A DNA stretch of 64,000 bases from Gammaproteobacteria bacterium. GTDB lineage: Bacteria > Pseudomonadota > Gammaproteobacteria > UBA4575. Position numbers and translations under genes: made by a program. The stretch spans positions 352,001 through 416,000 of the forward strand of contig CBDCTA010000022.1 in NCBI GenBank assembly GCA_965221955.1. The letters are read 5' to 3'. Under the pieces are notes generated by a model. The model had not been told where the DNA came from and ran no database searches. It was given only the letters and a program-made list of their open reading frames with translations. Below, one piece after another: positions 1 to 64,000 of this stretch (positions within the stretch are counted from its first letter, which is position 1; each line of letters starts with the position of its first letter).

Positions 1-1
1 G

Positions 2-952
2 CCGGTTAAAGATACAAAACTAACTCCACGTATTAAAGAAACTGCTAAAGCACTTTGGTATATCTATTTATCTTTAACGATTGCGTGCGCAGTAGGTTAT
101 TGGTTAGCAGGAATGAAGGTGTTTGATGCGATTGGCCACAGTTTTTCAACAGTAGCAATAGGTGGATTTTCAACTCATGATCTAAGCATCGGTTATTACA
201 ACAGTAGAATGATTGAAACTGTTGCCATCATTTTTATGTTGTTGTCAGGTTTAAATTTTGGTCTACATTTTATTACCTGGAAATCACTAAGCTTGCGCCA
301 TTATTTCCAAGATGCGGAATTTAAAACGTATTTTTTCGTAATCATAGCGATTACAACTATTGCCGCGGTATTTTTGCGGATTGGAGAAGTCTATTTGAGT
401 TGGGGAGATGCTTTTTCAAAAGCTGTGTTTCATTCGGTCTCGATTGCGACAACCACTGGATTTACTACTTCTCAATATCATTTCTGGCCTAGTTTTTTAC
501 CGTTACTATTATTGTTAGCGAGTTTTATTGGTGGTTGTACGGGGTCAACTGGTGGAGGGATGAAAGTAATCCGTGTGCTGTTATTAGTTAAGCAAGGTAT
601 GCGCGAAATGCTACGTCTAATACATCCAAACGCAAAAATTGCAGTTAAGATTGGCTCAAAAGCGGTAGATAGCCGTGTAATTGAAGCAGTATGGGGATTT
701 TTCTCAGCGTATATCGGTGTATTTGTAGTAATGCTTTTATTACTCATGGCATCAGGCTTAGATCAGATCACCGCTTTCTCAGCAGTTACTGCAACTCTTA
801 ATAATCTTGGCCCAGGTTTAGGAGAAGTCGGTTCTAACTACACAAGTATTAATGACTTTAGTAAATGGGTATTATGTTTAGGGATGTTATTGGGCCGTCT
901 CGAAATTTTTACTTTATTAGTCATACTTACCCCAGCATTTTGGCGTAGGTAG
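2..952 (+). CDS. trkH: Trk potassium uptake membrane protein, 5'-truncated by window edge
   Basis: Frame is open from base 2 (PVKDTKLTPRIKETAKALW); pore motifs STVAIGGFS, TTTGF, GGCTGSTGGGMK, NNLGPG, GRLEIFT. Confidence 0.95.
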   Translation, partial: PVKDTKLTPRIKETAKALWYIYLSLTIACAVGYWLAGMKVFDAIGHSFSTVAIGGFSTHDLSIGYYNSRMIETVAIIFMLLSGLNFGLHFITWKSLSLRHYFQDAEFKTYFFVIIAITTIAAVFLRIGEVYLSWGDAFSKAVFHSVSIATTTGFTTSQYHFWPSFLPLLLLLASFIGGCTGSTGGGMKVIRVLLLVKQGMREMLRLIHPNAKIAVKIGSKAVDSRVIEAVWGFFSAYIGVFVVMLLLLMASGLDQITAFSAVTATLNNLGPGLGEVGSNYTSINDFSKWVLCLGMLLGRLEIFTLLVILTPAFWRR

Positions 953-1083
953 TGCATGAAGCTTTGATTTAATCTGATACGTCGTTAAAAAATTTCTCAA
1001 TTTCGTTCATGTATAAGTAAATACATATTACTCATTTCGAAAGTTTTTGCCTCATCTCAAACTAAATCAAAGCATCTTTAACA

Positions 1084-1677
1084 GTGTGTGACAAAAAAGT
1101 AGTAGAAAAGTGGGACAAAATTTATGCTTCACAAAAGCTGTCTGATGCAAATTTAGCAATTAAACCCGCAGACGTTTTGTATCACCATGCCTGTTTATTG
1201 CCGAAAACTGGAGTTGCGCTTGATCTTGCATGTGGCTTAGGAGGGAATGCGGTTTATTTAGCACAGCATGGTTTACACACGCATGCATGGGATATTTCAC
1301 AACAGGCGATTGATTACTTGCAAAGTTACAGTAATGAAAATTCACTCTCTATCAATACAGAAGCGCGAGATGTAGAGCAACATCCACCTGATGCAGATTC
1401 ATTTGATGTGATTTGTGTGAGTTACTATTTGCAGCGCGAGCTTGTGTCTAAAATAGTAGCCGCACTGAAACCGAACGGATTATTATTTTATCAAACCTTT
1501 GTACATGAATGTGTTAGCGATACTGGACCTAAAAATCCTAAATATCGTTTACACGCAAACGAATTATTAACGCTTTTTTCGCCACTACATGTCTTGGCAT
1601 ACCAAGAATATGGATGTGTAGGAGATGTTGATCAAGGTTTACGAGATGTTGCAATGTTGGTAGCGCAAAAAAGATGA
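1084..1677 (+). CDS. Class I SAM-dependent methyltransferase (TehB-like)
   Basis: Motif I ALDLACGLGGNA, WDIS, FDVICVSYYL, LKPNGLL. Confidence 0.85.
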   Translation: MCDKKVVEKWDKIYASQKLSDANLAIKPADVLYHHACLLPKTGVALDLACGLGGNAVYLAQHGLHTHAWDISQQAIDYLQSYSNENSLSINTEARDVEQHPPDADSFDVICVSYYLQRELVSKIVAALKPNGLLFYQTFVHECVSDTGPKNPKYRLHANELLTLFSPLHVLAYQEYGCVGDVDQGLRDVAMLVAQKR

Positions 1678-1701
1678 ATTAGAGCATTATTTGCTAAAAA
1701 A

Positions 1702-2658
1702 ATGTCATTAAAAAAACTTTATCCCGAAATTGAGCCTTATCACGAATTTCAATTAAAAGTTTCGGCTTTACATACTTTATGGATTGAAGAATGTGGTAAT
1801 CCACATGGTATTCCAGTAGTTTTTCTACATGGAGGTCCAGGTGCTGGATGTGAGCCGTTTCAACGACGATTTTTTGATCCTAAACAATATCGAATTATTT
1901 TATTTGATCAACGTGGTTGTGGTCGGTCGACCCCACATGCTGAATTACAAGAAAATACTACGCAACATTTAGTTGCTGATATTGAAACCATACGACAATA
2001 TTTGAAAATTGAACAGTGGTTGGTATTTGGCGGCTCATGGGGCTCAACCTTGGCTATCGCATATGCTGAATCACATGCAGAATGCGTTAGTGGGCTAATA
2101 TTACGCGGTATTTTTCTTTGTCGTCGACGTGATATTCAATGGTTCTATCAAGATGGTGCGAGTTATATTTATCCTGACTTATGGCAAGACTATATAAAAG
2201 TTATCGACAAAAATGAACGCGGAGATTTAGTCCGAGCGTTTTATAAACATTTAACTTCAGATGATGAAAATACGCGTTTGCAAGCAGCGCGTGCTTGGTC
2301 TGTTTGGGAAGGGAGTACTTCAAACTTAATTACTAAACCAAGTGTGTTAAATCATTTTGCTGATAAGCATACGGCTTTGAGTTTGGCGCGTATTGAATGT
2401 CATTACTTTATTAATGATTCTTTCTTAATAGAAAATCAATTGCTTGAAGATGCCAATAAACTGCAAGACATTCCAGGAGTTATTGTGCATGGGCGTTATG
2501 ATGTAGTTTGTCCGATTGAGCAAGCCTATGCATTGCACCAAGCTTGGACAAACGCAGAATTTATTATTGCACCTTGTTCGGGTCATTCAGCAACGGAAGA
2601 CGAAATTGTTAATACCCTGGTTGAAGCCACTCAAAAGTTTGCTAAGCAATTATCATGA
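1702..2658 (+). CDS. pip: Proline iminopeptidase
   Basis: HGGPG oxyanion motif, DQRGCGRSTP, nucleophile GGSWG, GRYD, GHS. Confidence 0.95.
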   Translation: MSLKKLYPEIEPYHEFQLKVSALHTLWIEECGNPHGIPVVFLHGGPGAGCEPFQRRFFDPKQYRIILFDQRGCGRSTPHAELQENTTQHLVADIETIRQYLKIEQWLVFGGSWGSTLAIAYAESHAECVSGLILRGIFLCRRRDIQWFYQDGASYIYPDLWQDYIKVIDKNERGDLVRAFYKHLTSDDENTRLQAARAWSVWEGSTSNLITKPSVLNHFADKHTALSLARIECHYFINDSFLIENQLLEDANKLQDIPGVIVHGRYDVVCPIEQAYALHQAWTNAEFIIAPCSGHSATEDEIVNTLVEATQKFAKQLS

Positions 2659-3092
2659 TCGCTTTGCTGCAACGGGTAACTTCTGCCAGTGTGGAAATTG
2701 CAAATGAAACGGTGGGCGAAATTGATGCTGGAATGTTGGTATTCCTGGCAGTGCAAAAAAAAGACGTCCAGGCAACGGCAGACGCTATGTTACAGCGAAT
2801 ATTAGCTTACCGGATATTTGCGGATAGTGCGGGTAAGATGAATAGAAATATTACAGAGGTTGAAGGCGGCATATTACTCGTTCCGCAATTTACCCTTGCA
2901 GCTGATACTAAAAAAGGCTTACGGCCAAATTTCTCCTCCGCAGCGACCCCTGATCACGGCAAACAACTCTTTGATTACTTTTTAGACAAATTAAAAGCTG
3001 AATATGTTAAAGTTTCATCAGGAAAGTTTGGTGCCGATATGCAAGTGCACTTGGTGAATAACGGACCAGTAACTTTCTGGCTAGAAATATAG
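2655..3092 (+). CDS. dtd: D-aminoacyl-tRNA deacylase
   Basis: LLQRV, PQFTL, FGADMQV, NNGPVT; ATGA overlap with pip. Confidence 0.95.
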   Translation: MIALLQRVTSASVEIANETVGEIDAGMLVFLAVQKKDVQATADAMLQRILAYRIFADSAGKMNRNITEVEGGILLVPQFTLAADTKKGLRPNFSSAATPDHGKQLFDYFLDKLKAEYVKVSSGKFGADMQVHLVNNGPVTFWLEI

Positions 3093-3141
3093 CAAGACAA
3101 CATAAAAAATTAATTTACTAACAAATCAATCTACAACCCCT

Positions 3142-3735
3142 GTGACTGCACGTACTGCGAGTGTTGAACGCAACACCAACGAAACCCAAATAGCGATTAA
3201 ATTGAATCTCGATGGTGATGGCCGATCTTCTTTGCAGACAGGCATCCCTTTTTTTGAGCATATGTTGGACCAAATCGCACGTCATGGCATGTTGGATTTA
3301 AATATTGATGCCAAAGGTGATCTTGAAATAGATGCACATCATACTGTGGAAGATGTTGGCATTACCTTAGGACAAGCATTTAGCCAAGCGATTGGAGATA
3401 AAACAGGTATTGTTCGTTATGGTCATGCTTATGTGCCACTAGACGAAGCGCTGTCACGCGTCGTAGTTGATTTTTCGGGTCGTCCAGGCTTAGAGTTTCG
3501 AGCACAGTTCCCGCGAGCACGCGTGGGAGATTTTGATGTTGATCTCACACATGAGTTTTTTCAAGGCTTTGTGAATCATGCCAATGTAACTTTGCACATC
3601 GACAATTTATCAGGGGATAACTCGCACCACATCGCTGAGACAATTTTTAAAGCGTTTGGGCGCGCACTGCGTATGGCCATTACAGCAGATGAACGCATGC
3701 AAGGTGTTGTGCCATCCACAAAAGGAACCTTGTAA
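3142..3735 (+). CDS. hisB: Imidazoleglycerol-phosphate dehydratase
   Basis: [22 protein letters not shown]. Confidence 0.97.
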
Positions 3736-3752
3736 AATAGATTTTTCTTAAC

Positions 3753-4409
3753 ATGAATATCGCTATCATCGATTACGGCATGGGGAACTTATATTCGGTT
3801 GCGAAAGCAGCAGAACATGTAGCCGAAGCAAAAGATAATATTTTTGTAACTTCGAGCGCTGAACAAATCGCAACCTCTGACAAAGTAATTTTTCCTGGTC
3901 AAGGCGCAGCAAAAGATTGCATGAGTGCTTTACAAGAATATGATTTAAAAGATGCGATTATTAGCGCGGCCGATCAAAAACCTTTTCTAGGAATTTGTAT
4001 GGGTATGCAAGTATTGATGCAAATGAGCGAAGAAAATGAAGGCGTGAATTGTTTAGGTCTTTTTCAAGGCAAAGTTAAATATTTTGGCAATCACATCAAC
4101 ATAGGTTCACAAGATAATAGTTATAAAGTACCGCATATGGGTTGGAATGCCATTCAACAACAGCAAAATCATCCTTTATGGAAAGGTATTGATGAAGCTA
4201 GTTATTTTTATTTTGTACATAGTTACTTTGTATGTGCCGAACAACAGGAACTCATTACTGGTACTACAGATTACGGCGTAACTTTTGCATCCGTTATTGC
4301 CCGTGATAATGTTTTTGCTATGCAATGTCATCCTGAAAAGAGTGCACAAGCTGGCTTGCAACTATTAAAAAACTTTATACACTGGGACGGTAGTCGTAGT
4401 GTTCATTAA
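3753..4409 (+). CDS. hisH: Imidazole glycerol phosphate synthase glutaminase subunit
   Basis: IDYGMGNL, GICMGMQ, PHMGWN, YFVHSY, HPEKS. Confidence 0.97.
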   Translation: MNIAIIDYGMGNLYSVAKAAEHVAEAKDNIFVTSSAEQIATSDKVIFPGQGAAKDCMSALQEYDLKDAIISAADQKPFLGICMGMQVLMQMSEENEGVNCLGLFQGKVKYFGNHINIGSQDNSYKVPHMGWNAIQQQQNHPLWKGIDEASYFYFVHSYFVCAEQQELITGTTDYGVTFASVIARDNVFAMQCHPEKSAQAGLQLLKNFIHWDGSRSVH

Positions 4410-4412
4410 TTC

Positions 4413-5150
4413 ATGATCATAATACCTGCGATAGATTTGAAAGATGGTAAATGCGTGCGTCTGCGACAGGGCAGCATGGACGAAGTCACAGTATTTTCTG
4501 AAGACCCTGTTGCCATGGCGGATCAATGGGTTGAGGCTGGTGCACAACGTTTACATATTGTAGATCTTGATGGGGCGACATCTGGTGCTCCTAAAAATCG
4601 CGAAATTATTCATACTATTACGGATAATCATCCAGACTTACCCATACAAATAGGAGGCGGTATTCGTGATGAAGATACCGTGCAAGCTTATTTAGACGTG
4701 GGTGTTCAGTACGTCATTATTGGCACTAAAGCAGTTAGTGCCCCGCATTTTGTTAATGATTTATGTTTAGAATTTCCTGGACACATCATTGTTGGTTTAG
4801 ATGCTAAAGATGGCAAAGTAGCCATCGATGGTTGGTCTAAATTATCACATCACGATGTAATTGATATGGCGCAACATTTCGAAGCAGATGGAGTGGCTGC
4901 AATTGTGTTTACCGATATTAGTCGAGACGGCATGATGGAAGGGCTGAATGTAGACTCTACTGCTGAACTCTCTGCTGCCATACACATACCTGTAATTGCA
5001 TCAGGTGGTGTAACGGATGAAAATGATATTAAACGTTTATGCGAATGTGATGAAGAAGGCATCGTAGGTGTAATCGTCGGACGGGCACTTTATGAAGGCA
5101 CTATCGACTTACAACATGCACAAAAACTTGCAGATTCTTATCAGCCGTAA
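4413..5150 (+). CDS. hisA: ProFAR isomerase
   Basis: [36 protein letters not shown]. Confidence 0.97.
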
Positions 5151-5218
5151 TTATATCTAAGCATTTTCAGGTTAACGAATGGCATGACTGCTGTTTATTC
5201 TTGTTCCTTAAATTAAGT

Positions 5219-5992
5219 ATGCCTTTAGCTAAAAGAATCATTCCTTGCCTCGATGTTGATGCGGGTCGTGTTGTAAAGGGCGTTAAATTTGTCGATATTC
5301 GTGATGCAGGTGATCCAGTAGAAATTGCTAAACGCTACGACACCGAAGGTGCTGACGAAATTACATTTTTAGATATCACTGCTAGTTCAGATAATCGCGA
5401 TACCATGGTACATGTGGTTGAACGAGTGGCGGCAGAGGTGTTCATACCATTAACTGTAGGTGGTGGTATTCGTAAAGTGGAAGATATTCGCACATTGTTA
5501 AATGCTGGTGCCGACAAAGTGGGTATTAATACCGCAGCAGTATTCAATCCTGAATTTGTACAACAAGCTAGTGACAAAGTAGGTTCGCAATGCATCGTCG
5601 TCGCGATTGATGCCAAACAAGTGAGTAAGCAAGGCGAGCCTCTAAAATGGGAAATTTTCACGCATGGTGGGCGCAAAGCAACCGGTCTAGATGCTATGGA
5701 CTGGGCAGAGAAAATGCAACAATATGGTGCTGGAGAGATCTTACTCACCAGTATGGATCGAGACGGCACTAAAATTGGTTTTGACTTAGAACTGACTCGA
5801 TCAATTAGCGAGGCCGTTGGTATTCCCGTTATTGCCTCTGGGGGTGTAGGCACATTGGCACACTTGGTTGAGGGCGTGACAATTGGTAAAGCCGACGCAG
5901 TATTGGCTGCAAGCATATTTCATTTTGGTGAATATTCTATACAAGAAGCAAAAAGTTATATGGCAGAACAGGGTATTGTGGTAAGAAGATAA
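5219..5992 (+). CDS. hisF: Imidazole glycerol phosphate synthase cyclase subunit
   Basis: [32 protein letters not shown]; start placed at ATG 5219. Confidence 0.97.
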
Positions 5993-5994
5993 TC

Positions 5995-6315
5995 ATGGAA
6001 AAGCAGCAAACCCTAACAAAGTTAGCCGAGATTCTCGAGCAACGTAAAACTGCAAAAGCTGACGAATCATATGTAGCAAGTTTATATGAGTCGGGTATAG
6101 AAAAAATCCTCGCTAAAATAAATGAAGAAGCAGAAGAAGTGATTGATGCTGCAAAGGAGGAAGATGCTGAACATTTAATTCATGAGGTAGCAGACTTATG
6201 GTTTCATTGTATGGTGATGTTAGCGCATAAAAACCTTCATCATGAGGATGTATTGGTAGAATTAGAAAAGCGCTTTGGTATTTCAGGTCTAGTAGAAAAA
6301 GCGCAGCGGGAGTAA
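5995..6315 (+). CDS. hisE: Phosphoribosyl-ATP pyrophosphatase (monofunctional)
   Basis: SYVASL, KINEEAEEV, EVADLWFH, RFGISGLVEK. Confidence 0.95.
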   Translation: MEKQQTLTKLAEILEQRKTAKADESYVASLYESGIEKILAKINEEAEEVIDAAKEEDAEHLIHEVADLWFHCMVMLAHKNLHHEDVLVELEKRFGISGLVEKAQRE

Positions 6316-6346
6316 CAAATTTCAAAAGTGAATAGGAGTATGAATT

Positions 6347-6529
6347 ATGGGAATTAGCCCTTGGCAATTACTGATTGTACTGGTCATCGTTGTATTAATT
6401 TTTGGCACAAAAAAATTGCGCAACATGGGTGGTGATATAGGTGGTGCTGTTAAAAATTTCAAAAAGTCAATGAAAGACGAGGATGACACTAACAGCGCTG
6501 ATTCGGAAGAGGACACACCTAAAGAATAA
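6347..6529 (+). CDS. tatA: Twin-arginine translocase subunit A
   Basis: [27 protein letters not shown]; RBS AGGAG. Confidence 0.95.
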
Positions 6530-6559
6530 CGACTTATCTAAATAAACCAGCGTTCATCT

Positions 6560-6958
6560 ATGTTTGATTTTGGTTTTTGGGAACTCACGATTGTCATGGT
6601 GGTGGCATTGTTAGTAGTGGGTCCAGAACGTTTACCGGCACTGGCTGGACAAGTCGGTAAGTGGGTGGGTAAAGCTAAGCGCGTAATTGAAAGTGTTCGT
6701 TCGGATATTGAGTCTGAGATTAAAGCAGCAGAGCTTAAAGAGATATTAGAAAAGCAGCAAAATGAAATTGGTGAGCTAAAAGAAATGCTCAAAGATACTC
6801 AAACTGAAATCGAAAAAGATTTTGAAGAAGACGATGATCGTGAATTGATTAAAGCGGTTGAAAAACATATCGAGTCCACTAAAAAAGAATCCACCCTCCA
6901 ACAAGAACTATCTCTAGGTTCAGAGGCTAACACTACAGATAAACATGAAGTCGACTAA
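6560..6958 (+). CDS. tatB: Twin-arginine translocase subunit B
   Basis: MFDFGFWEL...LLVVGPERLP. Confidence 0.95.
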   Translation: MFDFGFWELTIVMVVALLVVGPERLPALAGQVGKWVGKAKRVIESVRSDIESEIKAAELKEILEKQQNEIGELKEMLKDTQTEIEKDFEEDDDRELIKAVEKHIESTKKESTLQQELSLGSEANTTDKHEVD

Positions 6959-7823
6959 AGACTCAACAACCTCTGAGGATATGCCCGAGGGCAAACAAGA
7001 AACCCTGCTTACTCACTTATATGAGTTGCGCAGTCGTTTGTTGTGGATTGTAGGTTGTGTGATGTTGGTTTTTTTATGTCTGTTCCCATTCGCAAATGAG
7101 TTGTATGGATATCTAGCCGGACCACTTATGGTGCATATGCCAGAAGGCAGTTCCATGGTTGCTATTGACGTAGCCTCTCCATTTTTAACTCCTTTTAAGT
7201 TTGTTTTTATTCTCAGTATTGTATTGTCTATTCCGATTATTCTTTTTCATGTTTGGGGGTTTATTGCCCCGGGTCTATATAGCCATGAAAAACGTTTAGC
7301 CTTTCCTATTATCATTTCGAGCTCCATTCTTTTTTATGTCGGTATGGCCTTTGCTTACTTTGTAGTATTCCCATTAATGTTTGCTTTTTTTACCAAGGTA
7401 GCTCCTCAAGGAGTGGCTGTGATGACTGATATTGGGCGCTATTTGGATTTTGTGTTGAAAATTTTTATCGCTTTTGGTGTTGCGTTTGAAGTGCCTATTA
7501 TTACCTTTGTGTTAGTAAAGTTAGGCATTACGAGTGCTCAGCAATTGGCTGCCAAGCGACCTTATGTAATTGTCGGTGCGTTTGTAATTGGCATGCTATT
7601 GACACCGCCTGATGTTATTTCACAATTCTTGCTAGCGATACCAGTATGGCTGTTATTTGAATTAGGTTTAGTTTTCTCGCGCGTAATGATTAATAATAAC
7701 AAGTCTGACGAAACTGCTGTTCAGACGCGAAAAGAGCCACGCTTCAGTGCCATGACTGAAGAGGAACATGAAATGGAAATCAATGAAAATGAACTCTTGG
7801 ATGATTCATCAAATCATAAATAA
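6945..7823 (+). CDS. tatC: Twin-arginine translocase subunit C
   Basis: HLYELRSRL, FIAPGLY, FEVP, TPPDVISQ; six hydrophobic helices. Confidence 0.97.
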   Translation: MKSTKDSTTSEDMPEGKQETLLTHLYELRSRLLWIVGCVMLVFLCLFPFANELYGYLAGPLMVHMPEGSSMVAIDVASPFLTPFKFVFILSIVLSIPIILFHVWGFIAPGLYSHEKRLAFPIIISSSILFYVGMAFAYFVVFPLMFAFFTKVAPQGVAVMTDIGRYLDFVLKIFIAFGVAFEVPIITFVLVKLGITSAQQLAAKRPYVIVGAFVIGMLLTPPDVISQFLLAIPVWLLFELGLVFSRVMINNNKSDETAVQTRKEPRFSAMTEEEHEMEINENELLDDSSNHK

Positions 7824-7868
7824 CCTCAAACCATAAAAAAATAAATTTCTAAAAACAAGCAAGCAATT

Positions 7869-9413
7869 GTGACAAAGCAAGCAACTATCCGTAATCGGGC
7901 CATGCTGTTAATTCTTGATGGTTTTGGTACCAACCCAAGCAAAGCAAATAATGCAGTGCTGCAAGCACAGACTCCTAAGCTGGATGAATACTTTTCGCAG
8001 TATCCGCACACAGTGTTAGAAGCCTCTGGGGAAGCGGTAGGGTTGCCGCCCGGCCAAATGGGCAATTCAGAAGTGGGCCATATGACAATTGGATGTGGAA
8101 GTATTATCAAGCAAGACTTGATCCGTATTAATGATGCAATTGCTGATGGCAGTTTTTTTGAGATGTCCCCCTTACGCAGAGCATTGGAGAATGCTAGAAA
8201 AAAAGAAGGCTACATTCACATCATAGGACTGATGTCGGATGGCGGTGTGCATTCGCATATTAATCATACCATTGCTTTAATGAAGTTATGCCATGAAGTA
8301 CAAGTACGTCCCGTCTTACACGTCATTACAGATGGTAGAGACTGCCCACCTAAAAGTGCAAAGAAATATATTCGGCAATTAAATAATGCAATTGAAGAAG
8401 TGAATGGTTCAATTGCTACATTGATGGGTCGTTATTATGCGATGGATAGAGATCGCAGATGGGAGCGCACTATTAAAGCATGGGAAGCTTTAGTTCAGCT
8501 TAAAGGTGTAAAATGTACGGATGCTTTGGATGCAATTGATAAAGCCTATGAGCGTGGTGAAACGGATGAGTTTATTACACCTTCAGTATTAGGCAGTGCG
8601 TTGCCATTAACTGAAGAATCGGAAGTCATTTTTACGAATTTTAGAAATGATCGTCCACGCCAGTTAAGTAAGGCATTAGCCAAACCCGATTTTTCTGGTT
8701 TTGATCGCGGTCCTGATTTTGAGCCGATTAAGTTGACCAAAATGACCAAGTACAGCAAAGAATACCTTGGACCAGTAATTTTTGCGCCACGAAAACCCGA
8801 AACAAACTTGGCTGAAGTGGTATCGAAATTAGGCTTATACCAATTTCATTGTGCAGAGACAGAAAAGTATCCACATGTCACCTATTTTTTGAATGGCGGC
8901 CATGAAGATGCCTATGAAGGCGAAGATCGCAAAATGGTGTCTTCGCCAAAAGTGGCGACTTATGATTTACAGCCTGAAATGAGTGCAGAAGAAGTTGCAG
9001 ATGAAGCGATCAAGGCAATTAACAATGAGAGCTACGCTTTGATTGTAGTCAATTTTGCTAACGCTGATATGGTGGGCCACACCGCAGTAAAAGAAGCAAT
9101 AATCAAAGCAATCGAAGCGTTAGACAAACATGCAGGGCGTGTACTCGATGCCGCTAATGAACAAGGGATTTCAGTAGTGTTAACTTCCGACCATGGTAAC
9201 TGCGATGAAATGATCGATCCACGAACAAAAGAACCGCACACGCAACACACTACTTACCCCGTTCCTTGTTTAGTGATCGATAATGGAGCTTGGGATTTAG
9301 CTAATGGTCAAGGACTGAGTGCAGTCGCACCAACCATTTTAGAGTTAATGGGGATCGAACAACCTACGGCGATGACGGGTGAGTCGTTATTAATTCATCA
9401 CAACGGGGATTAA
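7869..9413 (+). CDS. gpmI: 2,3-bisphosphoglycerate-independent phosphoglycerate mutase
   Basis: LILDGFG, GQMGNSEVGH, AETEKYPHVT, ADMVGH, TSDHGN. Confidence 0.97.
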   Translation: MTKQATIRNRAMLLILDGFGTNPSKANNAVLQAQTPKLDEYFSQYPHTVLEASGEAVGLPPGQMGNSEVGHMTIGCGSIIKQDLIRINDAIADGSFFEMSPLRRALENARKKEGYIHIIGLMSDGGVHSHINHTIALMKLCHEVQVRPVLHVITDGRDCPPKSAKKYIRQLNNAIEEVNGSIATLMGRYYAMDRDRRWERTIKAWEALVQLKGVKCTDALDAIDKAYERGETDEFITPSVLGSALPLTEESEVIFTNFRNDRPRQLSKALAKPDFSGFDRGPDFEPIKLTKMTKYSKEYLGPVIFAPRKPETNLAEVVSKLGLYQFHCAETEKYPHVTYFLNGGHEDAYEGEDRKMVSSPKVATYDLQPEMSAEEVADEAIKAINNESYALIVVNFANADMVGHTAVKEAIIKAIEALDKHAGRVLDAANEQGISVVLTSDHGNCDEMIDPRTKEPHTQHTTYPVPCLVIDNGAWDLANGQGLSAVAPTILELMGIEQPTAMTGESLLIHHNGD

Positions 9414-9422
9414 ATTTGTCAT

Positions 9423-10193
9423 TTAATCAAACGGATTCCACCAACGTTTCTTTTTTTTAGGTTCTCCTTCAGTTGTTAGTGTTGGATCGGATTCAGTATT
9501 TTCTTCCGTATTTTGAGCTAGTGTAGCATTAGGCGTACCTTCTTTAGATAAGGTAGTAATCACATCATACAGTTTTGTTGTTGAATAATCGCCACGTATT
9601 GGAAGATTCATCATAGGTTTGCTTGTTTTATGTTTAAAAAATTGTACTAATTTTTGTCGAAATTTAGCAGGAAATTGGTCTTCTCCCCGAGTCAAGGTAC
9701 GTTTAATATCTCCTTGTATTTGGAGCACTCTGTTTCCAAATAAACCAAATTTTTTCCCCGATGCGCTAGCTGAGAGACCTACTCGGTTTACTACAACGTC
9801 AATTTCAGGGCAGGTTCGATAACGCTGATCATATTCCTTACCTTCTTGTACCATCAGACAGATTTTTGAAAGAAATTTAATGTTATCTTGATCTACAGTT
9901 AGATTTCTCACATCTGCACCAAGCTCTAATGCTTTAATAGCTTTTCGTTCTTCTAGTGTAAAGCCATCTTTGATTCCAGGCGCTTCTTCTGTTGAATAAA
10001 TTATGACTTTTTGTTGATAGGGCTGATAATCTGGCGTATCTGAACCGCTTGAAGATTCTGCGCATAGTTGAGTAATCTGTTCTTGGCTGAATCCTTTATC
10101 CAAATAAAACTGTATGTCCTCTTTGTTGCAGGCACCGTATACGTTCTGAAAAAGAAGAGAAAATAAAAGTATAAATGGATAGAGAAATTTCAT
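9423..10193 (-). CDS. Hypothetical exported protein
   Basis: 256-aa ORF with signal peptide MKFLYPFILLFSLLFQNVYG; no family recognised. Confidence 0.75.
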   Translation of the reverse strand: MKFLYPFILLFSLLFQNVYGACNKEDIQFYLDKGFSQEQITQLCAESSSGSDTPDYQPYQQKVIIYSTEEAPGIKDGFTLEERKAIKALELGADVRNLTVDQDNIKFLSKICLMVQEGKEYDQRYRTCPEIDVVVNRVGLSASASGKKFGLFGNRVLQIQGDIKRTLTRGEDQFPAKFRQKLVQFFKHKTSKPMMNLPIRGDYSTTKLYDVITTLSKEGTPNATLAQNTEENTESDPTLTTEGEPKKKKRWWNPFD

Positions 10194-10293
10194 TGTTTAA
10201 AAGTGAACCACTAGTTTGTACAGTTAGTGTATGTAATGACACGCACCGAGTCCAACAAGTTCACTATAAACAGTATGGAAAAGATGCATGTAT

Positions 10294-10325
10294 AAAAAAA
10301 TAGGCGCTCAAAGAGCGCCTATTTT
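10294..10325 (-). terminator. Rho-independent terminator of the porin gene
   Basis: Perfect stem AAAATAGGCGCTC-AAA-GAGCGCCTATTTT; A7 run gives a U tract on the minus strand, ~70 bp after the porin stop. Confidence 0.9.
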
Positions 10326-10393
10326 ATCCTTCTATATTAGATCGTTATCTCGATCTAAACGCTATGATCCTTATAGCGAATAAGGTTGGTTGC

Positions 10394-11740
10394 TTAGAAC
10401 CACTGAACAATACCAAGCTGCCAGTTCTCTTCTTCTCCACCTTGGATTATGCCATTTGAGAGAATTCCAAAGCCGTTAGCAGAGTTGCTGTCGTTGTCGA
10501 CCTCACCCCATACTAAGCGCAGTTCAGTACCTGCTGGCATGGTGTAGTAAAGTCCAAGTGAAAGTGCATCAGCACCCGAGCTAGACTCACTGATACCATT
10601 ACAGTCATTTCCAGCAGTTAGACTACCGCCGCCACAATCAAAGTCATCAGCATCTTGATACATGAAACGGAAGTCTAGTGGCCCAGGAAAGTCATGCTTA
10701 CCTGAGATTAACCAAACATCACGCTCCACATCAACTGAGTTAGTTGCATTTTGAGTGAAATCAAATGGTCCGTTCGCAGCACCTATACCAACACCACCAG
10801 CACAATCATCCCATTCCCAAGACATTTCTTCATAAGCGAGAGAAATACGAGTGGAATGGCCATTGCCCCAGTCGTGAATATAACGACCGGCAATACGCCA
10901 AGTGTCATCATCAGAATCCGAACAGGCAAAGTCTACAGCAGCCCACTCATCATGTTGTTGATAACCAAAACCTAACCACAGTTCATCATTGCCGATGTTA
11001 TGCGTATATGCTGCTCCAATGGATAAGAGAGTAGGGTCATGCTCGGCAACATTTCCAAGGTTATCGATAACCTGAACTTCATCATTACCGCCCGCAACTG
11101 TGTGATTGGACCAGCCTACGCGAAGATGTAGACCACCCCAGTTAGGTGAGAACCACTGATACATTTCAGGCTTACGGCGCATGAAGCCTTGGTTTCCAAT
11201 GCCGGCAGCATCAAAACCACCGTTACCATATGCTTGACCAAAGCCACCTAGTCCCATAAGAGTGGAGTGGGTATGTTGGCCTGCATCATAGAAAGGATCA
11301 ATCCATTGTGCAGTGACTTCATTATAAGGGGTCAACCATGCTGAGAACATTACTTCTCCCCACGGTCCGGATAGACCCATTTTACTGTTACGGCTACACC
11401 AGTTATTAAACGCTGCATCACTGAAGCGGTTAAAGAAAGTGAACTGTTCACATTGAAAGTTTGCTTTCACTGCAGTGCCCGCTACGGATACACCAGTGTC
11501 AATCGATGCAGCAAAACCTAGGTTAGCCGCTTCATTTTCCATTTTGATGGAGTCGCGCTCTCTAGTCCCACCGTTTAGATCAACTGTATCAAACTCATTA
11601 AAGTTCAATGACCAGTTCTGCCATCCGTAGATGGTCCAGTTTGAATTAGCGTTGCCGCCACCTACACCACCGGCGATTGACGCTAAAGGCGTCACCGCAA
11701 GTGCTAATGCAGCAGCAGCTCCGATAAGTTTAGTTTTCAT
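10394..11740 (-). CDS. Gram-negative outer-membrane porin
   Basis: Signal peptide, WTIYG first strand, RNSKMGLSGPWGEV, C-terminal LGIVQWF; strong RBS GAGGAG. Confidence 0.85.
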   Translation of the reverse strand: MKTKLIGAAAALALAVTPLASIAGGVGGGNANSNWTIYGWQNWSLNFNEFDTVDLNGGTRERDSIKMENEAANLGFAASIDTGVSVAGTAVKANFQCEQFTFFNRFSDAAFNNWCSRNSKMGLSGPWGEVMFSAWLTPYNEVTAQWIDPFYDAGQHTHSTLMGLGGFGQAYGNGGFDAAGIGNQGFMRRKPEMYQWFSPNWGGLHLRVGWSNHTVAGGNDEVQVIDNLGNVAEHDPTLLSIGAAYTHNIGNDELWLGFGYQQHDEWAAVDFACSDSDDDTWRIAGRYIHDWGNGHSTRISLAYEEMSWEWDDCAGGVGIGAANGPFDFTQNATNSVDVERDVWLISGKHDFPGPLDFRFMYQDADDFDCGGGSLTAGNDCNGISESSSGADALSLGLYYTMPAGTELRLVWGEVDNDSNSANGFGILSNGIIQGGEEENWQLGIVQWF

Positions 11741-11905
11741 GAAGATACTCCTCTTCGTTAACTAAGGTTTAAAGATAAAAGAAAAATACTCGAGTAATTT
11801 TCCTAAAGAGATTGCACACACTTTTTTGGTAACAACCTCAATCTTTAAACAAAGAAATAAGGTGCTTCCCTCCCTCTGTATGATTCATCTCAATCTGTAG
11901 CAAAC

Positions 11906-12107
11906 CGCTGTATCCTTACAACAACTCACACAGACCAAACACAACAGACGTTGTATTTGTGCGACAGATTGCCTTTAGATGAGAGGTAAGTCAACAAAGA
12001 TATGTGGCTATTTTGCAACAAATTGCCAAAAAATAGTGGATTTAAAGGTGTTTGAGTATCAACTGGTTTTAACTAAAGTGAACTAATCTTGTTGTATATT
12101 CACAACA
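11906..12107. promoter_or_regulatory. Four 18-bp imperfect palindromes (TGTTGY-N6-RCAACA) upstream of the porin
   Basis: 11906 CGCTGTATCCTTACAACA; 11949 CGTTGTATTTGTGCGACA; 12003 TGTGGCTATTTTGCAACA; 12090 TGTTGTATATTCACAACA. Confidence 0.6.
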
Positions 12108-12522
12108 ATATAGATATTCACCTGTATGTAATTGATTTTAATGAAAGAATATTCAGAAACTCAAATGTAGTTTCTTGGGAGAACAACTGGGGCCTAATTC
12201 TTGTTCAGAAACTAGTCATAAATAGGCCTAGATCAAAAATACTAATTTTTTATGTAGAAACAGCTGTAGAGCTAGGGTTTGTCGGTCTCCTTTATGTATT
12301 AATCTGCTGCACCCTGCGAAAATCTCATTATCTTATATATATTATTTAGATCAATAATTGTGGATGGACAAATTGGATGTCTATAAATTTACTCATCGCA
12401 CTTTTTATACTTGTTGTGGGTGCAGTGGTATTAATTTGGAATTAATACTAAACATCAAAAGCCATAGAATTCACCACACCTTAGTTAATAGTAGAATCCT
12501 GCTTTGTGAAAAAGCTCGGTAA

Positions 12523-12936
12523 TTAATGTAGCCCAGATGTAATTTTTTCTATAGGCGTAAAACTTAATTTTTCTTCAGCTTGATATTCACGATCAAAGAT
12601 AAGTTCAATAGAAATCTCTCCATCTTTTTCAATCGCTTTAATTTGTTTGAGATCTGGCAAGGTATTGGCAACGTAGGCACAACTTGCAGCAGCAAGTACT
12701 TCTTCATCATTTAATATGGCTGAAATTAAATTAGCAGTTACAAATTCAATTTTTTGTTCAAAGTTAGGATTGTTGATACTTGTATTGCCAAGCTCTAAAC
12801 CTTGATCTAATTTTTTTTCCATTAAGTTCAGAGATTCTAACTGTGCAGGAGAAAGCTTTTTTTCACGATCGTATTCAAGTATCGGTGAGCCATTTATTTG
12901 GATGATCAACAGCGAAGCGTTTTTATTTTGCGCCAT
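12523..12936 (-). CDS. Hypothetical protein
   Basis: Likely start ATG 12936 (MAQNKNAS), overlapping the upstream stop (TAATG); ORF track extends to 12975. Confidence 0.7.
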   Translation of the reverse strand: MAQNKNASLLIIQINGSPILEYDREKKLSPAQLESLNLMEKKLDQGLELGNTSINNPNFEQKIEFVTANLISAILNDEEVLAAASCAYVANTLPDLKQIKAIEKDGEISIELIFDREYQAEEKLSFTPIEKITSGLH

Positions 12937-13418
12937 TATATAGAAAAGGATTTTTTGACTGTAATTTGATTGCAAATCTGCTTTTGTAATTTACAAAGTG
13001 TAGCATCAATTACTGAATAGATATCTCCAGTTAAGGCACGCTGGTCGGCTACTAGAGCGTTTAGTTTTAAAGTTGTTGTTATAGTTTTTTCTGAACTTAG
13101 ACCAACACTCATAATTAATTGACTGAGATGTAATAGCAATCCATAGCACTTTTTTGCAAGCTTAGCTTCGTTGTTATTCAGGCCAAATAAATGATCAGCA
13201 TGTGTTTTTGCACAAATAAGTACTGAAAAAAATAAATTCCCTGTTTCGGCTAGCCAAAAAGAATATTCTTGTCCTAGTAAACAACGAAAACGTATGAGAT
13301 GTTTTTTGGTGGGTCGATAATTGCTTTGATTAAAAGGGTCAAATTCAAGTGATTCACGAAGTAATTGGAATATTTCTTCTAATATAAAGCTTGATTCTTG
13401 GGAGGATGAGTCAGTCAT
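12936..13418 (-). CDS. Hypothetical protein
   Basis: 160-aa ORF, same strand and tightly packed between neighbours. Confidence 0.65.
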   Translation of the reverse strand: MTDSSSQESSFILEEIFQLLRESLEFDPFNQSNYRPTKKHLIRFRCLLGQEYSFWLAETGNLFFSVLICAKTHADHLFGLNNNEAKLAKKCYGLLLHLSQLIMSVGLSSEKTITTTLKLNALVADQRALTGDIYSVIDATLCKLQKQICNQITVKKSFSI

Positions 13419-13454
13419 TTAGCGATATGTATCCACAAAAGCCGACTAAAGTGC

Positions 13455-15575
13455 TTATAAAGAGTTTTTAATTTCACGCACTTGTTCAATGCGCTGTGAG
13501 AGCTGCTTATTGTTTGGATCTATAGAGAGGGCTTGTCCGTATAAAAAGAGTGCAATATTGTAATTACGACTTTGAATTTGTTGCTCTGCCCAGTCTACAT
13601 AATAATTCATTAACGAAGACAAACCATGCTTTGCTTGTTGGTTTTGGGGCTGCTGCCTTAAGATACTTTGATAAGCCACATGAGCTTCTTGGTATATTTT
13701 ATAATTTCGTTTGTTTGTATTGATGCCTTCGATGATTTGTGACATTTTTTCATCAGCCGCGAGCAGTAAAGTTTGAATCTCTTTCGAAGAAACATTGTTT
13801 TGAAAGTCGTTCTTATATAATGGTTTTAGTTTTGATTTGACGCCAGAAAGTTGTTGGCGCTCGATATTTTGAATGCTTTTAAGTGCAATGCTGTTGTTAG
13901 GATTAATTTCCAATGCCTTGCGGTAGAAGTATTTTGCACGATCAAAATCATTTCGTTTTGAATAATAATTCGCCCAGTTTAAATATTTATCGCGTACTTT
14001 AGCAATGCCATTAAGTGCTGCTTTATTGTTGGGCTGACTGGCCAATATCTTTTTATAGGTTTCGAACGCATTATCTCCAACTGGTGTCGAAAGTTTTTTA
14101 TTTAAAAGCTGTTGTTCTGCTAGATTCAATAGCTTATTGATCTCAACATCAGGCTTAACTTTGAGCGCTTTTTGTTTTTGTGTTTCAGCGGAAACTGATT
14201 TTTCACTAAGTAGTGATTTATCTAAGTCTCCTAAAACCAGAGGCGCTACTTTTGGCTTTTGAACAGTATTTTCTATATGTGTGTTAGTAGATACCGTATC
14301 AACGTTTGTTTTTACTTCTTCAATTACTGGAAGCTCCCTTGTCTTGTTATCTGCGATTTGTCTAGAGATTGAATCATCAACTACTGGGTCTGTTCCAATT
14401 CGATAGGTAATAAAAAATACAAAGGCTAAAACTAGTATGGCCAAAAGGCCTACTAATGCAGTTAAAGGTTTTTTATCGGCAGAGGTTTTTTTTGCAGCAG
14501 CAGCAGTCCATTGTAGCTGCATAATCTCATCTTCGGTAACAGTGACCTTTTTCGATTCTTGGTTGCTTGGATTTTCTTTTGTAGTCGTGCTGCTTTTATT
14601 ACTTGTCCTGGGCGATTTATTTTTATCAATAACGGTTTCTATTTTAGAAGTAGTTGTAGATGTTTTGGTTTCACGAGTTTGTTTTTTCTTATTCGAGTCA
14701 GATGACGTTGAGTTTTTGACTGGTTTATTATTCGATTGAAGGTCATTAATATATTTATACACCTCATGAGAAGGTGGGTAGGAGCTAGCTAAGCGCAAGT
14801 TTTTATCTTTAGAAAATTGTTGTGCAAAATTAGCTGCACGATTGATAGTATCTTCTGTGATGGTGCTTAGCTGGTCCTTTTTCGTTAAAGCAGCGCACCA
14901 TTCAAGCAGTACATCTAAAATTTGCTTATCAGTTTGAGAAAATTCACAAAGCGCATGTAATGACTCTGGTTTAAATTTCAGATTTTTTATATTTGAAGAA
15001 ATTTTATAGGTTTTGGTTTTTATATAATCGAGGACTTCTTTGTCACCCAAGTCATTGATAGGGCAATGCGTGAGATCACTATCATTTAATGTATCTATTG
15101 TTAAAAGCTGATCTTTAAAGTTTGCCGGCCCGGTTAAAAGCAGTTGAAAACTAGGGTGATCTGTTGCTGAGGTATTTACATGAGAAATCAATGCGCTTAA
15201 AAAATTAATCGGTAAGTAGTCAGCATCATCAAGAATAACAATTAATTTATCTTTTAAATCAGTAGACTTTATGATGAAGTCCTTAATGCTATTTAGTTCA
15301 GGGTTATTAACAGTCGTTTTAGATGGATCTAAAGAGGGTAGATCTTTTCCACAAACAGAAATAATACGATTACTAGACGCAATATCTTTGCTGATGGTAT
15401 GCAATAGAGCGGTCTTACCATTCTGTGCATCTGCAGTGATGAGGATGATTTTTTTACTAGCATTTAATGCAGCAAGCACTGACGCATAGGTATTCTTAAG
15501 TACTTTTTTTGGCACAAGCTGAAGACTAGAAGTATCTTCTAAGGGGTCTGCTTGATTAGGGAGCACAGTACTCAT
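13455..15575 (-). CDS. ExeA-like AAA ATPase domain - low-complexity linker - TM helix - TPR domain protein
   Basis: IILITADAQNGKT (Walker A-like), IVILDDAD (Walker B-like), LLLTGP; TM LTALVGLLAILVLAFVFFI; TPRs YYRK/YRKALEINPNN, QALSIDPNN. Confidence 0.75.
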   Translation of the reverse strand: MSTVLPNQADPLEDTSSLQLVPKKVLKNTYASVLAALNASKKIILITADAQNGKTALLHTISKDIASSNRIISVCGKDLPSLDPSKTTVNNPELNSIKDFIIKSTDLKDKLIVILDDADYLPINFLSALISHVNTSATDHPSFQLLLTGPANFKDQLLTIDTLNDSDLTHCPINDLGDKEVLDYIKTKTYKISSNIKNLKFKPESLHALCEFSQTDKQILDVLLEWCAALTKKDQLSTITEDTINRAANFAQQFSKDKNLRLASSYPPSHEVYKYINDLQSNNKPVKNSTSSDSNKKKQTRETKTSTTTSKIETVIDKNKSPRTSNKSSTTTKENPSNQESKKVTVTEDEIMQLQWTAAAAKKTSADKKPLTALVGLLAILVLAFVFFITYRIGTDPVVDDSISRQIADNKTRELPVIEEVKTNVDTVSTNTHIENTVQKPKVAPLVLGDLDKSLLSEKSVSAETQKQKALKVKPDVEINKLLNLAEQQLLNKKLSTPVGDNAFETYKKILASQPNNKAALNGIAKVRDKYLNWANYYSKRNDFDRAKYFYRKALEINPNNSIALKSIQNIERQQLSGVKSKLKPLYKNDFQNNVSSKEIQTLLLAADEKMSQIIEGINTNKRNYKIYQEAHVAYQSILRQQPQNQQAKHGLSSLMNYYVDWAEQQIQSRNYNIALFLYGQALSIDPNNKQLSQRIEQVREIKNSL

Positions 15576-15971
15576 GTATCTGTCTATTGGGGAATTTTTT
15601 CAAGGTGTTAATAATATAGTACTAAACCTAACTATCAGTAGTGCTTCTTAGTCTATTTTCACAATATTGGAATATATACGTGAAATAATTGACTGCATCG
15701 AAAAAATTGCTATGAATTCAGCACAAAACCCATAAAATTATAGTGGTCATTTTATGCGATTTGGTGATATTGAGATTTAGCATAAAATCGCATGGGTAAA
15801 AAAAAGTACTAGGACATTACTGATAAATTTAAACCACAGCCTAAGAATATGGCTAAAAATTAGCTACACACATACAATTCACATGGCTACGTTACAGATC
15901 AAACTAGATTAGCTTAATTCACTAAACGACATCTAAACAGAAACAATCAAACATTGATTGAAGGAGATATT

Positions 15972-17261
15972 GTGAGCGAGAAAACACAACAAGGATTTTC
16001 CACACGCGCTATTCATGCCGGTGCTTCACCTGATCCATCCACAGGGGCACGAGGGACGCCTATTCATCAGAGTACAGCCTTTGTATTTAAAGACGCGGAT
16101 CATGCAGCGGCGCTATTTGGTCTAGAAGAATTTGGTTATATCTATTCACGTTTAACGAATCCCACGGTCGCTGTATTTCAAGATCGTATGGCAAGTTTAG
16201 AAGGCGGAGTTGCTGCGGTTTGTACTGCCTCTGGTCATTCAGCTCAATTGCTCGCATTGTTCGCGTTAATGAATAGTGGGGATGAATTTGTAGCTTCGAA
16301 TAAATTATATGGTGGATCCATTACTCAATTTGGACACAGCTTTAAGAAGTTTGGTTGGAAAGTTACTTTCGTTGATCCTATCGATCCAGAAAACTTCCGC
16401 AAAGCAATTAATGAAAATACTAAAGCAGTGTTTACAGAAAGCTTAGCGAATCCTGGTGGTGTGATTTGCGACATTGAAGCGATTGCAGCTATCGCTCATG
16501 AAGCAGGAATTCCATGCATTGTGGATAACACTTTGCCTTCTCCGGCTTTATGCAGACCAATCGAATATGGTGCAGATATTATTGTGCATTCAACAACTAA
16601 ATTTATTTCTGGCCACGGCAATGCTATGGGCGGAGTGGTTATAGATAGTGGTAATTTTGATTGGTCTCAAAATGACAAATTTCCAGGTTTAGTAGAAAAT
16701 TGTGAGGCGTACCATGGACTAAAATTTCATGAAACGTTTGGCAATATGGCCTACGCAGTGTTTTGTATCGCAGTAGGTTTGCGAGATCTGGGTCCCAGCA
16801 TGGCGCCAATGAATGCTTATCTGTCTATTACCGGTGCAGAAACGCTGCCTTTACGTATGCAAAAACATGCAGATAATGCATTGAAAGTTGCTAAGTGGTT
16901 ACAAGGAAACTCTAAAGTTAGTTGGGTGTCCTACGCTGGATTAGACGATAGCGAATTCAACTCCTTAGCCAAAAAATATTGTCCTGATGGTGCAGGTTCT
17001 GTATTTACCTTTGGTGTAACGGGTGGCTACGATATGGGACTAGGTATTGTGAGCAACTGCAAATTGTTATCCCACTTAGCCAATATTGGTGACACACGTT
17101 CACTTATTATTCACCCAGCATCAACAACACATCGTCAGCTCACAGAAGAACAACAAATCTCTGCGGGTGCAGGCCCTGATGTAGTGCGTTTATCGATTGG
17201 CTTGGAAGATGCGGAAGATATTATCGCTGATCTTGATCAAGCCATTAGCGCTAGTAGTTAA
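15972..17261 (+). CDS. metY: O-acetylhomoserine aminocarboxypropyltransferase / sulfhydrylase
   Basis: YIYSRLTNPT, HSTTKFISGHG (PLP lysine), HLANIGD, HPASTTHRQL; GTG 15972 follows RBS AAGGAG. Confidence 0.93.
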   Translation: MSEKTQQGFSTRAIHAGASPDPSTGARGTPIHQSTAFVFKDADHAAALFGLEEFGYIYSRLTNPTVAVFQDRMASLEGGVAAVCTASGHSAQLLALFALMNSGDEFVASNKLYGGSITQFGHSFKKFGWKVTFVDPIDPENFRKAINENTKAVFTESLANPGGVICDIEAIAAIAHEAGIPCIVDNTLPSPALCRPIEYGADIIVHSTTKFISGHGNAMGGVVIDSGNFDWSQNDKFPGLVENCEAYHGLKFHETFGNMAYAVFCIAVGLRDLGPSMAPMNAYLSITGAETLPLRMQKHADNALKVAKWLQGNSKVSWVSYAGLDDSEFNSLAKKYCPDGAGSVFTFGVTGGYDMGLGIVSNCKLLSHLANIGDTRSLIIHPASTTHRQLTEEQQISAGAGPDVVRLSIGLEDAEDIIADLDQAISASS

Positions 17262-17311
17262 TATTTATTATTAACAATCTCAGGCCGCATAACTTTATGC
17301 CATGAGAATTT

Positions 17312-17347
17312 AAAGTAGCACAAACACTCTGCATGCTTGTGCTACTT
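17312..17347 (+). terminator. Hairpin downstream of metY, possible terminator
   Basis: Arms AAGTAGCACA / TGTGCTACTT with a long loop; no clear U tract. Confidence 0.4.
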
Positions 17348-17747
17348 CATCTGCGTCGTCAAAAATCCGATTTTTTTATCTAACACGTAGTATCTGAGAT
17401 AAAACGTTAGTTTTTCCGGATAAATGGAGCCTAGTAAAACGCTTCAGCTTGTATAGTTTGCTTAGCCATAATTAACCACTGGAGTTGGAATTCATCGTTA
17501 ATTAGCGGTTTACGCTTTTCACCCAAATGCAGATAGATCTGTCTATTTAGTCCGAAAATTAAGCCCTTTCAGTGCGTTAGCAGCTTATTAAAAATTGTGA
17601 ATATCGAATAATTCATGTCGAATACACCTTAATTAACGCGCGCCTATTCACATTACTTATGGTAAAGCTGAACGCAGATAAAACGAATAGAAAATAAATC
17701 AATCTAAATTTGCGACAACCTAACAATTAATTTTTGAGGTCAACAAC

Positions 17748-18248
17748 ATGAACACACGTATATTGAGTAAAATTGCATTACTGGTTTTTATTATCCTGCC
17801 ATTCAGCGTTTCTGCGATATCTGTTGGTGACACGGTGCCTTCGTTTAAGGCGCGTACTCTTGATGGTTCTAAAAATGTTGCAGTGGAAGATTATCGTGGC
17901 AAAGTTGTACTCATTGATTTTTGGGCTTCATGGTGTCCACCATGCTTAAAGTCATTACCAAAATATGATGATCTACGCAGAGAAATTGGTACTAGCGACT
18001 TTGAAATTGTTGCAGTCAATGTAGATGAAAATGTTGAAGATGCTAAAAAGTTCCTTGCTAAGCATCCGGTAAGTTACCCAATCGCAAAAGACCCTAAAGG
18101 TGTATTACCTGGTGTATTTGGTGTGAAAGCCATGCCTACTTCATATCTTGTAGACAAAAATGGTGTGGTAAAATATGTGCATGCAGCTTTCAAAGAAGGT
18201 GATATTGAAAAACTTAGGGCGGAAATTGAAAAGTTGATTGCTCAATAA
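17748..18248 (+). CDS. TlpA-family exported thioredoxin-like disulfide reductase
   Basis: Signal peptide; DFWASWCPPC; cis-Pro motif AMPTSYLVD. Confidence 0.92.
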   Translation: MNTRILSKIALLVFIILPFSVSAISVGDTVPSFKARTLDGSKNVAVEDYRGKVVLIDFWASWCPPCLKSLPKYDDLRREIGTSDFEIVAVNVDENVEDAKKFLAKHPVSYPIAKDPKGVLPGVFGVKAMPTSYLVDKNGVVKYVHAAFKEGDIEKLRAEIEKLIAQ

Positions 18249-18270
18249 AGTAATGCGATAAACTATTAAT

Positions 18271-18480
18271 ATGAAAATTGTTTTTAGTATTTTAATAATT
18301 TCTATACTCACTACTGCTTGTACTTCAATACAGCCATGGGAGCGAGGGATATTGGCGAAACCTGAAATGGCTTGGGAACCTGATCCTCTGATGGGTCAAC
18401 TACAAGAACATGTCTATTTTAGTAAAGAAGGGTCTAATGGCGGTTATGGCGCAGGTGGTGGAGGTTGTGGTTGCAATTAA
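18271..18480 (+). CDS. DUF4266-type small lipoprotein
   Basis: Lipobox LTTAC, QPWERG, C-terminal GGGGCGCN. Confidence 0.85.
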   Translation: MKIVFSILIISILTTACTSIQPWERGILAKPEMAWEPDPLMGQLQEHVYFSKEGSNGGYGAGGGGCGCN

Positions 18481-18528
18481 TCTGATGTTCCTTGCTTAGC
18501 ATATTTTAGAGCGCATAAATTAAAATAA

Positions 18529-19740
18529 ATGAGTAAAAAATCGAGCAGTATTAGTCCTGCCTTAGCTGCACTTACCACTGCAGCAATGGCATTGCCGGGC
18601 ATTACCCCGACTGTTAAAGCAGGTGTGGCTGCAAACGAACCAAAGTTGTCTTTGGCATACACACGCTATGACGAAGATTCCATTCCGAGTGGAGATGCTG
18701 ATCCCGTTGCAGGTGACCGCGATCGTTATGAAATCGATGTGGCACAAATTCAGTTTCTATATCCTATTAATGATAAATGGCAAATCACCTCAGGATTTGT
18801 TTACGATGATATGAGTGGTTCCTCTCCGTGGTATGTGCGTCCTGATGTGAGTGGTGATCCATTAGTAGTCATGAGTGGCGCGACCATCGATGATACCCGT
18901 TATGATTTCAGTGTGGGTGCAGAATACTTTGGCGATACCTTTACCATTGCGCCTAGCATTGGTTATTCAACTGAAAAAGACTATGAAGCGATTAGTGGTT
19001 CAATTGAAGTTGAATATGAATTTCCTAATAAAGCTACCTCATTACGAGGTGGCATAGCTGTGTCATTCGATGAAATTGACCCTACGCAAAATGATTCACG
19101 TACACGCGTCAATAATGAAGATAAAGAGAACTATTCAATCTTTGGTGGGTTAACCCAAGTCATTAATAAGCACACCATATTGCAAACGACTTTAGGTGTG
19201 TCTTATTTTGATGGGTTTTTGTCCGACCCCTATAAACAAGTGTCAGTAGGACCACCAACTGGAATTACTTTGTTTGATGATAATAGGCCTGATGATCGCA
19301 CACAGTATACGTTTGCCGCTCGTTTACGTAGATATTCTGAGCTATTTGGAGCAGCCTTTCATGTGGATTATCGATTTTATTATGATGACTGGGATGTACG
19401 CTCACACACACTAGATCTTGGCATGCATAAAGTCACCGATAGTGGCTGGGCGTTTGATACCTCTTTGCGTTATTACTCACAAACGCAGGCAGATTTTTAT
19501 GAGCCTTTTTATAATGTATTGCCAGCAGATGGTGAAGTTTCAAGTGACTATCGACTCTCACCCTATGGTGCGATTTCTTTACGCTTAGGTGTATCTGAAA
19601 CCATCGGTGATTGGACAGTTAAACTAGCTGCAGAGCGTTATGTCAGTGATAAATCTTATTCGGTGCAAAGTGTGGATGTAGAAAATCCTGCATTACTTGA
19701 TTTCACCCAGTTCACCTTTGGTGTCGATTATAGTTTTTAA
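18529..19740 (+). CDS. DUF3570-type outer-membrane beta-barrel protein
   Basis: Signal peptide, DDMSGSSPWY and MSGAT motifs, GFLSDPYK, YRFYYDDW, C-terminal YSF; context TlpA/DUF4266/ApbE. Confidence 0.8.
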   Translation: MSKKSSSISPALAALTTAAMALPGITPTVKAGVAANEPKLSLAYTRYDEDSIPSGDADPVAGDRDRYEIDVAQIQFLYPINDKWQITSGFVYDDMSGSSPWYVRPDVSGDPLVVMSGATIDDTRYDFSVGAEYFGDTFTIAPSIGYSTEKDYEAISGSIEVEYEFPNKATSLRGGIAVSFDEIDPTQNDSRTRVNNEDKENYSIFGGLTQVINKHTILQTTLGVSYFDGFLSDPYKQVSVGPPTGITLFDDNRPDDRTQYTFAARLRRYSELFGAAFHVDYRFYYDDWDVRSHTLDLGMHKVTDSGWAFDTSLRYYSQTQADFYEPFYNVLPADGEVSSDYRLSPYGAISLRLGVSETIGDWTVKLAAERYVSDKSYSVQSVDVENPALLDFTQFTFGVDYSF

Positions 19741-19804
19741 TTTTCTTTCCTAAGTCAAAATTCTAGTACACTTTAAGGCACGTTGATTTTCTGGAGCTTC
19801 CTGC

Positions 19805-20719
19805 TTGGAACTCTTTACTTTTCCCTTTAAAGCGATGGGCTCGCCTTGCGAGTTAAAACTTTATGCCGATGATGAAAATACTGCGAAGCAAGCGGCAAAC
19901 GATGCAATTGCGGAAGTTCATCGACTAGAAAAAAAATATTCTCGTTATCGAGAAGATAGTGTTACTACAAAAATAAACAATAGCGCAGGGGATAAAAACG
20001 GAATCGAAGTAGACTCAGAGACTGCATTGTTATTGAATTATGCACAGGTTGGTTTTGAGCAAAGCGATGGTTTATTTGATATTAGTTCAGGAATCTTACG
20101 CAAAGCTTGGGATTTTCGTTCCCAGCAACTACCTTCGCAAAACGAGATTGATGCATTATTACCGCTGATAGGTTGGGACAAGCTCATATGGAATCCTCCG
20201 CACTTGTATCTTCCATTAGAAGGTATGGAATTGGATTTTGGTGGCTATGTAAAGGAGTACGCTGCAGATGTAGTTGCAAACTTTTGTCGTAACGCAGAGA
20301 TACAAAGCGGCTTAGTCAATCTAGGCGGTGATATTTGCATCATTGGGCCACACCCTGGTGGTGATGCTTGGACAGTAGGCGTGCGACACCCTCGTAAACC
20401 AGATATGCCAATGTCTTTTGTGTTGTTAGATAAGGGTGGATTAGCCAGTAGTGGTGATTATGAGCGCTTCATGGTGGTGGATGGAATTCGCTACGCACAT
20501 ATTCTAAACCCCAAAACCGGTTGGCCAGTCAATAGCTTAGCCAGCACAAGTGTTTACGCGGATCAATGTGTAGTAGCCGGTACTTCTTCTACTGTTGCAA
20601 TGTTAAAGGGGGAGGACAAAGGTGTGGCTTGGCTAGAAGAACTAGGTTTGCCATATATTTGCATGAACCAGAAAGAAGAAATCTTTGGCACGCTCAAACG
20701 TGTGTCCGATCTAGGTTAA
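19805..20719 (+). CDS. apbE: FAD:protein FMN transferase (ApbE family)
   Basis: FKAMGS, GLFDIS, LDFGGYVKEYAAD, NLGGD, ASSGDYER, HILNPKTGWP. Confidence 0.93.
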   Translation: MELFTFPFKAMGSPCELKLYADDENTAKQAANDAIAEVHRLEKKYSRYREDSVTTKINNSAGDKNGIEVDSETALLLNYAQVGFEQSDGLFDISSGILRKAWDFRSQQLPSQNEIDALLPLIGWDKLIWNPPHLYLPLEGMELDFGGYVKEYAADVVANFCRNAEIQSGLVNLGGDICIIGPHPGGDAWTVGVRHPRKPDMPMSFVLLDKGGLASSGDYERFMVVDGIRYAHILNPKTGWPVNSLASTSVYADQCVVAGTSSTVAMLKGEDKGVAWLEELGLPYICMNQKEEIFGTLKRVSDLG

Positions 20720-20981
20720 TCGAAATTAAGTCGAGTATATGAGCTGTTACGAGTTTCAGCCAAAATGTGAAACGGATCACATTTCTATAATGAAATGCCA
20801 AAGAATACATAGCAATACAAACGTTTATTCATGCTTTGCTACCACCGGTCGATAAAAAGCGTTACCATTAATTCGCCACATTGTTCCAACTCCAGTGGCA
20901 AACCTGAAAGCCTTGTGGATGGATCCACGGGGCTTTCTTATATCTCATTGCAGAAATTAGCCAGTTATTTTCAATCAAATT

Positions 20982-22127
20982 TTATTGAGTTAAAAACTCG
21001 TCGATTTGCTGTGCATTTTGTTCTGCGTCTTTTTCACCGAGCTCTATTAATCGATTTAGATAATCAGGTTGGAACATTAATAGTGAGAGTGAGTCAGGAC
21101 TTTTCGTATCACGTGTACCAAAGCCTCGTGTGAAATATCGAAATGGTTGCGGCAAACGGATTTCATATTGACTTGCGAGTTTACCTAAGTCTTCACTGGG
21201 TCGCAGAATAAATAAATTTACTTTTTTTAATTCTTCGCGCGTTTCTTCATTTACTTCATCGTAGAGCATGTTGATGCGACTCATATTAGCGGCATCATAA
21301 TCAAGCAAATCTAAGAATATGGAGTCGAGTAAAATACCAATAATTTGCGCTACTGGTGCATATTCACCAATAACAGATTCATCAGGTGTCACTTGCCCGC
21401 CGCGGAAGCGAGTTGATATAGCAAGTATCTTTTTAGCACCTAAATGCATAATCGGAGAAAGTGGTGCAATCGATCGTATGCCGCCATCTCCATGCCAACC
21501 ATCATCAAGCTTAACGGCAGGAAATACTAAGGGTAATGCGGCAGAAGCCATGACATGATCTACGGTAATTTCAGCCATAGTACTGTGACGTCTGGGACGT
21601 TGCCAATGCTCTTCTACATGTCCTTGCGTCCAAGTAATGGCTTTACCCGTTCCATAGTTGGTACTAGTGATGCCTAAGACCCGTAATTTACCTTGTTGAA
21701 TATTTTCTTGAATGCCTTTGATTCTTTCTTTTGCTTTTGAGGCTAGTTTTTTTTCTAAAAAAATTCGTAATGGATCGCTATCTAATAAACTACGTTTGCG
21801 AGGACCCATATGACTGCCACCAAGAATAAAACTTAAGCCCCAGCGAAAAAAGTTTGCAAAAAAGTAACCGCTATCTGTTCGAAAAACTTTATCAGTTGTA
21901 AGTTCTAGCCATAGCTCGGCAAGTTGGTCGACGGCTTCATGAAAACTTCCTTGGTATGCTGCCAAATGTGCAGCATTTACTGCACCCGCAGAGACCCCTG
22001 TAAGAATGGGTGGATGGAAATCATCATACTGATTACAAATATAGCGTAATACTCCGACTTGATATGCAGCTCTAGCGCCTCCGCCGGTCATCGCTAAGCC
22101 TAATTCCGTATTAATTGTATTCGGCAT
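20982..22127 (-). CDS. Patatin-like phospholipase
   Basis: GGGARAAYQVG, GVSAG nucleophile, DGG. Confidence 0.9.
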   Translation of the reverse strand: MPNTINTELGLAMTGGGARAAYQVGVLRYICNQYDDFHPPILTGVSAGAVNAAHLAAYQGSFHEAVDQLAELWLELTTDKVFRTDSGYFFANFFRWGLSFILGGSHMGPRKRSLLDSDPLRIFLEKKLASKAKERIKGIQENIQQGKLRVLGITSTNYGTGKAITWTQGHVEEHWQRPRRHSTMAEITVDHVMASAALPLVFPAVKLDDGWHGDGGIRSIAPLSPIMHLGAKKILAISTRFRGGQVTPDESVIGEYAPVAQIIGILLDSIFLDLLDYDAANMSRINMLYDEVNEETREELKKVNLFILRPSEDLGKLASQYEIRLPQPFRYFTRGFGTRDTKSPDSLSLLMFQPDYLNRLIELGEKDAEQNAQQIDEFLTQ

Positions 22128-22342
22128 GTTGTTTTACAGTCTAACTAGGCTTATAACATTACTTGTATGTGGTTGTGATGGGTGGCATTCACAAGCGGTC
22201 TACATATTTAGAAAGGAATTTTATAAAGATGCTTTCAACGATAAGTCTTATAACGTATATATTTGGGTTATCTTATCGTCATGCTTCGAAATTGACTAGT
22301 CACCACATAAATGAAAGAAGTTAAGGGGTAAAGCGGGTATTA

Positions 22343-24988
22343 ATGGCTGATATTGATCCACAAGAAACACAAGAATGGTTACATGCTCTAGATGCCATTC
22401 TTGAACGCGATGGCGAAGAACGTGCGCACTATATCATCGAGCAATTGATTACTAATGCGCGTTTGGCAGGCGTGAATCTGCCATTTCGAAGCACTACATC
22501 ATATGTAAATACCATAGCAGCGGACGAAGAAGCACGTATACCGGGCAATCCTAGGATGGAACACCGGGTGCGTTCACTAGAGCGCTGGAATGCATTGGCA
22601 ATGGTGGTTCGCGCCAATAAAAAATTTCCTGAACTTGGTGGGCATATATCAACTTACGCTTCTTGCGCCACTTTAATGAGTATTGGTTTTAATCATTTTT
22701 TTCACCCAGCAACGAAAGAATCAGCGGGTGACTGTATTTATTTTCAAGGCCATGCTGCTCCTGGTGTATATGCACGTGCATATTTAGAAAATCGAGTTAG
22801 CGAAGAACAATTACAAAATTATCGTCGTGAAGTTGAAGGCAAAGGTCTTTCATCTTATCCGCACCCTTGGTTGATGCCTAACTTTTGGCAGTTTCCAACA
22901 GTATCAATGGGGCTGGCACCCATCATGGGCATTTATCAAGCGCGTTTCATGGAGTACTTACATGACCGTGGAATTATTGATAAAGCGAATCGTAAAGTTT
23001 GGGTGTTTACCGGTGATGGTGAAATGGATGAACCAGAATCGCTGGGTGCAATTTCCCTTGCGGCACGTGAAGAGTTAGATAATTTAATTTTTGTTATCAA
23101 TTGCAATCTGCAGCGTTTAGACGGGCCTGTGCGCGGTAACGGAAAAATTATTCAAGAACTCGAGGGTGTGTTTCGAGGTGCAGGTTGGAATGTAATCAAA
23201 CTTATTTGGGGAGGCAACTGGGATCCTTTACTTGCGAGAGATAAAGATGGGTTTTTGCGTAAGCGCATGAATGAAGCATTGGATGGAGACTATCAAAATT
23301 ATCGTGCTAAGGGCGGCGCTTATGTTCGCGAACACTTTTTCGGTAAGTATCCAGAGCTGGAAAAAGTAATTGAAAATATGACAGATGATGATATCTGGCG
23401 ATTGAACCGTGGTGGTCACGATCAACAAAAAGTTTATGCCGCGTATGCCGCCGCAGTAAAGCATCAAGGTCAACCGACTGTGATCTTAGCTAAAACGGTC
23501 AAAGGATATGGTTTAGGGAAAAGTGGTGAGAGTTTGAATATCGCTCATCAACTTAAAAAACCTGCAAAAGATTCTTTAATAGCTTTTCGTGATCGTTATC
23601 GAATACCGGTAAGTGATGAAGATTTGGAAGATGTGCCATTTTACAAGCCACCTGAAGACAGTGCAGAAATGCAATACCTGAAAGAATTACGCACTAAACT
23701 TCAAGGAGAAATTCCCAAACGTAACCAATCTTCCATTAATATAAAAATACCTCCACTTGAAATATTTAAAGATTTAATCGCAGGTAGCGATGGCCGAGAA
23801 AATTCCACTACGATGGCTTTTGTAAGAATTTTATTAGCACTGACACGTGAAAAATCTATCGCAAAATATATTGTGCCGATCGTGCCTGATGAAGCACGCA
23901 CGTTTGGTATGGAGGGGTTATTTCAAAGTATGGGTATTTATGCACATAAGGGCCAACTTTATGATCCGGTAGATGCAGATCAAGTGATGTATTACCGTGA
24001 AGATCAATCAGGACAAATTTTAGAAGAAGGTATCAATGAAGCAGGTGCGATGTCATCTTGGATTGCAGCGGCTACCTCTTATAGCACCCACAATATGCCG
24101 ATGATCCCTTTTTATATTTTTTATTCCATGTTTGGTTTTCAACGTATTGGTGACTTGGCTTGGGCAGCAGGGGATAGTCGTGCGCGCGGATTTTTAATTG
24201 GAGGAACGGCAGGGCGTACCACATTGGCTGGAGAAGGTTTACAACATCAAGATGGCCATAGTCACCTTCTGGCTTCCACTATTCCAAATTGTCGTGCCTA
24301 TGATCCTGCATTTGCATACGAACTTGCAGTGATTGTGCATTACGGTATGAAAATGATGTTTGAAGAAAAACAGGACTATTACTACTACATCACTGTGATG
24401 AATGAGAATTATGCACAACCTGAAATGCCTAAAGGGTGTGAGCAAGGCATCATCAATGGCATGTACCTATTTCAGCAAGTAAAAGCAAAACAACATCATG
24501 TTCAATTATTAGGTAGTGGAGCCATTTTATTAGAAGTTATTGCAGCGGCTGAACTATTGGAAAGAGACTTTTCTGTAAGCAGTGATGTTTGGAGTGTTAC
24601 GAGTTTTAATCGATTAAGACGTAATGGCATGGAAGTACAACGATGGAACATGCTACATCCTGATGAAAAACCAAAAGAGTCTCATGTGAAACAATGTTTG
24701 CACGATACAAAGGGACCGGTTATTGCAGCGACGGATTATATGAAAATCTATGCAGATCAAATCCGTCCATATATAGACAAAAACTATGTGGTGTTGGGCA
24801 CCGATGGGTTTGGGCGTAGCGATACGCGTAAGCAATTACGATATTTCTTTGAAGTCAATGCACAATACATTGCTACCGCGGCACTTTTTGCTTTGGTAGA
24901 AGAAGGCAGCTTAGATCGGTCCATTTTAGTGACTGCGATGCAGAAATATGGGATTGATGCTGATAAATCCGATCCAGTATTTTCTTAA
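22343..24988 (+). CDS. aceE: Pyruvate dehydrogenase E1, homodimeric type
   Basis: DIDPQETQEW, FPTVSMGL, TPP motif GDGEMDEPE, GEGLQHQDG. Confidence 0.97.
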   Translation: MADIDPQETQEWLHALDAILERDGEERAHYIIEQLITNARLAGVNLPFRSTTSYVNTIAADEEARIPGNPRMEHRVRSLERWNALAMVVRANKKFPELGGHISTYASCATLMSIGFNHFFHPATKESAGDCIYFQGHAAPGVYARAYLENRVSEEQLQNYRREVEGKGLSSYPHPWLMPNFWQFPTVSMGLAPIMGIYQARFMEYLHDRGIIDKANRKVWVFTGDGEMDEPESLGAISLAAREELDNLIFVINCNLQRLDGPVRGNGKIIQELEGVFRGAGWNVIKLIWGGNWDPLLARDKDGFLRKRMNEALDGDYQNYRAKGGAYVREHFFGKYPELEKVIENMTDDDIWRLNRGGHDQQKVYAAYAAAVKHQGQPTVILAKTVKGYGLGKSGESLNIAHQLKKPAKDSLIAFRDRYRIPVSDEDLEDVPFYKPPEDSAEMQYLKELRTKLQGEIPKRNQSSINIKIPPLEIFKDLIAGSDGRENSTTMAFVRILLALTREKSIAKYIVPIVPDEARTFGMEGLFQSMGIYAHKGQLYDPVDADQVMYYREDQSGQILEEGINEAGAMSSWIAAATSYSTHNMPMIPFYIFYSMFGFQRIGDLAWAAGDSRARGFLIGGTAGRTTLAGEGLQHQDGHSHLLASTIPNCRAYDPAFAYELAVIVHYGMKMMFEEKQDYYYYITVMNENYAQPEMPKGCEQGIINGMYLFQQVKAKQHHVQLLGSGAILLEVIAAAELLERDFSVSSDVWSVTSFNRLRRNGMEVQRWNMLHPDEKPKESHVKQCLHDTKGPVIAATDYMKIYADQIRPYIDKNYVVLGTDGFGRSDTRKQLRYFFEVNAQYIATAALFALVEEGSLDRSILVTAMQKYGIDADKSDPVFS

Positions 24989-24993
24989 AATTT

Positions 24994-26256
24994 GTGAGCA
25001 AAAAAAACATACAAATTACAGACATAGCAGATTTTGAATCTGTAGATGTAGTGGAAATACTTGTTCAAGCTGGTGATGAGATCGCCGTAGATCAACCATT
25101 GATTACAGTAGAAAGCGAAAAGGCCATGATGGATTATCCATCACCATACGCAGGTGTAGTGGATAAAGTCCTTGTTGAAGAAGGTAATAAAGTGAGTGAG
25201 GGTGACACTATTATCGTCTTGGATATGCAGGAACATGAGAATACAACTCAGGGAAAAGTCATTCAAAAAGTTGAGCAACCCAATAGTCAGCCCAAACTAG
25301 AGATCAGCAAAGAAGTTAGTCAAGAAACCAATACTGCATCTTCCCAGCAGTTGAACAATTTAAGTAAACAAAATGCTTATGCGAGTCCTGGCACACAGAA
25401 ATATGCGCGCGAACTAGGCGTTAGTCTTGATGATGTTCAAGGAAGTGGGCGTAAACAAAGGGTTTTAATAGAAGATGTTCAGCAGCATGTCCGCCAACGT
25501 TTAGGTAATGGGTCTGGGCCTCTTGCACCTGCTAGAAAGCCACTGGACTTTTCAAAATATGGCGCATCAGAAACGAAAGACTTAAATAAAATTCAAAAAC
25601 TAACCGCAGAAAATATGCTACACGCTTGGAATAGCATTCCTCATGTAACGCATTTTGATCAAGCTGATGTCACACAACTTGAATTACATAGAAAAAAATT
25701 AGCAAAAGAATTAAGCTCTAAGCAAATTAAACTTACGCCACTTGCATTTGTAGCCAAAGCTTTGGTGGTTAGTCTAAAACAATTCCCGCAATTTAATTCA
25801 TCCCTTGATGACGTTGCCGAAAAGATAATTTATAAGGATTTTTTTCATATCGGCATTGCGGTAGATACAGAATATGGTCTATTTGTACCAGTGCTACGTG
25901 ATGTGGATAAAAAACCGCTCGAACAAGTAGCAAAAGATTTAATTGATGTAAGTGAGCTTGCAAGAAAAAGAAAGCTTACCCCTAGTCATATGGGTGGAGC
26001 GAGTATGACGATTTCTAGTTTGGGTAATTTAGGCGGGCAAGCATTTACTCCAATTATAAACCCACCAGAAGTTGCTATCTTGGGCTTGTCAAAAATGATT
26101 ATCAACGAAAAAACTTCTGGTGCTGAAACTGAACAACAAAAATTATTACCTTTATCTTTATCGTATGATCATCGTGTAATTAATGGTGCAGAAGCAGCGC
26201 GTTTTTGCACACATTTGAAAAATGTTTTAGAAGATATTTGGAAACTGATTCTTTAA
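24994..26256 (+). CDS. aceF: Dihydrolipoamide acetyltransferase E2 (single lipoyl domain)
   Basis: Lipoyl motif VESEKAMM, E3-binding YASPG..ARELGV, catalytic SYDHRVINGA. Confidence 0.93.
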   Translation: MSKKNIQITDIADFESVDVVEILVQAGDEIAVDQPLITVESEKAMMDYPSPYAGVVDKVLVEEGNKVSEGDTIIVLDMQEHENTTQGKVIQKVEQPNSQPKLEISKEVSQETNTASSQQLNNLSKQNAYASPGTQKYARELGVSLDDVQGSGRKQRVLIEDVQQHVRQRLGNGSGPLAPARKPLDFSKYGASETKDLNKIQKLTAENMLHAWNSIPHVTHFDQADVTQLELHRKKLAKELSSKQIKLTPLAFVAKALVVSLKQFPQFNSSLDDVAEKIIYKDFFHIGIAVDTEYGLFVPVLRDVDKKPLEQVAKDLIDVSELARKRKLTPSHMGGASMTISSLGNLGGQAFTPIINPPEVAILGLSKMIINEKTSGAETEQQKLLPLSLSYDHRVINGAEAARFCTHLKNVLEDIWKLIL

Positions 26257-26267
26257 TAGTTAATAGC

Positions 26268-27371
26268 ATGAGAATTGGTATTCCAAAAGAAATTAAAGCA
26301 GATGAATATCGAATCGCACTACTTCCTGTAGGCGCGCAGCTACTTGTAAAAGATGGGCACGATGTATTCATAGAAAAAAATGCGGGTTTAGCTAGTGGCT
26401 ACGCAGATGAGGAATACCAATTAGTCGGAGCAGAAATTGTAGAATCGTCAGATGATCTATTTAGTCAATCTGACTTAATTATCAAAGTTAAAGAACCTCA
26501 AATAGAAGAGTTAGAAAAATTATCCGCATCACAGATTGTATTTGGATATCAGCATTTTGCTAGTTCTGCAGAGTTAACTGAAGCTTGCATAAAAAAGAAT
26601 ATCACGGCTTTAGCGTATGAAACGTTGACGGATTCTCATGGGCAATTACCGTTATTAAAGCCCATGAGCGAAGTTGCAGGAAAGATGTCTATTCAAGAAG
26701 GGGCTAAATGTCTTGAAAAACCCATGTTAGGTCGTGGTGTGTTGCTCGGAGGCGTAGCGGGTGTAGCCCCTGCAAATGTGCTCATCCTTGGTGCGGGAGT
26801 AGTAGGTTCAAATGCCGCACGGGTTGCTGCGGGTCTCGGTGCGAATGTAGTGATCATGGATATTGATATCGACAAGCTAAGACATATTGACGAGGTCATG
26901 CCGGATAACGTTACGACGATATATTCTGATCCTCATGCCATTGAACAATGTGCCATCAATGCTGATTTAATTATTGGTGCCACCCTGATTCCAGGTGCGC
27001 GCGCGGTGAAGTTAATCCATAAGGAGCTTTTAAAAAGTTTAAAAAACGGAACCGTTATGGTTGATGTGGCAATTGATCAAGGTGGCTGCTTTGAAACCAG
27101 TAAACCCACTACACACCATGACCCTGTTTATGTGATTAATGATATTGTTCACTATTGTGTGACAAATATCCCTGGCGCTGTAGCACGTACAAGCAGTCAA
27201 GCATTATGTAATGCGACCTTACCCTATATACAAAAACTGAGTAATTTAGGTTTAGAAGCCTTTCTTCATGAAAGCAAAAATATGCGCAATGCGTTAAATA
27301 TTCATGCTGGTAAAATTAAACATTTAGCGGTTGCAAATGCATTTCCAAATTTACCAAATAGCTTTCGTTAA
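26268..27371 (+). CDS. ald: Alanine dehydrogenase
   Basis: MRIGIPKEIK, KVKEP, PMSEVAG, GAGVVG, DVAIDQGGC, HYCVTNIPG; start at ATG 26268. Confidence 0.95.
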   Translation: MRIGIPKEIKADEYRIALLPVGAQLLVKDGHDVFIEKNAGLASGYADEEYQLVGAEIVESSDDLFSQSDLIIKVKEPQIEELEKLSASQIVFGYQHFASSAELTEACIKKNITALAYETLTDSHGQLPLLKPMSEVAGKMSIQEGAKCLEKPMLGRGVLLGGVAGVAPANVLILGAGVVGSNAARVAAGLGANVVIMDIDIDKLRHIDEVMPDNVTTIYSDPHAIEQCAINADLIIGATLIPGARAVKLIHKELLKSLKNGTVMVDVAIDQGGCFETSKPTTHHDPVYVINDIVHYCVTNIPGAVARTSSQALCNATLPYIQKLSNLGLEAFLHESKNMRNALNIHAGKIKHLAVANAFPNLPNSFR

Positions 27372-27961
27372 CGAAATTCTAAAAAATAAATAGCCACACC
27401 TAATAAAATCAGCGCTATTTCAATTACGCTAATCCAAATTAACATATAGCTAATTCTTCTAGCGGCAGGTTTCATTAGCAACCAAACATGTTGTTTATAG
27501 AATTTCCAAGGCAAAAACCAAGACCATTTTTGCCAGTCAATCAAATACTGCTGAATCGCTTCGGCCCATTTGGTCAAGCTTTTATCTACTTTATTTAACT
27601 GATCCAAATCTTCTTCAGCTTTAAGACCATGATACTTTTCAGTGATGGTTAATTTAGAGCCTTTGGGTACTTCTTCTATTAAGAAAATCGATTCATATTT
27701 AATTCCATTTTCATATTGAATACGTATACCGTTTTTCATCTTAGTGACATTCAAATTAGTTTGTAATGAAAATTCAGGTTTTTGGCTATGATTAACTAAA
27801 TCGACGTAATATTTATGTGTTTGAATTTCTTCCCATTTCAGGATTTCAAGATAAGGATTAATTCTAAATAATGTCTCAAGTTTGAGGCAAAATTTGAATA
27901 ATTCGGTATTGCTTAGCGGAGTTTTGAATTCAGCCCAAGCTTTGTTTTCTGTATGTTCCAA
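27368..27961 (-). CDS. Hypothetical protein with C-terminal membrane anchor
   Basis: LFRINPYL motif, soluble domain then a TM helix; last gene of the YeiH cluster. Confidence 0.75.
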   Translation of the reverse strand: MEHTENKAWAEFKTPLSNTELFKFCLKLETLFRINPYLEILKWEEIQTHKYYVDLVNHSQKPEFSLQTNLNVTKMKNGIRIQYENGIKYESIFLIEEVPKGSKLTITEKYHGLKAEEDLDQLNKVDKSLTKWAEAIQQYLIDWQKWSWFLPWKFYKQHVWLLMKPAARRISYMLIWISVIEIALILLGVAIYFLEFR

Positions 27962-27967
27962 TGCGGA

Positions 27968-28435
27968 TTATGCGCAAACGAGAGGATGTGGTATTTGCAG
28001 GTGTTCTATTGGTAAATATTTATAAAAACGCTTGCCTGTCATGCGTGACTTTAGGCCAGGCATAGTTTTTGGGCGAGTTGAACCGGTAATCACTAGTTTA
28101 TAATTACCTTCTTGACAGGCTTTAAGCAATTCGTTTTCTGGATCGCCGATCACTACCTTATGTTTAGCCTCGATGTCAAAAGGCTGCAATTGCTTTTGTA
28201 AACGAGTAATCGTTTCATCAATTTCATGTGCTAATTCAGATTCTAGATAATTACCAAAACGTTCACGCGTAATCTCATTGTTTAGCCAATCATCACCAAG
28301 CATGTTTTTCCAAAATTCTGGAAGCACATATAAATGTGTGAGTTCAGTATTGGTTAAGCATAGCTTTAATAATGCTTTCTCGGCCGCTTGCGCGCCAATT
28401 GTGCCATGGCTGGCAAGTAAAATTTTATTTAGCAC
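27968..28435 (-). CDS. Universal stress protein
   Basis: NKILLASHG, VIGDPE, LVITGS; likely GTG start at 28435 (ORF track 28459). Confidence 0.85.
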   Translation of the reverse strand: MLNKILLASHGTIGAQAAEKALLKLCLTNTELTHLYVLPEFWKNMLGDDWLNNEITRERFGNYLESELAHEIDETITRLQKQLQPFDIEAKHKVVIGDPENELLKACQEGNYKLVITGSTRPKTMPGLKSRMTGKRFYKYLPIEHLQIPHPLVCA

Positions 28436-28448
28436 TCGTTCTTGCTTT

Positions 28449-28571
28449 CTAATAGGCAAGATAGACGAATAGCGCGATCACTAAAGCCAATATCAAAGCC
28501 ATTAAATCTTCTCTTCGATCACTGTTAAAAATAGATAAGACTGATCCGCGATCAAATTTTTGTTCTTGCAT
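28449..28571 (-). CDS. 40-aa small membrane protein (not in ORF track)
   Basis: MQEQKFDRGSVLSIFNSDRREDLMALILALVIALFVYLAY*; RBS AGGAG 8 nt upstream; fills the gap between exporter and USP. Confidence 0.75.
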   Translation of the reverse strand: MQEQKFDRGSVLSIFNSDRREDLMALILALVIALFVYLAY

Positions 28572-28591
28572 CTTAATTACTCCTGAGATTT

Positions 28592-30172
28592 TTAAATTGT
28601 TTCCGAAATCAGTAATAGAACAACCACTAAAGATAAACTTGCTTTTATAAAGCCGACAATGCCGCCTATTACCGCAGGTTGTCCGCCTGCTTGTCGCATT
28701 GCAGAAACAGTAATTTGCATACCGAGTCCTACGAGCCCAAAAGCAAATAGCCAGGTAATCCAGTTTCTGAATGCCTTAATTTTTTTCGCAGTATGGCGCA
28801 CAGACTTATGTGCTTTTTTAAGAATTTCATTTGCTGGTTTTGATAAAACCTTTGCATTAACCAAGCCGCGCAATACATCGTCATCATCAATACTCATGAC
28901 CTTGCCATGTTGAATCAACTGTTGAAGCGCCTGTTTTCGATCTTGTCTTTGGACTTTAGTAACTTCGTTGCTTAATACACTTTTACTTTCATTGCTTAAA
29001 AGATTTTCAGACTTAAACCCACTCTCTTCCGTATTGCCAAAATATTTACCTTTATAATGATTCGCGGGTGCAAATATTCCTGTGGTTGAAAGCGCAAAAA
29101 GTAAAATAAAGCCCAAGACAAATATTGGAAACTTTTCAAAAACGACTTTAGCAACGTTTACTTGTTGTGTTGCTTTATCTTCACGTTTTACATACCAAAC
29201 GGATAACCATAAAACGATGATAGGTAAAACAAGTACACGTGTAATATTAAATATCTCAGCAACTTTTAGTGTTTCAATGCCATCAGGTTGGTAGGCTAAT
29301 GCAGCGCCGGCTACTTGTGCAGAGTTTAAAATTCCGGTACCGGCCCAAGCCCCAAATTGCACATGGGATAAGTTGAGCAAATGTCCAATGATGGGAAAGA
29401 TGAACATACACAGCACGCCCCATAACAAGATGGTGCCAATGGTGTAAGCGATTTCTACAGACTTGGCTTTAACTACAGGTGCGGCAGCAACCGTAGCTGA
29501 AACACCACAAACCCCCATGCCTGCTGACAAGACGCCACCCATGGAGTTAGGAATTTTTCTTCGTGCCCCTAGCCATAAAACCAGACCCACCGAGCCCAAC
29601 ACAAAAAATCCAATCATGACGATCGAGAGGCCGCCAAGATTTTTTAACTCTGCTGCACTATAAAGTGTACCTAGCAAGATCACACCGGTTTTTAAACCCA
29701 GGCGTGAAAGACGCACCCCATTTTCTGCCCAACCAGGAATTTTAAATACATTAACAACAATGATGCCGACTAAGATGCCTAATACAACATAATTTAAACC
29801 AAGTATTTCGTGTATAAATTTTCCTGTATTACCCACTTTGCCCATTCCTTTACCAAGCACAGCAATCTCAGGGGCAACAAACCAACGTACTACCATTGAA
29901 ATCAAAAGAATAAACATGGCACCTGCAATCGTGGAAAGGTAATAGTCACATGTGCCCTCTTTATGCTTGCCTAGCCATTGCCAAAGGCCAAAAATGATAG
30001 AGAAGGCCCCGAAATAAAGAGGTAGAGTAGTCAGTTCATTAAAATATTTATATTTTTCACCACCGAGGTGATGAATATAGGTCGATAGGAGATCAGCACT
30101 GGAAAGATACCAAATAGCCAACATGATGAGCCCAATGATAAATAAGGCCGGAGATTTTTTTGTATAGACCAT
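28592..30172 (-). CDS. YeiH/UPF0324 putative sulfate/sulfite exporter family transporter, extended form
   Basis: LKTGVILLG, GMGVCGVSA, FGAWAGTGI, QVAGAA, LVGLGMQ; many TM helices. Confidence 0.85.
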   Translation of the reverse strand: MVYTKKSPALFIIGLIMLAIWYLSSADLLSTYIHHLGGEKYKYFNELTTLPLYFGAFSIIFGLWQWLGKHKEGTCDYYLSTIAGAMFILLISMVVRWFVAPEIAVLGKGMGKVGNTGKFIHEILGLNYVVLGILVGIIVVNVFKIPGWAENGVRLSRLGLKTGVILLGTLYSAAELKNLGGLSIVMIGFFVLGSVGLVLWLGARRKIPNSMGGVLSAGMGVCGVSATVAAAPVVKAKSVEIAYTIGTILLWGVLCMFIFPIIGHLLNLSHVQFGAWAGTGILNSAQVAGAALAYQPDGIETLKVAEIFNITRVLVLPIIVLWLSVWYVKREDKATQQVNVAKVVFEKFPIFVLGFILLFALSTTGIFAPANHYKGKYFGNTEESGFKSENLLSNESKSVLSNEVTKVQRQDRKQALQQLIQHGKVMSIDDDDVLRGLVNAKVLSKPANEILKKAHKSVRHTAKKIKAFRNWITWLFAFGLVGLGMQITVSAMRQAGGQPAVIGGIVGFIKASLSLVVVLLLISETI

Positions 30173-30322
30173 GCAATACCCTTGTTATTTTTATTATTGA
30201 AATTTCAGCTATGCTAAATAAGAGCTATCACTGAGATGAGTATTATGGCTAAGAGTATAGCCACAAGTCTTATATCACAATCATAAACTTTCTATAAATA
30301 TTTTTTATTTGTTCTATTAAAA

Positions 30323-32215
30323 ATGCGTAATCAAGATTATGACGATATTGCAGTTGCCCGAAACACTTGCGGTACATGTTTTGAAAATATTTTAAAACGT
30401 CGCATAAGCCGTCGTACATTTTTACAAGGAATGTGTACTACAAGTACAACTCTTGCATTTACAAATGATGTGATAGGGGCTAATACGAATTCATCGCTTT
30501 CATTTTCAGAAATTGCACACGGCTTAGATGAAAATTTGCATATTCCTGAAGACTATTCTGTACAGGTGTTATTAAAGTGGGGTGATTCTTTATTTTCTAA
30601 TACAGATGAATTCAATCCTTATGATCAAAGTGCTACGTCGCAGTTAACACGCTTTGGTTATAACAATGATTTTGTAGCGTATATGCCAATCGGAAAATCT
30701 AACAACTCATCTACACATGGTTTGTTAATTGTGAATCATGAATATGTGAATAGTTCTTTGATGCATCCTGGTTCGCCTCATCCATTTGAATTAAGCCGTG
30801 AACAAGTTGATACGGAAATGGCAGCGCATGGCTTAAGCATCGTAGAAGTACAAAAAAAAGCTAAAACATGGAAGGTTAATTACCGTACTCAATACAATCG
30901 TCGTATAACGCCTTTAACTTCGATGCAGCTAGCAGGGCCGGCTCGTGGACATCCAAGAGTAAAAACTAAATTTTCACCAAAGGGTGAAATTTGCCTAGGA
31001 ACTTTTGGAAATTGTGCAGGAAGCATTACACCATGGGGAACCGTGCTGACTGCAGAAGAAAATATCCAAACTTATTTTATAGGTAAAGCGAAAAACACGA
31101 ATGAATATGAAAGCTACAAACGTTTTGGATTATTAGGTAGCAAAACGGCTTTGTCTGTGTGGGGTAAATACCATCCACCTTGGAACCTCAATCATCATCC
31201 TCAAGCAGCGATGCATGCGGGTTGGGTCGTAGAATTCGATCCTTATGATCCAAATTTTGTACCGATTAAACGTACTGCCTTAGGCCGTTGCAAACATGAG
31301 GGTTGTGGGGTGCATATTAATAAAGATGGCAGAGTAGTGATCTACATGGGAGATGATCAAATATTTGAATATGTTTATCGTTTTGTAAGTAAAAATAAAT
31401 ATCAGGCAGGTCAACAAAAACATAATCTATCGCTCTTAGACGAAGGTGAGCTTGCCGTTGCTGAATTTACGGATCAAGGTTCTATCATTTGGCATCCCTT
31501 GAAATATGGTAGCCGTCCGCATACCAAAGAAAATGGATTCAATAGCCAAGCAGATGTTGTGTTAGATTTGCGCAAAGCTGCCGATTTGGTTGGCGCCACA
31601 CCAATGGATAGGCCTGAAGAAATTAAAGTTAGCCCAAAATCTGGCAATGTGTTTGCAGTGCTTACGAATAATTTTAAACGTGATCCACTGCGTACTGATG
31701 CGGCAAATCCCCGGGCATTAAATCGCCATGGGCATATCCTAGAGCTCATTCCTCCCCAACAAGACCACAGTGCAAGAGAGTATAAGTGGGAAGTTTTTAT
31801 CTTGGCGGGCGATCCACAAAGCAAGTTGGATCGTGCTTATTACCATTCTCAGATTTCAGAAAATGGTTGGTTCTCTAATCCCGATAACTGCAGTTTTGAT
31901 GAAAATGGAAATCTTTGGATTGCTACCGACGGTTTTAATCGCTCAGGTAAAGCGGATGGTATCTGGATAAGTGCTACTGAAGGAAAAAATAAAGCACTTA
32001 GTAAACAGTTTTTACGTGCACCAATCGGTGCAGAAATTTGTAGCCCTTGTTTTACGCCAGATCAAAAAACCATGTTTTGTTCTGTACAGCATCCGGGTGA
32101 TGATTCTAGTTTTGATCAACCATCTACGCGTTGGCCGGATTTTGATGAGCAATTACCACCACGCCCTTCGGTCATCGCAGTTCAGCGTGATGATGATAAG
32201 CAGTTGCTTGCATAG
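30323..32215 (+). CDS. phoX: PhoX-family alkaline phosphatase, Tat exported
   Basis: SRRTFL Tat motif, GYNNDF, VNHEY, NCAG, TAEEN, MDRPEE, NPDN, VQHPG. Confidence 0.92.
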   Translation: MRNQDYDDIAVARNTCGTCFENILKRRISRRTFLQGMCTTSTTLAFTNDVIGANTNSSLSFSEIAHGLDENLHIPEDYSVQVLLKWGDSLFSNTDEFNPYDQSATSQLTRFGYNNDFVAYMPIGKSNNSSTHGLLIVNHEYVNSSLMHPGSPHPFELSREQVDTEMAAHGLSIVEVQKKAKTWKVNYRTQYNRRITPLTSMQLAGPARGHPRVKTKFSPKGEICLGTFGNCAGSITPWGTVLTAEENIQTYFIGKAKNTNEYESYKRFGLLGSKTALSVWGKYHPPWNLNHHPQAAMHAGWVVEFDPYDPNFVPIKRTALGRCKHEGCGVHINKDGRVVIYMGDDQIFEYVYRFVSKNKYQAGQQKHNLSLLDEGELAVAEFTDQGSIIWHPLKYGSRPHTKENGFNSQADVVLDLRKAADLVGATPMDRPEEIKVSPKSGNVFAVLTNNFKRDPLRTDAANPRALNRHGHILELIPPQQDHSAREYKWEVFILAGDPQSKLDRAYYHSQISENGWFSNPDNCSFDENGNLWIATDGFNRSGKADGIWISATEGKNKALSKQFLRAPIGAEICSPCFTPDQKTMFCSVQHPGDDSSFDQPSTRWPDFDEQLPPRPSVIAVQRDDDKQLLA

Positions 32216-32231
32216 TACTGGTTTGGAGAAC

Positions 32232-32260
32232 AAAAAAGCCAGCTACTGCTGGCTTCTTTA
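32232..32260. terminator. Bidirectional terminator between convergent phoX and PEP-CTERM genes
   Basis: AAAAAAGCCAGC-TACT-GCTGGCTTCTTT. Confidence 0.8.
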
Positions 32261-32280
32261 TAAATAAAAAATGTTATTAA

Positions 32281-33015
32281 TTACTTAAATAACTTTTTCT
32301 TTCTTGTAGCGCCTAGACCTAAAAGACCAAGGCCCATTAAAGCAAACGTTGCAGGTTCAGGTACTTGTGTTGTGATGCATCCACGATCATTTGTGTCACA
32401 ATCACCATCATAGTTGGTGTCAAACCATGCATTATTGCGTGGATAAAATCGTTCAATCGAACCATCAGGGTTAAAACTTGAGCTTAAGTTATAAGACGGA
32501 TGAAACCAAATGCCAATATTAGTTGCGAATTGTGTGCCATCCCAGTCAGGACCTAATGCAGCATTGTTGATGGCAGTCGCATCCAAGCTAAAACCAAATA
32601 CGTCACTACCGTTATCGTAAGTTGCACTGGAATAATCTCCTAGATAGGGGTTTGCCATCCAGCTACCCGCATTATTGTTTCCATTGTAGGCATAAGCGGA
32701 TAAGTTGCTTGAAGTGTAGTTGCCATAAAAAATAGTGTATTCAAGAGGATTATTTTTTGGATTAGGGCCATCGCTGATAACTAACCAAAACCCATCAGGT
32801 GTGCTTGTGCCACTGTAATCTACTTCCCAGCTAAACTGGTTATTTGCATCATTGAAAGACGCAGAAATAGAGTCATAACCAAGATTGTTACTAGTGGCGT
32901 AACTACCACCAAATAATCCTGGATTATTTGTGTTATAGGTATAGATCGTAGCATTTGCAGTGGCTGCAAAAACGCAACTCGCAAAAAACAGTAATGCTGT
33001 TTTTGAAATGTTCAT
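32281..33015 (-). CDS. PEP-CTERM sorting-domain surface protein
   Basis: Signal peptide from ATG 33015 (MNISKTALL..ANA); C-terminal VPEP-ATFALMGLGLLGLG-RKKK. Confidence 0.92.
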   Translation of the reverse strand: MNISKTALLFFASCVFAATANATIYTYNTNNPGLFGGSYATSNNLGYDSISASFNDANNQFSWEVDYSGTSTPDGFWLVISDGPNPKNNPLEYTIFYGNYTSSNLSAYAYNGNNNAGSWMANPYLGDYSSATYDNGSDVFGFSLDATAINNAALGPDWDGTQFATNIGIWFHPSYNLSSSFNPDGSIERFYPRNNAWFDTNYDGDCDTNDRGCITTQVPEPATFALMGLGLLGLGATRKKKLFK

Positions 33016-33138
33016 TATGTCGACTTCCTTCCTTAGAATATTGTAATTGGCAATGGCTAGGTGAGCATAAGCTAGTCCTACACTTAGCCGTAGGGATAAG
33101 TAAATCAAGGAATATACTATTGAATTAGCTTATTTTAA

Positions 33139-33169
33139 GCAGTGAGCTTACTCACAGAAAGCTCACTGC
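33139..33169. repeat. Inverted repeat with 11-bp arms
   Basis: GCAGTGAGCTT-N9-AAGCTCACTGC between EF-hand and PEP-CTERM genes; possible terminator or operator. Confidence 0.6.
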
Positions 33170-33248
33170 CAACATAAGGAATGTAAATTTATGTAAACAC
33201 CATCATAGTTTTGAGAAAAAAATTACGTGGTAAAAGTAGGAAAAATAC

Positions 33249-33545
33249 TTACTTTTCGTCTGGATGAACAAATGAATCTGTCCATGGAGAAAGCTGGATA
33301 AATTCTCTAAATTCAGCACGGTTAATTAAGCCATTTGAGTCTTCATCAAAACGATCAAAAATTTCATCTTCACCTAAGTTATAAACGGCCTTGGCCTCAT
33401 CACGATCGAGGCGTTCATTGCGATTTAAATCTGCACCCCAAAAAAGACCATCTTCATAACTGCGTCCGCCACCAGACATTCCCGCGATTGAAGTGAGAGG
33501 AAGCAACACGAGTGTTGCAGCAAATAGTGCATAAATATATTTCAT
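33249..33545 (-). CDS. Small exported EF-hand protein
   Basis: Signal peptide; loops DLNRNERLDRDE and DEDSNGLINRAE. Confidence 0.8.
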   Translation of the reverse strand: MKYIYALFAATLVLLPLTSIAGMSGGGRSYEDGLFWGADLNRNERLDRDEAKAVYNLGEDEIFDRFDEDSNGLINRAEFREFIQLSPWTDSFVHPDEK

Positions 33546-33909
33546 CGTTTTACTCCAGAATATTTTTTCTATGTGAATAGTAGACCTTATTACTAACTAA
33601 AAATTACATTCGATTGAGTAAAAAAGTTGGATTTTCTAAAATTATGCCTATAAAGAAAATAATGAAAATTTATAGGAGTATCTGTTTGCTATGACATTCA
33701 AAAAAATGAAGCCGTTTCTCTCTTAACAAACTAGCATGGCTCTCTATCCATACCTTATTAACCGAAAGAAATTTATTTAATCAGTGAGTACAGATTGAAT
33801 GCAATAAAGTTCAAAGCTTTTTTATAAAATTTCTGTGTGGTTATAAGGGTATGTGGGGTATATAAAAATCAACTTCGACTAAACTAATCTTTATCTGCAA
33901 AAGTACAAT

Positions 33910-34632
33910 TTAGAATTTTAGCGTAGCAGAAATTGGATTGTGGTCAGAAGAGTTAACGTAATGAGTGCCAGTGTTTTCAGCCTTTAAGGATCGCACATAG
34001 ATATGATCTAGCAATTGACCGAAAACGGTCTTGCGGTGATCTTCCTGAAAAGACAGCGCATCTAAGCCATGTTCAAGTGCCAAAGATTCAAGAATTTTCA
34101 TACGTTTTTTGCGCCAAGTATTGAAGTCACCCGATAGAATCACGGGGCCTTCATGCTGAGCTAAAAAATCATGTATCTTATTAATTTGTTTGCGAAACTG
34201 ATTTACACCAAAAGTAAAATTAATCGCATGGATGTTTATCACAATAAGTGTTTCATCCGTACCTGATATTGCATACTCGGTAATATTAGTAGCTTTTGGT
34301 GTGGCAAGCCACGGTTCCCAACAAGTGAGATGATGTTTTCTAAGTGGCTGATATTTACTAATGGTCATCACACCAGTGACACGTGACTTATTTCGATAGC
34401 CTTTGCTATATGATGAATGCACAGATTCACCAACCACTTCAGCTAAGTCTGCATTTAAAAGGGCTTCTTGAATAATTACTAAGTCTTTACCTTCTGCAAG
34501 ATCTAGCAAATCTTCACGCCAATTAGGTTTTTTACCTTGTTTCATATTCCAACACAGGAAATTAATACTCGCAGCATCAAGTGCTGAGTAATTGGGTTCT
34601 AATGCGGATTTGGACGGATTATTTAGAAACAA
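33910..34632 (-). CDS. Endonuclease/exonuclease/phosphatase family protein (YafD-like)
   Basis: LCWN, IIQEA, INIHAINF, SGDFNTW, LDHIY, SDHNPI. Confidence 0.88.
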   Translation of the reverse strand: MFLNNPSKSALEPNYSALDAASINFLCWNMKQGKKPNWREDLLDLAEGKDLVIIQEALLNADLAEVVGESVHSSYSKGYRNKSRVTGVMTISKYQPLRKHHLTCWEPWLATPKATNITEYAISGTDETLIVINIHAINFTFGVNQFRKQINKIHDFLAQHEGPVILSGDFNTWRKKRMKILESLALEHGLDALSFQEDHRKTVFGQLLDHIYVRSLKAENTGTHYVNSSDHNPISATLKF

Positions 34633-34804
34633 GTGATTTCCATATCTATGTTGAAGTTAATTAGAATATCCAAAGATAACCTATTTAGAAATAATTAAAA
34701 GTAATAGACTGTATATAAGGACAAACACGAGGAATACAAGGTTGTCTTAGAATTAATTGAAAGAAAAAATATTGAAATTGCCGAAAATAATGACCAGTTA
34801 CTAC

Positions 34805-35719
34805 TCATTTTCTGCGTTCTAGCACTTCCTCAAAGCGTTTTAGCTCATCTAATGCTCTTGTATAACCAAATTCTATAAGCTCTTCGGCACGATCAAACTC
34901 AAACCAACTACATATATTGCGTGGTATTTCAATGACGATATCTGGTCGATCCGCAGCTAGCTTAAAGCGCGCAATTGAGCTTTGCATGGTATCCATAGAC
35001 TGAGTTACAAGATTGAAAAGCCCTAAATCCTGCTTACTTTTATCATTTGCACCTTTAGGTAATAGTCCTTCAATAAATTTCTCAATGCCAAGTTGATATT
35101 TATTTTTACCTTGATCTTCCGTGTCTTCGTGTTGCTCGGTTCCATGTTCTGGTTCAAAAATTTCTGCTGGACCATTTAGTCCTATTGCAACGGTTAATTC
35201 AGTATCGTCATTTAAGGTAGGTGCAATAGGGATGGGGTTAATGATTCCACCGTCTACTAATAATCTATCTTGATATTGAACCGGTGAAAAAATCATGGGT
35301 ACTGCAATTGAGGCACGAATTGCTTCAAATAATGAACCATTAGTAAGCCAGATTTCTTTTTGCTCAAGAATATCTGTGGCTACTGCAGTGTACCCAATTG
35401 GCAAATTTTCTATCATACGATCTTTGATGATCTCATTAAGTGCCTCAATAATTTTTTCACCTTTAAATATAGATTTCCTGTTAAACGAAATATCGAGTAG
35501 ACGAATAATATCTCTTCGTTTTAACTCTTTTACCCAATCTAAATAAGTATCTAATTCGCCCGCAGCATAAATGCCACCAATTAACGCTCCCATGGAGGAT
35601 CCAGAGATGTACTGAATTTCGTAATCATTTTCTTCTAAGCAATGAATTGCACCGATGTGCGCTAAACCACGTGCAGCACCACTTCCAAGTACGAGTGAAA
35701 TTTTTGTTTTCTTTTTCAA
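34805..35719 (-). CDS. Patatin-like phospholipase (RssA/NTE type)
   Basis: GSGAARGLAHIG, GSSMG, LVDGG. Confidence 0.9.
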   Translation of the reverse strand: MKKKTKISLVLGSGAARGLAHIGAIHCLEENDYEIQYISGSSMGALIGGIYAAGELDTYLDWVKELKRRDIIRLLDISFNRKSIFKGEKIIEALNEIIKDRMIENLPIGYTAVATDILEQKEIWLTNGSLFEAIRASIAVPMIFSPVQYQDRLLVDGGIINPIPIAPTLNDDTELTVAIGLNGPAEIFEPEHGTEQHEDTEDQGKNKYQLGIEKFIEGLLPKGANDKSKQDLGLFNLVTQSMDTMQSSIARFKLAADRPDIVIEIPRNICSWFEFDRAEELIEFGYTRALDELKRFEEVLERRK

Positions 35720-35733
35720 AGTCTAAATAAGTT

Positions 35734-37155
35734 TTATAAGTAAGGTGAAAATAACCATGCAATACCATCACGAACTTTAATCAGTAACGGTCGATTATCT
35801 ACTTCTTCCAAAGTTACATTTTTACAAGTTAGTAAAATATTTTGAGCGTAATTACTCAATTTGGTTGCAAATTCTGCATCATAAACTTCTAAACCTACTT
35901 CATAATTTAACCTAAGACTACGAGGGTCGATGTTCGCAGATCCAATAAGGCTGTATAAATTATCGATTATGAATAATTTTGAATGAGAAAATGGTCCTGG
36001 TTGATAGAAAACATTCACTCCATTTTCAAGCAATTCCCAAAGCATGTGGTGGGTTGCCCAGTTCACATAATTTAAGTTGTTTTTCTCTGGCAAAATAATA
36101 GTGACATTTACTCCACGAAATGCTGCAGTCTGTAATGCTGCAATCAATTCTCGGTTGGGTAAAAAATACGGTGTCATTAAAATAATAGTCTGCTTGGCAG
36201 AATTGATTGCGCTTAATAAAATGATTGATAGATGATCTAAATTCTCACCAGGCCCATCAGTAATCGTTCGGCAAATTATTGAAGTATTTGAGTTTGGTGC
36301 ACTTATATTCGTATTTTCTTTAATCTTACCTCCTACAAATTGCCAATCGGTCTCAAAAACATTTTGTAATTGATCCACTACAGGTCCAGTAACTTTAAAA
36401 TGAATGTCTTTTAAAGAAGGTTTCGTATTTTCATCGTATTGATAATATTCTTGCGAAATATTCATTCCTCCAATAAAGCTAAGGTTGCCATCTATAACTA
36501 ATAACTTGCGATGGTTACGTAAATTAATACTTAAATTTAATGGTATTAGCTTCGGCGGCAAAAAGCGTAATACCTGTATGTCATTCTTTAAAAGTGTTCG
36601 CCGCACTTTTCGAAATGAGTAAAACTCCCCAATACCATCAATCAATACATATACCTCAACGCCACGATTTTTAGCTGCAACGAGTGCTTCAATAAATTGT
36701 TTGCCGATTTTGTCTTTTTTGAAAATATATACACATAAATATATAAAATTTTCTGCAGAATTAATTGCACTCAGCATCGCATTATAAGTTTGCTCACCGG
36801 AATAAAACTCATCTAGCTGATTGTCTTCAGTCAAGGGTAGGCGAGTGATATGACTGGATACTTTCTCTAAGCTTTTTAATGGTTTCGGAATTTGATTCTT
36901 TAAATCACTATGCGTAATTCTCTCTTGCTTGTGTATATTGTCTTTAGGTATTGAAATGCTTAGTCGAAGTGCGCGTTTTCGGACACGATTTATTCCAAAC
37001 ATGAAATAAAGCAATGGGCCAAAAAAAGGTAGAAGAAAACAAACGCCAATCCAACCAAAAGCAGCTCTAGGATCTTTTTTATAAATTAAAGCGTGTGTAG
37101 CTGAATAAACAGCTACCACTAATAAAAACACACTTATTGCATACTGATAAGGCAT
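35734..37155 (-). CDS. cls: Cardiolipin synthase
   Basis: Two N-terminal TMs (PLDc_N), HKD motifs HRKLLVID and HSKLFIID, GSANID. Confidence 0.92.
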   Translation of the reverse strand: MPYQYAISVFLLVVAVYSATHALIYKKDPRAAFGWIGVCFLLPFFGPLLYFMFGINRVRKRALRLSISIPKDNIHKQERITHSDLKNQIPKPLKSLEKVSSHITRLPLTEDNQLDEFYSGEQTYNAMLSAINSAENFIYLCVYIFKKDKIGKQFIEALVAAKNRGVEVYVLIDGIGEFYSFRKVRRTLLKNDIQVLRFLPPKLIPLNLSINLRNHRKLLVIDGNLSFIGGMNISQEYYQYDENTKPSLKDIHFKVTGPVVDQLQNVFETDWQFVGGKIKENTNISAPNSNTSIICRTITDGPGENLDHLSIILLSAINSAKQTIILMTPYFLPNRELIAALQTAAFRGVNVTIILPEKNNLNYVNWATHHMLWELLENGVNVFYQPGPFSHSKLFIIDNLYSLIGSANIDPRSLRLNYEVGLEVYDAEFATKLSNYAQNILLTCKNVTLEEVDNRPLLIKVRDGIAWLFSPYL

Positions 37156-37245
37156 TTTGTGTGCGCGGGTGTCCCAAAACCCTTATTTTAAAATTTCAAT
37201 GGTTGATGTGCACATTCGATACTATAATAATTTTGCATTATATAC

Positions 37246-37259
37246 TTGATTTATATCAA
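37246..37259. promoter_or_regulatory. FNR/FixK box (perfect)
   Basis: TTGATTTATATCAA between divergent cls and cytochrome c; TACTCT at 37281 fits class II spacing. Confidence 0.85.
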
Positions 37260-37308
37260 AAATAATCTGACTGTATCGATTACTCTAAAAGCGAACAAAT
37301 AAGACGGA

Positions 37309-37773
37309 GTGAATATGAAAATTCTAAAAAAGTTTATGGCGAATAGTTTAACACTTATCGTAGTTTCCATTATTTTAACCGGCCCCACGCATGCCGGAGA
37401 TTTGATGGAGCTTACTGAGACTGATGATGCCGTAATCGAGGGTGAGAAAGAGTACCAAGAGAGATGTGCACTCTGCCATGGAGAAAATGGTAAAGGAGAT
37501 GGCCCATATTCTTTTGCTCTAGTTTTTAAACCTGCAGATTTGACTAAATTACTTAAGGAGGACGGCACGTTTCCTTTTTTAGAAACATATTTAATTATCG
37601 ATGGGCGTGATATGAATAAATATCATGGCACACGTTTAATGCCGATATGGGGAGATCGATATAGTCAAGAAACTTGGACTCATGTTAGTCCTGATTTTGC
37701 TAGCACCTTAATTAGGGGGCGTATATTTGAGCTGGTGTTATTCCTATATTCAATCCAAGATCCGGCACTATAA
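37309..37773 (+). CDS. Exported monoheme cytochrome c (paralog 1)
   Basis: Signal peptide, CALCH, PADLT, HGTRLMPIWG. Confidence 0.9.
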   Translation: MNMKILKKFMANSLTLIVVSIILTGPTHAGDLMELTETDDAVIEGEKEYQERCALCHGENGKGDGPYSFALVFKPADLTKLLKEDGTFPFLETYLIIDGRDMNKYHGTRLMPIWGDRYSQETWTHVSPDFASTLIRGRIFELVLFLYSIQDPAL

Positions 37774-37807
37774 ATTTGTACTAATAAGAAGTTAGGAGGT
37801 ATATAAA

Positions 37808-37993
37808 ATGCTAGGCGGAATTATTTTAATTATTGCTGGAATTCTTGTAGCAGTTTACCCACCACTTTTATCGCTAATTGTAGCCTCAGTGTTAATATTA
37901 TTAGGCATCATCACAGTTTCTATTGCCTATCATAATAGGAAATTACGCAGACATTATGACAACCCTGTAATTGAGCTATTTTTTAGACTATAA
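37808..37993 (+). CDS. Small two-TM membrane protein (DUF3096-like)
   Basis: 61 aa, IAGILVAVYPPLLSLIVA; RBS AGGAGG. Confidence 0.75.
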   Translation: MLGGIILIIAGILVAVYPPLLSLIVASVLILLGIITVSIAYHNRKLRRHYDNPVIELFFRL

Positions 37994-38029
37994 AAAAACT
38001 TTTAACAAAAAGCCTATCCTTAGTATCAG

Positions 38030-38584
38030 ATGTTTAACATCGATCAAGACGATATTAGAAGAATTTCTGGGCAACTTGATACCCTGTATACTGCTTTAAA
38101 ATGCTATGTTTATTACACAGAGGTGAAAAGTAAACTCGATATAGAAAAGAACAATGCGCAGTGCTGGGGATTTATTGAGTTTACCTTGATGTATACGATG
38201 CTAATAAATTGGAATGAAATATTTGGCATCAATGCTAAAGGAAATCACTGGAAAGAACTTACTTTTGAGCAAGATGAATATATAGATAAACTCTATGATT
38301 CGGGGGGATATACCTATGCAAGTTGGTCTGAATATCGCCGTAAAATAAATGATCTTTGTAATACGTTTATTTCGTTTCCAGATCCATACCATCATAAAAA
38401 TCAAGAGTATGATTTAACAGGCATAAAAGTTTCACTAGAAGTCACCCATCATTGGCTACATAAGATTGTAGCTGATGCCAGCGATATTCTTAGTAACGAA
38501 GAAGCAGAGAAATGGCCGATTGCCAATATCAATTATATTGAGGAGCTAAAAAAAGAAATTCAGGCTGTTTTTAATAATGCATAG
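38030..38584 (+). CDS. Hypothetical helical protein, possibly degenerate HEPN-like
   Basis: WNEIFG...NHWK...WSEYRRKINDLCNTFISFPD pattern. Confidence 0.6.
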   Translation: MFNIDQDDIRRISGQLDTLYTALKCYVYYTEVKSKLDIEKNNAQCWGFIEFTLMYTMLINWNEIFGINAKGNHWKELTFEQDEYIDKLYDSGGYTYASWSEYRRKINDLCNTFISFPDPYHHKNQEYDLTGIKVSLEVTHHWLHKIVADASDILSNEEAEKWPIANINYIEELKKEIQAVFNNA

Positions 38585-38607
38585 CTATTTATAGTATGAA
38601 GATATGA

Positions 38608-39045
38608 TTATCTTTTATTATTTTTATTATGTATAAGCTGTTGCATTTGTAGATAGGTGAAAGACGCTGTCCATGCGATGAGTACTAAACCGGTTAAAGC
38701 TTCGGAACCTGCGGTAAATCGAATGTGACCAACAGGTACAATGTCTCCATAGCCTAGAGACGTATAATTCACAAAAGAAAAATATACGCAATCTAATATC
38801 GTATTGCTAAATTCGCCAATTACTTCACCCGTATTATTGAGTGGCAGCAAAAAATAATATAAAAATGAAAACATCCATACTTCTATTACATGGGTAAGGA
38901 TGACGATAAGTACGCCTACGGGTAATAGCAGCCTCGAGGGCCATGAACGCTTAAAATGTTTTTCAGCGAGATGAGTCAACACTTCATAATGAAGCGCAAC
39001 GGCTAACACGATAACTAATATCGTGCTGATAAAAACGACTGGCAT
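38608..39045 (-). CDS. Potassium channel pore-domain protein (Ion_trans_2)
   Basis: YFSFVNYTSLGYGDIVP selectivity filter. Confidence 0.9.
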   Translation of the reverse strand: MPVVFISTILVIVLAVALHYEVLTHLAEKHFKRSWPSRLLLPVGVLIVILTHVIEVWMFSFLYYFLLPLNNTGEVIGEFSNTILDCVYFSFVNYTSLGYGDIVPVGHIRFTAGSEALTGLVLIAWTASFTYLQMQQLIHNKNNKR

Positions 39046-39097
39046 TTAGGATATTTAGTTTTAAATTTATCAAAAAATATCTATAAGCCAGACAACT

Positions 39098-39235
39098 TTA
39101 CCAATTAAATAAAGCGATTACGACCCAAAAAACTACAGAAAGTCCTACACATAAAACGGCGACTTCAAACCAATTTTCTTTAGTAAAAGTAGCCAATTCA
39201 TGGCAGAACTGATCAAATCTTGATGCGTATTTCAT
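39098..39235 (-). CDS. 45-aa small membrane protein (not in ORF track)
   Basis: MKYASRFDQFCHELATFTKENWFEVAVLCVGLSVVFWVVIALFNW*; RBS GGAG 7 nt upstream. Confidence 0.6.
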   Translation of the reverse strand: MKYASRFDQFCHELATFTKENWFEVAVLCVGLSVVFWVVIALFNW

Positions 39236-39370
39236 TGCTAATCTCCATTTGTTTAAATAAGTAACAAGTCATTACTTGCTGACTTAAATTCAATACTAAG
39301 CCAACAATTAAAAATTGATCTGAGCTAAGTCAATATCAGCTATACAAATGAATAATTGGGGATTAATTAT

Positions 39371-40450
39371 TTAGCTTCCCGTGGTGATCATGTTTATTAG
39401 CCAAGCTAATAGAATGACTTGAGGGACAGCAATTAGCGGTAGAAATAATGCAATTTTCCAAGACTTAGTCGTATCACGTAACACCATAATCTCAGTGTAA
39501 TCGGTAGATACACCCGTCATTAGAAAAGCGAAGCTATTCCCTGGTGCATTCGCGCGGGTCAATATATCTGCTGCAATGGGAGTGGAGCCTTCAGAACACA
39601 CCTCTATCACGGTTGCAGCAATCAGAGTTAAGGCAAGTCCCATTACTGTCGGGCCAAAATAAGTTTGAAAGGTATCAGCATCCAAAAGTACTCGAACCAA
39701 TCCTGCTAGTAATACACCAAATAATATCCAACGTATTACCATGCGTGATTCCATCACGCCATCTTTTAGCATCCCCCAAAAAAAAGATGTGCTAAACGTT
39801 GTAGCATTCCATCTAGATTTTGCTTCACGCCAGAATTGAAAGTTTTTGGGCAAGTCAATTTTATGGATATTATCCGGAAGTACTTTTGCAATGACTAACT
39901 TATCAAAAATGAGTCCAGTAATGATTGCAACCAACATAGAAGCTGCAATAAATAATAGCGTCCATTTCAGTCCGACTAATGCGATTAAAATCAGCGTCAG
40001 CGAAAATGAATTCCATGGGCTCGCAACCAAAAATGCCATCACTTGCCCTGCACTGACTCCTCTTTCATATAATTTTGCCCCGACCATTAAAATGCCATGA
40101 CTGCATAAATCCAGTAACACACCACCTATGGTGGCGCGCAAGATGCCACGTAAGCCATTACCTGTTCCAAGCAAGGAAACCACAAACTCTCTTGGAACCT
40201 TAGTTAATATCGCGACCATAACCATCCCAATGGCGATCCCCCACCAAATAGTATTAATTAATTCAAAAGTAGAATGGCTTAATGAAGCCAGCGGTGAGAT
40301 CGAAGAAATTTGGCTAGAAAAAAGCCAATGTAAACAATAAAGCACTATTGAGAGGATTAAAGTGCTCCAAAGCAAATAATCAGGCCGACCTTTTTTTACA
40401 TCGCAGCATGTGTTCTGCTTCGTAGTCTCTACATGACAATGCTCGCTCAT
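39371..40450 (-). CDS. ArsP/DUF318-type permease
   Basis: Repeated LCSHG / VCSEG motifs, AFLVASP, N-terminal His/Cys (HCH..CC). Confidence 0.8.
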   Translation of the reverse strand: MSEHCHVETTKQNTCCDVKKGRPDYLLWSTLILSIVLYCLHWLFSSQISSISPLASLSHSTFELINTIWWGIAIGMVMVAILTKVPREFVVSLLGTGNGLRGILRATIGGVLLDLCSHGILMVGAKLYERGVSAGQVMAFLVASPWNSFSLTLILIALVGLKWTLLFIAASMLVAIITGLIFDKLVIAKVLPDNIHKIDLPKNFQFWREAKSRWNATTFSTSFFWGMLKDGVMESRMVIRWILFGVLLAGLVRVLLDADTFQTYFGPTVMGLALTLIAATVIEVCSEGSTPIAADILTRANAPGNSFAFLMTGVSTDYTEIMVLRDTTKSWKIALFLPLIAVPQVILLAWLINMITTGS

Positions 40451-40653
40451 GAATACCCTTTAATGATCAGCTAAAAATGGTTGGTAAGTATTCTACTATT
40501 AACTTGCCAGCTAATCAGAGGAGTATCGAATATGCTCACAAATACTATAGAGATTTCTCCAAGCATGATTGATTTAAATTAGGTTATTCCAAGAGTGTGT
40601 ATTTGCTAGTGATCTATAAAATTAAATGAGAATAACGTAAGTATATTATGTGT

Positions 40654-41046
40654 TTATGGATTATTGTTGTTTAATATCGACTGCATCCGCTCAATAAAAT
40701 CTCTTTCCACAATTGGTTTTTCAATAAAATCTGCAGCGCCTGCTTGTATGGCTTTTACCGCTGTGTTCACACTGTTGTCACCATCAGCTAGGACCACAAC
40801 AGGTGTAGACAAGCCATGTTCACGCATTTGTTTGATAAACGTTATACCATCAGTATTATTCAGCTTAATTTCGGTAATTAAACAGGCTGGAGTTTCAGAA
40901 ATCGGTGCGGTTAAAAATGCTTTAGCATTATCAAAAGTTTTCACTTCGGCAGGAATTTTTTTCAGCAATTGAGTAATTTGATCGCGAGTATCCTCATCGT
41001 CTATGATGAGATGGATAGGTTTCCTTTTGTTTAATTTCCAAATCAT
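40654..41046 (-). CDS. Single-domain response regulator receiver, atypical (FixT-like)
   Basis: IIDDED, AVKAIQAGAADFIEKP; phosphoacceptor position reads CLITEIKL (E instead of D). Confidence 0.85.
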   Translation of the reverse strand: MIWKLNKRKPIHLIIDDEDTRDQITQLLKKIPAEVKTFDNAKAFLTAPISETPACLITEIKLNNTDGITFIKQMREHGLSTPVVVLADGDNSVNTAVKAIQAGAADFIEKPIVERDFIERMQSILNNNNP

Positions 41047-41135
41047 TGATAATTGTAATAGCTGCTATACGACTACACCTCAGGGTTTCAACCTGCCCTA
41101 ACTAAAAGAATGACATAGATCAGAAGATCAAAATA

Positions 41136-41149
41136 ATGATCTCAATCAA
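41136..41149. promoter_or_regulatory. FNR/FixK box (9/10)
   Basis: ATGATCTCAATCAA, 90 bp upstream of the receiver gene; weaker ATGACATAGATCAG at 41110. Confidence 0.7.
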
Positions 41150-41227
41150 TTTTTTTCTATTTGGATCGCTTGGAGTGTTTATTTTGTGTCTAAACGGACT
41201 TGTTTGACTTAGCTAAGAGGACAATGA

Positions 41228-41833
41228 CTAAGAATTGAGCATAATTTTAACCAGCTCAGCTACAGATTTTGCACCCAGTTTCTCCATAGCGTGCGAGCGG
41301 TGGATTTCGACTGTGCGATCACTAATATCCAGTTCCCGTGCAATCACTTTATTAGCTTTACCTTCTAAAACTAAATCAACTACTTCCTTCTCACGTGCAG
41401 TAAGCGTATTTACTCGATTTTGGTTAGCCAGTAGGTTTTCACGCAATTTTCGATTCGCAAGGTCTTTTTCTAGTGCTTGAGTGACGCAATCGAGTAGTTC
41501 TTGATCTCGAAATGGCTTTTGTAAAAATTCAAATGCACCATCCTTCATCGCTTGAACTGCCATAGTAATATCGCCATGGCCTGTCATTATGATTAACGGT
41601 TGAGGTGCTTTTAATTCGATTAATTTGTGTTGCAATTCAATGCCACTCATACCAGGCATGCGCACATCTGCAAGAATGCAGCCAGATACGTTTTCATTAA
41701 ATTCATTCAAAAAATTAACTGCCGAGTCATAAGCTTGAGTTTGTAATCCAATAGATTCAATTAATTCTACCAAGCTGTCGCGTACATCTTCATCGTCATC
41801 AATAATGTATACAATTTTTTGTTCTTCACTCAT
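41228..41833 (-). CDS. fixJ: FixJ-family response regulator (REC + LuxR HTH)
   Basis: CILADVRMPGMSG, MTGHGD, FLQKP, LTARE, NKVIAREL, RTVEIHR. Confidence 0.9.
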   Translation of the reverse strand: MSEEQKIVYIIDDDEDVRDSLVELIESIGLQTQAYDSAVNFLNEFNENVSGCILADVRMPGMSGIELQHKLIELKAPQPLIIMTGHGDITMAVQAMKDGAFEFLQKPFRDQELLDCVTQALEKDLANRKLRENLLANQNRVNTLTAREKEVVDLVLEGKANKVIARELDISDRTVEIHRSHAMEKLGAKSVAELVKIMLNS

Positions 41834-43356
41834 GCTTCTTCCAATACAGTAGGTATAGTGAAATGAAAAGTAGTTCCTTTATCTGTGTTTTGGGTAAACC
41901 ACATATGCCCTCCATGCAGTTGGATGATTGATTGACAAATTGCTAAACCCATGCCCATCCCGGAAGATTTTGTCGTATAAAATGGGTTAAATAAATTTTG
42001 CGCGGTTTCTTCATCTATACCTTTGCCAAAATCTCTTACCGAAACTTGGATTCTATTTTCATTTTTTAATAAAGTAGATGAAACAATGATTTTTTTATAT
42101 TTCTGGTCTTCTACTGCGGTTGCTTCCATTCCATTACGAATTAAATTTAATATCACCTGTTGAATTTGTATTGCATCCGCTGCAACATTTGGCAAAGTAT
42201 CTGCAAGCTCAAGTTTAATTTTAAACTCCATGGCTTGGGTATCTGCTTGCGCTAAATTCGCTGCCTCTTCTATTGAAGTATTAATATTTATATAGGCATG
42301 TGTTTTGGTTTCATGCTTCACCATAGCTCGTAAGCGAGCAATAACATCACTTGCCCGCAAAGAAGCTTTAGAGATTTTCTTAAGTAATTCATGCAATTTC
42401 TCATAGTCTATATTTTCAGCTTTTATCCTGCGTTGCGCTGCTTTCGCGTAGGAATCAATTGCGGTTAATGGCTGATTGATTTCATGTGCAATTCCAGCTG
42501 CCATTTCTCCCATCATGCTTACACGATCCATATGTGCCAGTTGCTCTTGTTGAGTTTTGATTTGCTCTTCTGTCTCTACATCTTTAGTGATGTCTAAAAT
42601 ATGAGTGATTAATAAGGCAGGTTCACCTTTTTCATCATGTGCAAGTGCGACATTTTCATTTACTAGCGCAACATTTAATAATACATTTATAACTTTGTTG
42701 TCTTTGCGTAGATAACGTTTTTCAAGACTGTATCCAGATAGGTCACCGCTTAATAATTTTCGTAAGTAATCTTTGCTGACATCAATATCATCTGGGTGAG
42801 TAATATCGATGTAGGTTAGTTTTAAAAGTTCAGGTTTAGAGTAGCCTAAAATATCGCATAAAGTTGGATTTACATTTACATACTTACCATCTAGATTCAT
42901 TACCGCTACACCAGTCGGCGCATTTTCAAAAACCAGCCTGAACTCTTCTTCATATAAGCGAGATGCTTCTTGAGCCTGTTTGACATCGGTAAGATCCTGA
43001 ATGAATCCGGTAAAATAATGCTGATTATTATCTGTGAATTCGGCGACGGATAACCATATCGGCAGGCTACTACCGCCCTTTCGTAGGGCAGTAAGTTCCC
43101 GCCCCTTTCCAATAATCTTGGCATCACCAGTGGTAAGATAACTATGAATATAACCATCATGTTGTTCTTGGTAGGGAGACGGCATAAGCATGCTGATATT
43201 TTTTCCAATGACTTCTTCTGCCGTATAAGCAAACATTCTTTCAGCGGCAGGATTAAAGGACTGGATGATTCCAGCATTGTCGATGGTAATAATGCCCTCA
43301 AAAGATGATTCAATAATCGCGTGTAAGCGCGAAGCAGTATTCAAAGGGACAGTCAT
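41830..43356 (-). CDS. fixL: FixL-type soluble heme-PAS sensor histidine kinase
   Basis: Heme-PAS LMPSPYQEQHDGYIHSYLTTGDAKIIGKGRE, second PAS, AHEINQPL, NLIRNG, FYTTK, GMGLAI. Confidence 0.88.
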   Translation of the reverse strand: MTVPLNTASRLHAIIESSFEGIITIDNAGIIQSFNPAAERMFAYTAEEVIGKNISMLMPSPYQEQHDGYIHSYLTTGDAKIIGKGRELTALRKGGSSLPIWLSVAEFTDNNQHYFTGFIQDLTDVKQAQEASRLYEEEFRLVFENAPTGVAVMNLDGKYVNVNPTLCDILGYSKPELLKLTYIDITHPDDIDVSKDYLRKLLSGDLSGYSLEKRYLRKDNKVINVLLNVALVNENVALAHDEKGEPALLITHILDITKDVETEEQIKTQQEQLAHMDRVSMMGEMAAGIAHEINQPLTAIDSYAKAAQRRIKAENIDYEKLHELLKKISKASLRASDVIARLRAMVKHETKTHAYININTSIEEAANLAQADTQAMEFKIKLELADTLPNVAADAIQIQQVILNLIRNGMEATAVEDQKYKKIIVSSTLLKNENRIQVSVRDFGKGIDEETAQNLFNPFYTTKSSGMGMGLAICQSIIQLHGGHMWFTQNTDKGTTFHFTIPTVLEEA

Positions 43357-43603
43357 AACATGGAATTAGTTTGATTCATGGGGTCTTATTATTTTTATTC
43401 TTTAACTACCCTATTAGCTGTGCGGCTAAATGCCATTACTTAATCAGCAGCCTTTCTGGTAACAGAAAAAACCAGCATTTTCGCTATAAGCAGTGCCATT
43501 TTAGCAGCGCAATCTTCTTTACAAATATGCAATTATTTTTTCATATATTTCATGCCCTTAGCTGAACCTTGGCATCTATCCGTACATAGCTTGATCAGCC
43601 GAA

Positions 43604-43639
43604 CTAGGTATTTTCCGAAGGTGTCATACGCGTACGTAC
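43604..43639 (+). promoter_or_regulatory. Candidate FixJ binding region upstream of fnr
   Basis: CTAGGTATTTTCCG (43604) and palindromic CGTACGTACG (43631), resembling rhizobial FixJ sites as I recall them. Confidence 0.4.
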
Positions 43640-43747
43640 GAATTTTTTCTAACTAAGGTTCCAGGTCCAATAATACGTAAGGATGAAGATCTGATTTAGC
43701 ACGGACAAAACAAAGATAACGAATATTTTTAAACCGGAGTAAAGGCT

Positions 43748-44494
43748 ATGCAAACCGCAACCGCTATACCAGTTCAAAAGACATATGCATCAGCACATAT
43801 GTACACACAAAATAATTGCCAACATTGCCATAAAACTGATGTTTGCTTTGCGCATTCATTAGAGGGTGAAGAGCTTGAAGCTTTTAATTCAATTGTTAAG
43901 CATTCTAAGAAATTAAATCGAGGGGATTATCTCTATCAAGCAGGAGATCAATTCAATTCGATTTATGTCATTCGCAGTGGTTCTATTAAAACCTTCATTG
44001 ATGACGAAGAAGGTCGTGAACAAATATTAGGATTTTCGATTCAGGGCGACGTAGTCGCATTAGACGGTACCACCTCAACGGTATATCCCACTTCCGCGCA
44101 AGCGCTAGAAACTACCTATGTATGTGAAATTCCTTTTGCACGCTACATGGAGTTAGCGGCTGAGATTCCTGCTCTTTATCAACACTTGTTGACACAAATG
44201 ACTCATCAAATTCGAGATGATGAAGAACATACATTGTTGATTGGTACAAAAAGCGCCGAACAACGTCTTGCGACCTTATTAGTCAATTTTTCCAATCGCT
44301 ATGCTGAAAGAGGGTTTTCAAAGACGGAGTTTAATCTACATATGTCACGTCGTGATATTGGCAACTACCTCTCAGCTGCCATGGAAACTGTTAGCCGATT
44401 ATTTTCTCGCTTACAAGCGAATGGCCTTATTGAAGTACATGGCAAGCTCGTGGCCATTAAAGACCTAGAAGGATTGCAAAGATACGCATCATAG
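43748..44494 (+). CDS. fnr: FNR-type Crp-family regulator with four Fe-S cysteines
   Basis: C24-x2-C27-x5-C33 plus YVCEIP; HTH MSRRDIGNYL..ETVSR. Confidence 0.9.
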   Translation: MQTATAIPVQKTYASAHMYTQNNCQHCHKTDVCFAHSLEGEELEAFNSIVKHSKKLNRGDYLYQAGDQFNSIYVIRSGSIKTFIDDEEGREQILGFSIQGDVVALDGTTSTVYPTSAQALETTYVCEIPFARYMELAAEIPALYQHLLTQMTHQIRDDEEHTLLIGTKSAEQRLATLLVNFSNRYAERGFSKTEFNLHMSRRDIGNYLSAAMETVSRLFSRLQANGLIEVHGKLVAIKDLEGLQRYAS

Positions 44495-44703
44495 ATACTT
44501 TTTTAGGAATCGAGTTTAAAACATAGATGATACTCCATGAAAGAGGTTGAAACGCTAAGGAAGGTGAAATTTAAAAGGAAGTTAATTTAAGGAGTGATGC
44601 TGCAGGGACAGGTAATGACGTTTAGTGTAAAATTTAAAACAATTACTAAATGTCTAGCCCTGGTCTTGAAATAACATATTACTTACAAATGGGTGATAAG
44701 AGC

Positions 44704-45120
44704 ATGAAAAAAAATTACACGTACAGTTTTATCTTAATTGTGTTGTTAATTTCTTCGATAAACATTAGTGCTGCTGAAGAAGTTAAAGATATAGTAGGTA
44801 AGAAAGAGTTTATGACCTATTGTGGGTCTTGCCACGGAAGTGATGGAAAAGGGGATGGACCGATTGTTGACTTTATTAAACGAAAACCTGTGGATTTAAC
44901 TCAACTTACTAAAAACAATGACGGTGCTTTCCCTTTTGAACGCATTTGGGGTGTATTTGATGGTAGTTATATCTTCGCAGAGCATGGTACGAGTGATATG
45001 CCGATTTGGGGTTATCGCTTTGTGCAAGAAGCACAACAAAAAAATGAATCTGATATCTCTAGTAAAGCTAGAGCAAAAGCCTTAAATATAATTTTATATA
45101 TACAAGTCATACAGGAGTGA
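44704..45120 (+). CDS. Exported monoheme cytochrome c (paralog 2)
   Basis: Likely start ATG 44704; CGSCH, PVDLT, HGTSDMPIWG. Confidence 0.9.
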   Translation: MKKNYTYSFILIVLLISSINISAAEEVKDIVGKKEFMTYCGSCHGSDGKGDGPIVDFIKRKPVDLTQLTKNNDGAFPFERIWGVFDGSYIFAEHGTSDMPIWGYRFVQEAQQKNESDISSKARAKALNIILYIQVIQE

Positions 45121-45581
45121 TCATGAAATCAGTAATCAAATGCTCAATGTTAATAGTTTTTACTCTTATATCACTACACGTGTATGCAGATTCAGCTGAA
45201 CGTGATCCTATTATCGGTGGAGTGGAGTTTGAGCGTTCTTGCGCTATATGCCATGGATTTAATGGTAAAGGTGCAGGCGTGATGGCAGACTCATTAACAA
45301 AAGCGCCATCAGATTTAACGCAACTTACAAATAACAATAATGGCCATTTCCCTTTTAATGACGTGTATCGAACTATTGAAGGTTCACCCAATGTTGGAGT
45401 TCATGGCACAAGAGAAATGCCAATTTGGGGTGACCGTTATCGTATGGAAGCTGAAGAATATAATGAATTAGCTAAAAAATACCATGAAATAACTCAACAG
45501 TCCGCTATCGATGAATACCTTTATTCACGTGGTCTAATCCTTGACCTAATTGTTTATATTATGTCTATACAAGAACAATAA
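45117..45581 (+). CDS. Exported monoheme cytochrome c (paralog 3)
   Basis: CAICH, PSDLT, HGTREMPIWG. Confidence 0.9.
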   Translation: MIMKSVIKCSMLIVFTLISLHVYADSAERDPIIGGVEFERSCAICHGFNGKGAGVMADSLTKAPSDLTQLTNNNNGHFPFNDVYRTIEGSPNVGVHGTREMPIWGDRYRMEAEEYNELAKKYHEITQQSAIDEYLYSRGLILDLIVYIMSIQEQ

Positions 45582-45606
45582 GCCTGTAAAAATTTAGGAG
45601 GTAAAT

Positions 45607-45840
45607 ATGTCTAAAACAGTTAGCAGAGATGAATTATTAACCAAGCAACATGAGCTTATAGACCGTGTTACAGCTATTAAAAGAGATTTCGAGAGTGGAT
45701 TAGACCCTGACCTCGAAGAGCAAGCTCAACAATTGGAAAACTATGAGGTTTTACAGAGGTTGCTAGAACAAGCGAATGCAGAACTTGATAAAATAGACGA
45801 GCAATTAAGGAAAATGGCTGTTGTGTCTGATACTAATTAA
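45607..45840 (+). CDS. DksA/TraR-like coiled-coil protein without zinc finger
   Basis: Helix-DPDLEEQAQQLENYEVL-helix..IDEQLRKM; RBS AGGAGG; no Cys. Confidence 0.65.
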   Translation: MSKTVSRDELLTKQHELIDRVTAIKRDFESGLDPDLEEQAQQLENYEVLQRLLEQANAELDKIDEQLRKMAVVSDTN

Positions 45841-45860
45841 TAAAAACTTAGTGAACCAGG

Positions 45861-46313
45861 TTAAACCTTACGTACGGCTAACACATCACATTCTGCATTA
45901 TTTAACACAGACTGTGCAGTAGATCCAATAAGCTTTTTAATGCCATGAACGCCATGTGCACCGACAATGATTAGATCCATTTTTTTAGCCTTCGCTGCAA
46001 ATAAGATTGAAAAACGTGGTACACCAACTTCTGCTAGAAAGCTAACATTTCCTAAATTATATTTTTTCGCTTCTTCTTTGAGAGCAGCTTCAGCATCTTG
46101 TTTTAGTTTCATCTCCTCAGAGGACCACTCTCTGCTATAACTGATTGCCGCATTTTGTGAGGCGCCTATGAGAGTAGGCATATCTCGTTCCACAACATGA
46201 AACAAAGTGATATTTGCATCAGAGTCTTCACTTATCGTTTCAAGTTTCTTGAAAATTACATCGGTTAATTCAGAATAATCAACCGCTACTAAAACATTTT
46301 TATAGGGAAACAT
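45861..46313 (-). CDS. Universal stress protein (UspA type)
   Basis: YKNVLVAVDYS, DLIIVGAHG, IGSTAQSVL, CDVLAV. Confidence 0.92.
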   Translation of the reverse strand: MFPYKNVLVAVDYSELTDVIFKKLETISEDSDANITLFHVVERDMPTLIGASQNAAISYSREWSSEEMKLKQDAEAALKEEAKKYNLGNVSFLAEVGVPRFSILFAAKAKKMDLIIVGAHGVHGIKKLIGSTAQSVLNNAECDVLAVRKV

Positions 46314-46315
46314 AT

Positions 46316-46582
46316 TTAGTGCTCCTTATTACGCAAATTATGTATGTCTTCTAAAAGTTGTAATGCCAGTGCTGCACCTGGAATGTTAATTTCTAATTCC
46401 TTATAAAATCTTGATGCACGCCCAATACGCTCAAAATCTTTGTGAGAAAACAACCATCTCTCAGGCTTATTTCCAGAAGGTTCAGCAATTCCCCAAGAAA
46501 CCATTTCATCAACCGTCTCTTGATTTAATTTATATGATTTACAAACTGCCTTAGTTGTATAAAACACATTATTGTTCAGCAT
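46316..46582 (-). CDS. cbpM: Chaperone modulator CbpM-like protein (MerR_2)
   Basis: EMVSWGIAEP, RF..ELEINIPGAALALQLLEDI. Confidence 0.8.
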   Translation of the reverse strand: MLNNNVFYTTKAVCKSYKLNQETVDEMVSWGIAEPSGNKPERWLFSHKDFERIGRASRFYKELEINIPGAALALQLLEDIHNLRNKEH

Positions 46583-46659
46583 ATGATCCTTTATTGAAAT
46601 ATTACGTCTATGGCACTTACATCAGGATCTGAATATAGGCATGTGTGTATGCTTGGTTG

Positions 46660-46673
46660 TTGATATATATCAA
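46660..46673. promoter_or_regulatory. FNR/FixK box (perfect)
   Basis: TTGATATATATCAA between divergent cbpM and mgtC-like genes; TATATT at 46696. Confidence 0.85.
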
Positions 46674-46745
46674 ACAGATAGAGGGTTTCTGTATTTATAT
46701 TAGAAATCAAGAAATTCATATAATAATTTTTTTCACAACATTCGT

Positions 46746-48041
46746 ATGGACATTGAGTTAATTATCAATTTGTTAGTTTCTCTTGTCATTGGTGTAATTA
46801 TTGGCTTTGAAAGAGAATGGAAGACTCAAAGTCAAGCTGGAAAAACCTATGATGCTGGGTTGCGAACCTTTGCGATAGTGAGTTTTTTAGGCGGAGTATC
46901 GGCGTTACTCAGCGATGCCGTCACACCTCTTATATTACCCGCCATTGCTTTAGGCTTATCTTCAATTATTTTTATTAGTTACAGACTGAATGCGAAAAAA
47001 TCAGCAGATTTTGGTTATACAACCGAAGTTACGTTATTGCTTGTTTTTGCAATTGGTGCATTTGCAGCTGTGGGATATAAAGTTGAAGCTATTGCTTTGG
47101 CTGCCATAGTGGTTGCGCTGCTACGACTTAAGAGCAAATTACATTTATATATAAAAACACTTGATGCTGATGAAGTAAATGCAACGATCCAGTTGTTATT
47201 ATTAGCTGCAGTTGCTCTACCTTTACTCCCTAATACCAACATTGGACCTGGAGATGCGATTAATCCTCGTACCATAGGTGTCTTAATATTATTGATTGCT
47301 GGAATTTCTTATTTTGGTTATTTCAGTGTGAAATTGCTTGGTAATCGTTTAGGTATATTTTTGACAGCACTGTTAGGTGGGTTAACTTCTTCAACGGCTG
47401 TAACCGTGGCTTTTTCAAAAATGGCATCGAATAATAATGATTCCTCGAATGCATTGCTTGGCGGAGGCATTTCATTAGCTGCAGCGATGATGGGTCCGAG
47501 GTTACTCCTCATGATTGGTATTTTAAATTTATCGTTGCTTCGCTACATCAGCCCTGTATTAATCGTTCTTACATTAATTCCAGCCGTCGCTGTCATCTGG
47601 ATTGCTTATCGTTTTCAGCAAGGTGAAAAACTGAATGCCGAGCTAAAACTAAAAAACCCATTACAGCTAGATACTGCAGCTATTTATGGCGTAGTGCTAT
47701 CAATTTTATTTTTAATAGTGCATCTTGTTGAGGATTATTTTGGTACAGCAGGTGTGTATACGCTGGCTGCATTATCTGGAATTGCCGATGTCGATGCAAT
47801 TAGTATTACTTTAGCTAAATCATCCCATCCTGTTAGCGATAATCTTGTTGCACAAATCGCGGCGAATGGAATTTTAATTGCGGTTTTTGTTAATACCGCG
47901 GTTAAAGCTGTTATTTCTCAAGTGATAGGAGGATGGAAATTGGCGAAATGGAGCGGAAGCATACTTCTTGTTGCATTTGTTGTTGGTTTACTTATGTATT
48001 TTACTATATCACCTATTGAAAATATTTTTAATAGTAACTAG
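46746..48041 (+). CDS. MgtC/SapB + DUF4010 membrane protein
   Basis: IIGFERE, AGLRTF, GYTTE, LPLLP, GGLTSSTAVT, GIADVDA. Confidence 0.88.
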   Translation: MDIELIINLLVSLVIGVIIGFEREWKTQSQAGKTYDAGLRTFAIVSFLGGVSALLSDAVTPLILPAIALGLSSIIFISYRLNAKKSADFGYTTEVTLLLVFAIGAFAAVGYKVEAIALAAIVVALLRLKSKLHLYIKTLDADEVNATIQLLLLAAVALPLLPNTNIGPGDAINPRTIGVLILLIAGISYFGYFSVKLLGNRLGIFLTALLGGLTSSTAVTVAFSKMASNNNDSSNALLGGGISLAAAMMGPRLLLMIGILNLSLLRYISPVLIVLTLIPAVAVIWIAYRFQQGEKLNAELKLKNPLQLDTAAIYGVVLSILFLIVHLVEDYFGTAGVYTLAALSGIADVDAISITLAKSSHPVSDNLVAQIAANGILIAVFVNTAVKAVISQVIGGWKLAKWSGSILLVAFVVGLLMYFTISPIENIFNSN

Positions 48042-48054
48042 TTCAATTTTGTAT

Positions 48055-48936
48055 ATGCATGAAACAAATTTAAATAAGACCACAGTTGATAATTTGATCG
48101 ACGCAAATACAAACTTTGAAGATTTAATAGAAAATATCTTTAAAGATTATTTAGAAGAAATTCTAAATAATCATAAATTACTATCCAATTCATATGATGA
48201 TGAAAACTTGCATCAAATGAGGGTTAGTTTAAGAAAATTTAAGTCTTTTTTAAGTTTTATTAAGAACGATATACCTAAAAAAGAATGGAAATATGCGAAT
48301 ACTTTATATAAAAATTTAATTAAACCAACCTCAAAGGCAAGAGATTATGATGTGTTTAAGAGTGAATATTTACATCCCAATTATACTCACAATAAAAAAG
48401 TGGGTGAGAGTCAGGAAATATATGAAGTATTTGAAAGTAAGCTAAAGAGTTTACATGAAAATATTGAAAGTCATTTAGCATCAAATCAATATTTGAATGA
48501 CTTAGAAAAGTTATCTGATTGGGCAACACATTATAGGTGGAAAAAGAAGTTATCAAAATTTAGAAAATGTAAAGGTGAGGAATTAATAGCTTTAGTCAAT
48601 AGAATGGTACAACAAAAATACAAGAGTATTACTAAATATAAAAAGCATGTTTTAAATTTTAATCGTAAAGAACTACACCGATATCGAGTAGATATCAAAG
48701 AACTTCGATATACGTTAGAAGCACTAGAACCGTATATCGAACATGGCAAGAAAGAAGCTAAATTGTTAAAAAACATGCAAGAAATTTTAGGCAAAATTAA
48801 TGACACCTATACCGCTGAAAACGTAGTGCAAGAATTAAACCTCAGCAATAATCATGCTCGACCCAGGCCATCCATTGAACAACGCGCCTTTGACCAAAGA
48901 CATCGGTACTTCGTCCAATTAGCTAATATTAAATAA
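48055..48936 (+). CDS. CHAD-domain (polyphosphate-binding) protein
   Basis: LHQMRVSLRK, ARDYDV, LHRYRVDIKELRY, QEILGKIND; likely ATG 48055. Confidence 0.85.
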   Translation: MHETNLNKTTVDNLIDANTNFEDLIENIFKDYLEEILNNHKLLSNSYDDENLHQMRVSLRKFKSFLSFIKNDIPKKEWKYANTLYKNLIKPTSKARDYDVFKSEYLHPNYTHNKKVGESQEIYEVFESKLKSLHENIESHLASNQYLNDLEKLSDWATHYRWKKKLSKFRKCKGEELIALVNRMVQQKYKSITKYKKHVLNFNRKELHRYRVDIKELRYTLEALEPYIEHGKKEAKLLKNMQEILGKINDTYTAENVVQELNLSNNHARPRPSIEQRAFDQRHRYFVQLANIK

Positions 48937-48946
48937 CTGCACTTTA

Positions 48947-48960
48947 TTGATCTTAATCAA
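48947..48960 (+). promoter_or_regulatory. FNR/FixK box (perfect)
   Basis: TTGATCTTAATCAA upstream of hsp20; -10 TAGAAT at 48982 places the box near -41.5. Confidence 0.88.
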
Positions 48961-49020
48961 TACTCCATTGAGTTTAGGATTTAGAATTTTCCTACTAAAT
49001 TCACTACGGAGGATGCACAA

Positions 49021-49461
49021 ATGAAATTAGTCCCTAGAGATCCTTTTTTTAATTACTTCCCACATTTTAAGGATATTAATCGATTTTTTAATGTGGAATT
49101 AGACGATGAAGATAGCACAGTTGCTACAAGCGCTTGGACACCCGCCGTGGATATCGCTGAACATGACGATCATTTTCTTATTGAAGCCGATGTTCCAGGT
49201 GTTGATCCTAAAGACATTGAAGTCAGCATGGAGAGCGGTGTTATATCGCTAAAAGGTGAGCGCGAAAATGAGATAAAAGAGGAAAAAGAAGGCTACACTC
49301 GCGTTGAACGTTCACATGGAAGTTTTTATCGACGTTTTAGCCTTCCTGAAACAGCCGATCCTGAGAACATTACGGCTAAATCAAGTAAAGGTGTATTAAA
49401 AATTACCGTTGGTAAAAAAGAAACTGCCAAGCCTAAAAAAATTACAGTAAACGTTCAATAG
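49021..49461 (+). CDS. Hsp20/alpha-crystallin small heat-shock protein
   Basis: WTPAVDI, ADVPGV, ERSHGSFYRRFSLP, GVLKI, KITV. Confidence 0.95.
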   Translation: MKLVPRDPFFNYFPHFKDINRFFNVELDDEDSTVATSAWTPAVDIAEHDDHFLIEADVPGVDPKDIEVSMESGVISLKGERENEIKEEKEGYTRVERSHGSFYRRFSLPETADPENITAKSSKGVLKITVGKKETAKPKKITVNVQ

Positions 49462-49475
49462 ATCTGTCTCATATG

Positions 49476-49515
49476 CAAGACCGCATATCTAATAACAATT
49501 CGATGTGTGGTCTTG
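49476..49515 (+). terminator. Hairpin after hsp20, probable terminator
   Basis: CAAGACCGCATATC / GATGTGTGGTCTTG pairing with G-U, followed by T-rich sequence. Confidence 0.55.
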
Positions 49516-49614
49516 AAGTTTTCAATTTTTAAAAATAGTATTTTTCAAGCTACAACCATCTGTTTGTTTTCTATAATGTAGGACACTATTTAAACTGCAG
49601 CATTGTTAACAATG

Positions 49615-49628
49615 CTGACATACATCAA
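49615..49628 (+). promoter_or_regulatory. FNR/FixK box (8/10)
   Basis: CTGACATACATCAA upstream of tandem USPs; TATAGT at 49650 fits class II spacing. Confidence 0.7.
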
Positions 49629-49726
49629 AGCCTTATCCCAAATCAAATATATAGTGTGTATAAGATATTCGTAGGAATTAGTTAACTCTTTATGAGTGGC
49701 TTCGCTAATGATTAAGGAGATGAAAT

Positions 49727-50566
49727 ATGTCTATTAAAGATATTTTAGTGATATGTGATGCAGGTGAAGCAAACGACTATCGTGTTGAAACCGCGATGTT
49801 ATTGGCAAAAGTTTATCAGGCACATGTAACTGGCATACATTTTGTGCCCTTTCCTGTTATTCCAGTCTATGGTGGCGGCTATCCTGATGCTATTCCTTAT
49901 CTTTCAACTGATCAAATGAAGCAGTCTGAAGAAACAGCTAATGTACTATGTGAGAAATTTAAGAAGAAATCTGCTGAACTAGAAATCCCTAGCGAATGGA
50001 AAGTGATAGATGGCGTAGATGTTCGATATATTATTGACAACGCGCGTTATGCCGATATCGTAATTGTTCCACAAGGTTATTCAAAATATGGGGAAGATTA
50101 CACTCAGAAGATAGACGATTATTTATCTATTCACTTGGGCCGGCCGCTATTAGTCGTTCCAGATCTAAAAAAAGTTTTCACTTTGCCTAGAAGAGTGGTG
50201 ATTGCATGGAATGAAAGCCACGAAGCTGCAAGGGCGGTGCACGATGCGATGCCATTACTACAATATGCAGAAGAAATCCAAGTAATAAGTGTTGCATCAA
50301 GCGCAAAGAAAGAAAAACAGCTCATGATTTATGATAATGATTTACGCAAACATCTATCTCATCATGGTATTGAAGTTGAGGTTGCATCCTTGGATCCAGC
50401 ATCTAAAGGTACAGGAAAAACAATCTTAGAGGGCGCAATAGAGTATAATGCTGATTTAATCGTGATGGGTGCTTATGGGCATACACGTCTCAAAGAAATA
50501 GTCTTAGGCGGAGCGACGAAGTATTTATTAAACAATACAACTATTCCTTTATTTTTATCGCATTAA
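49727..50566 (+). CDS. Tandem-domain universal stress protein (copy 1)
   Basis: IKDILV, ARYADIV, IAWNESHEAARAV, LIVMGAYGH, LGGAT, PLFLSH. Confidence 0.92.
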   Translation: MSIKDILVICDAGEANDYRVETAMLLAKVYQAHVTGIHFVPFPVIPVYGGGYPDAIPYLSTDQMKQSEETANVLCEKFKKKSAELEIPSEWKVIDGVDVRYIIDNARYADIVIVPQGYSKYGEDYTQKIDDYLSIHLGRPLLVVPDLKKVFTLPRRVVIAWNESHEAARAVHDAMPLLQYAEEIQVISVASSAKKEKQLMIYDNDLRKHLSHHGIEVEVASLDPASKGTGKTILEGAIEYNADLIVMGAYGHTRLKEIVLGGATKYLLNNTTIPLFLSH

Positions 50567-50607
50567 CAATACTACACGCATCCTAATTAATATTAATAAT
50601 AAATAGC

Positions 50608-51447
50608 ATGTCAATTAAAGACATTTTGGTAGTTTGTGATACGGGTGAAGCAAATGATTTTCGGGTTGAAACCACTTTGTTATTTGCAAAAGTTTTCGAT
50701 GCACATGTAACCGGAATTCATTTAACACCTTATTCGATCCCATCTGAATCTAGCAGTGGTTTTAATAAAGTAATTGATTACTTATCGAGCGAAAAACTTG
50801 AAACAGCTAAAGAGACTGCTGAGACAATCAAAGCTAATTTTGAAAGTAAAGCATCAGAATTAGAAGTTCCTTATGAATGGAATTTTACAGATGGTATCGA
50901 CAAACAATTTATCATTGACCATGCACGATACGCAGACTTTGTTGTATTACCACAAGGTTATTCTAGTATTGCAGAGGAACACCCGCATAGAATAGATGAT
51001 TACTTATCGATCTATATGGGGCGTCCGACAGTCATAATTCCCGATATTAAGAAAGTATTTAACTTACCTAAAAGAATTATCATTGCTTGGGATGAAAGCA
51101 AAGAAGCTGCGCGTGCGGTGCATGATGCAATGCCTTTTTTAGAATATGCAGAAAATGTGCAAATTGTGAGTGTTTCAGGTACTCCTAAAGAGGAAAAGAG
51201 CAATATCATTTACAGCGATGATTTACGTAAGCATTTATCTCATCATGGTATTAGCACTGATGTAATCCTTGCCGATGAACTAGAAGAAGGTATAGGTAAA
51301 ACGATTTTGCAAAGCGGGTTTGAATATGATGCTGATTTAATCGTGATGGGAGCCTATGGCGAAACTCGGCTTGAGGAAATCGTATTAGGTGGAGTTACCA
51401 GATATCTGCTGAATAACACAACCATACCTCTTTTTTTATCGCATTAA
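50608..51447 (+). CDS. Tandem-domain universal stress protein (copy 2)
   Basis: Same length (279 aa) and motifs as the preceding gene. Confidence 0.92.
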   Translation: MSIKDILVVCDTGEANDFRVETTLLFAKVFDAHVTGIHLTPYSIPSESSSGFNKVIDYLSSEKLETAKETAETIKANFESKASELEVPYEWNFTDGIDKQFIIDHARYADFVVLPQGYSSIAEEHPHRIDDYLSIYMGRPTVIIPDIKKVFNLPKRIIIAWDESKEAARAVHDAMPFLEYAENVQIVSVSGTPKEEKSNIIYSDDLRKHLSHHGISTDVILADELEEGIGKTILQSGFEYDADLIVMGAYGETRLEEIVLGGVTRYLLNNTTIPLFLSH

Positions 51448-51507
51448 TTATATGTAATCTTGTTAATCTTAGGAAAGCTACAGTTACTCCTATGATTTAT
51501 TGCAAAC

Positions 51508-52707
51508 ATGACTGAACCGCCTTTAGCCAGAAGAATATCTCTGCCTTTATTAACTTTATATGGGCTAGGGACCATTCTAGGTGCAGGGATTTACGTTTTA
51601 ATTGGCGAGGTCGCACTGCGTGCGGATCAATTAGCTCCTTTATCGTTCATCGCTGCAGCACTTATTGCAGCGGTTACCGCATATTCATTTGCACGCTTGG
51701 CTTCTATGTTCCCTAAAAGTGCTGGAGAAGCCGCGTATGCCTATGCTGCGTTTAATAAGCGCATTATATCCGTATTAGTAGGCTTGGCTGTTGTAATGGT
51801 GGGAACCGTTTCTGCTGCAACCATGACCAAAGGGTTTGCAGGTTACTTCATCGCGCTTTTCCAAATTCCAGAATTAGTAGTGATCTTGAGTGTCATTGTA
51901 ATGATCACTGCATTTGCAATTTGGGGAATTAGTCAGTCTTTAATTATTGCTTCATGTATCACGATTATAGAAATTATTGGCTTACTTTTTGTAATTTATG
52001 CTGTCATAGATGTAAATGAACTAGAAAACTTTAGTCTTCCTACCTCTGCTTCTATCTTATCCGGTGGCGGCGTTATATTGTATGCAGCCTTTATTTCGTT
52101 TTACGCTTATATTGGTTTTGAAGATATAGTCAATATTGCAGAAGAAACTAAAAACCCAACCAGAGTAGTACCTCTTGCCATAACCTTATCTTTAATATTT
52201 TCGACCTTACTGTATGTAGCACTTTCTATTACGTGTACCGTTTTTATACCTTCATCTATTTTTAATACAAGTAGTGCTCCATTGGTCTCAATAGTTGAAT
52301 ATAAAAACTACAACCCAACTATTATGGCAATGATCAGCATGATCGCGATCATAAACGGTGCATTAGTACAATTGATTATGGCGTCAAGAGTTTTATATGG
52401 AATGGCAGAACAAAAACTATTCATGCCTATATTTAAGACGGTAAATAAGAAAACCCGCACACCAATAGTAGCAACTATTACAATTGCTATAGTACTCATA
52501 ATTCTTACGACTGTTTTTGATTTAGTCACTCTAGCCGAAATTACCAGCACTATAACGTTAGGGATTTTTATCGTTGTTCAATCTTCTCTTATTTATCTCT
52601 CTATTAAAGGACATAGCAAAAACAAGCTAGACTATATTCTTCCAGTTTTCGGAATTTCGCTTAATTTCGTGTTACTGTTTTTTGGTTACCTTAACGTGCA
52701 ACATTAG
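51508..52707 (+). CDS. APC-family amino acid permease
   Basis: GTILGAGIY, PKSAGE, YAYIGFE, AEETKNP, ASRVLYGMA. Confidence 0.9.
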   Translation: MTEPPLARRISLPLLTLYGLGTILGAGIYVLIGEVALRADQLAPLSFIAAALIAAVTAYSFARLASMFPKSAGEAAYAYAAFNKRIISVLVGLAVVMVGTVSAATMTKGFAGYFIALFQIPELVVILSVIVMITAFAIWGISQSLIIASCITIIEIIGLLFVIYAVIDVNELENFSLPTSASILSGGGVILYAAFISFYAYIGFEDIVNIAEETKNPTRVVPLAITLSLIFSTLLYVALSITCTVFIPSSIFNTSSAPLVSIVEYKNYNPTIMAMISMIAIINGALVQLIMASRVLYGMAEQKLFMPIFKTVNKKTRTPIVATITIAIVLIILTTVFDLVTLAEITSTITLGIFIVVQSSLIYLSIKGHSKNKLDYILPVFGISLNFVLLFFGYLNVQH

Positions 52708-52973
52708 CCACATTTAAATGCAATAAAATATTTGTTTTTATATTGATTTATAAAAAATTGGGTCAGCATACTTGCCTATGATGATGCACATCATAAGTAC
52801 CAAAGAACCATAGTAACTGAGATTTCAGGTTTGCTTAAAGGCAAGCGAGTAGTGCGCAGCCATGAGCACGAATGTATAAAGTATTACAAGTTAAAGGGAA
52901 ATAAATAAGAAGAATAAAAATTAAAGTCTGAATAAATACTGACAATATATTTATCCAAGATCATGCTATCTAC

Positions 52974-53216
52974 TTACAGTCCAACTAATTCGGCATGCAT
53001 GTTATGTTGTTTCGCAAGTTTTACAAATTCTAAAGACTTAATTACTTCAGGATCATAAACAATGATCATTAAATGAGGTTTATCATCGTGAAAGGATGCA
53101 GAATAAACACCATTCTCATGTAATAGTACATCACGAAAATCTTCTAAATTGCCATGAGACAATTCTTCGTCTATATGCAACATCACATCAACAGTTGTAG
53201 CTTCCTTATCGTTCAT
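52974..53216 (-). CDS. Small hypothetical protein, HMA/ferredoxin-like pattern without CxxC
   Basis: DVMLHIDEEL...GV...PHLMIIVYDP...AELVGL; RBS AGGAG; FNR box upstream. Confidence 0.75.
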   Translation of the reverse strand: MNDKEATTVDVMLHIDEELSHGNLEDFRDVLLHENGVYSASFHDDKPHLMIIVYDPEVIKSLEFVKLAKQHNMHAELVGL

Positions 53217-53279
53217 CGTAATACAATTCTCCTTAAAAATTATTGGTTAATATTGAAGCTCATAATAAGTAATTCCACC

Positions 53280-53293
53280 TTGATATATATCAA
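53280..53293. promoter_or_regulatory. FNR/FixK box (perfect)
   Basis: TTGATATATATCAA about 64 bp upstream of the 80-aa gene. Confidence 0.85.
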
Positions 53294-53338
53294 CTAAAGA
53301 TATTTGGGCATTTAATTTCTCCATAGTCTTCAAATATT

Positions 53339-53665
53339 TTATTTGTATTTACAAAAAACATCATGTAACGATGTAACGATATGAGACAAATCTTTATCCA
53401 CGAGTTTATAGTAGATAGTTTGTGATTCACGGCGTGTTTCAACTAAATTGTGCTGTCTTAATACTGCAAGATGCTGGGATAAGGCAGACTGACTAAGATC
53501 TACAAATTCATTAATCTCACTTACCGTCATCTCGTTCTTAACCAACATACATAAAATCATCAATCTTGCTTCATGAGCAATAATTTTTAGCGTACGAGCT
53601 ACGTTTTCACGTTGCTCTAACATATCGTCTGCAGATTCTTCTCTTAGTTTTGCTTTAACAGGCAT
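53339..53665 (-). CDS. ArsR/SmtB repressor of the BigR/SqrR (persulfide-sensing) type
   Basis: RLMILC39ML, SQSALSQHLAVLR, TRRESQTIYY, DVFC105; 66-residue Cys spacing as in SqrR C41/C107. Confidence 0.85.
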   Translation of the reverse strand: MPVKAKLREESADDMLEQRENVARTLKIIAHEARLMILCMLVKNEMTVSEINEFVDLSQSALSQHLAVLRQHNLVETRRESQTIYYKLVDKDLSHIVTSLHDVFCKYK

Positions 53666-53704
53666 AAATATTATCTAAGTACAGCATTAACTATAGTTAT
53701 AGAT

Positions 53705-53750
53705 ATTAGATTTTACTAATTTAGCTTGCGCTAAATTAGTAAAATTTGAT
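53705..53750. promoter_or_regulatory. Long inverted repeat, candidate ArsR operator
   Basis: ATTTTACTAATTTAGC-TTGC-GCTAAATTAGTAAAAT (16-bp perfect arms, 53710-53745). Confidence 0.7.
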
Positions 53751-53816
53751 ATACATATCCTATTATATAGCAAGCCTATATAAAAATAGATAGCTAAATA
53801 CGAAAAATTGATTCAA

Positions 53817-53830
53817 GTGATTGAAATCAA
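53817..53830 (+). promoter_or_regulatory. FNR/FixK box (9/10)
   Basis: GTGATTGAAATCAA about 70 bp upstream of the DsrE2-like gene. Confidence 0.65.
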
Positions 53831-53901
53831 ACAGCTACATAAATATTCAAGTTTTAATGGACCGAAGCAACATTCAATTGGAGACAACCTAAACGATACA
53901 C

Positions 53902-54525
53902 ATGGATAGAGAAGTGAACACAGCAAGCCAATTAACTGGTAATAAATTTGAAACAGAAGAATTTAACCGCTTATTTGATGAACGCTTTGAGCAAAAAATG
54001 CATGAGCGTGAAATAAACAAAGTTCCAAGAATGGCACTCATTGCCACGAAAGGAACGTTAGATATGGCCTATCCACCTTTTATTCTTGCTTCAACTGCAG
54101 CAGCAATGGGTTGGGAAGTCTCTGTTTTTTTCACATTCTATGGTCTCAATTTACTTAAAAAAGAAATCAATACAGAAGTATCACCTCTTGGTAATCCTGC
54201 AATGCCAATGAAAATGCCTTTCGGGCCAGAGTGGTTCAAAAACATTGATTGGGAAATTCCAAACATTGTAACCAGCAATATCCCAGGTTTTGAAAGATTA
54301 GCAACGTTACTGATGAAAAAAACTTTGTCATCAAAGGGCGTAGCGAGCCTAAGTGAATTACGAGAACTTGTTATTGAGGCCGAAGTTAAATTAGTTGCAT
54401 GCCAAATGACTGTAGATTTATTTGGCTATCAAAAAGAAGATTTTATTAAGGAGATTTCAGATTGGGTTGGTGCTGCAACATTTTTACCTTATGCGCAAAA
54501 ATCTGATATCTGTTTATTTATTTAA
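53902..54525 (+). CDS. DsrE2-like (DrsE_2) sulfur relay protein
   Basis: ATKGTLDMAYPPFILASTAAA, FFTFYGL, VACQMTVDLFG, GAATFL. Confidence 0.9.
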   Translation: MDREVNTASQLTGNKFETEEFNRLFDERFEQKMHEREINKVPRMALIATKGTLDMAYPPFILASTAAAMGWEVSVFFTFYGLNLLKKEINTEVSPLGNPAMPMKMPFGPEWFKNIDWEIPNIVTSNIPGFERLATLLMKKTLSSKGVASLSELRELVIEAEVKLVACQMTVDLFGYQKEDFIKEISDWVGAATFLPYAQKSDICLFI

Positions 54526-54565
54526 AGGGACTGTTTAATTACTTGAAATTTTAAAAGGAAGAAGG

Positions 54566-55924
54566 ATGTTAAATAAAAAAATACTGATTGTACTAAGCCT
54601 ATTTTTTGTGCCGATTATGGCTAATGCTACTAACGGTTATTTTGCACACGGAACAGGTTTAATAAATAGAGCACTTGGTGGTGCTGGTGTTGCCTTCCCA
54701 CAAGATGCAATGGCTGGAGCAACCAATCCCGCAGGTATGGCGTTTGTAGGTAATCGAATTGACATTGGTGCAGTATTGTTTAAGCCTGATCGTGAATATT
54801 CTGCAGGGCCGAGTTTAATTAACGGCAATATGGGAGCATTTACTATCGGTCAAGGTACTGAAGAGAGTGGAGATGAAAATTTTATTATTCCAAGTTTTGG
54901 TATCAACTATATGCTTACCGAGCGTGATGCCATTGGTTTATCGGTTTATGGAAATGGTGGACTGAATACAACGTATGATGGAGGTAGTGCATTTTTCTTC
55001 AACCCAATGGCAATGGGCGTAGTTAATCCTCCTGGCACATTTGGTGATGGCACGGCTGGTGTAGATCTTTTTCAAATCTTTTTTAATTTTTCCTATGCAC
55101 GCCAATTTTCGGATAATTTTTCAGTAGGAATTAGTCCAATCTTTGCGGTACAAGGATTTCGAGCCAATGGATTGGGTGCATTTGCTGGGTTTACAAAAAC
55201 ATTTAACGAAAGTGGTTTTACTACGGTACCAGATAATTTAACCAGTAATGGAACAAACTACTCATACGGTGGTGGAGTGCAAGTTGGAGCTCTTGCAAGA
55301 GATGTCATTGGCACTGCAGATTTTGGAATTTCATACCGTTCAAAGATGTATATGGATGAATTCGATGATTATTCGGATTTATTTGCTGAAGATGGTGACT
55401 TTGATATTCCTTCCACATTATGGGCAGGTTTTGCAGTCGACTTAACTGAAAAAATAACTTTAGTCGCAGATTATCAAAAGATTTGGTATGAAGATGTCGA
55501 AGCGGTAAGTAATGATATCCAAAACTTAGAGGCTTGTCCTATTGCTATGTTGGGCGGCACAGATGTTGAAAGCTGCTTGGGTGGCGACAATGGTGCAGGG
55601 TTTGGTTGGGATAACATTGATGTCATCAAAGTAGGTCTACAATGGCAATCCCACCCTAATGTCACTATGCGGTTTGGTTATAGCCATTCTGATCAGCCCA
55701 TTGATGATGATCAAGTGCTGTTTAACATATTGGCACCTGGAGTGATTGAAGATCACATTACCATTGGTGCGACAATTGAAACCAAAATGGGCGAGATTAA
55801 TTTAGAAGCCATGCATGCCTTAAGTGAATCTGTGAAAGGGCGTAGTGCTTTTGATCCTACACAAGAAATTCGTCTTAAGATGAATCAGTTTGAACTAGGT
55901 ATTGGTTGGTCAAAAGAATTTTAG
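54566..55924 (+). CDS. FadL/OmpP1/TodX-family outer-membrane transporter
   Basis: Signal peptide then TNGYFAHG..ALGGAGVA..NPAG hatch, YGNGG, FDIP, FNILAPG, C-terminal F. Confidence 0.88.
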   Translation: MLNKKILIVLSLFFVPIMANATNGYFAHGTGLINRALGGAGVAFPQDAMAGATNPAGMAFVGNRIDIGAVLFKPDREYSAGPSLINGNMGAFTIGQGTEESGDENFIIPSFGINYMLTERDAIGLSVYGNGGLNTTYDGGSAFFFNPMAMGVVNPPGTFGDGTAGVDLFQIFFNFSYARQFSDNFSVGISPIFAVQGFRANGLGAFAGFTKTFNESGFTTVPDNLTSNGTNYSYGGGVQVGALARDVIGTADFGISYRSKMYMDEFDDYSDLFAEDGDFDIPSTLWAGFAVDLTEKITLVADYQKIWYEDVEAVSNDIQNLEACPIAMLGGTDVESCLGGDNGAGFGWDNIDVIKVGLQWQSHPNVTMRFGYSHSDQPIDDDQVLFNILAPGVIEDHITIGATIETKMGEINLEAMHALSESVKGRSAFDPTQEIRLKMNQFELGIGWSKEF

Positions 55925-55943
55925 ATCCCGCTGGAGTTATTGT

Positions 55944-56174
55944 ATGGAGCAAAAAATATTTGAGCTGGATACATCAGGGCTTAATTGCCCATTGCCAGTA
56001 TTAAAGCTAAGAAAAATTTTAAAGACAATGGATTCAGGTCAAGAAGTAAAAGTGATTGCCACAGACCCAGGGTCTGTTAAAGACTTTGCGTCATTTTGTA
56101 ATCAGACAGGAGATCAATTAATAGAATCTAAAGAAGAAAATGGAAAATATATTTATAAAGTAAAAAAGAAATAA
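55944..56174 (+). CDS. tusA: TusA/SirA-family sulfurtransferase
   Basis: LDTSGLNCPLPVL, ATDPGS..DF; start ATG 55944 with RBS GGAG. Confidence 0.9.
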   Translation: MEQKIFELDTSGLNCPLPVLKLRKILKTMDSGQEVKVIATDPGSVKDFASFCNQTGDQLIESKEENGKYIYKVKKK

Positions 56175-56187
56175 TCTAGATAATCTT

Positions 56188-56703
56188 ATGTTTAAGAATT
56201 TATTTATATCACTCACATTGTTGATAATTTTATTTTTATCGGTTGCACAAGCAGAGTCAGTCCTCATGTCACCCGAATGGGGGCAGTTAGCCTGTGAGGC
56301 ATGGAATGAAGATACAATTCTTACTATTAAACTCGTGGAATCTGGCTGGGTAGAAAATGATTTAAATAGAGGCTACAAGGCCATTACGTTATATCGATCA
56401 GATTGCCCAAAGAGTAAAAGGGCTCAATTAAAGATCAGTTTAGTAAATGAAAAAGTTGAATGCACATATGGCGGTGGAGTTATCGAGAAAACAGTAGATA
56501 AAAAAGTTGATTACATTATGCATGCGAATACGCAACGTTGGATCGAAATGGGTAAAGGCGAGTACGGTCCTATGAAAGCTATGATGCTGCGTAGATTAAA
56601 GTTTAAAGGTCCAAAAATGGAAGCCATGGGTAACATGGGACCATTTAAAAATTTTTTATTACTTGCGGGCTCAGTTCCAAGCGATGCATCTAGCTGTCCA
56701 TAA
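56188..56703 (+). CDS. Exported SCP2 sterol-carrier-like protein
   Basis: Signal peptide ..VAQA; DYIMHA...W...GPMKAMMLRRLKFKGPKMEAM resembles the SCP2 C-terminal half; four Cys. Confidence 0.7.
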   Translation: MFKNLFISLTLLIILFLSVAQAESVLMSPEWGQLACEAWNEDTILTIKLVESGWVENDLNRGYKAITLYRSDCPKSKRAQLKISLVNEKVECTYGGGVIEKTVDKKVDYIMHANTQRWIEMGKGEYGPMKAMMLRRLKFKGPKMEAMGNMGPFKNFLLLAGSVPSDASSCP

Positions 56704-56720
56704 ATACATACAAATAAATT

Positions 56721-57542
56721 TTACCTAGTTTTTAATCGAGTTAATTTTTCTCCGTTTTTCAACACCACTATTTCTCCTTCATCCAGTGGTTGCCAAGCTT
56801 CAGATGTTAACGGAACACTGGCAACAAGCACTACATTCTGTTCTACCTGACTAGATTCTATATTAAGTCCGGCAATATCTTGTTTGATTTCTGAATCAAT
56901 TGAACAAGTTCTACATAAAATATGTAAACCAGGGGGACGAAACTCTTTCTCATCATTATGCATTCGTTTATGACCATGTGCGAATAAAAGTTCACTGTCA
57001 GAATAAATAAAATTTGCTGGGCCATATGGCCTAATCAAACTTGCAAAATAGGCTAGCTTGCGAATTCTTTCTTCTATAGTAGGCACTTGACCGGAACTCC
57101 AACACTCTTCAAGTATGCTCATCAAAGCACAAAATGCATACTCAGAGTCCGTATTACCAAGAGGGCGAGCAATTGTATGGTTTAGATTTTTATCAGATGT
57201 GATGCCATGCAAATCTCCGTTGTGAGCAAAAACATGGATTTTCCCTCCGAGTTCACGGGAAAAAGGTTGTGTGTTTTCTAAGCTCACTTTTCCTTGTGTG
57301 GCTTGACGAATATGTGAAAGTACCACCTTGCTTTGGAAGTGGTGGCTTTTTACAAAGTTTAGGCATTCACTATTACTTGCACTACTAGGTTCTTTTATTA
57401 TCTGCGCATCTCTATCAGCATAGAATGCGATACCCCAACCGTCTTTGTGCGGACCTTCCAAGCCTCCATGTTTTGAGAATTCGTCAAGCGAAAACGTTAC
57501 ATTTGTAGGTTGATTACTGGATATTGCAAAAAGTTCACACAT
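56721..57542 (-). CDS. Class II glutamine amidotransferase (YafJ/EgtC-like)
   Basis: N-terminal MCELF, DGWG, HIRQAT, NTQPF, FAHNG, GNTDSE. Confidence 0.92.
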   Translation of the reverse strand: MCELFAISSNQPTNVTFSLDEFSKHGGLEGPHKDGWGIAFYADRDAQIIKEPSSASNSECLNFVKSHHFQSKVVLSHIRQATQGKVSLENTQPFSRELGGKIHVFAHNGDLHGITSDKNLNHTIARPLGNTDSEYAFCALMSILEECWSSGQVPTIEERIRKLAYFASLIRPYGPANFIYSDSELLFAHGHKRMHNDEKEFRPPGLHILCRTCSIDSEIKQDIAGLNIESSQVEQNVVLVASVPLTSEAWQPLDEGEIVVLKNGEKLTRLKTR

Positions 57543-57559
57543 ATAAATGAAAAAAATAA

Positions 57560-58423
57560 CTAACTACGCATGGGTTCTACATGCACTACCACATCATCAA
57601 TCGCAAATTTTTCATAAAGTTCTTCTTCGATAAGATCCGCGACCTTATGAGACTCCTCTGTCGACATGTTAGCTCTTACTGTGACTACAACATCAGCAAA
57701 AGTTTCTTGGCCAATATTGCGTGAACGTAGTCTTTCAATTTTTATGACATCGTCAATTTGTTCAATAGCTTCTACTATTTTTGCTTGATCGACTGCGGCT
57801 TCATCAACCAAAATTGGTATGCTTTTTCGAAATAACTGGAATGCAAGGTAAAACACTAGGCCCGAGACAAATACAGCAAAAATAAAATCAAAAATAGGAT
57901 AGCCGTGTATAGCTAATTGCCAACCACAGATGACCCCTATCGTAACGAGTACATCGCTAAAAGTATGTTTTGCATCTGCCTTTAATAAATCTGAATTTAA
58001 TCGTTTAGCTTGAATATTTTCCCAACTAGATATCAAAACATTCACAATCAATACGCCGAACATAACAATAAGCCCCCAACGACTTGGTAATATTGGATTA
58101 CCAATGCGCTCAAATGCACGTATCACTACTTCGATAGCGATAACACTAAGAAGTGTGGCTAATACAAAAACAGCTAAGGTTTCAAATTTTCTGTGCCCAT
58201 AAGGATGGTTTTGATCAGGAGGAGAAGCAGACACCCTAGATACAATGTATGCGAATACATTATTAAAGACATCTGTAAGAGAATGTAACGCATCACTAAG
58301 GATTGCACTAGATCCCGTATGAATACCAACTACAGTTTTCGCAATCAATACAGCAGTATTGGCTAAACCTTCAAGAATAAGAACAACGCGAACTTTGCGG
58401 TCTTGTTCATTTGTTCTATTCAT
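57560..58423 (-). CDS. Cation diffusion facilitator (FieF-like)
   Basis: DALHSLTD, HPYGHRKFE, DAKHTFSD, VVHVEP. Confidence 0.92.
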   Translation of the reverse strand: MNRTNEQDRKVRVVLILEGLANTAVLIAKTVVGIHTGSSAILSDALHSLTDVFNNVFAYIVSRVSASPPDQNHPYGHRKFETLAVFVLATLLSVIAIEVVIRAFERIGNPILPSRWGLIVMFGVLIVNVLISSWENIQAKRLNSDLLKADAKHTFSDVLVTIGVICGWQLAIHGYPIFDFIFAVFVSGLVFYLAFQLFRKSIPILVDEAAVDQAKIVEAIEQIDDVIKIERLRSRNIGQETFADVVVTVRANMSTEESHKVADLIEEELYEKFAIDDVVVHVEPMRS

Positions 58424-59216
58424 ATTTCCTTAAATATACGCTCCAGTAGACAATTGCAACTAATAATCCTCCACCTACAATATTGCCAAGCGTAACAGGA
58501 ATAAGGTTAGACAAAAAATCCATCAAGCTAATACCGCCACCACTAATTAACATACCTAATGGAATAAAATACATATTCGCCACGGAGTGCTCAAAGCCTA
58601 ATGCTACGAATGCAGATATTGGGAAAATAATTGCTAATATTTTCCCAGCTACATGACGAGCAGAAAAACATAACCAAACTGCCAAACAAACTAATACATT
58701 ACACAAAATTCCTCTTATGAATGCTTGCAATGGATCAAGATTAACTTTTGCAATTGCAATTTCAAGTGCGGTTTCTGAAACTGCACCATCACCAAAAGAC
58801 AGAGTGCCAGACCAAAATACTAATGCAGCCATACCTACGGCACCGCTTAAGTTAGCAAAATATACAAGCCCCCAGTTTCTTAATAATTGTAAGGTAGATA
58901 CTTTACGATCTGCCCATGCCATGACAATGAGATTGTTTCCTGTAAATAATTCTGCACCACCGACTACTACCAGTATTAAGCCAAGTGAAAATGCAACACC
59001 GCCTAATAGTCGTGCTGAGCCTAACCCCATAAATTGATTGGTCATGACCAAAGTAAAAAACATTGCGCCATAGGCAATGAATGCTCCAGCTAGCAACCCA
59101 AGCATAAGGGTTGGCATAGTAGGTAAAGCGGCTTTTTTTACCCCAACCTTTTCAACCAACTCCGCCATTTTAGCGGGCGCATAGGCATCAAAATCCTGTT
59201 CTGACAAAATTAACAA
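58416..59216 (-). CDS. Formate/nitrite transporter family channel
   Basis: LAGAFI, FSLGLIL..GAELFTGN, GILCNVLVCLA, GFEHSVANM, TLGNIVGG; start may be TTG 59207. Confidence 0.93.
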   Translation of the reverse strand: MLILSEQDFDAYAPAKMAELVEKVGVKKAALPTMPTLMLGLLAGAFIAYGAMFFTLVMTNQFMGLGSARLLGGVAFSLGLILVVVGGAELFTGNNLIVMAWADRKVSTLQLLRNWGLVYFANLSGAVGMAALVFWSGTLSFGDGAVSETALEIAIAKVNLDPLQAFIRGILCNVLVCLAVWLCFSARHVAGKILAIIFPISAFVALGFEHSVANMYFIPLGMLISGGGISLMDFLSNLIPVTLGNIVGGGLLVAIVYWSVYLRKYE

Positions 59217-59268
59217 TTCCTATTCTTGTTGTTGCTGTTAAGGCTAATAAAGCCCGCAAATGTAGACA

Positions 59269-59282
59269 TTGATGAATATCAA
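59269..59282. promoter_or_regulatory. FNR/FixK box (perfect)
   Basis: TTGATGAATATCAA upstream of the FNT gene, internal to the minus-strand gene run. Confidence 0.85.
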
Positions 59283-59309
59283 TATGAATTTACATATTAT
59301 ACATTTTAG

Positions 59310-60905
59310 CTAATCTTTATTGCTAATTTCGCTCTTTTTTATACGATTTTTGATGGTCGATGAAAGTTGTTCGATATTAATTTCTTTTTCAGTATTTACA
59401 ACGAGAAGCTGGGACTTTTCTTGTTTCTCGAAAGGGCGATGCCGCTCAATTTGATAATGTAATACTTTTAAATCTGCTTCGGAGGGTTCGAGTTTATTCT
59501 TAGCTCTTAAAGTGATGCGATTCTTTAAAGTATTTTCAGAAGCCTGAAAATCTAAAATTATAAACGTTACCTTCAGTTCTTTTGCAATTGCAAAAAAATC
59601 CTGTCTCGATTGATGATGTAAAAAACATGCATCTACGATAACGGTGAATCCTGCACTTATGATATGTTTTGCCAGCTCAGCAAGTCTCGCATAAGTTTGC
59701 TTGGAAGACTGTGACGAATAAATTCCAGTATTTATATTTGACTGTGTTTTCGCGGATGATGCATATCCATGCAGTCTTTTTCGTTCTACATCCGAACGAA
59801 TTCGTATTGCGCCTAATGCTTCTAACAACGGCTCAGTATGAGTAGATTTTCCAGACCCCGAAAATCCATGTGTAATGATCAATGCAATTTTTTTAGTTGA
59901 GATATATTCAGATGCTAGCCCTAAATAAGAATTAAAATCTTGTTGTGTTGTTTTTTTCTTAGTAGCTGAGAGATTTTTTTGGGCTAAGCGTAGCAATGAG
60001 ACTTTAGCTCTTACCATGGCTCGGTATACTAAATAATACTTTAATATGGCTAATCCTTGATAATCGCCTGTTAGTTGTAAGTATAAATTTATTAATCGAT
60101 TTGCATATTCAGGGTAGCCACGATCATTTAAATCCATCGTAGTAAAAGCAATTTCGCTAATTACATCAATCCAACGCAGATGCTCATTAAAATCAATGCC
60201 ATCAAAAATAGTAACTTTGTCTTCGATTAATACCATATTGCCAAGATGCATATCACCATGACATTCTCGAATAAAGTTATTTTTTCTTCTATATAGAAAC
60301 TCATCATATTTATTCAGATATTCAACTTCACTCCATTTTCTAATTTTTTCTAGTTCCGCAGTATTTTTATTATCAACAAGGTTGTTTTTTATTTGTGAAA
60401 AGTTGTCTATTATCCAGTGATGAATATCTTCTGGAGTACCGAGTTTAGCTTTAACAACTTCATCAGAAATTCGTAAGTGAAAATTTGCAATCTCGTTTGC
60501 CATCTCGTCGATATGTTTTAGCAATAATTGCCTATGTACAGCCAAATTACTTAACAGATAGGCTTGAGGAAACTGCAACATCTTGACAGCATATTCAATT
60601 ACACTTCCATCCTTGCTAAATGATGGCTGATCAATACTTCCAGTTATAGCTACAACTTCTAGATAAAGATTAGGGGCTAATCGCCTATTTAAACGCAACT
60701 CTTCTTCGCAAAATAATTTACGTTTATCCAGCGTTGAAAAATCAACAAAACTGTATTGAATTGGTTTTTTAATCTTGTATGCATACTGACCAGTAAGCAC
60801 GACCCAAGATATGTGTGTTTCTATGACTTCTATTTTGTTAACAGAATGTCCATATATATGAGGATTCTGAAGAGCATCGATTAACAGGTTTGAATTAATA
60901 TTCAC
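59310..60905 (-). CDS. Aminoglycoside-phosphotransferase-like / AAA_33 kinase fusion (Rv2004c-like)
   Basis: ETHISWV, YKIKKP, RECHGDMHLGN, GFSGSGKST, RSDVERKRL, SEAD. Confidence 0.88.
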   Translation of the reverse strand: MNINSNLLIDALQNPHIYGHSVNKIEVIETHISWVVLTGQYAYKIKKPIQYSFVDFSTLDKRKLFCEEELRLNRRLAPNLYLEVVAITGSIDQPSFSKDGSVIEYAVKMLQFPQAYLLSNLAVHRQLLLKHIDEMANEIANFHLRISDEVVKAKLGTPEDIHHWIIDNFSQIKNNLVDNKNTAELEKIRKWSEVEYLNKYDEFLYRRKNNFIRECHGDMHLGNMVLIEDKVTIFDGIDFNEHLRWIDVISEIAFTTMDLNDRGYPEYANRLINLYLQLTGDYQGLAILKYYLVYRAMVRAKVSLLRLAQKNLSATKKKTTQQDFNSYLGLASEYISTKKIALIITHGFSGSGKSTHTEPLLEALGAIRIRSDVERKRLHGYASSAKTQSNINTGIYSSQSSKQTYARLAELAKHIISAGFTVIVDACFLHHQSRQDFFAIAKELKVTFIILDFQASENTLKNRITLRAKNKLEPSEADLKVLHYQIERHRPFEKQEKSQLLVVNTEKEINIEQLSSTIKNRIKKSEISNKD

Positions 60906-60922
60906 AATAGTTTCATTAATAC

Positions 60923-63661
60923 TTATTCATTCAACAAGCATTCTTTTTTGGTCAGTAATTTATAAATTTCCATAACCACGAATATTGTTAAAGCAATACA
61001 TAATAAATAAAACCATTGTTTTAAAGCGACTGGTTGAATATGTAATACATCATTAAGACCTGGTATATACATTGCAAAGATATGAACCAATTGTGCGGTT
61101 ACAGTTCCAAAAAGTAATAATGGATTACCCAATGGGTTAAGCTGGAATACAGAACGCGTTTCAGAGCGACTATTAAAAACATGGATGTTTAAGAATAAAA
61201 CCATTAACAATAGAGTGAAGTTACGTGCCTCATCAATTGAGTAGCCTGCATTTATAGAATAACGAAATATTAGAAATGAAAGACCGCCAATTACGAGCGC
61301 TGAAATAAATACCCTTTCAAGCATAATTTTATTAAATATTTTTTCATCAGGTGGACGAGGAGGCTGGCCAAGCTCATCACCTTCTTCGGGTTCAAAAGCG
61401 AGTGCCATATCCTGAATACCATTCGTTACTAAGTTAAGCCACAGTAATTGCACGGCAAATAATGGAACAGGTAATCCTGTGAATAGCGCTAATGCAACGA
61501 GTACAATTTCAGCTGCGCCTGCCGATATTAAAAGAAATATCACTTTACGTATGTTTGCGTAAGCGATTCTTCCTTCTTCTATTCCAGCTACTATTGATGC
61601 AAAATTATCATCAGTAATAATCATATCTGATGTCTCTTTTACAATGTCACTCCCTTGTTTGCCCATTGCAACACCTACGTGTGCGGCACGTAGTGCTGGT
61701 GCGTCATTCGCACCATCTCCAGTAACAGCAACATAGTGACCATTTTGTTGCATGGAACGTACGATATCTAATTTCTGTTTTGGCTCTACTCTTGCAAAGA
61801 CATGTGCATGCTTGACTAATTCTTGTTGATCACGTTTAGATTGATGGGCAATTCTTTTTAGTTCTTCACCAGTTACAACTTGGCTGGGATTGCTTGCTAA
61901 ATTAAGTTCATGAGAAATTGCATAAGCAGTCTGAGGGTGGTCACCCGTAATCATGGTTACTTCAATTCCGGCTTTACGGCAGGCGTGAATGGCACCCTTA
62001 GCTTCGGCTCGTAGAGGATCAATCATTGCCACAAGTGCTAAAAAAGTAAGGTCCTTTAAATGACTAGGCAATATTCTTTTTTCACTACCCATTTCAATTT
62101 TGCCTGAAGCAATGGCTAATAATCTAAATCCAGATTTTGCTAAATGAGTAGCTTGTTGCTCATACCATGCTTGGTCAAATACTACATCACCATCTACAGT
62201 ATTCATGTGTGAGCACATTTGAGATAAATCTTCAAAAGCACCTTTTACAAATACAGTAGGTGTACTTTCTACAAGGTGGGCTGCAGCGGAATATCGATTC
62301 TCAGATTCATAAGGTAAGACAGCGATTTCGGGATAATCTTGCAATGCTTTAACTCGTGTCACTCCAAGTTTGAATGCCATTACTAGCATAGCAATATCTA
62401 CGGTATCACCATGATAAACCCAGTCATGGTTTTTCCTACCTAAAAAACCTTCATTTACTAAAACTGACGCAATGGCTAGGCTGGATAATAGTGTTTGTTG
62501 TTTATTTGTGCAGTCACTTCCATCTAAACAAACTGCATTCCCAAAAAGATCAGTGCCTTCTCCCGTTAAAGCAATTGGTAACTCATGAGGTAATATAATT
62601 TGAGCAGCTGTAATTTTGTTTACCGTCAGCGTTCCAGTTTTATCAGCAGCAATCATCGTACAAGAACCCAATGCCTCAACTGCCAATAAACGTCTTACTA
62701 TTACGTTACGTTTTGCCATCCGCCTAACTCCAATTGCCAAAGCGACTGTTAAGGCAACCGGTAAACCTTCTGGAATTGCAGCTACGGCCAGTGCAACTAC
62801 AACAAAAAATATCTCGCGCATTGCATGGCCTTGTAACAACATTGCTGCACCCATAAAAACTGTTGCAAAGCCAATCACTATTGCAATCTTAATAGTGAAC
62901 TGCTGCATGCGCGTAACAAGTGGAGGCTTAATGGCTTGGTCGTATATGACTGCTTCTGCAATATGTCCTAATTGAGTATTTGAACCCGTTGCGATGACAA
63001 TACCTTCTGCACGCCCTTTTAGAACTAAAGTGCCTTTGAAAGTCATATTTAATTGATCTGCTATAGCTGTGTTTTCCCTTAAGATTAATGCAGATTTTTT
63101 TTCTACCGGCGTAGATTCTCCTGTTAATAATGATTCATCAATTTGTAAATCATGTTCATTCAGCAGCCTTATATCTGCCGGAACTTTATCTCCCGACTGT
63201 AGTAAAACTAAATCTCCTGGCACAAGTTGATCAGCATTGATTTCAAGTGCTTCACCTGCACGGATAACATGTGCAAATTCAGTAATAAATTCTCGTAAAC
63301 TTATTGCACTGCGTTCGGCACCATATTCTTGCGCCGTGCCAATTACTGCATTAATTAATAGAATTGCAAAAATAAAAACGGTATCACTTAATTCGCCAAG
63401 TAATAAGGAAATTGCTGCAGCAGCGAGTAATATATAAATAAATGGATCTAAAAATTGCCGAAAAAATATAAGAATAAGGTTGATATTTGAAGTCTGAGGT
63501 AGCGTATTTAATCCATATTCAGCTAGACGAGAGCTTGCCTCATCTTGCTTTATACCTTCATGTGAAGAGCTATACTCTCTTAACACTTCTTCTGTGCTAA
63601 GTGAGCATGGCTGCTTATTGGCATTTTGATTATCGAATTGATTGGGCGGTGAGGAATTCAC
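60923..63661 (-). CDS. P-type cation-transporting ATPase (type II, CtpF/PacL-like)
   Basis: TGES, AIPEGLP, DKTGTLT, KGAFE, MITGDH, TGDGANDAPAL. Confidence 0.93.
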   Translation of the reverse strand: MNSSPPNQFDNQNANKQPCSLSTEEVLREYSSSHEGIKQDEASSRLAEYGLNTLPQTSNINLILIFFRQFLDPFIYILLAAAAISLLLGELSDTVFIFAILLINAVIGTAQEYGAERSAISLREFITEFAHVIRAGEALEINADQLVPGDLVLLQSGDKVPADIRLLNEHDLQIDESLLTGESTPVEKKSALILRENTAIADQLNMTFKGTLVLKGRAEGIVIATGSNTQLGHIAEAVIYDQAIKPPLVTRMQQFTIKIAIVIGFATVFMGAAMLLQGHAMREIFFVVVALAVAAIPEGLPVALTVALAIGVRRMAKRNVIVRRLLAVEALGSCTMIAADKTGTLTVNKITAAQIILPHELPIALTGEGTDLFGNAVCLDGSDCTNKQQTLLSSLAIASVLVNEGFLGRKNHDWVYHGDTVDIAMLVMAFKLGVTRVKALQDYPEIAVLPYESENRYSAAAHLVESTPTVFVKGAFEDLSQMCSHMNTVDGDVVFDQAWYEQQATHLAKSGFRLLAIASGKIEMGSEKRILPSHLKDLTFLALVAMIDPLRAEAKGAIHACRKAGIEVTMITGDHPQTAYAISHELNLASNPSQVVTGEELKRIAHQSKRDQQELVKHAHVFARVEPKQKLDIVRSMQQNGHYVAVTGDGANDAPALRAAHVGVAMGKQGSDIVKETSDMIITDDNFASIVAGIEEGRIAYANIRKVIFLLISAGAAEIVLVALALFTGLPVPLFAVQLLWLNLVTNGIQDMALAFEPEEGDELGQPPRPPDEKIFNKIMLERVFISALVIGGLSFLIFRYSINAGYSIDEARNFTLLLMVLFLNIHVFNSRSETRSVFQLNPLGNPLLLFGTVTAQLVHIFAMYIPGLNDVLHIQPVALKQWFYLLCIALTIFVVMEIYKLLTKKECLLNE

Positions 63662-63793
63662 ATTTATTTATTAGTAGTTTAGCTATATCAAACTCGCGTT
63701 TATTTTTGTTGCCTAAACAGCACATTCCTGATTAAAGGAGTTAATGGATAAACATCAGTTGAATAAAGATAACTGCTGATTCCTAAACATATG

Positions 63794-63807
63794 TTGAGTT
63801 AAATCAA
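63794..63807. promoter_or_regulatory. FNR/FixK box (9/10)
   Basis: TTGAGTTAAATCAA between divergent P-type ATPase and GNAT genes. Confidence 0.7.
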
Positions 63808-63878
63808 TACTCCATGGGCAGATTTATCGACAATTAGGCTATTAATGGGTTAGTCCTATAGTCATGGGAGGCTTAGCT

Positions 63879-64000
63879 ATGCAAACTGCTACAAAACTTC
63901 AGCATGTAGAAGAGATTGATGGCCAACAGGTCATCATTCGTCCCGTAACGCTTGATGATGCTGAAATGGAGCGAGACTTTATAGAAGAGTTATCGCCTTT
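63879..64000 (+). CDS. GNAT-family acetyltransferase, 3'-truncated by window edge
   Basis: MQTATKLQHVEEIDGQQVIIRPVTLDDAEMERDFIEELSP; RBS GGAGG; resembles the start of Pat-type GNAT domains. Confidence 0.65.
   Translation, partial: MQTATKLQHVEEIDGQQVIIRPVTLDDAEMERDFIEELSP

Follow-up and report, generated by a model that had tools for sequence, protein, structure and literature searches.

The locus described here raises the question of whether a sulfur oxidiser may possess a dedicated route by which hydrophobic sulfur enters through the outer membrane. It lies in a window, the whole stretch of 64,000 nucleotides that was analysed, in the genome of an rDsr/Apr/Fcc/SoxYZ sulfur oxidiser (96.6% complete). 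Re-reading of the window sequence upheld the layout given in a preliminary description: five open reading frames, with arsR divergent from dsrE2-fadL-tusA-scp2, and intergenic gaps of 40, 19 and 13 bp, the second being measured to the tusA ATG at 55944. As also claimed there, no fatty-acid or aromatic catabolic gene adjoins the cassette within the window. The spacing suggests that dsrE2-fadL-tusA-scp2 are co-transcribed. The order arsR / dsrE2-fadL-tusA-scp2 is unbroken in three congeners and the trio of tusA, dsrE2 and fadL is present at 14 of 80 scp2 loci that belong to other members of the Gamma- and Betaproteobacteria, thus the arrangement goes beyond chance. These and the other cassette counts were made by tblastn (80 fadL loci, 80 scp2 loci) because a codon-score gene caller misses some small genes, for example tusA and arsR in L012.

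The ArsR-family repressor (53339..53665, minus strand, 108 aa) exceeded the cut-offs of PF01022 and NF033788 and contains only two cysteines, Cys39 and Cys105, whose spacing of 66 is the same as that of Cys50 and Cys116 in SoxR. It was correctly recognised as a two-Cys ArsR, and is of the SqrR/BigR/SoxR type. Its best NCBIfam match was BigR, NF040642, at 99.4 bits against a cut-off of 155, so it is filed as BigR/SqrR-like and not as BigR. It shares with the SqrR, BigR, SoxR and sHdrR repressors (PMC10451225) the ArsR fold, the two cysteines 66 apart and a position divergent from sulfur genes, but it falls under the BigR cut-off and its predicted target is a channel-carrier operon. A repeat search with a shuffle test located a candidate operator in the arsR-dsrE2 spacer, an inverted repeat with 28-nt arms (53698..53757, no strand assigned) whose score of 17 was reached by 0 of 200 shuffles. 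Its core, 53716-53739, consists of two near-palindromes of 9 bp with 6 bp between them and is kept in the three congeners; the genome holds a single exact copy of the pattern and one further site at two mismatches. This palindrome pair is probably the ArsR operator. An FNR-like box (53817..53830, plus strand) has one mismatch to the FNR consensus, and is found at the same position in L012 and L014 (one mismatch) and L013 (two mismatches). Chance would also give one-mismatch sites, at a mean of 6.5 per 64 kb. The preliminary description had the operon induced by sulfane sulfur and low O2, with which the persulfide-sensor type of the repressor, the candidate operator and the FNR-like site would agree. 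A sigma-70 scan gave 9 sites, against 18.5 in shuffles, with none within the arsR-dsrE2 spacer. FNR boxes are enriched throughout the window.

The first gene of the operon encodes a long-form DsrE2 sulfur carrier (53902..54525, plus strand; PF13686; NF047629 at 218.7 bits, cut-off 210) with Cys167 in an ACQMT motif, a further Cys204 and a hydropathy peak of 1.39, in which no membrane helix stood out clearly. A paralog, 71% identical, adjoins fccAB on contig C4. The third encodes a TusA sulfur carrier with a CPLP motif (55944..56174, plus strand; PF01206, 77.7 bits), which scored 69 bits with the enterobacterial equivalog NF001423, under the cut-off of 78. The TusA CPXP cysteine and the presence of DsrE2 in an rDsr organism recall the rhd-tusA-dsrE2 relay of Allochromatium vinosum, as outlined in PMC11094781, but the cassette lacks the rhodanese and adds an outer-membrane channel, a periplasmic SCP2 and a repressor of its own.

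The channel is a member of the FadL/TodX family (54566..55924, plus strand; PF03349, 44.5 bits, cut-off 29.7) with an NPA motif at residues 54-56 and a loop cysteine pair, Cys324 and Cys337, which is kept in 113 and 112 of 113 close matches and in 14 of 22 context homologs. The AF2 model (pLDDT 90) has 14 long strands and TodX as its top fold match. The profile, too, is nearer to TodX, TbuX and CymD than to E. coli FadL (E of 3e-29 to TodX vs 2e-7 to E. coli FadL), and the genome has a separate gene that is E. coli-FadL-like (E 8e-44). An identity as a long-chain fatty-acid FadL was rejected on these grounds. With the monoaromatic channels TodX, TbuX and CymD, its best matches in sequence and fold, the protein shares the barrel, the N-terminal hatch region and the NPA motif. 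It differs from them in a structural identity of only 16-17%, in the loop cysteine pair, in its distribution and neighbours, which are those of sulfur oxidisers, and in having no adjoining ring-oxidation genes. An unrooted tree of 70 hand-picked rows, made by a quick method, grouped the window gene with the copies from its genus and interleaved sulfur, lipoate and yeeE contexts.

The last gene encodes an exported SCP2-fold protein (56188..56703, plus strand; PF02036, 32.7 bits, cut-off 21.3) with a hydrophobic N-terminus, Cys36, Cys73, Cys92 and Cys170, and a conserved core rich in Met and aromatic residues. The four cysteines are conserved in 120, 120, 120 and 119 of 120 matches, respectively, and the family has seven invariant Met. 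Cys73 and Cys170 are lost together in 16 of 294 rows, which suggests disulfide pairs 36-92 and 73-170. The AF2 model (pLDDT 89) matched the SCP2 of Thermus thermophilus (PDB 2cx7; also 1wfr) with Z 14.1 and an rmsd of 2.6 Å over 124 residues; the fold is the same, but identity is 21% and the cassette family adds the signal peptide, the four near-invariant Cys and the seven invariant Met. An atlas search returned SCP2 clusters as its sole named clusters.

Phylogenetic profiling used 170 genomes of Gammaproteobacteria, one per family, 70 with dsrA or soxB and 100 without. The FadL clade was found in 37 of the 70 and 0 of the 100; for the exported SCP2 with its four cysteines the figures were 8 and 0. 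Both proteins are thus strongly linked to sulfur oxidisers, and the profile proposed earlier as a check places them almost wholly within that group. The genomes are related, so that these and the following counts overstate independence. In the full genome draw, the FadL clade occurred in 71 of 125 genomes with dsrA vs 12 of 276 without, eight of these 12 carrying soxB, so that 79 of 83 FadL-clade genomes have dsrA or soxB. All 21 SCP2 genomes have dsrA (18) or soxB (3), and ten of them lack a FadL-clade match at E<=1e-55. Of the 125 genomes with dsrA, 54 gave no match to the FadL clade and 107 none to the SCP2, so sulfur oxidation does not depend on either protein. Clusters of sqr, rhodanese and yeeE genes contain fadL in some genomes that lack dsrA and soxB; in G216 and G258 the clade is present with neither dsrA, soxB nor sulfur neighbours.

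Sulfur genes were neighbours at 55 of 80 fadL loci, with dsrE2 at 30 and tusA at 23. A DUF302-like protein was present at 19 loci and SCP2 at only two, and 43 of 80 scp2 loci had no sulfur gene, 11 having hydrolase or wax-ester synthase neighbours. The claim that the five genes constitute one complete pathway therefore had to be given up, since the set is not fixed: the recurrent core is (tusA-)dsrE2-fadL, and SCP2 is an optional partner. At eight of the 80 loci fadL is immediately 5' of a small gene of the YeeE/YedE type, and at three loci this pair adjoins cysE/cysK and a desulfurase encapsulin. The slot of the clade gene is held by divergent FadLs (24-27% identity) in L025, L053 and G324. 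Clade members at 33-36% identity were seen beside an NiFe hydrogenase and in a non-sulfur region on plasmids. Lipid-catabolic surroundings, which had been named as evidence against a sulfur role, were seen in part, and locally. Of the 16 fadL matches in the genus, 11 are found away from the cassette, within or at the end of an AlkB-like monooxygenase/cbb3 oxidase region, where they follow alkB-like/cco genes or precede those for DUF302/hemerythrin. The lipY name given to the gene after lipS2 in sHdr clusters, discussed below, counts in the same direction. Across all fadL loci sulfur neighbours predominate.

The above results are consistent with uptake, through the outer membrane, of zero-valent sulfur in a hydrophobic form, be it S8, neutral polysulfanes or organic polysulfides, which would supply rDsr. 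We infer both cargo and direction, and hold this reading with even confidence. The operon would be switched by sulfane sulfur and low O2. By analogy with SoxR and SqrR, reduced ArsR would repress from the palindrome pair and be released when polysulfide cross-links Cys39 and Cys105, and FNR probably activates from 53817. The TodX-like barrel would pass a greasy cargo through the LPS layer, the cargo being suggested by the genome profile and the neighbours. In the periplasm the pocket of the disulfide-stapled SCP2, whose fold is established, may hold the cargo as an optional buffer or shuttle; this step is rather doubtful, and its slot is more often taken by the DUF302-like protein. A point against the whole scheme is that S8 may traverse membranes unassisted. 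The cassette encodes no inner-membrane transporter, and crossing there could be by partitioning or via the YeeE protein encoded away from the cassette, on contig C4, beside soxYZ/fccAB. DsrE2 and TusA would then accept the cargo as a Cys-persulfide and pass it to DsrEFH, DsrC and DsrAB, the TusA step being known in Allochromatium. The importers SoxT1A, TsuA and YedE1E2 of the YeeE/YedE family, a family often encoded beside the fadL clade, likewise tie sulfur import to TusA-like acceptors, but they are inner-membrane proteins (PMC11582611 and PMC10812762).

Other cargoes were considered for the channel. It might import an alkane, alkene, aromatic or alkyl sulfide for the AlkB-like monooxygenases of the genus, having been moved here into a sulfur/low-O2 operon. 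In the four congeners examined in full, fadL ends a gst-gst-alkB-like-...-cco run; in the host the run is retained at C29:139853-147757 but lacks fadL, and the four AlkB-like genes of the host could be served by the window copy, which is 75% identical. The nearest solved relatives of the channel are monoaromatic channels, and relatives of SCP2 at 26% lie within a Rhodococcus ring-dioxygenase cluster. However, an AlkB-like match was found in just seven of 80 FadL-clade genomes outside the host family, against the 79 of 83 that carry dsrA or soxB. In addition, the pairing of fadL with DUF302 after cco looks similar to that of fadL with a DUF302-like gene in sulfur clusters. This supply is unlikely here and was rejected as a clade-wide explanation; the two contexts would be compatible if the cargo were an alkyl sulfide. 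A different substrate is implied by the sHdr-LbpA lipoate-assembly clusters (Thioalkalivibrio sp. K90mix), in which PMC10332631 gives the gene after lipS2 the name lipY and the role of a putative transporter of fatty acids. The channel would then be an octanoate or lipoate importer for lipoylation of sulfur-oxidation proteins, and SCP2, a fold that binds fatty acids in solved structures, a fatty-acid carrier. LipY is, like the cassette gene, a FadL-type gene in a sulfur-oxidation cluster; a clade member (39% identity) is directly 3' of lipS1-slplAB-lipT-lipS2 in G288, and fadL and lipS2 are at most 5 kb apart in 10 of 15 FadL genomes with LipS2, so that gene order points to a relation between the clade and K90mix LipY. 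Placement after lipS2 is found in G288 and others but not in the host, which gave no tblastn match to LipS2, sLpl(AB), LipT or HdrB/C in its 96.6% complete genome; LipS2 was likewise without a match in 65 of the 80 clade genomes. Moreover, a second, distant FadL lies between lipS2 and the clade gene in the sHdr clusters of L154, L229, L230 and L231, and one of such kind in L122 is E. coli-FadL-like. Lipoate import, rejected for the clade as a whole given LipS2 in only 15 of the 80 genomes, is quite unlikely for the cassette.

The direction could also be reversed, SCP2 binding excess sulfane sulfur that arises in the cell interior or the periplasm. Under a BigR-type repressor, this sulfur would be shed for detoxification, either via the barrel or by an RND pump. 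RND pump and adaptor genes are each present at seven of 80 scp2 loci, as in the yeeE-yeeE-adaptor-sqr-RND-scp2 order of L016 and L054, and the fadL genes within sqr/rhodanese/yeeE clusters described above would fit. To our knowledge, the characterised FadL-family channels are importers, which argues against export, as does the placement of fadL-yeeE beside cysE/cysK and the desulfurase encapsulin. Control of H2S detoxification by BigR is reported in PMC10451225, but YeeE/YedE pairs of the neighbouring YedE1E2 type import zero-valent sulfur and do not export it, according to PMC10812762, and relief of this kind is unlikely. Finally, FadL and SCP2 might be co-regulated passengers that carry no sulfur and instead handle a lipid, quinone or gas needed when growth is sulfidic and microoxic, for the upkeep of envelope or globules. 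About half of scp2 loci are without sulfur genes, UbiJ is a quinone-pathway protein with an SCP2 fold, FNR boxes are enriched over the window, and a predicted sterol carrier abundant in vesicles of Fervidacidithiobacillus caldus, possibly of the cassette family, is read as lipid-related in PMC10853474. This would leave unexplained why in many lineages fadL is repeatedly and tightly placed by dsrE2/tusA, by yeeE and by repressors of the persulfide type, and it is unlikely.

Sulfur import through the channel, if correct, would bear on sulfur cycling, bioleaching and biodesulfurisation, and would reassign the lipY label. According to PMC11582611, SoxT1A, which acts at the inner membrane, is the only importer yet demonstrated in organisms that oxidise sulfur dissimilatively, and does not solve the problem in general; the present analysis offers two testable candidates, soluble or expressible and with a sharp genome profile, for sulfur entry through the envelope, at the outer-membrane and periplasmic steps. 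Among the papers listed in a literature search, none linked FadL/TodX/OmpP1 or SCP2 to sulfur uptake, though mentions may exist in Allochromatium/Thiobacillus sulfur-gene papers, subscription journals, bioRxiv supplements or file 13 of PMC10332631. A FadL identity for CT1305, an S0 protein of Chlorobaculum, gained no support, no mention of FadL being found. What is new here is the SCP2 profile and the genome counts. More tentatively, the FadL clade could be the dedicated S0 outer-membrane entry for about one in two sulfur oxidisers among the Proteobacteria, and SCP2, with its many Met and its disulfide staples, a periplasmic S8-binding protein shared with Acidithiobacillus and Aquificota; SCP2 would then be a carrier class for which no description was found in the literature. 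Homologs of this SCP2 are also present in Acidithiobacillus, Thermocrinis and Sulfurihydrogenibium.

The five genes of the cassette at 53339-56703, arsR and the divergent dsrE2, fadL, tusA and scp2, are all present as in the preliminary description, and the intergenic gaps of 40, 19 and 13 bp given there are correct. Family profile searches assigned the proteins to DsrE2 (above the NCBIfam cut-off), the FadL family, TusA and SCP2, with BigR as the best model for ArsR at a sub-threshold score, and every part of the cassette is a member of a known family. The CPXP cysteine of TusA is described as binding sulfur and the role of DsrE2 as unclear (PMC11094781), and SoxR is reported to sense polysulfide via Cys50/Cys116 (PMC10451225).

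The 236-bp arsR-dsrE2 spacer contains an inverted repeat with 28-nt arms, matched by 0 of 200 dinucleotide shuffles, whose core at 53716-53739, two 9-bp near-palindromes 6 bp apart, has a single exact occurrence in the whole genome. This core and the position of a one-mismatch FNR-like box (53817) are kept in three congeners and, as these are closely related, conservation is demonstrated within the genus only. Scored against a general FNR consensus, 23 FNR-like boxes were observed across the window versus 6.5 expected. Six perfect boxes (37246, 46660, 48947, 53280, 55701 and 59269) lie in a low-oxygen island, 37246-63807, with a FixL/FixJ-like pair, a Crp/Fnr gene, three Usp genes, Hsp20 and c-type cytochromes. 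The box at 53280 accompanies an 80-aa ORF on the minus strand (52974-53216), downstream of arsR, which had no match in Pfam or NCBIfam and whose position is conserved in congeners. One further congener, G004, has a decayed cassette with tusA and scp2 broken and dsrE2 and arsR missing; another, G414, has a broken second fadL behind ccoP.

The predicted model of FadL (pLDDT 90, 14 long strands) has TodX as its best match, and the clade profile scored TodX at E 3e-29 and E. coli FadL at 2e-7. Of 113 close matches, 112-113 retain the loop Cys pair; since only 14 of 22 context homologs have it at the aligned positions, it is probably structural. The SCP2 model (pLDDT 89) matched Thermus SCP2 at Z 14.1, with seven Met and several Trp/Phe invariant in 52 rows. 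Its four Cys are near-invariant, all being kept in 263 of 294 well-covered rows. Because Cys73 and Cys170 are lost jointly (16 of the 294, largely one Acidithiobacillus cluster), the alignment favours disulfides 36-92 and 73-170, with a structural role, over a free persulfide site. Named homologs come from Acidithiobacillus, Thermocrinis and Sulfurihydrogenibium. A predicted sterol carrier, which may or may not belong to this family, is reported from Fervidacidithiobacillus caldus vesicles (PMC10853474).

The host genome (96.6% complete) has dsrA above cut-off inside a dsr cluster, together with aprA, fccAB, soxYZ, a YeeE protein, second copies of dsrE2 and tusA and two further FadL-family genes, one E. 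coli-FadL-like. Searches of it for soxB, soxAX, LipS2, sLpl(AB), LipT, HdrB/C and RuBisCO found none, so that soxYZ stands without soxB or soxAX, and phosphoribulokinase without a RuBisCO large subunit.

Phylogenetic profiling, proposed in the preliminary description, found that both the FadL clade and SCP2 track dsrA/soxB. Of 401 genomes drawn evenly from the class, 125 matched dsrA and 83 the FadL clade (E ≤ 1e-55); SCP2 was matched in 21 of the 400 scored for it. The clade occurs in 71 of 125 genomes with dsrA versus 12 of 276 without; of these 12, eight have soxB, in two fadL adjoins yeeE, rhodanese or sqr-like genes, and in the other two no sulfur link was seen. The SCP2 genomes comprise 18 with dsrA and three with soxB, and the FadL clade was found in only 11 of the 21. 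Of a subset of 170 genomes, one per family as judged by handle order, 70 carry dsrA or soxB; the FadL clade was present in 37 of these versus 0 of 100 others, and SCP2 in 8 versus 0 of 100, for which no p-value is claimed since the families are still related to each other. The sulfur-oxidiser profile is strong.

The preliminary description had treated the five genes as one pathway. The counts do not support a fixed set: dsrE2, fadL and tusA recur together, and the five-gene form is mainly confined to part of the genus. Among the best 80 of at least 584 metagenome fadL loci, dsrE2 was found in 30, tusA in 23, ArsR in 5 and scp2 in 2, counts which may be biased by 16 sequences from scp2 loci in the query alignment; 55 contain a sulfur gene, and of the 25 that do not, 14 span <4 kb. 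A DUF302-like periplasmic protein occurs in 19 (as at L190:2134-3063, ~300 aa, exported, the commonest direct 3' partner) and a small yeeE directly behind fadL in 8. Among the best 80 of at least 574 scp2 loci, fadL was found in 24, dsrE2 in 20 and tusA in 15; dsrE2 and fadL occur together in 19, with tusA in 14 and with ArsR as well in 5. A sulfur gene is present in 37 and absent in 43, 11 adjoin hydrolase or wax-ester synthase genes and 7 have an RND pump. These counts make (tusA-)dsrE2-fadL the stable unit, joined by an exchangeable periplasmic partner. Three loci (L016, L054, L056) carry operons yeeE-yeeE-(ygaP-adaptor)-sqr-(RND)-scp2, in which SQR and an efflux pump accompany SCP2 in place of FadL, and at three others (L168, L171, L172) clade fadL and a small yeeE neighbour cysE, cysK and a family 2A encapsulin with its desulfurase cargo.

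The cassette is real: the identities of its genes, their folds and conservation, and their genomic distribution and neighbourhoods are established, and its cargo is directly testable. We infer, with confidence evenly balanced, both cargo and direction: under regulation, the cassette would bring in zero-valent sulfur in hydrophobic form, or else an organic polysulfide, for rDsr. The TodX-like barrel would admit the cargo, periplasmic SCP2 might act as an optional buffer, the inner membrane would be passed by partitioning or via YeeE, and DsrE2/TusA would capture the sulfur and hand it to rDsr, with the putative operator and FNR box regulating expression. Sulfur import is described as poorly understood (PMC11582611), and a literature search, with key primary papers outside its reach, returned no paper proposing that these FadL/SCP2 proteins take up sulfur; passages from PMC6067878 and 10.1101/2024.09.30.615447 do not mention fadL, and a symbiont genome paper names fadL as a fatty-acid exporter (PMC4287430).

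Four contexts were counted against sulfur import: the placement of fadL by AlkB-like/cbb3 genes in the genus, the lipY position, plasmid contexts, and dsrA genomes without FadL (54 of 125) or SCP2 (most). Within the genus, fadL occurs in 14 of 15 genomes, with 11 of 16 matches outside the cassette, and full reading of four genomes places it last in a run that comprises a pair of GST-like genes, one for an AlkB-like monooxygenase and those for a cbb3-type oxidase; DUF302 and hemerythrin-like genes usually come next. The host has such a run too, there lacking fadL. Supply of organic substrate to AlkB-like enzymes is an unlikely function for the barrel; outside the host's family AlkB-like matches were found in 7 of 80 FadL-clade genomes. 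The host, an rDsr sulfur oxidiser, has four AlkB/XylM-like genes (C29:141376-142506, C29:202134-203213, C26:24488-25642 and C14:51429-52586), of which two adjoin GST-like genes, one a ferredoxin-reductase-like gene and one an ArsR; alkyl sulfides are one possible substrate. Import of octanoate/lipoate is marginally less likely than substrate supply. FadL in sHdr clusters is already in print under another proposed role, the reported order being lipS1-slpl(AB)-lipT-lipS2-lipY with lipY a putative fatty-acid transporter (PMC10332631; 10.64898/2026.10.01.755906), and in genome G288 a FadL-clade gene occupies the lipY position. LipS2 was found in 15 of 80 FadL-clade genomes (80 of 83 tested), and several sHdr lipoate-assembly clusters with clade fadL hold a second, distant FadL. 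Because unlike FadL genes stand side by side, two different cargos are suggested by gene arrangement; such adjacent pairs were seen at L122, L128, L131, L132, L154, L180 and L229-L231, several of them terminal in sHdr lipoate-assembly clusters.

Export through the barrel ranks slightly lower still; YedE1E2 is reported to import zero-valent sulfur, not export it (PMC10812762). That fadL is a co-regulated passenger is the least probable of these readings, set against its recurrence with dsrE2. Plasmid members of the clade (33-36% identity) adjoin a hydrogenase or sit in non-sulfur regions. On an Ideonella dechloratans plasmid (L146) a clade-related fadL (36%) comes first in a NiFe hydrogenase gene run. 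On Rhodococcus opacus plasmid pROB02 (L147) a ring-hydroxylating dioxygenase cluster is flanked by two SCP2-domain genes, one 26% identical to the window SCP2.
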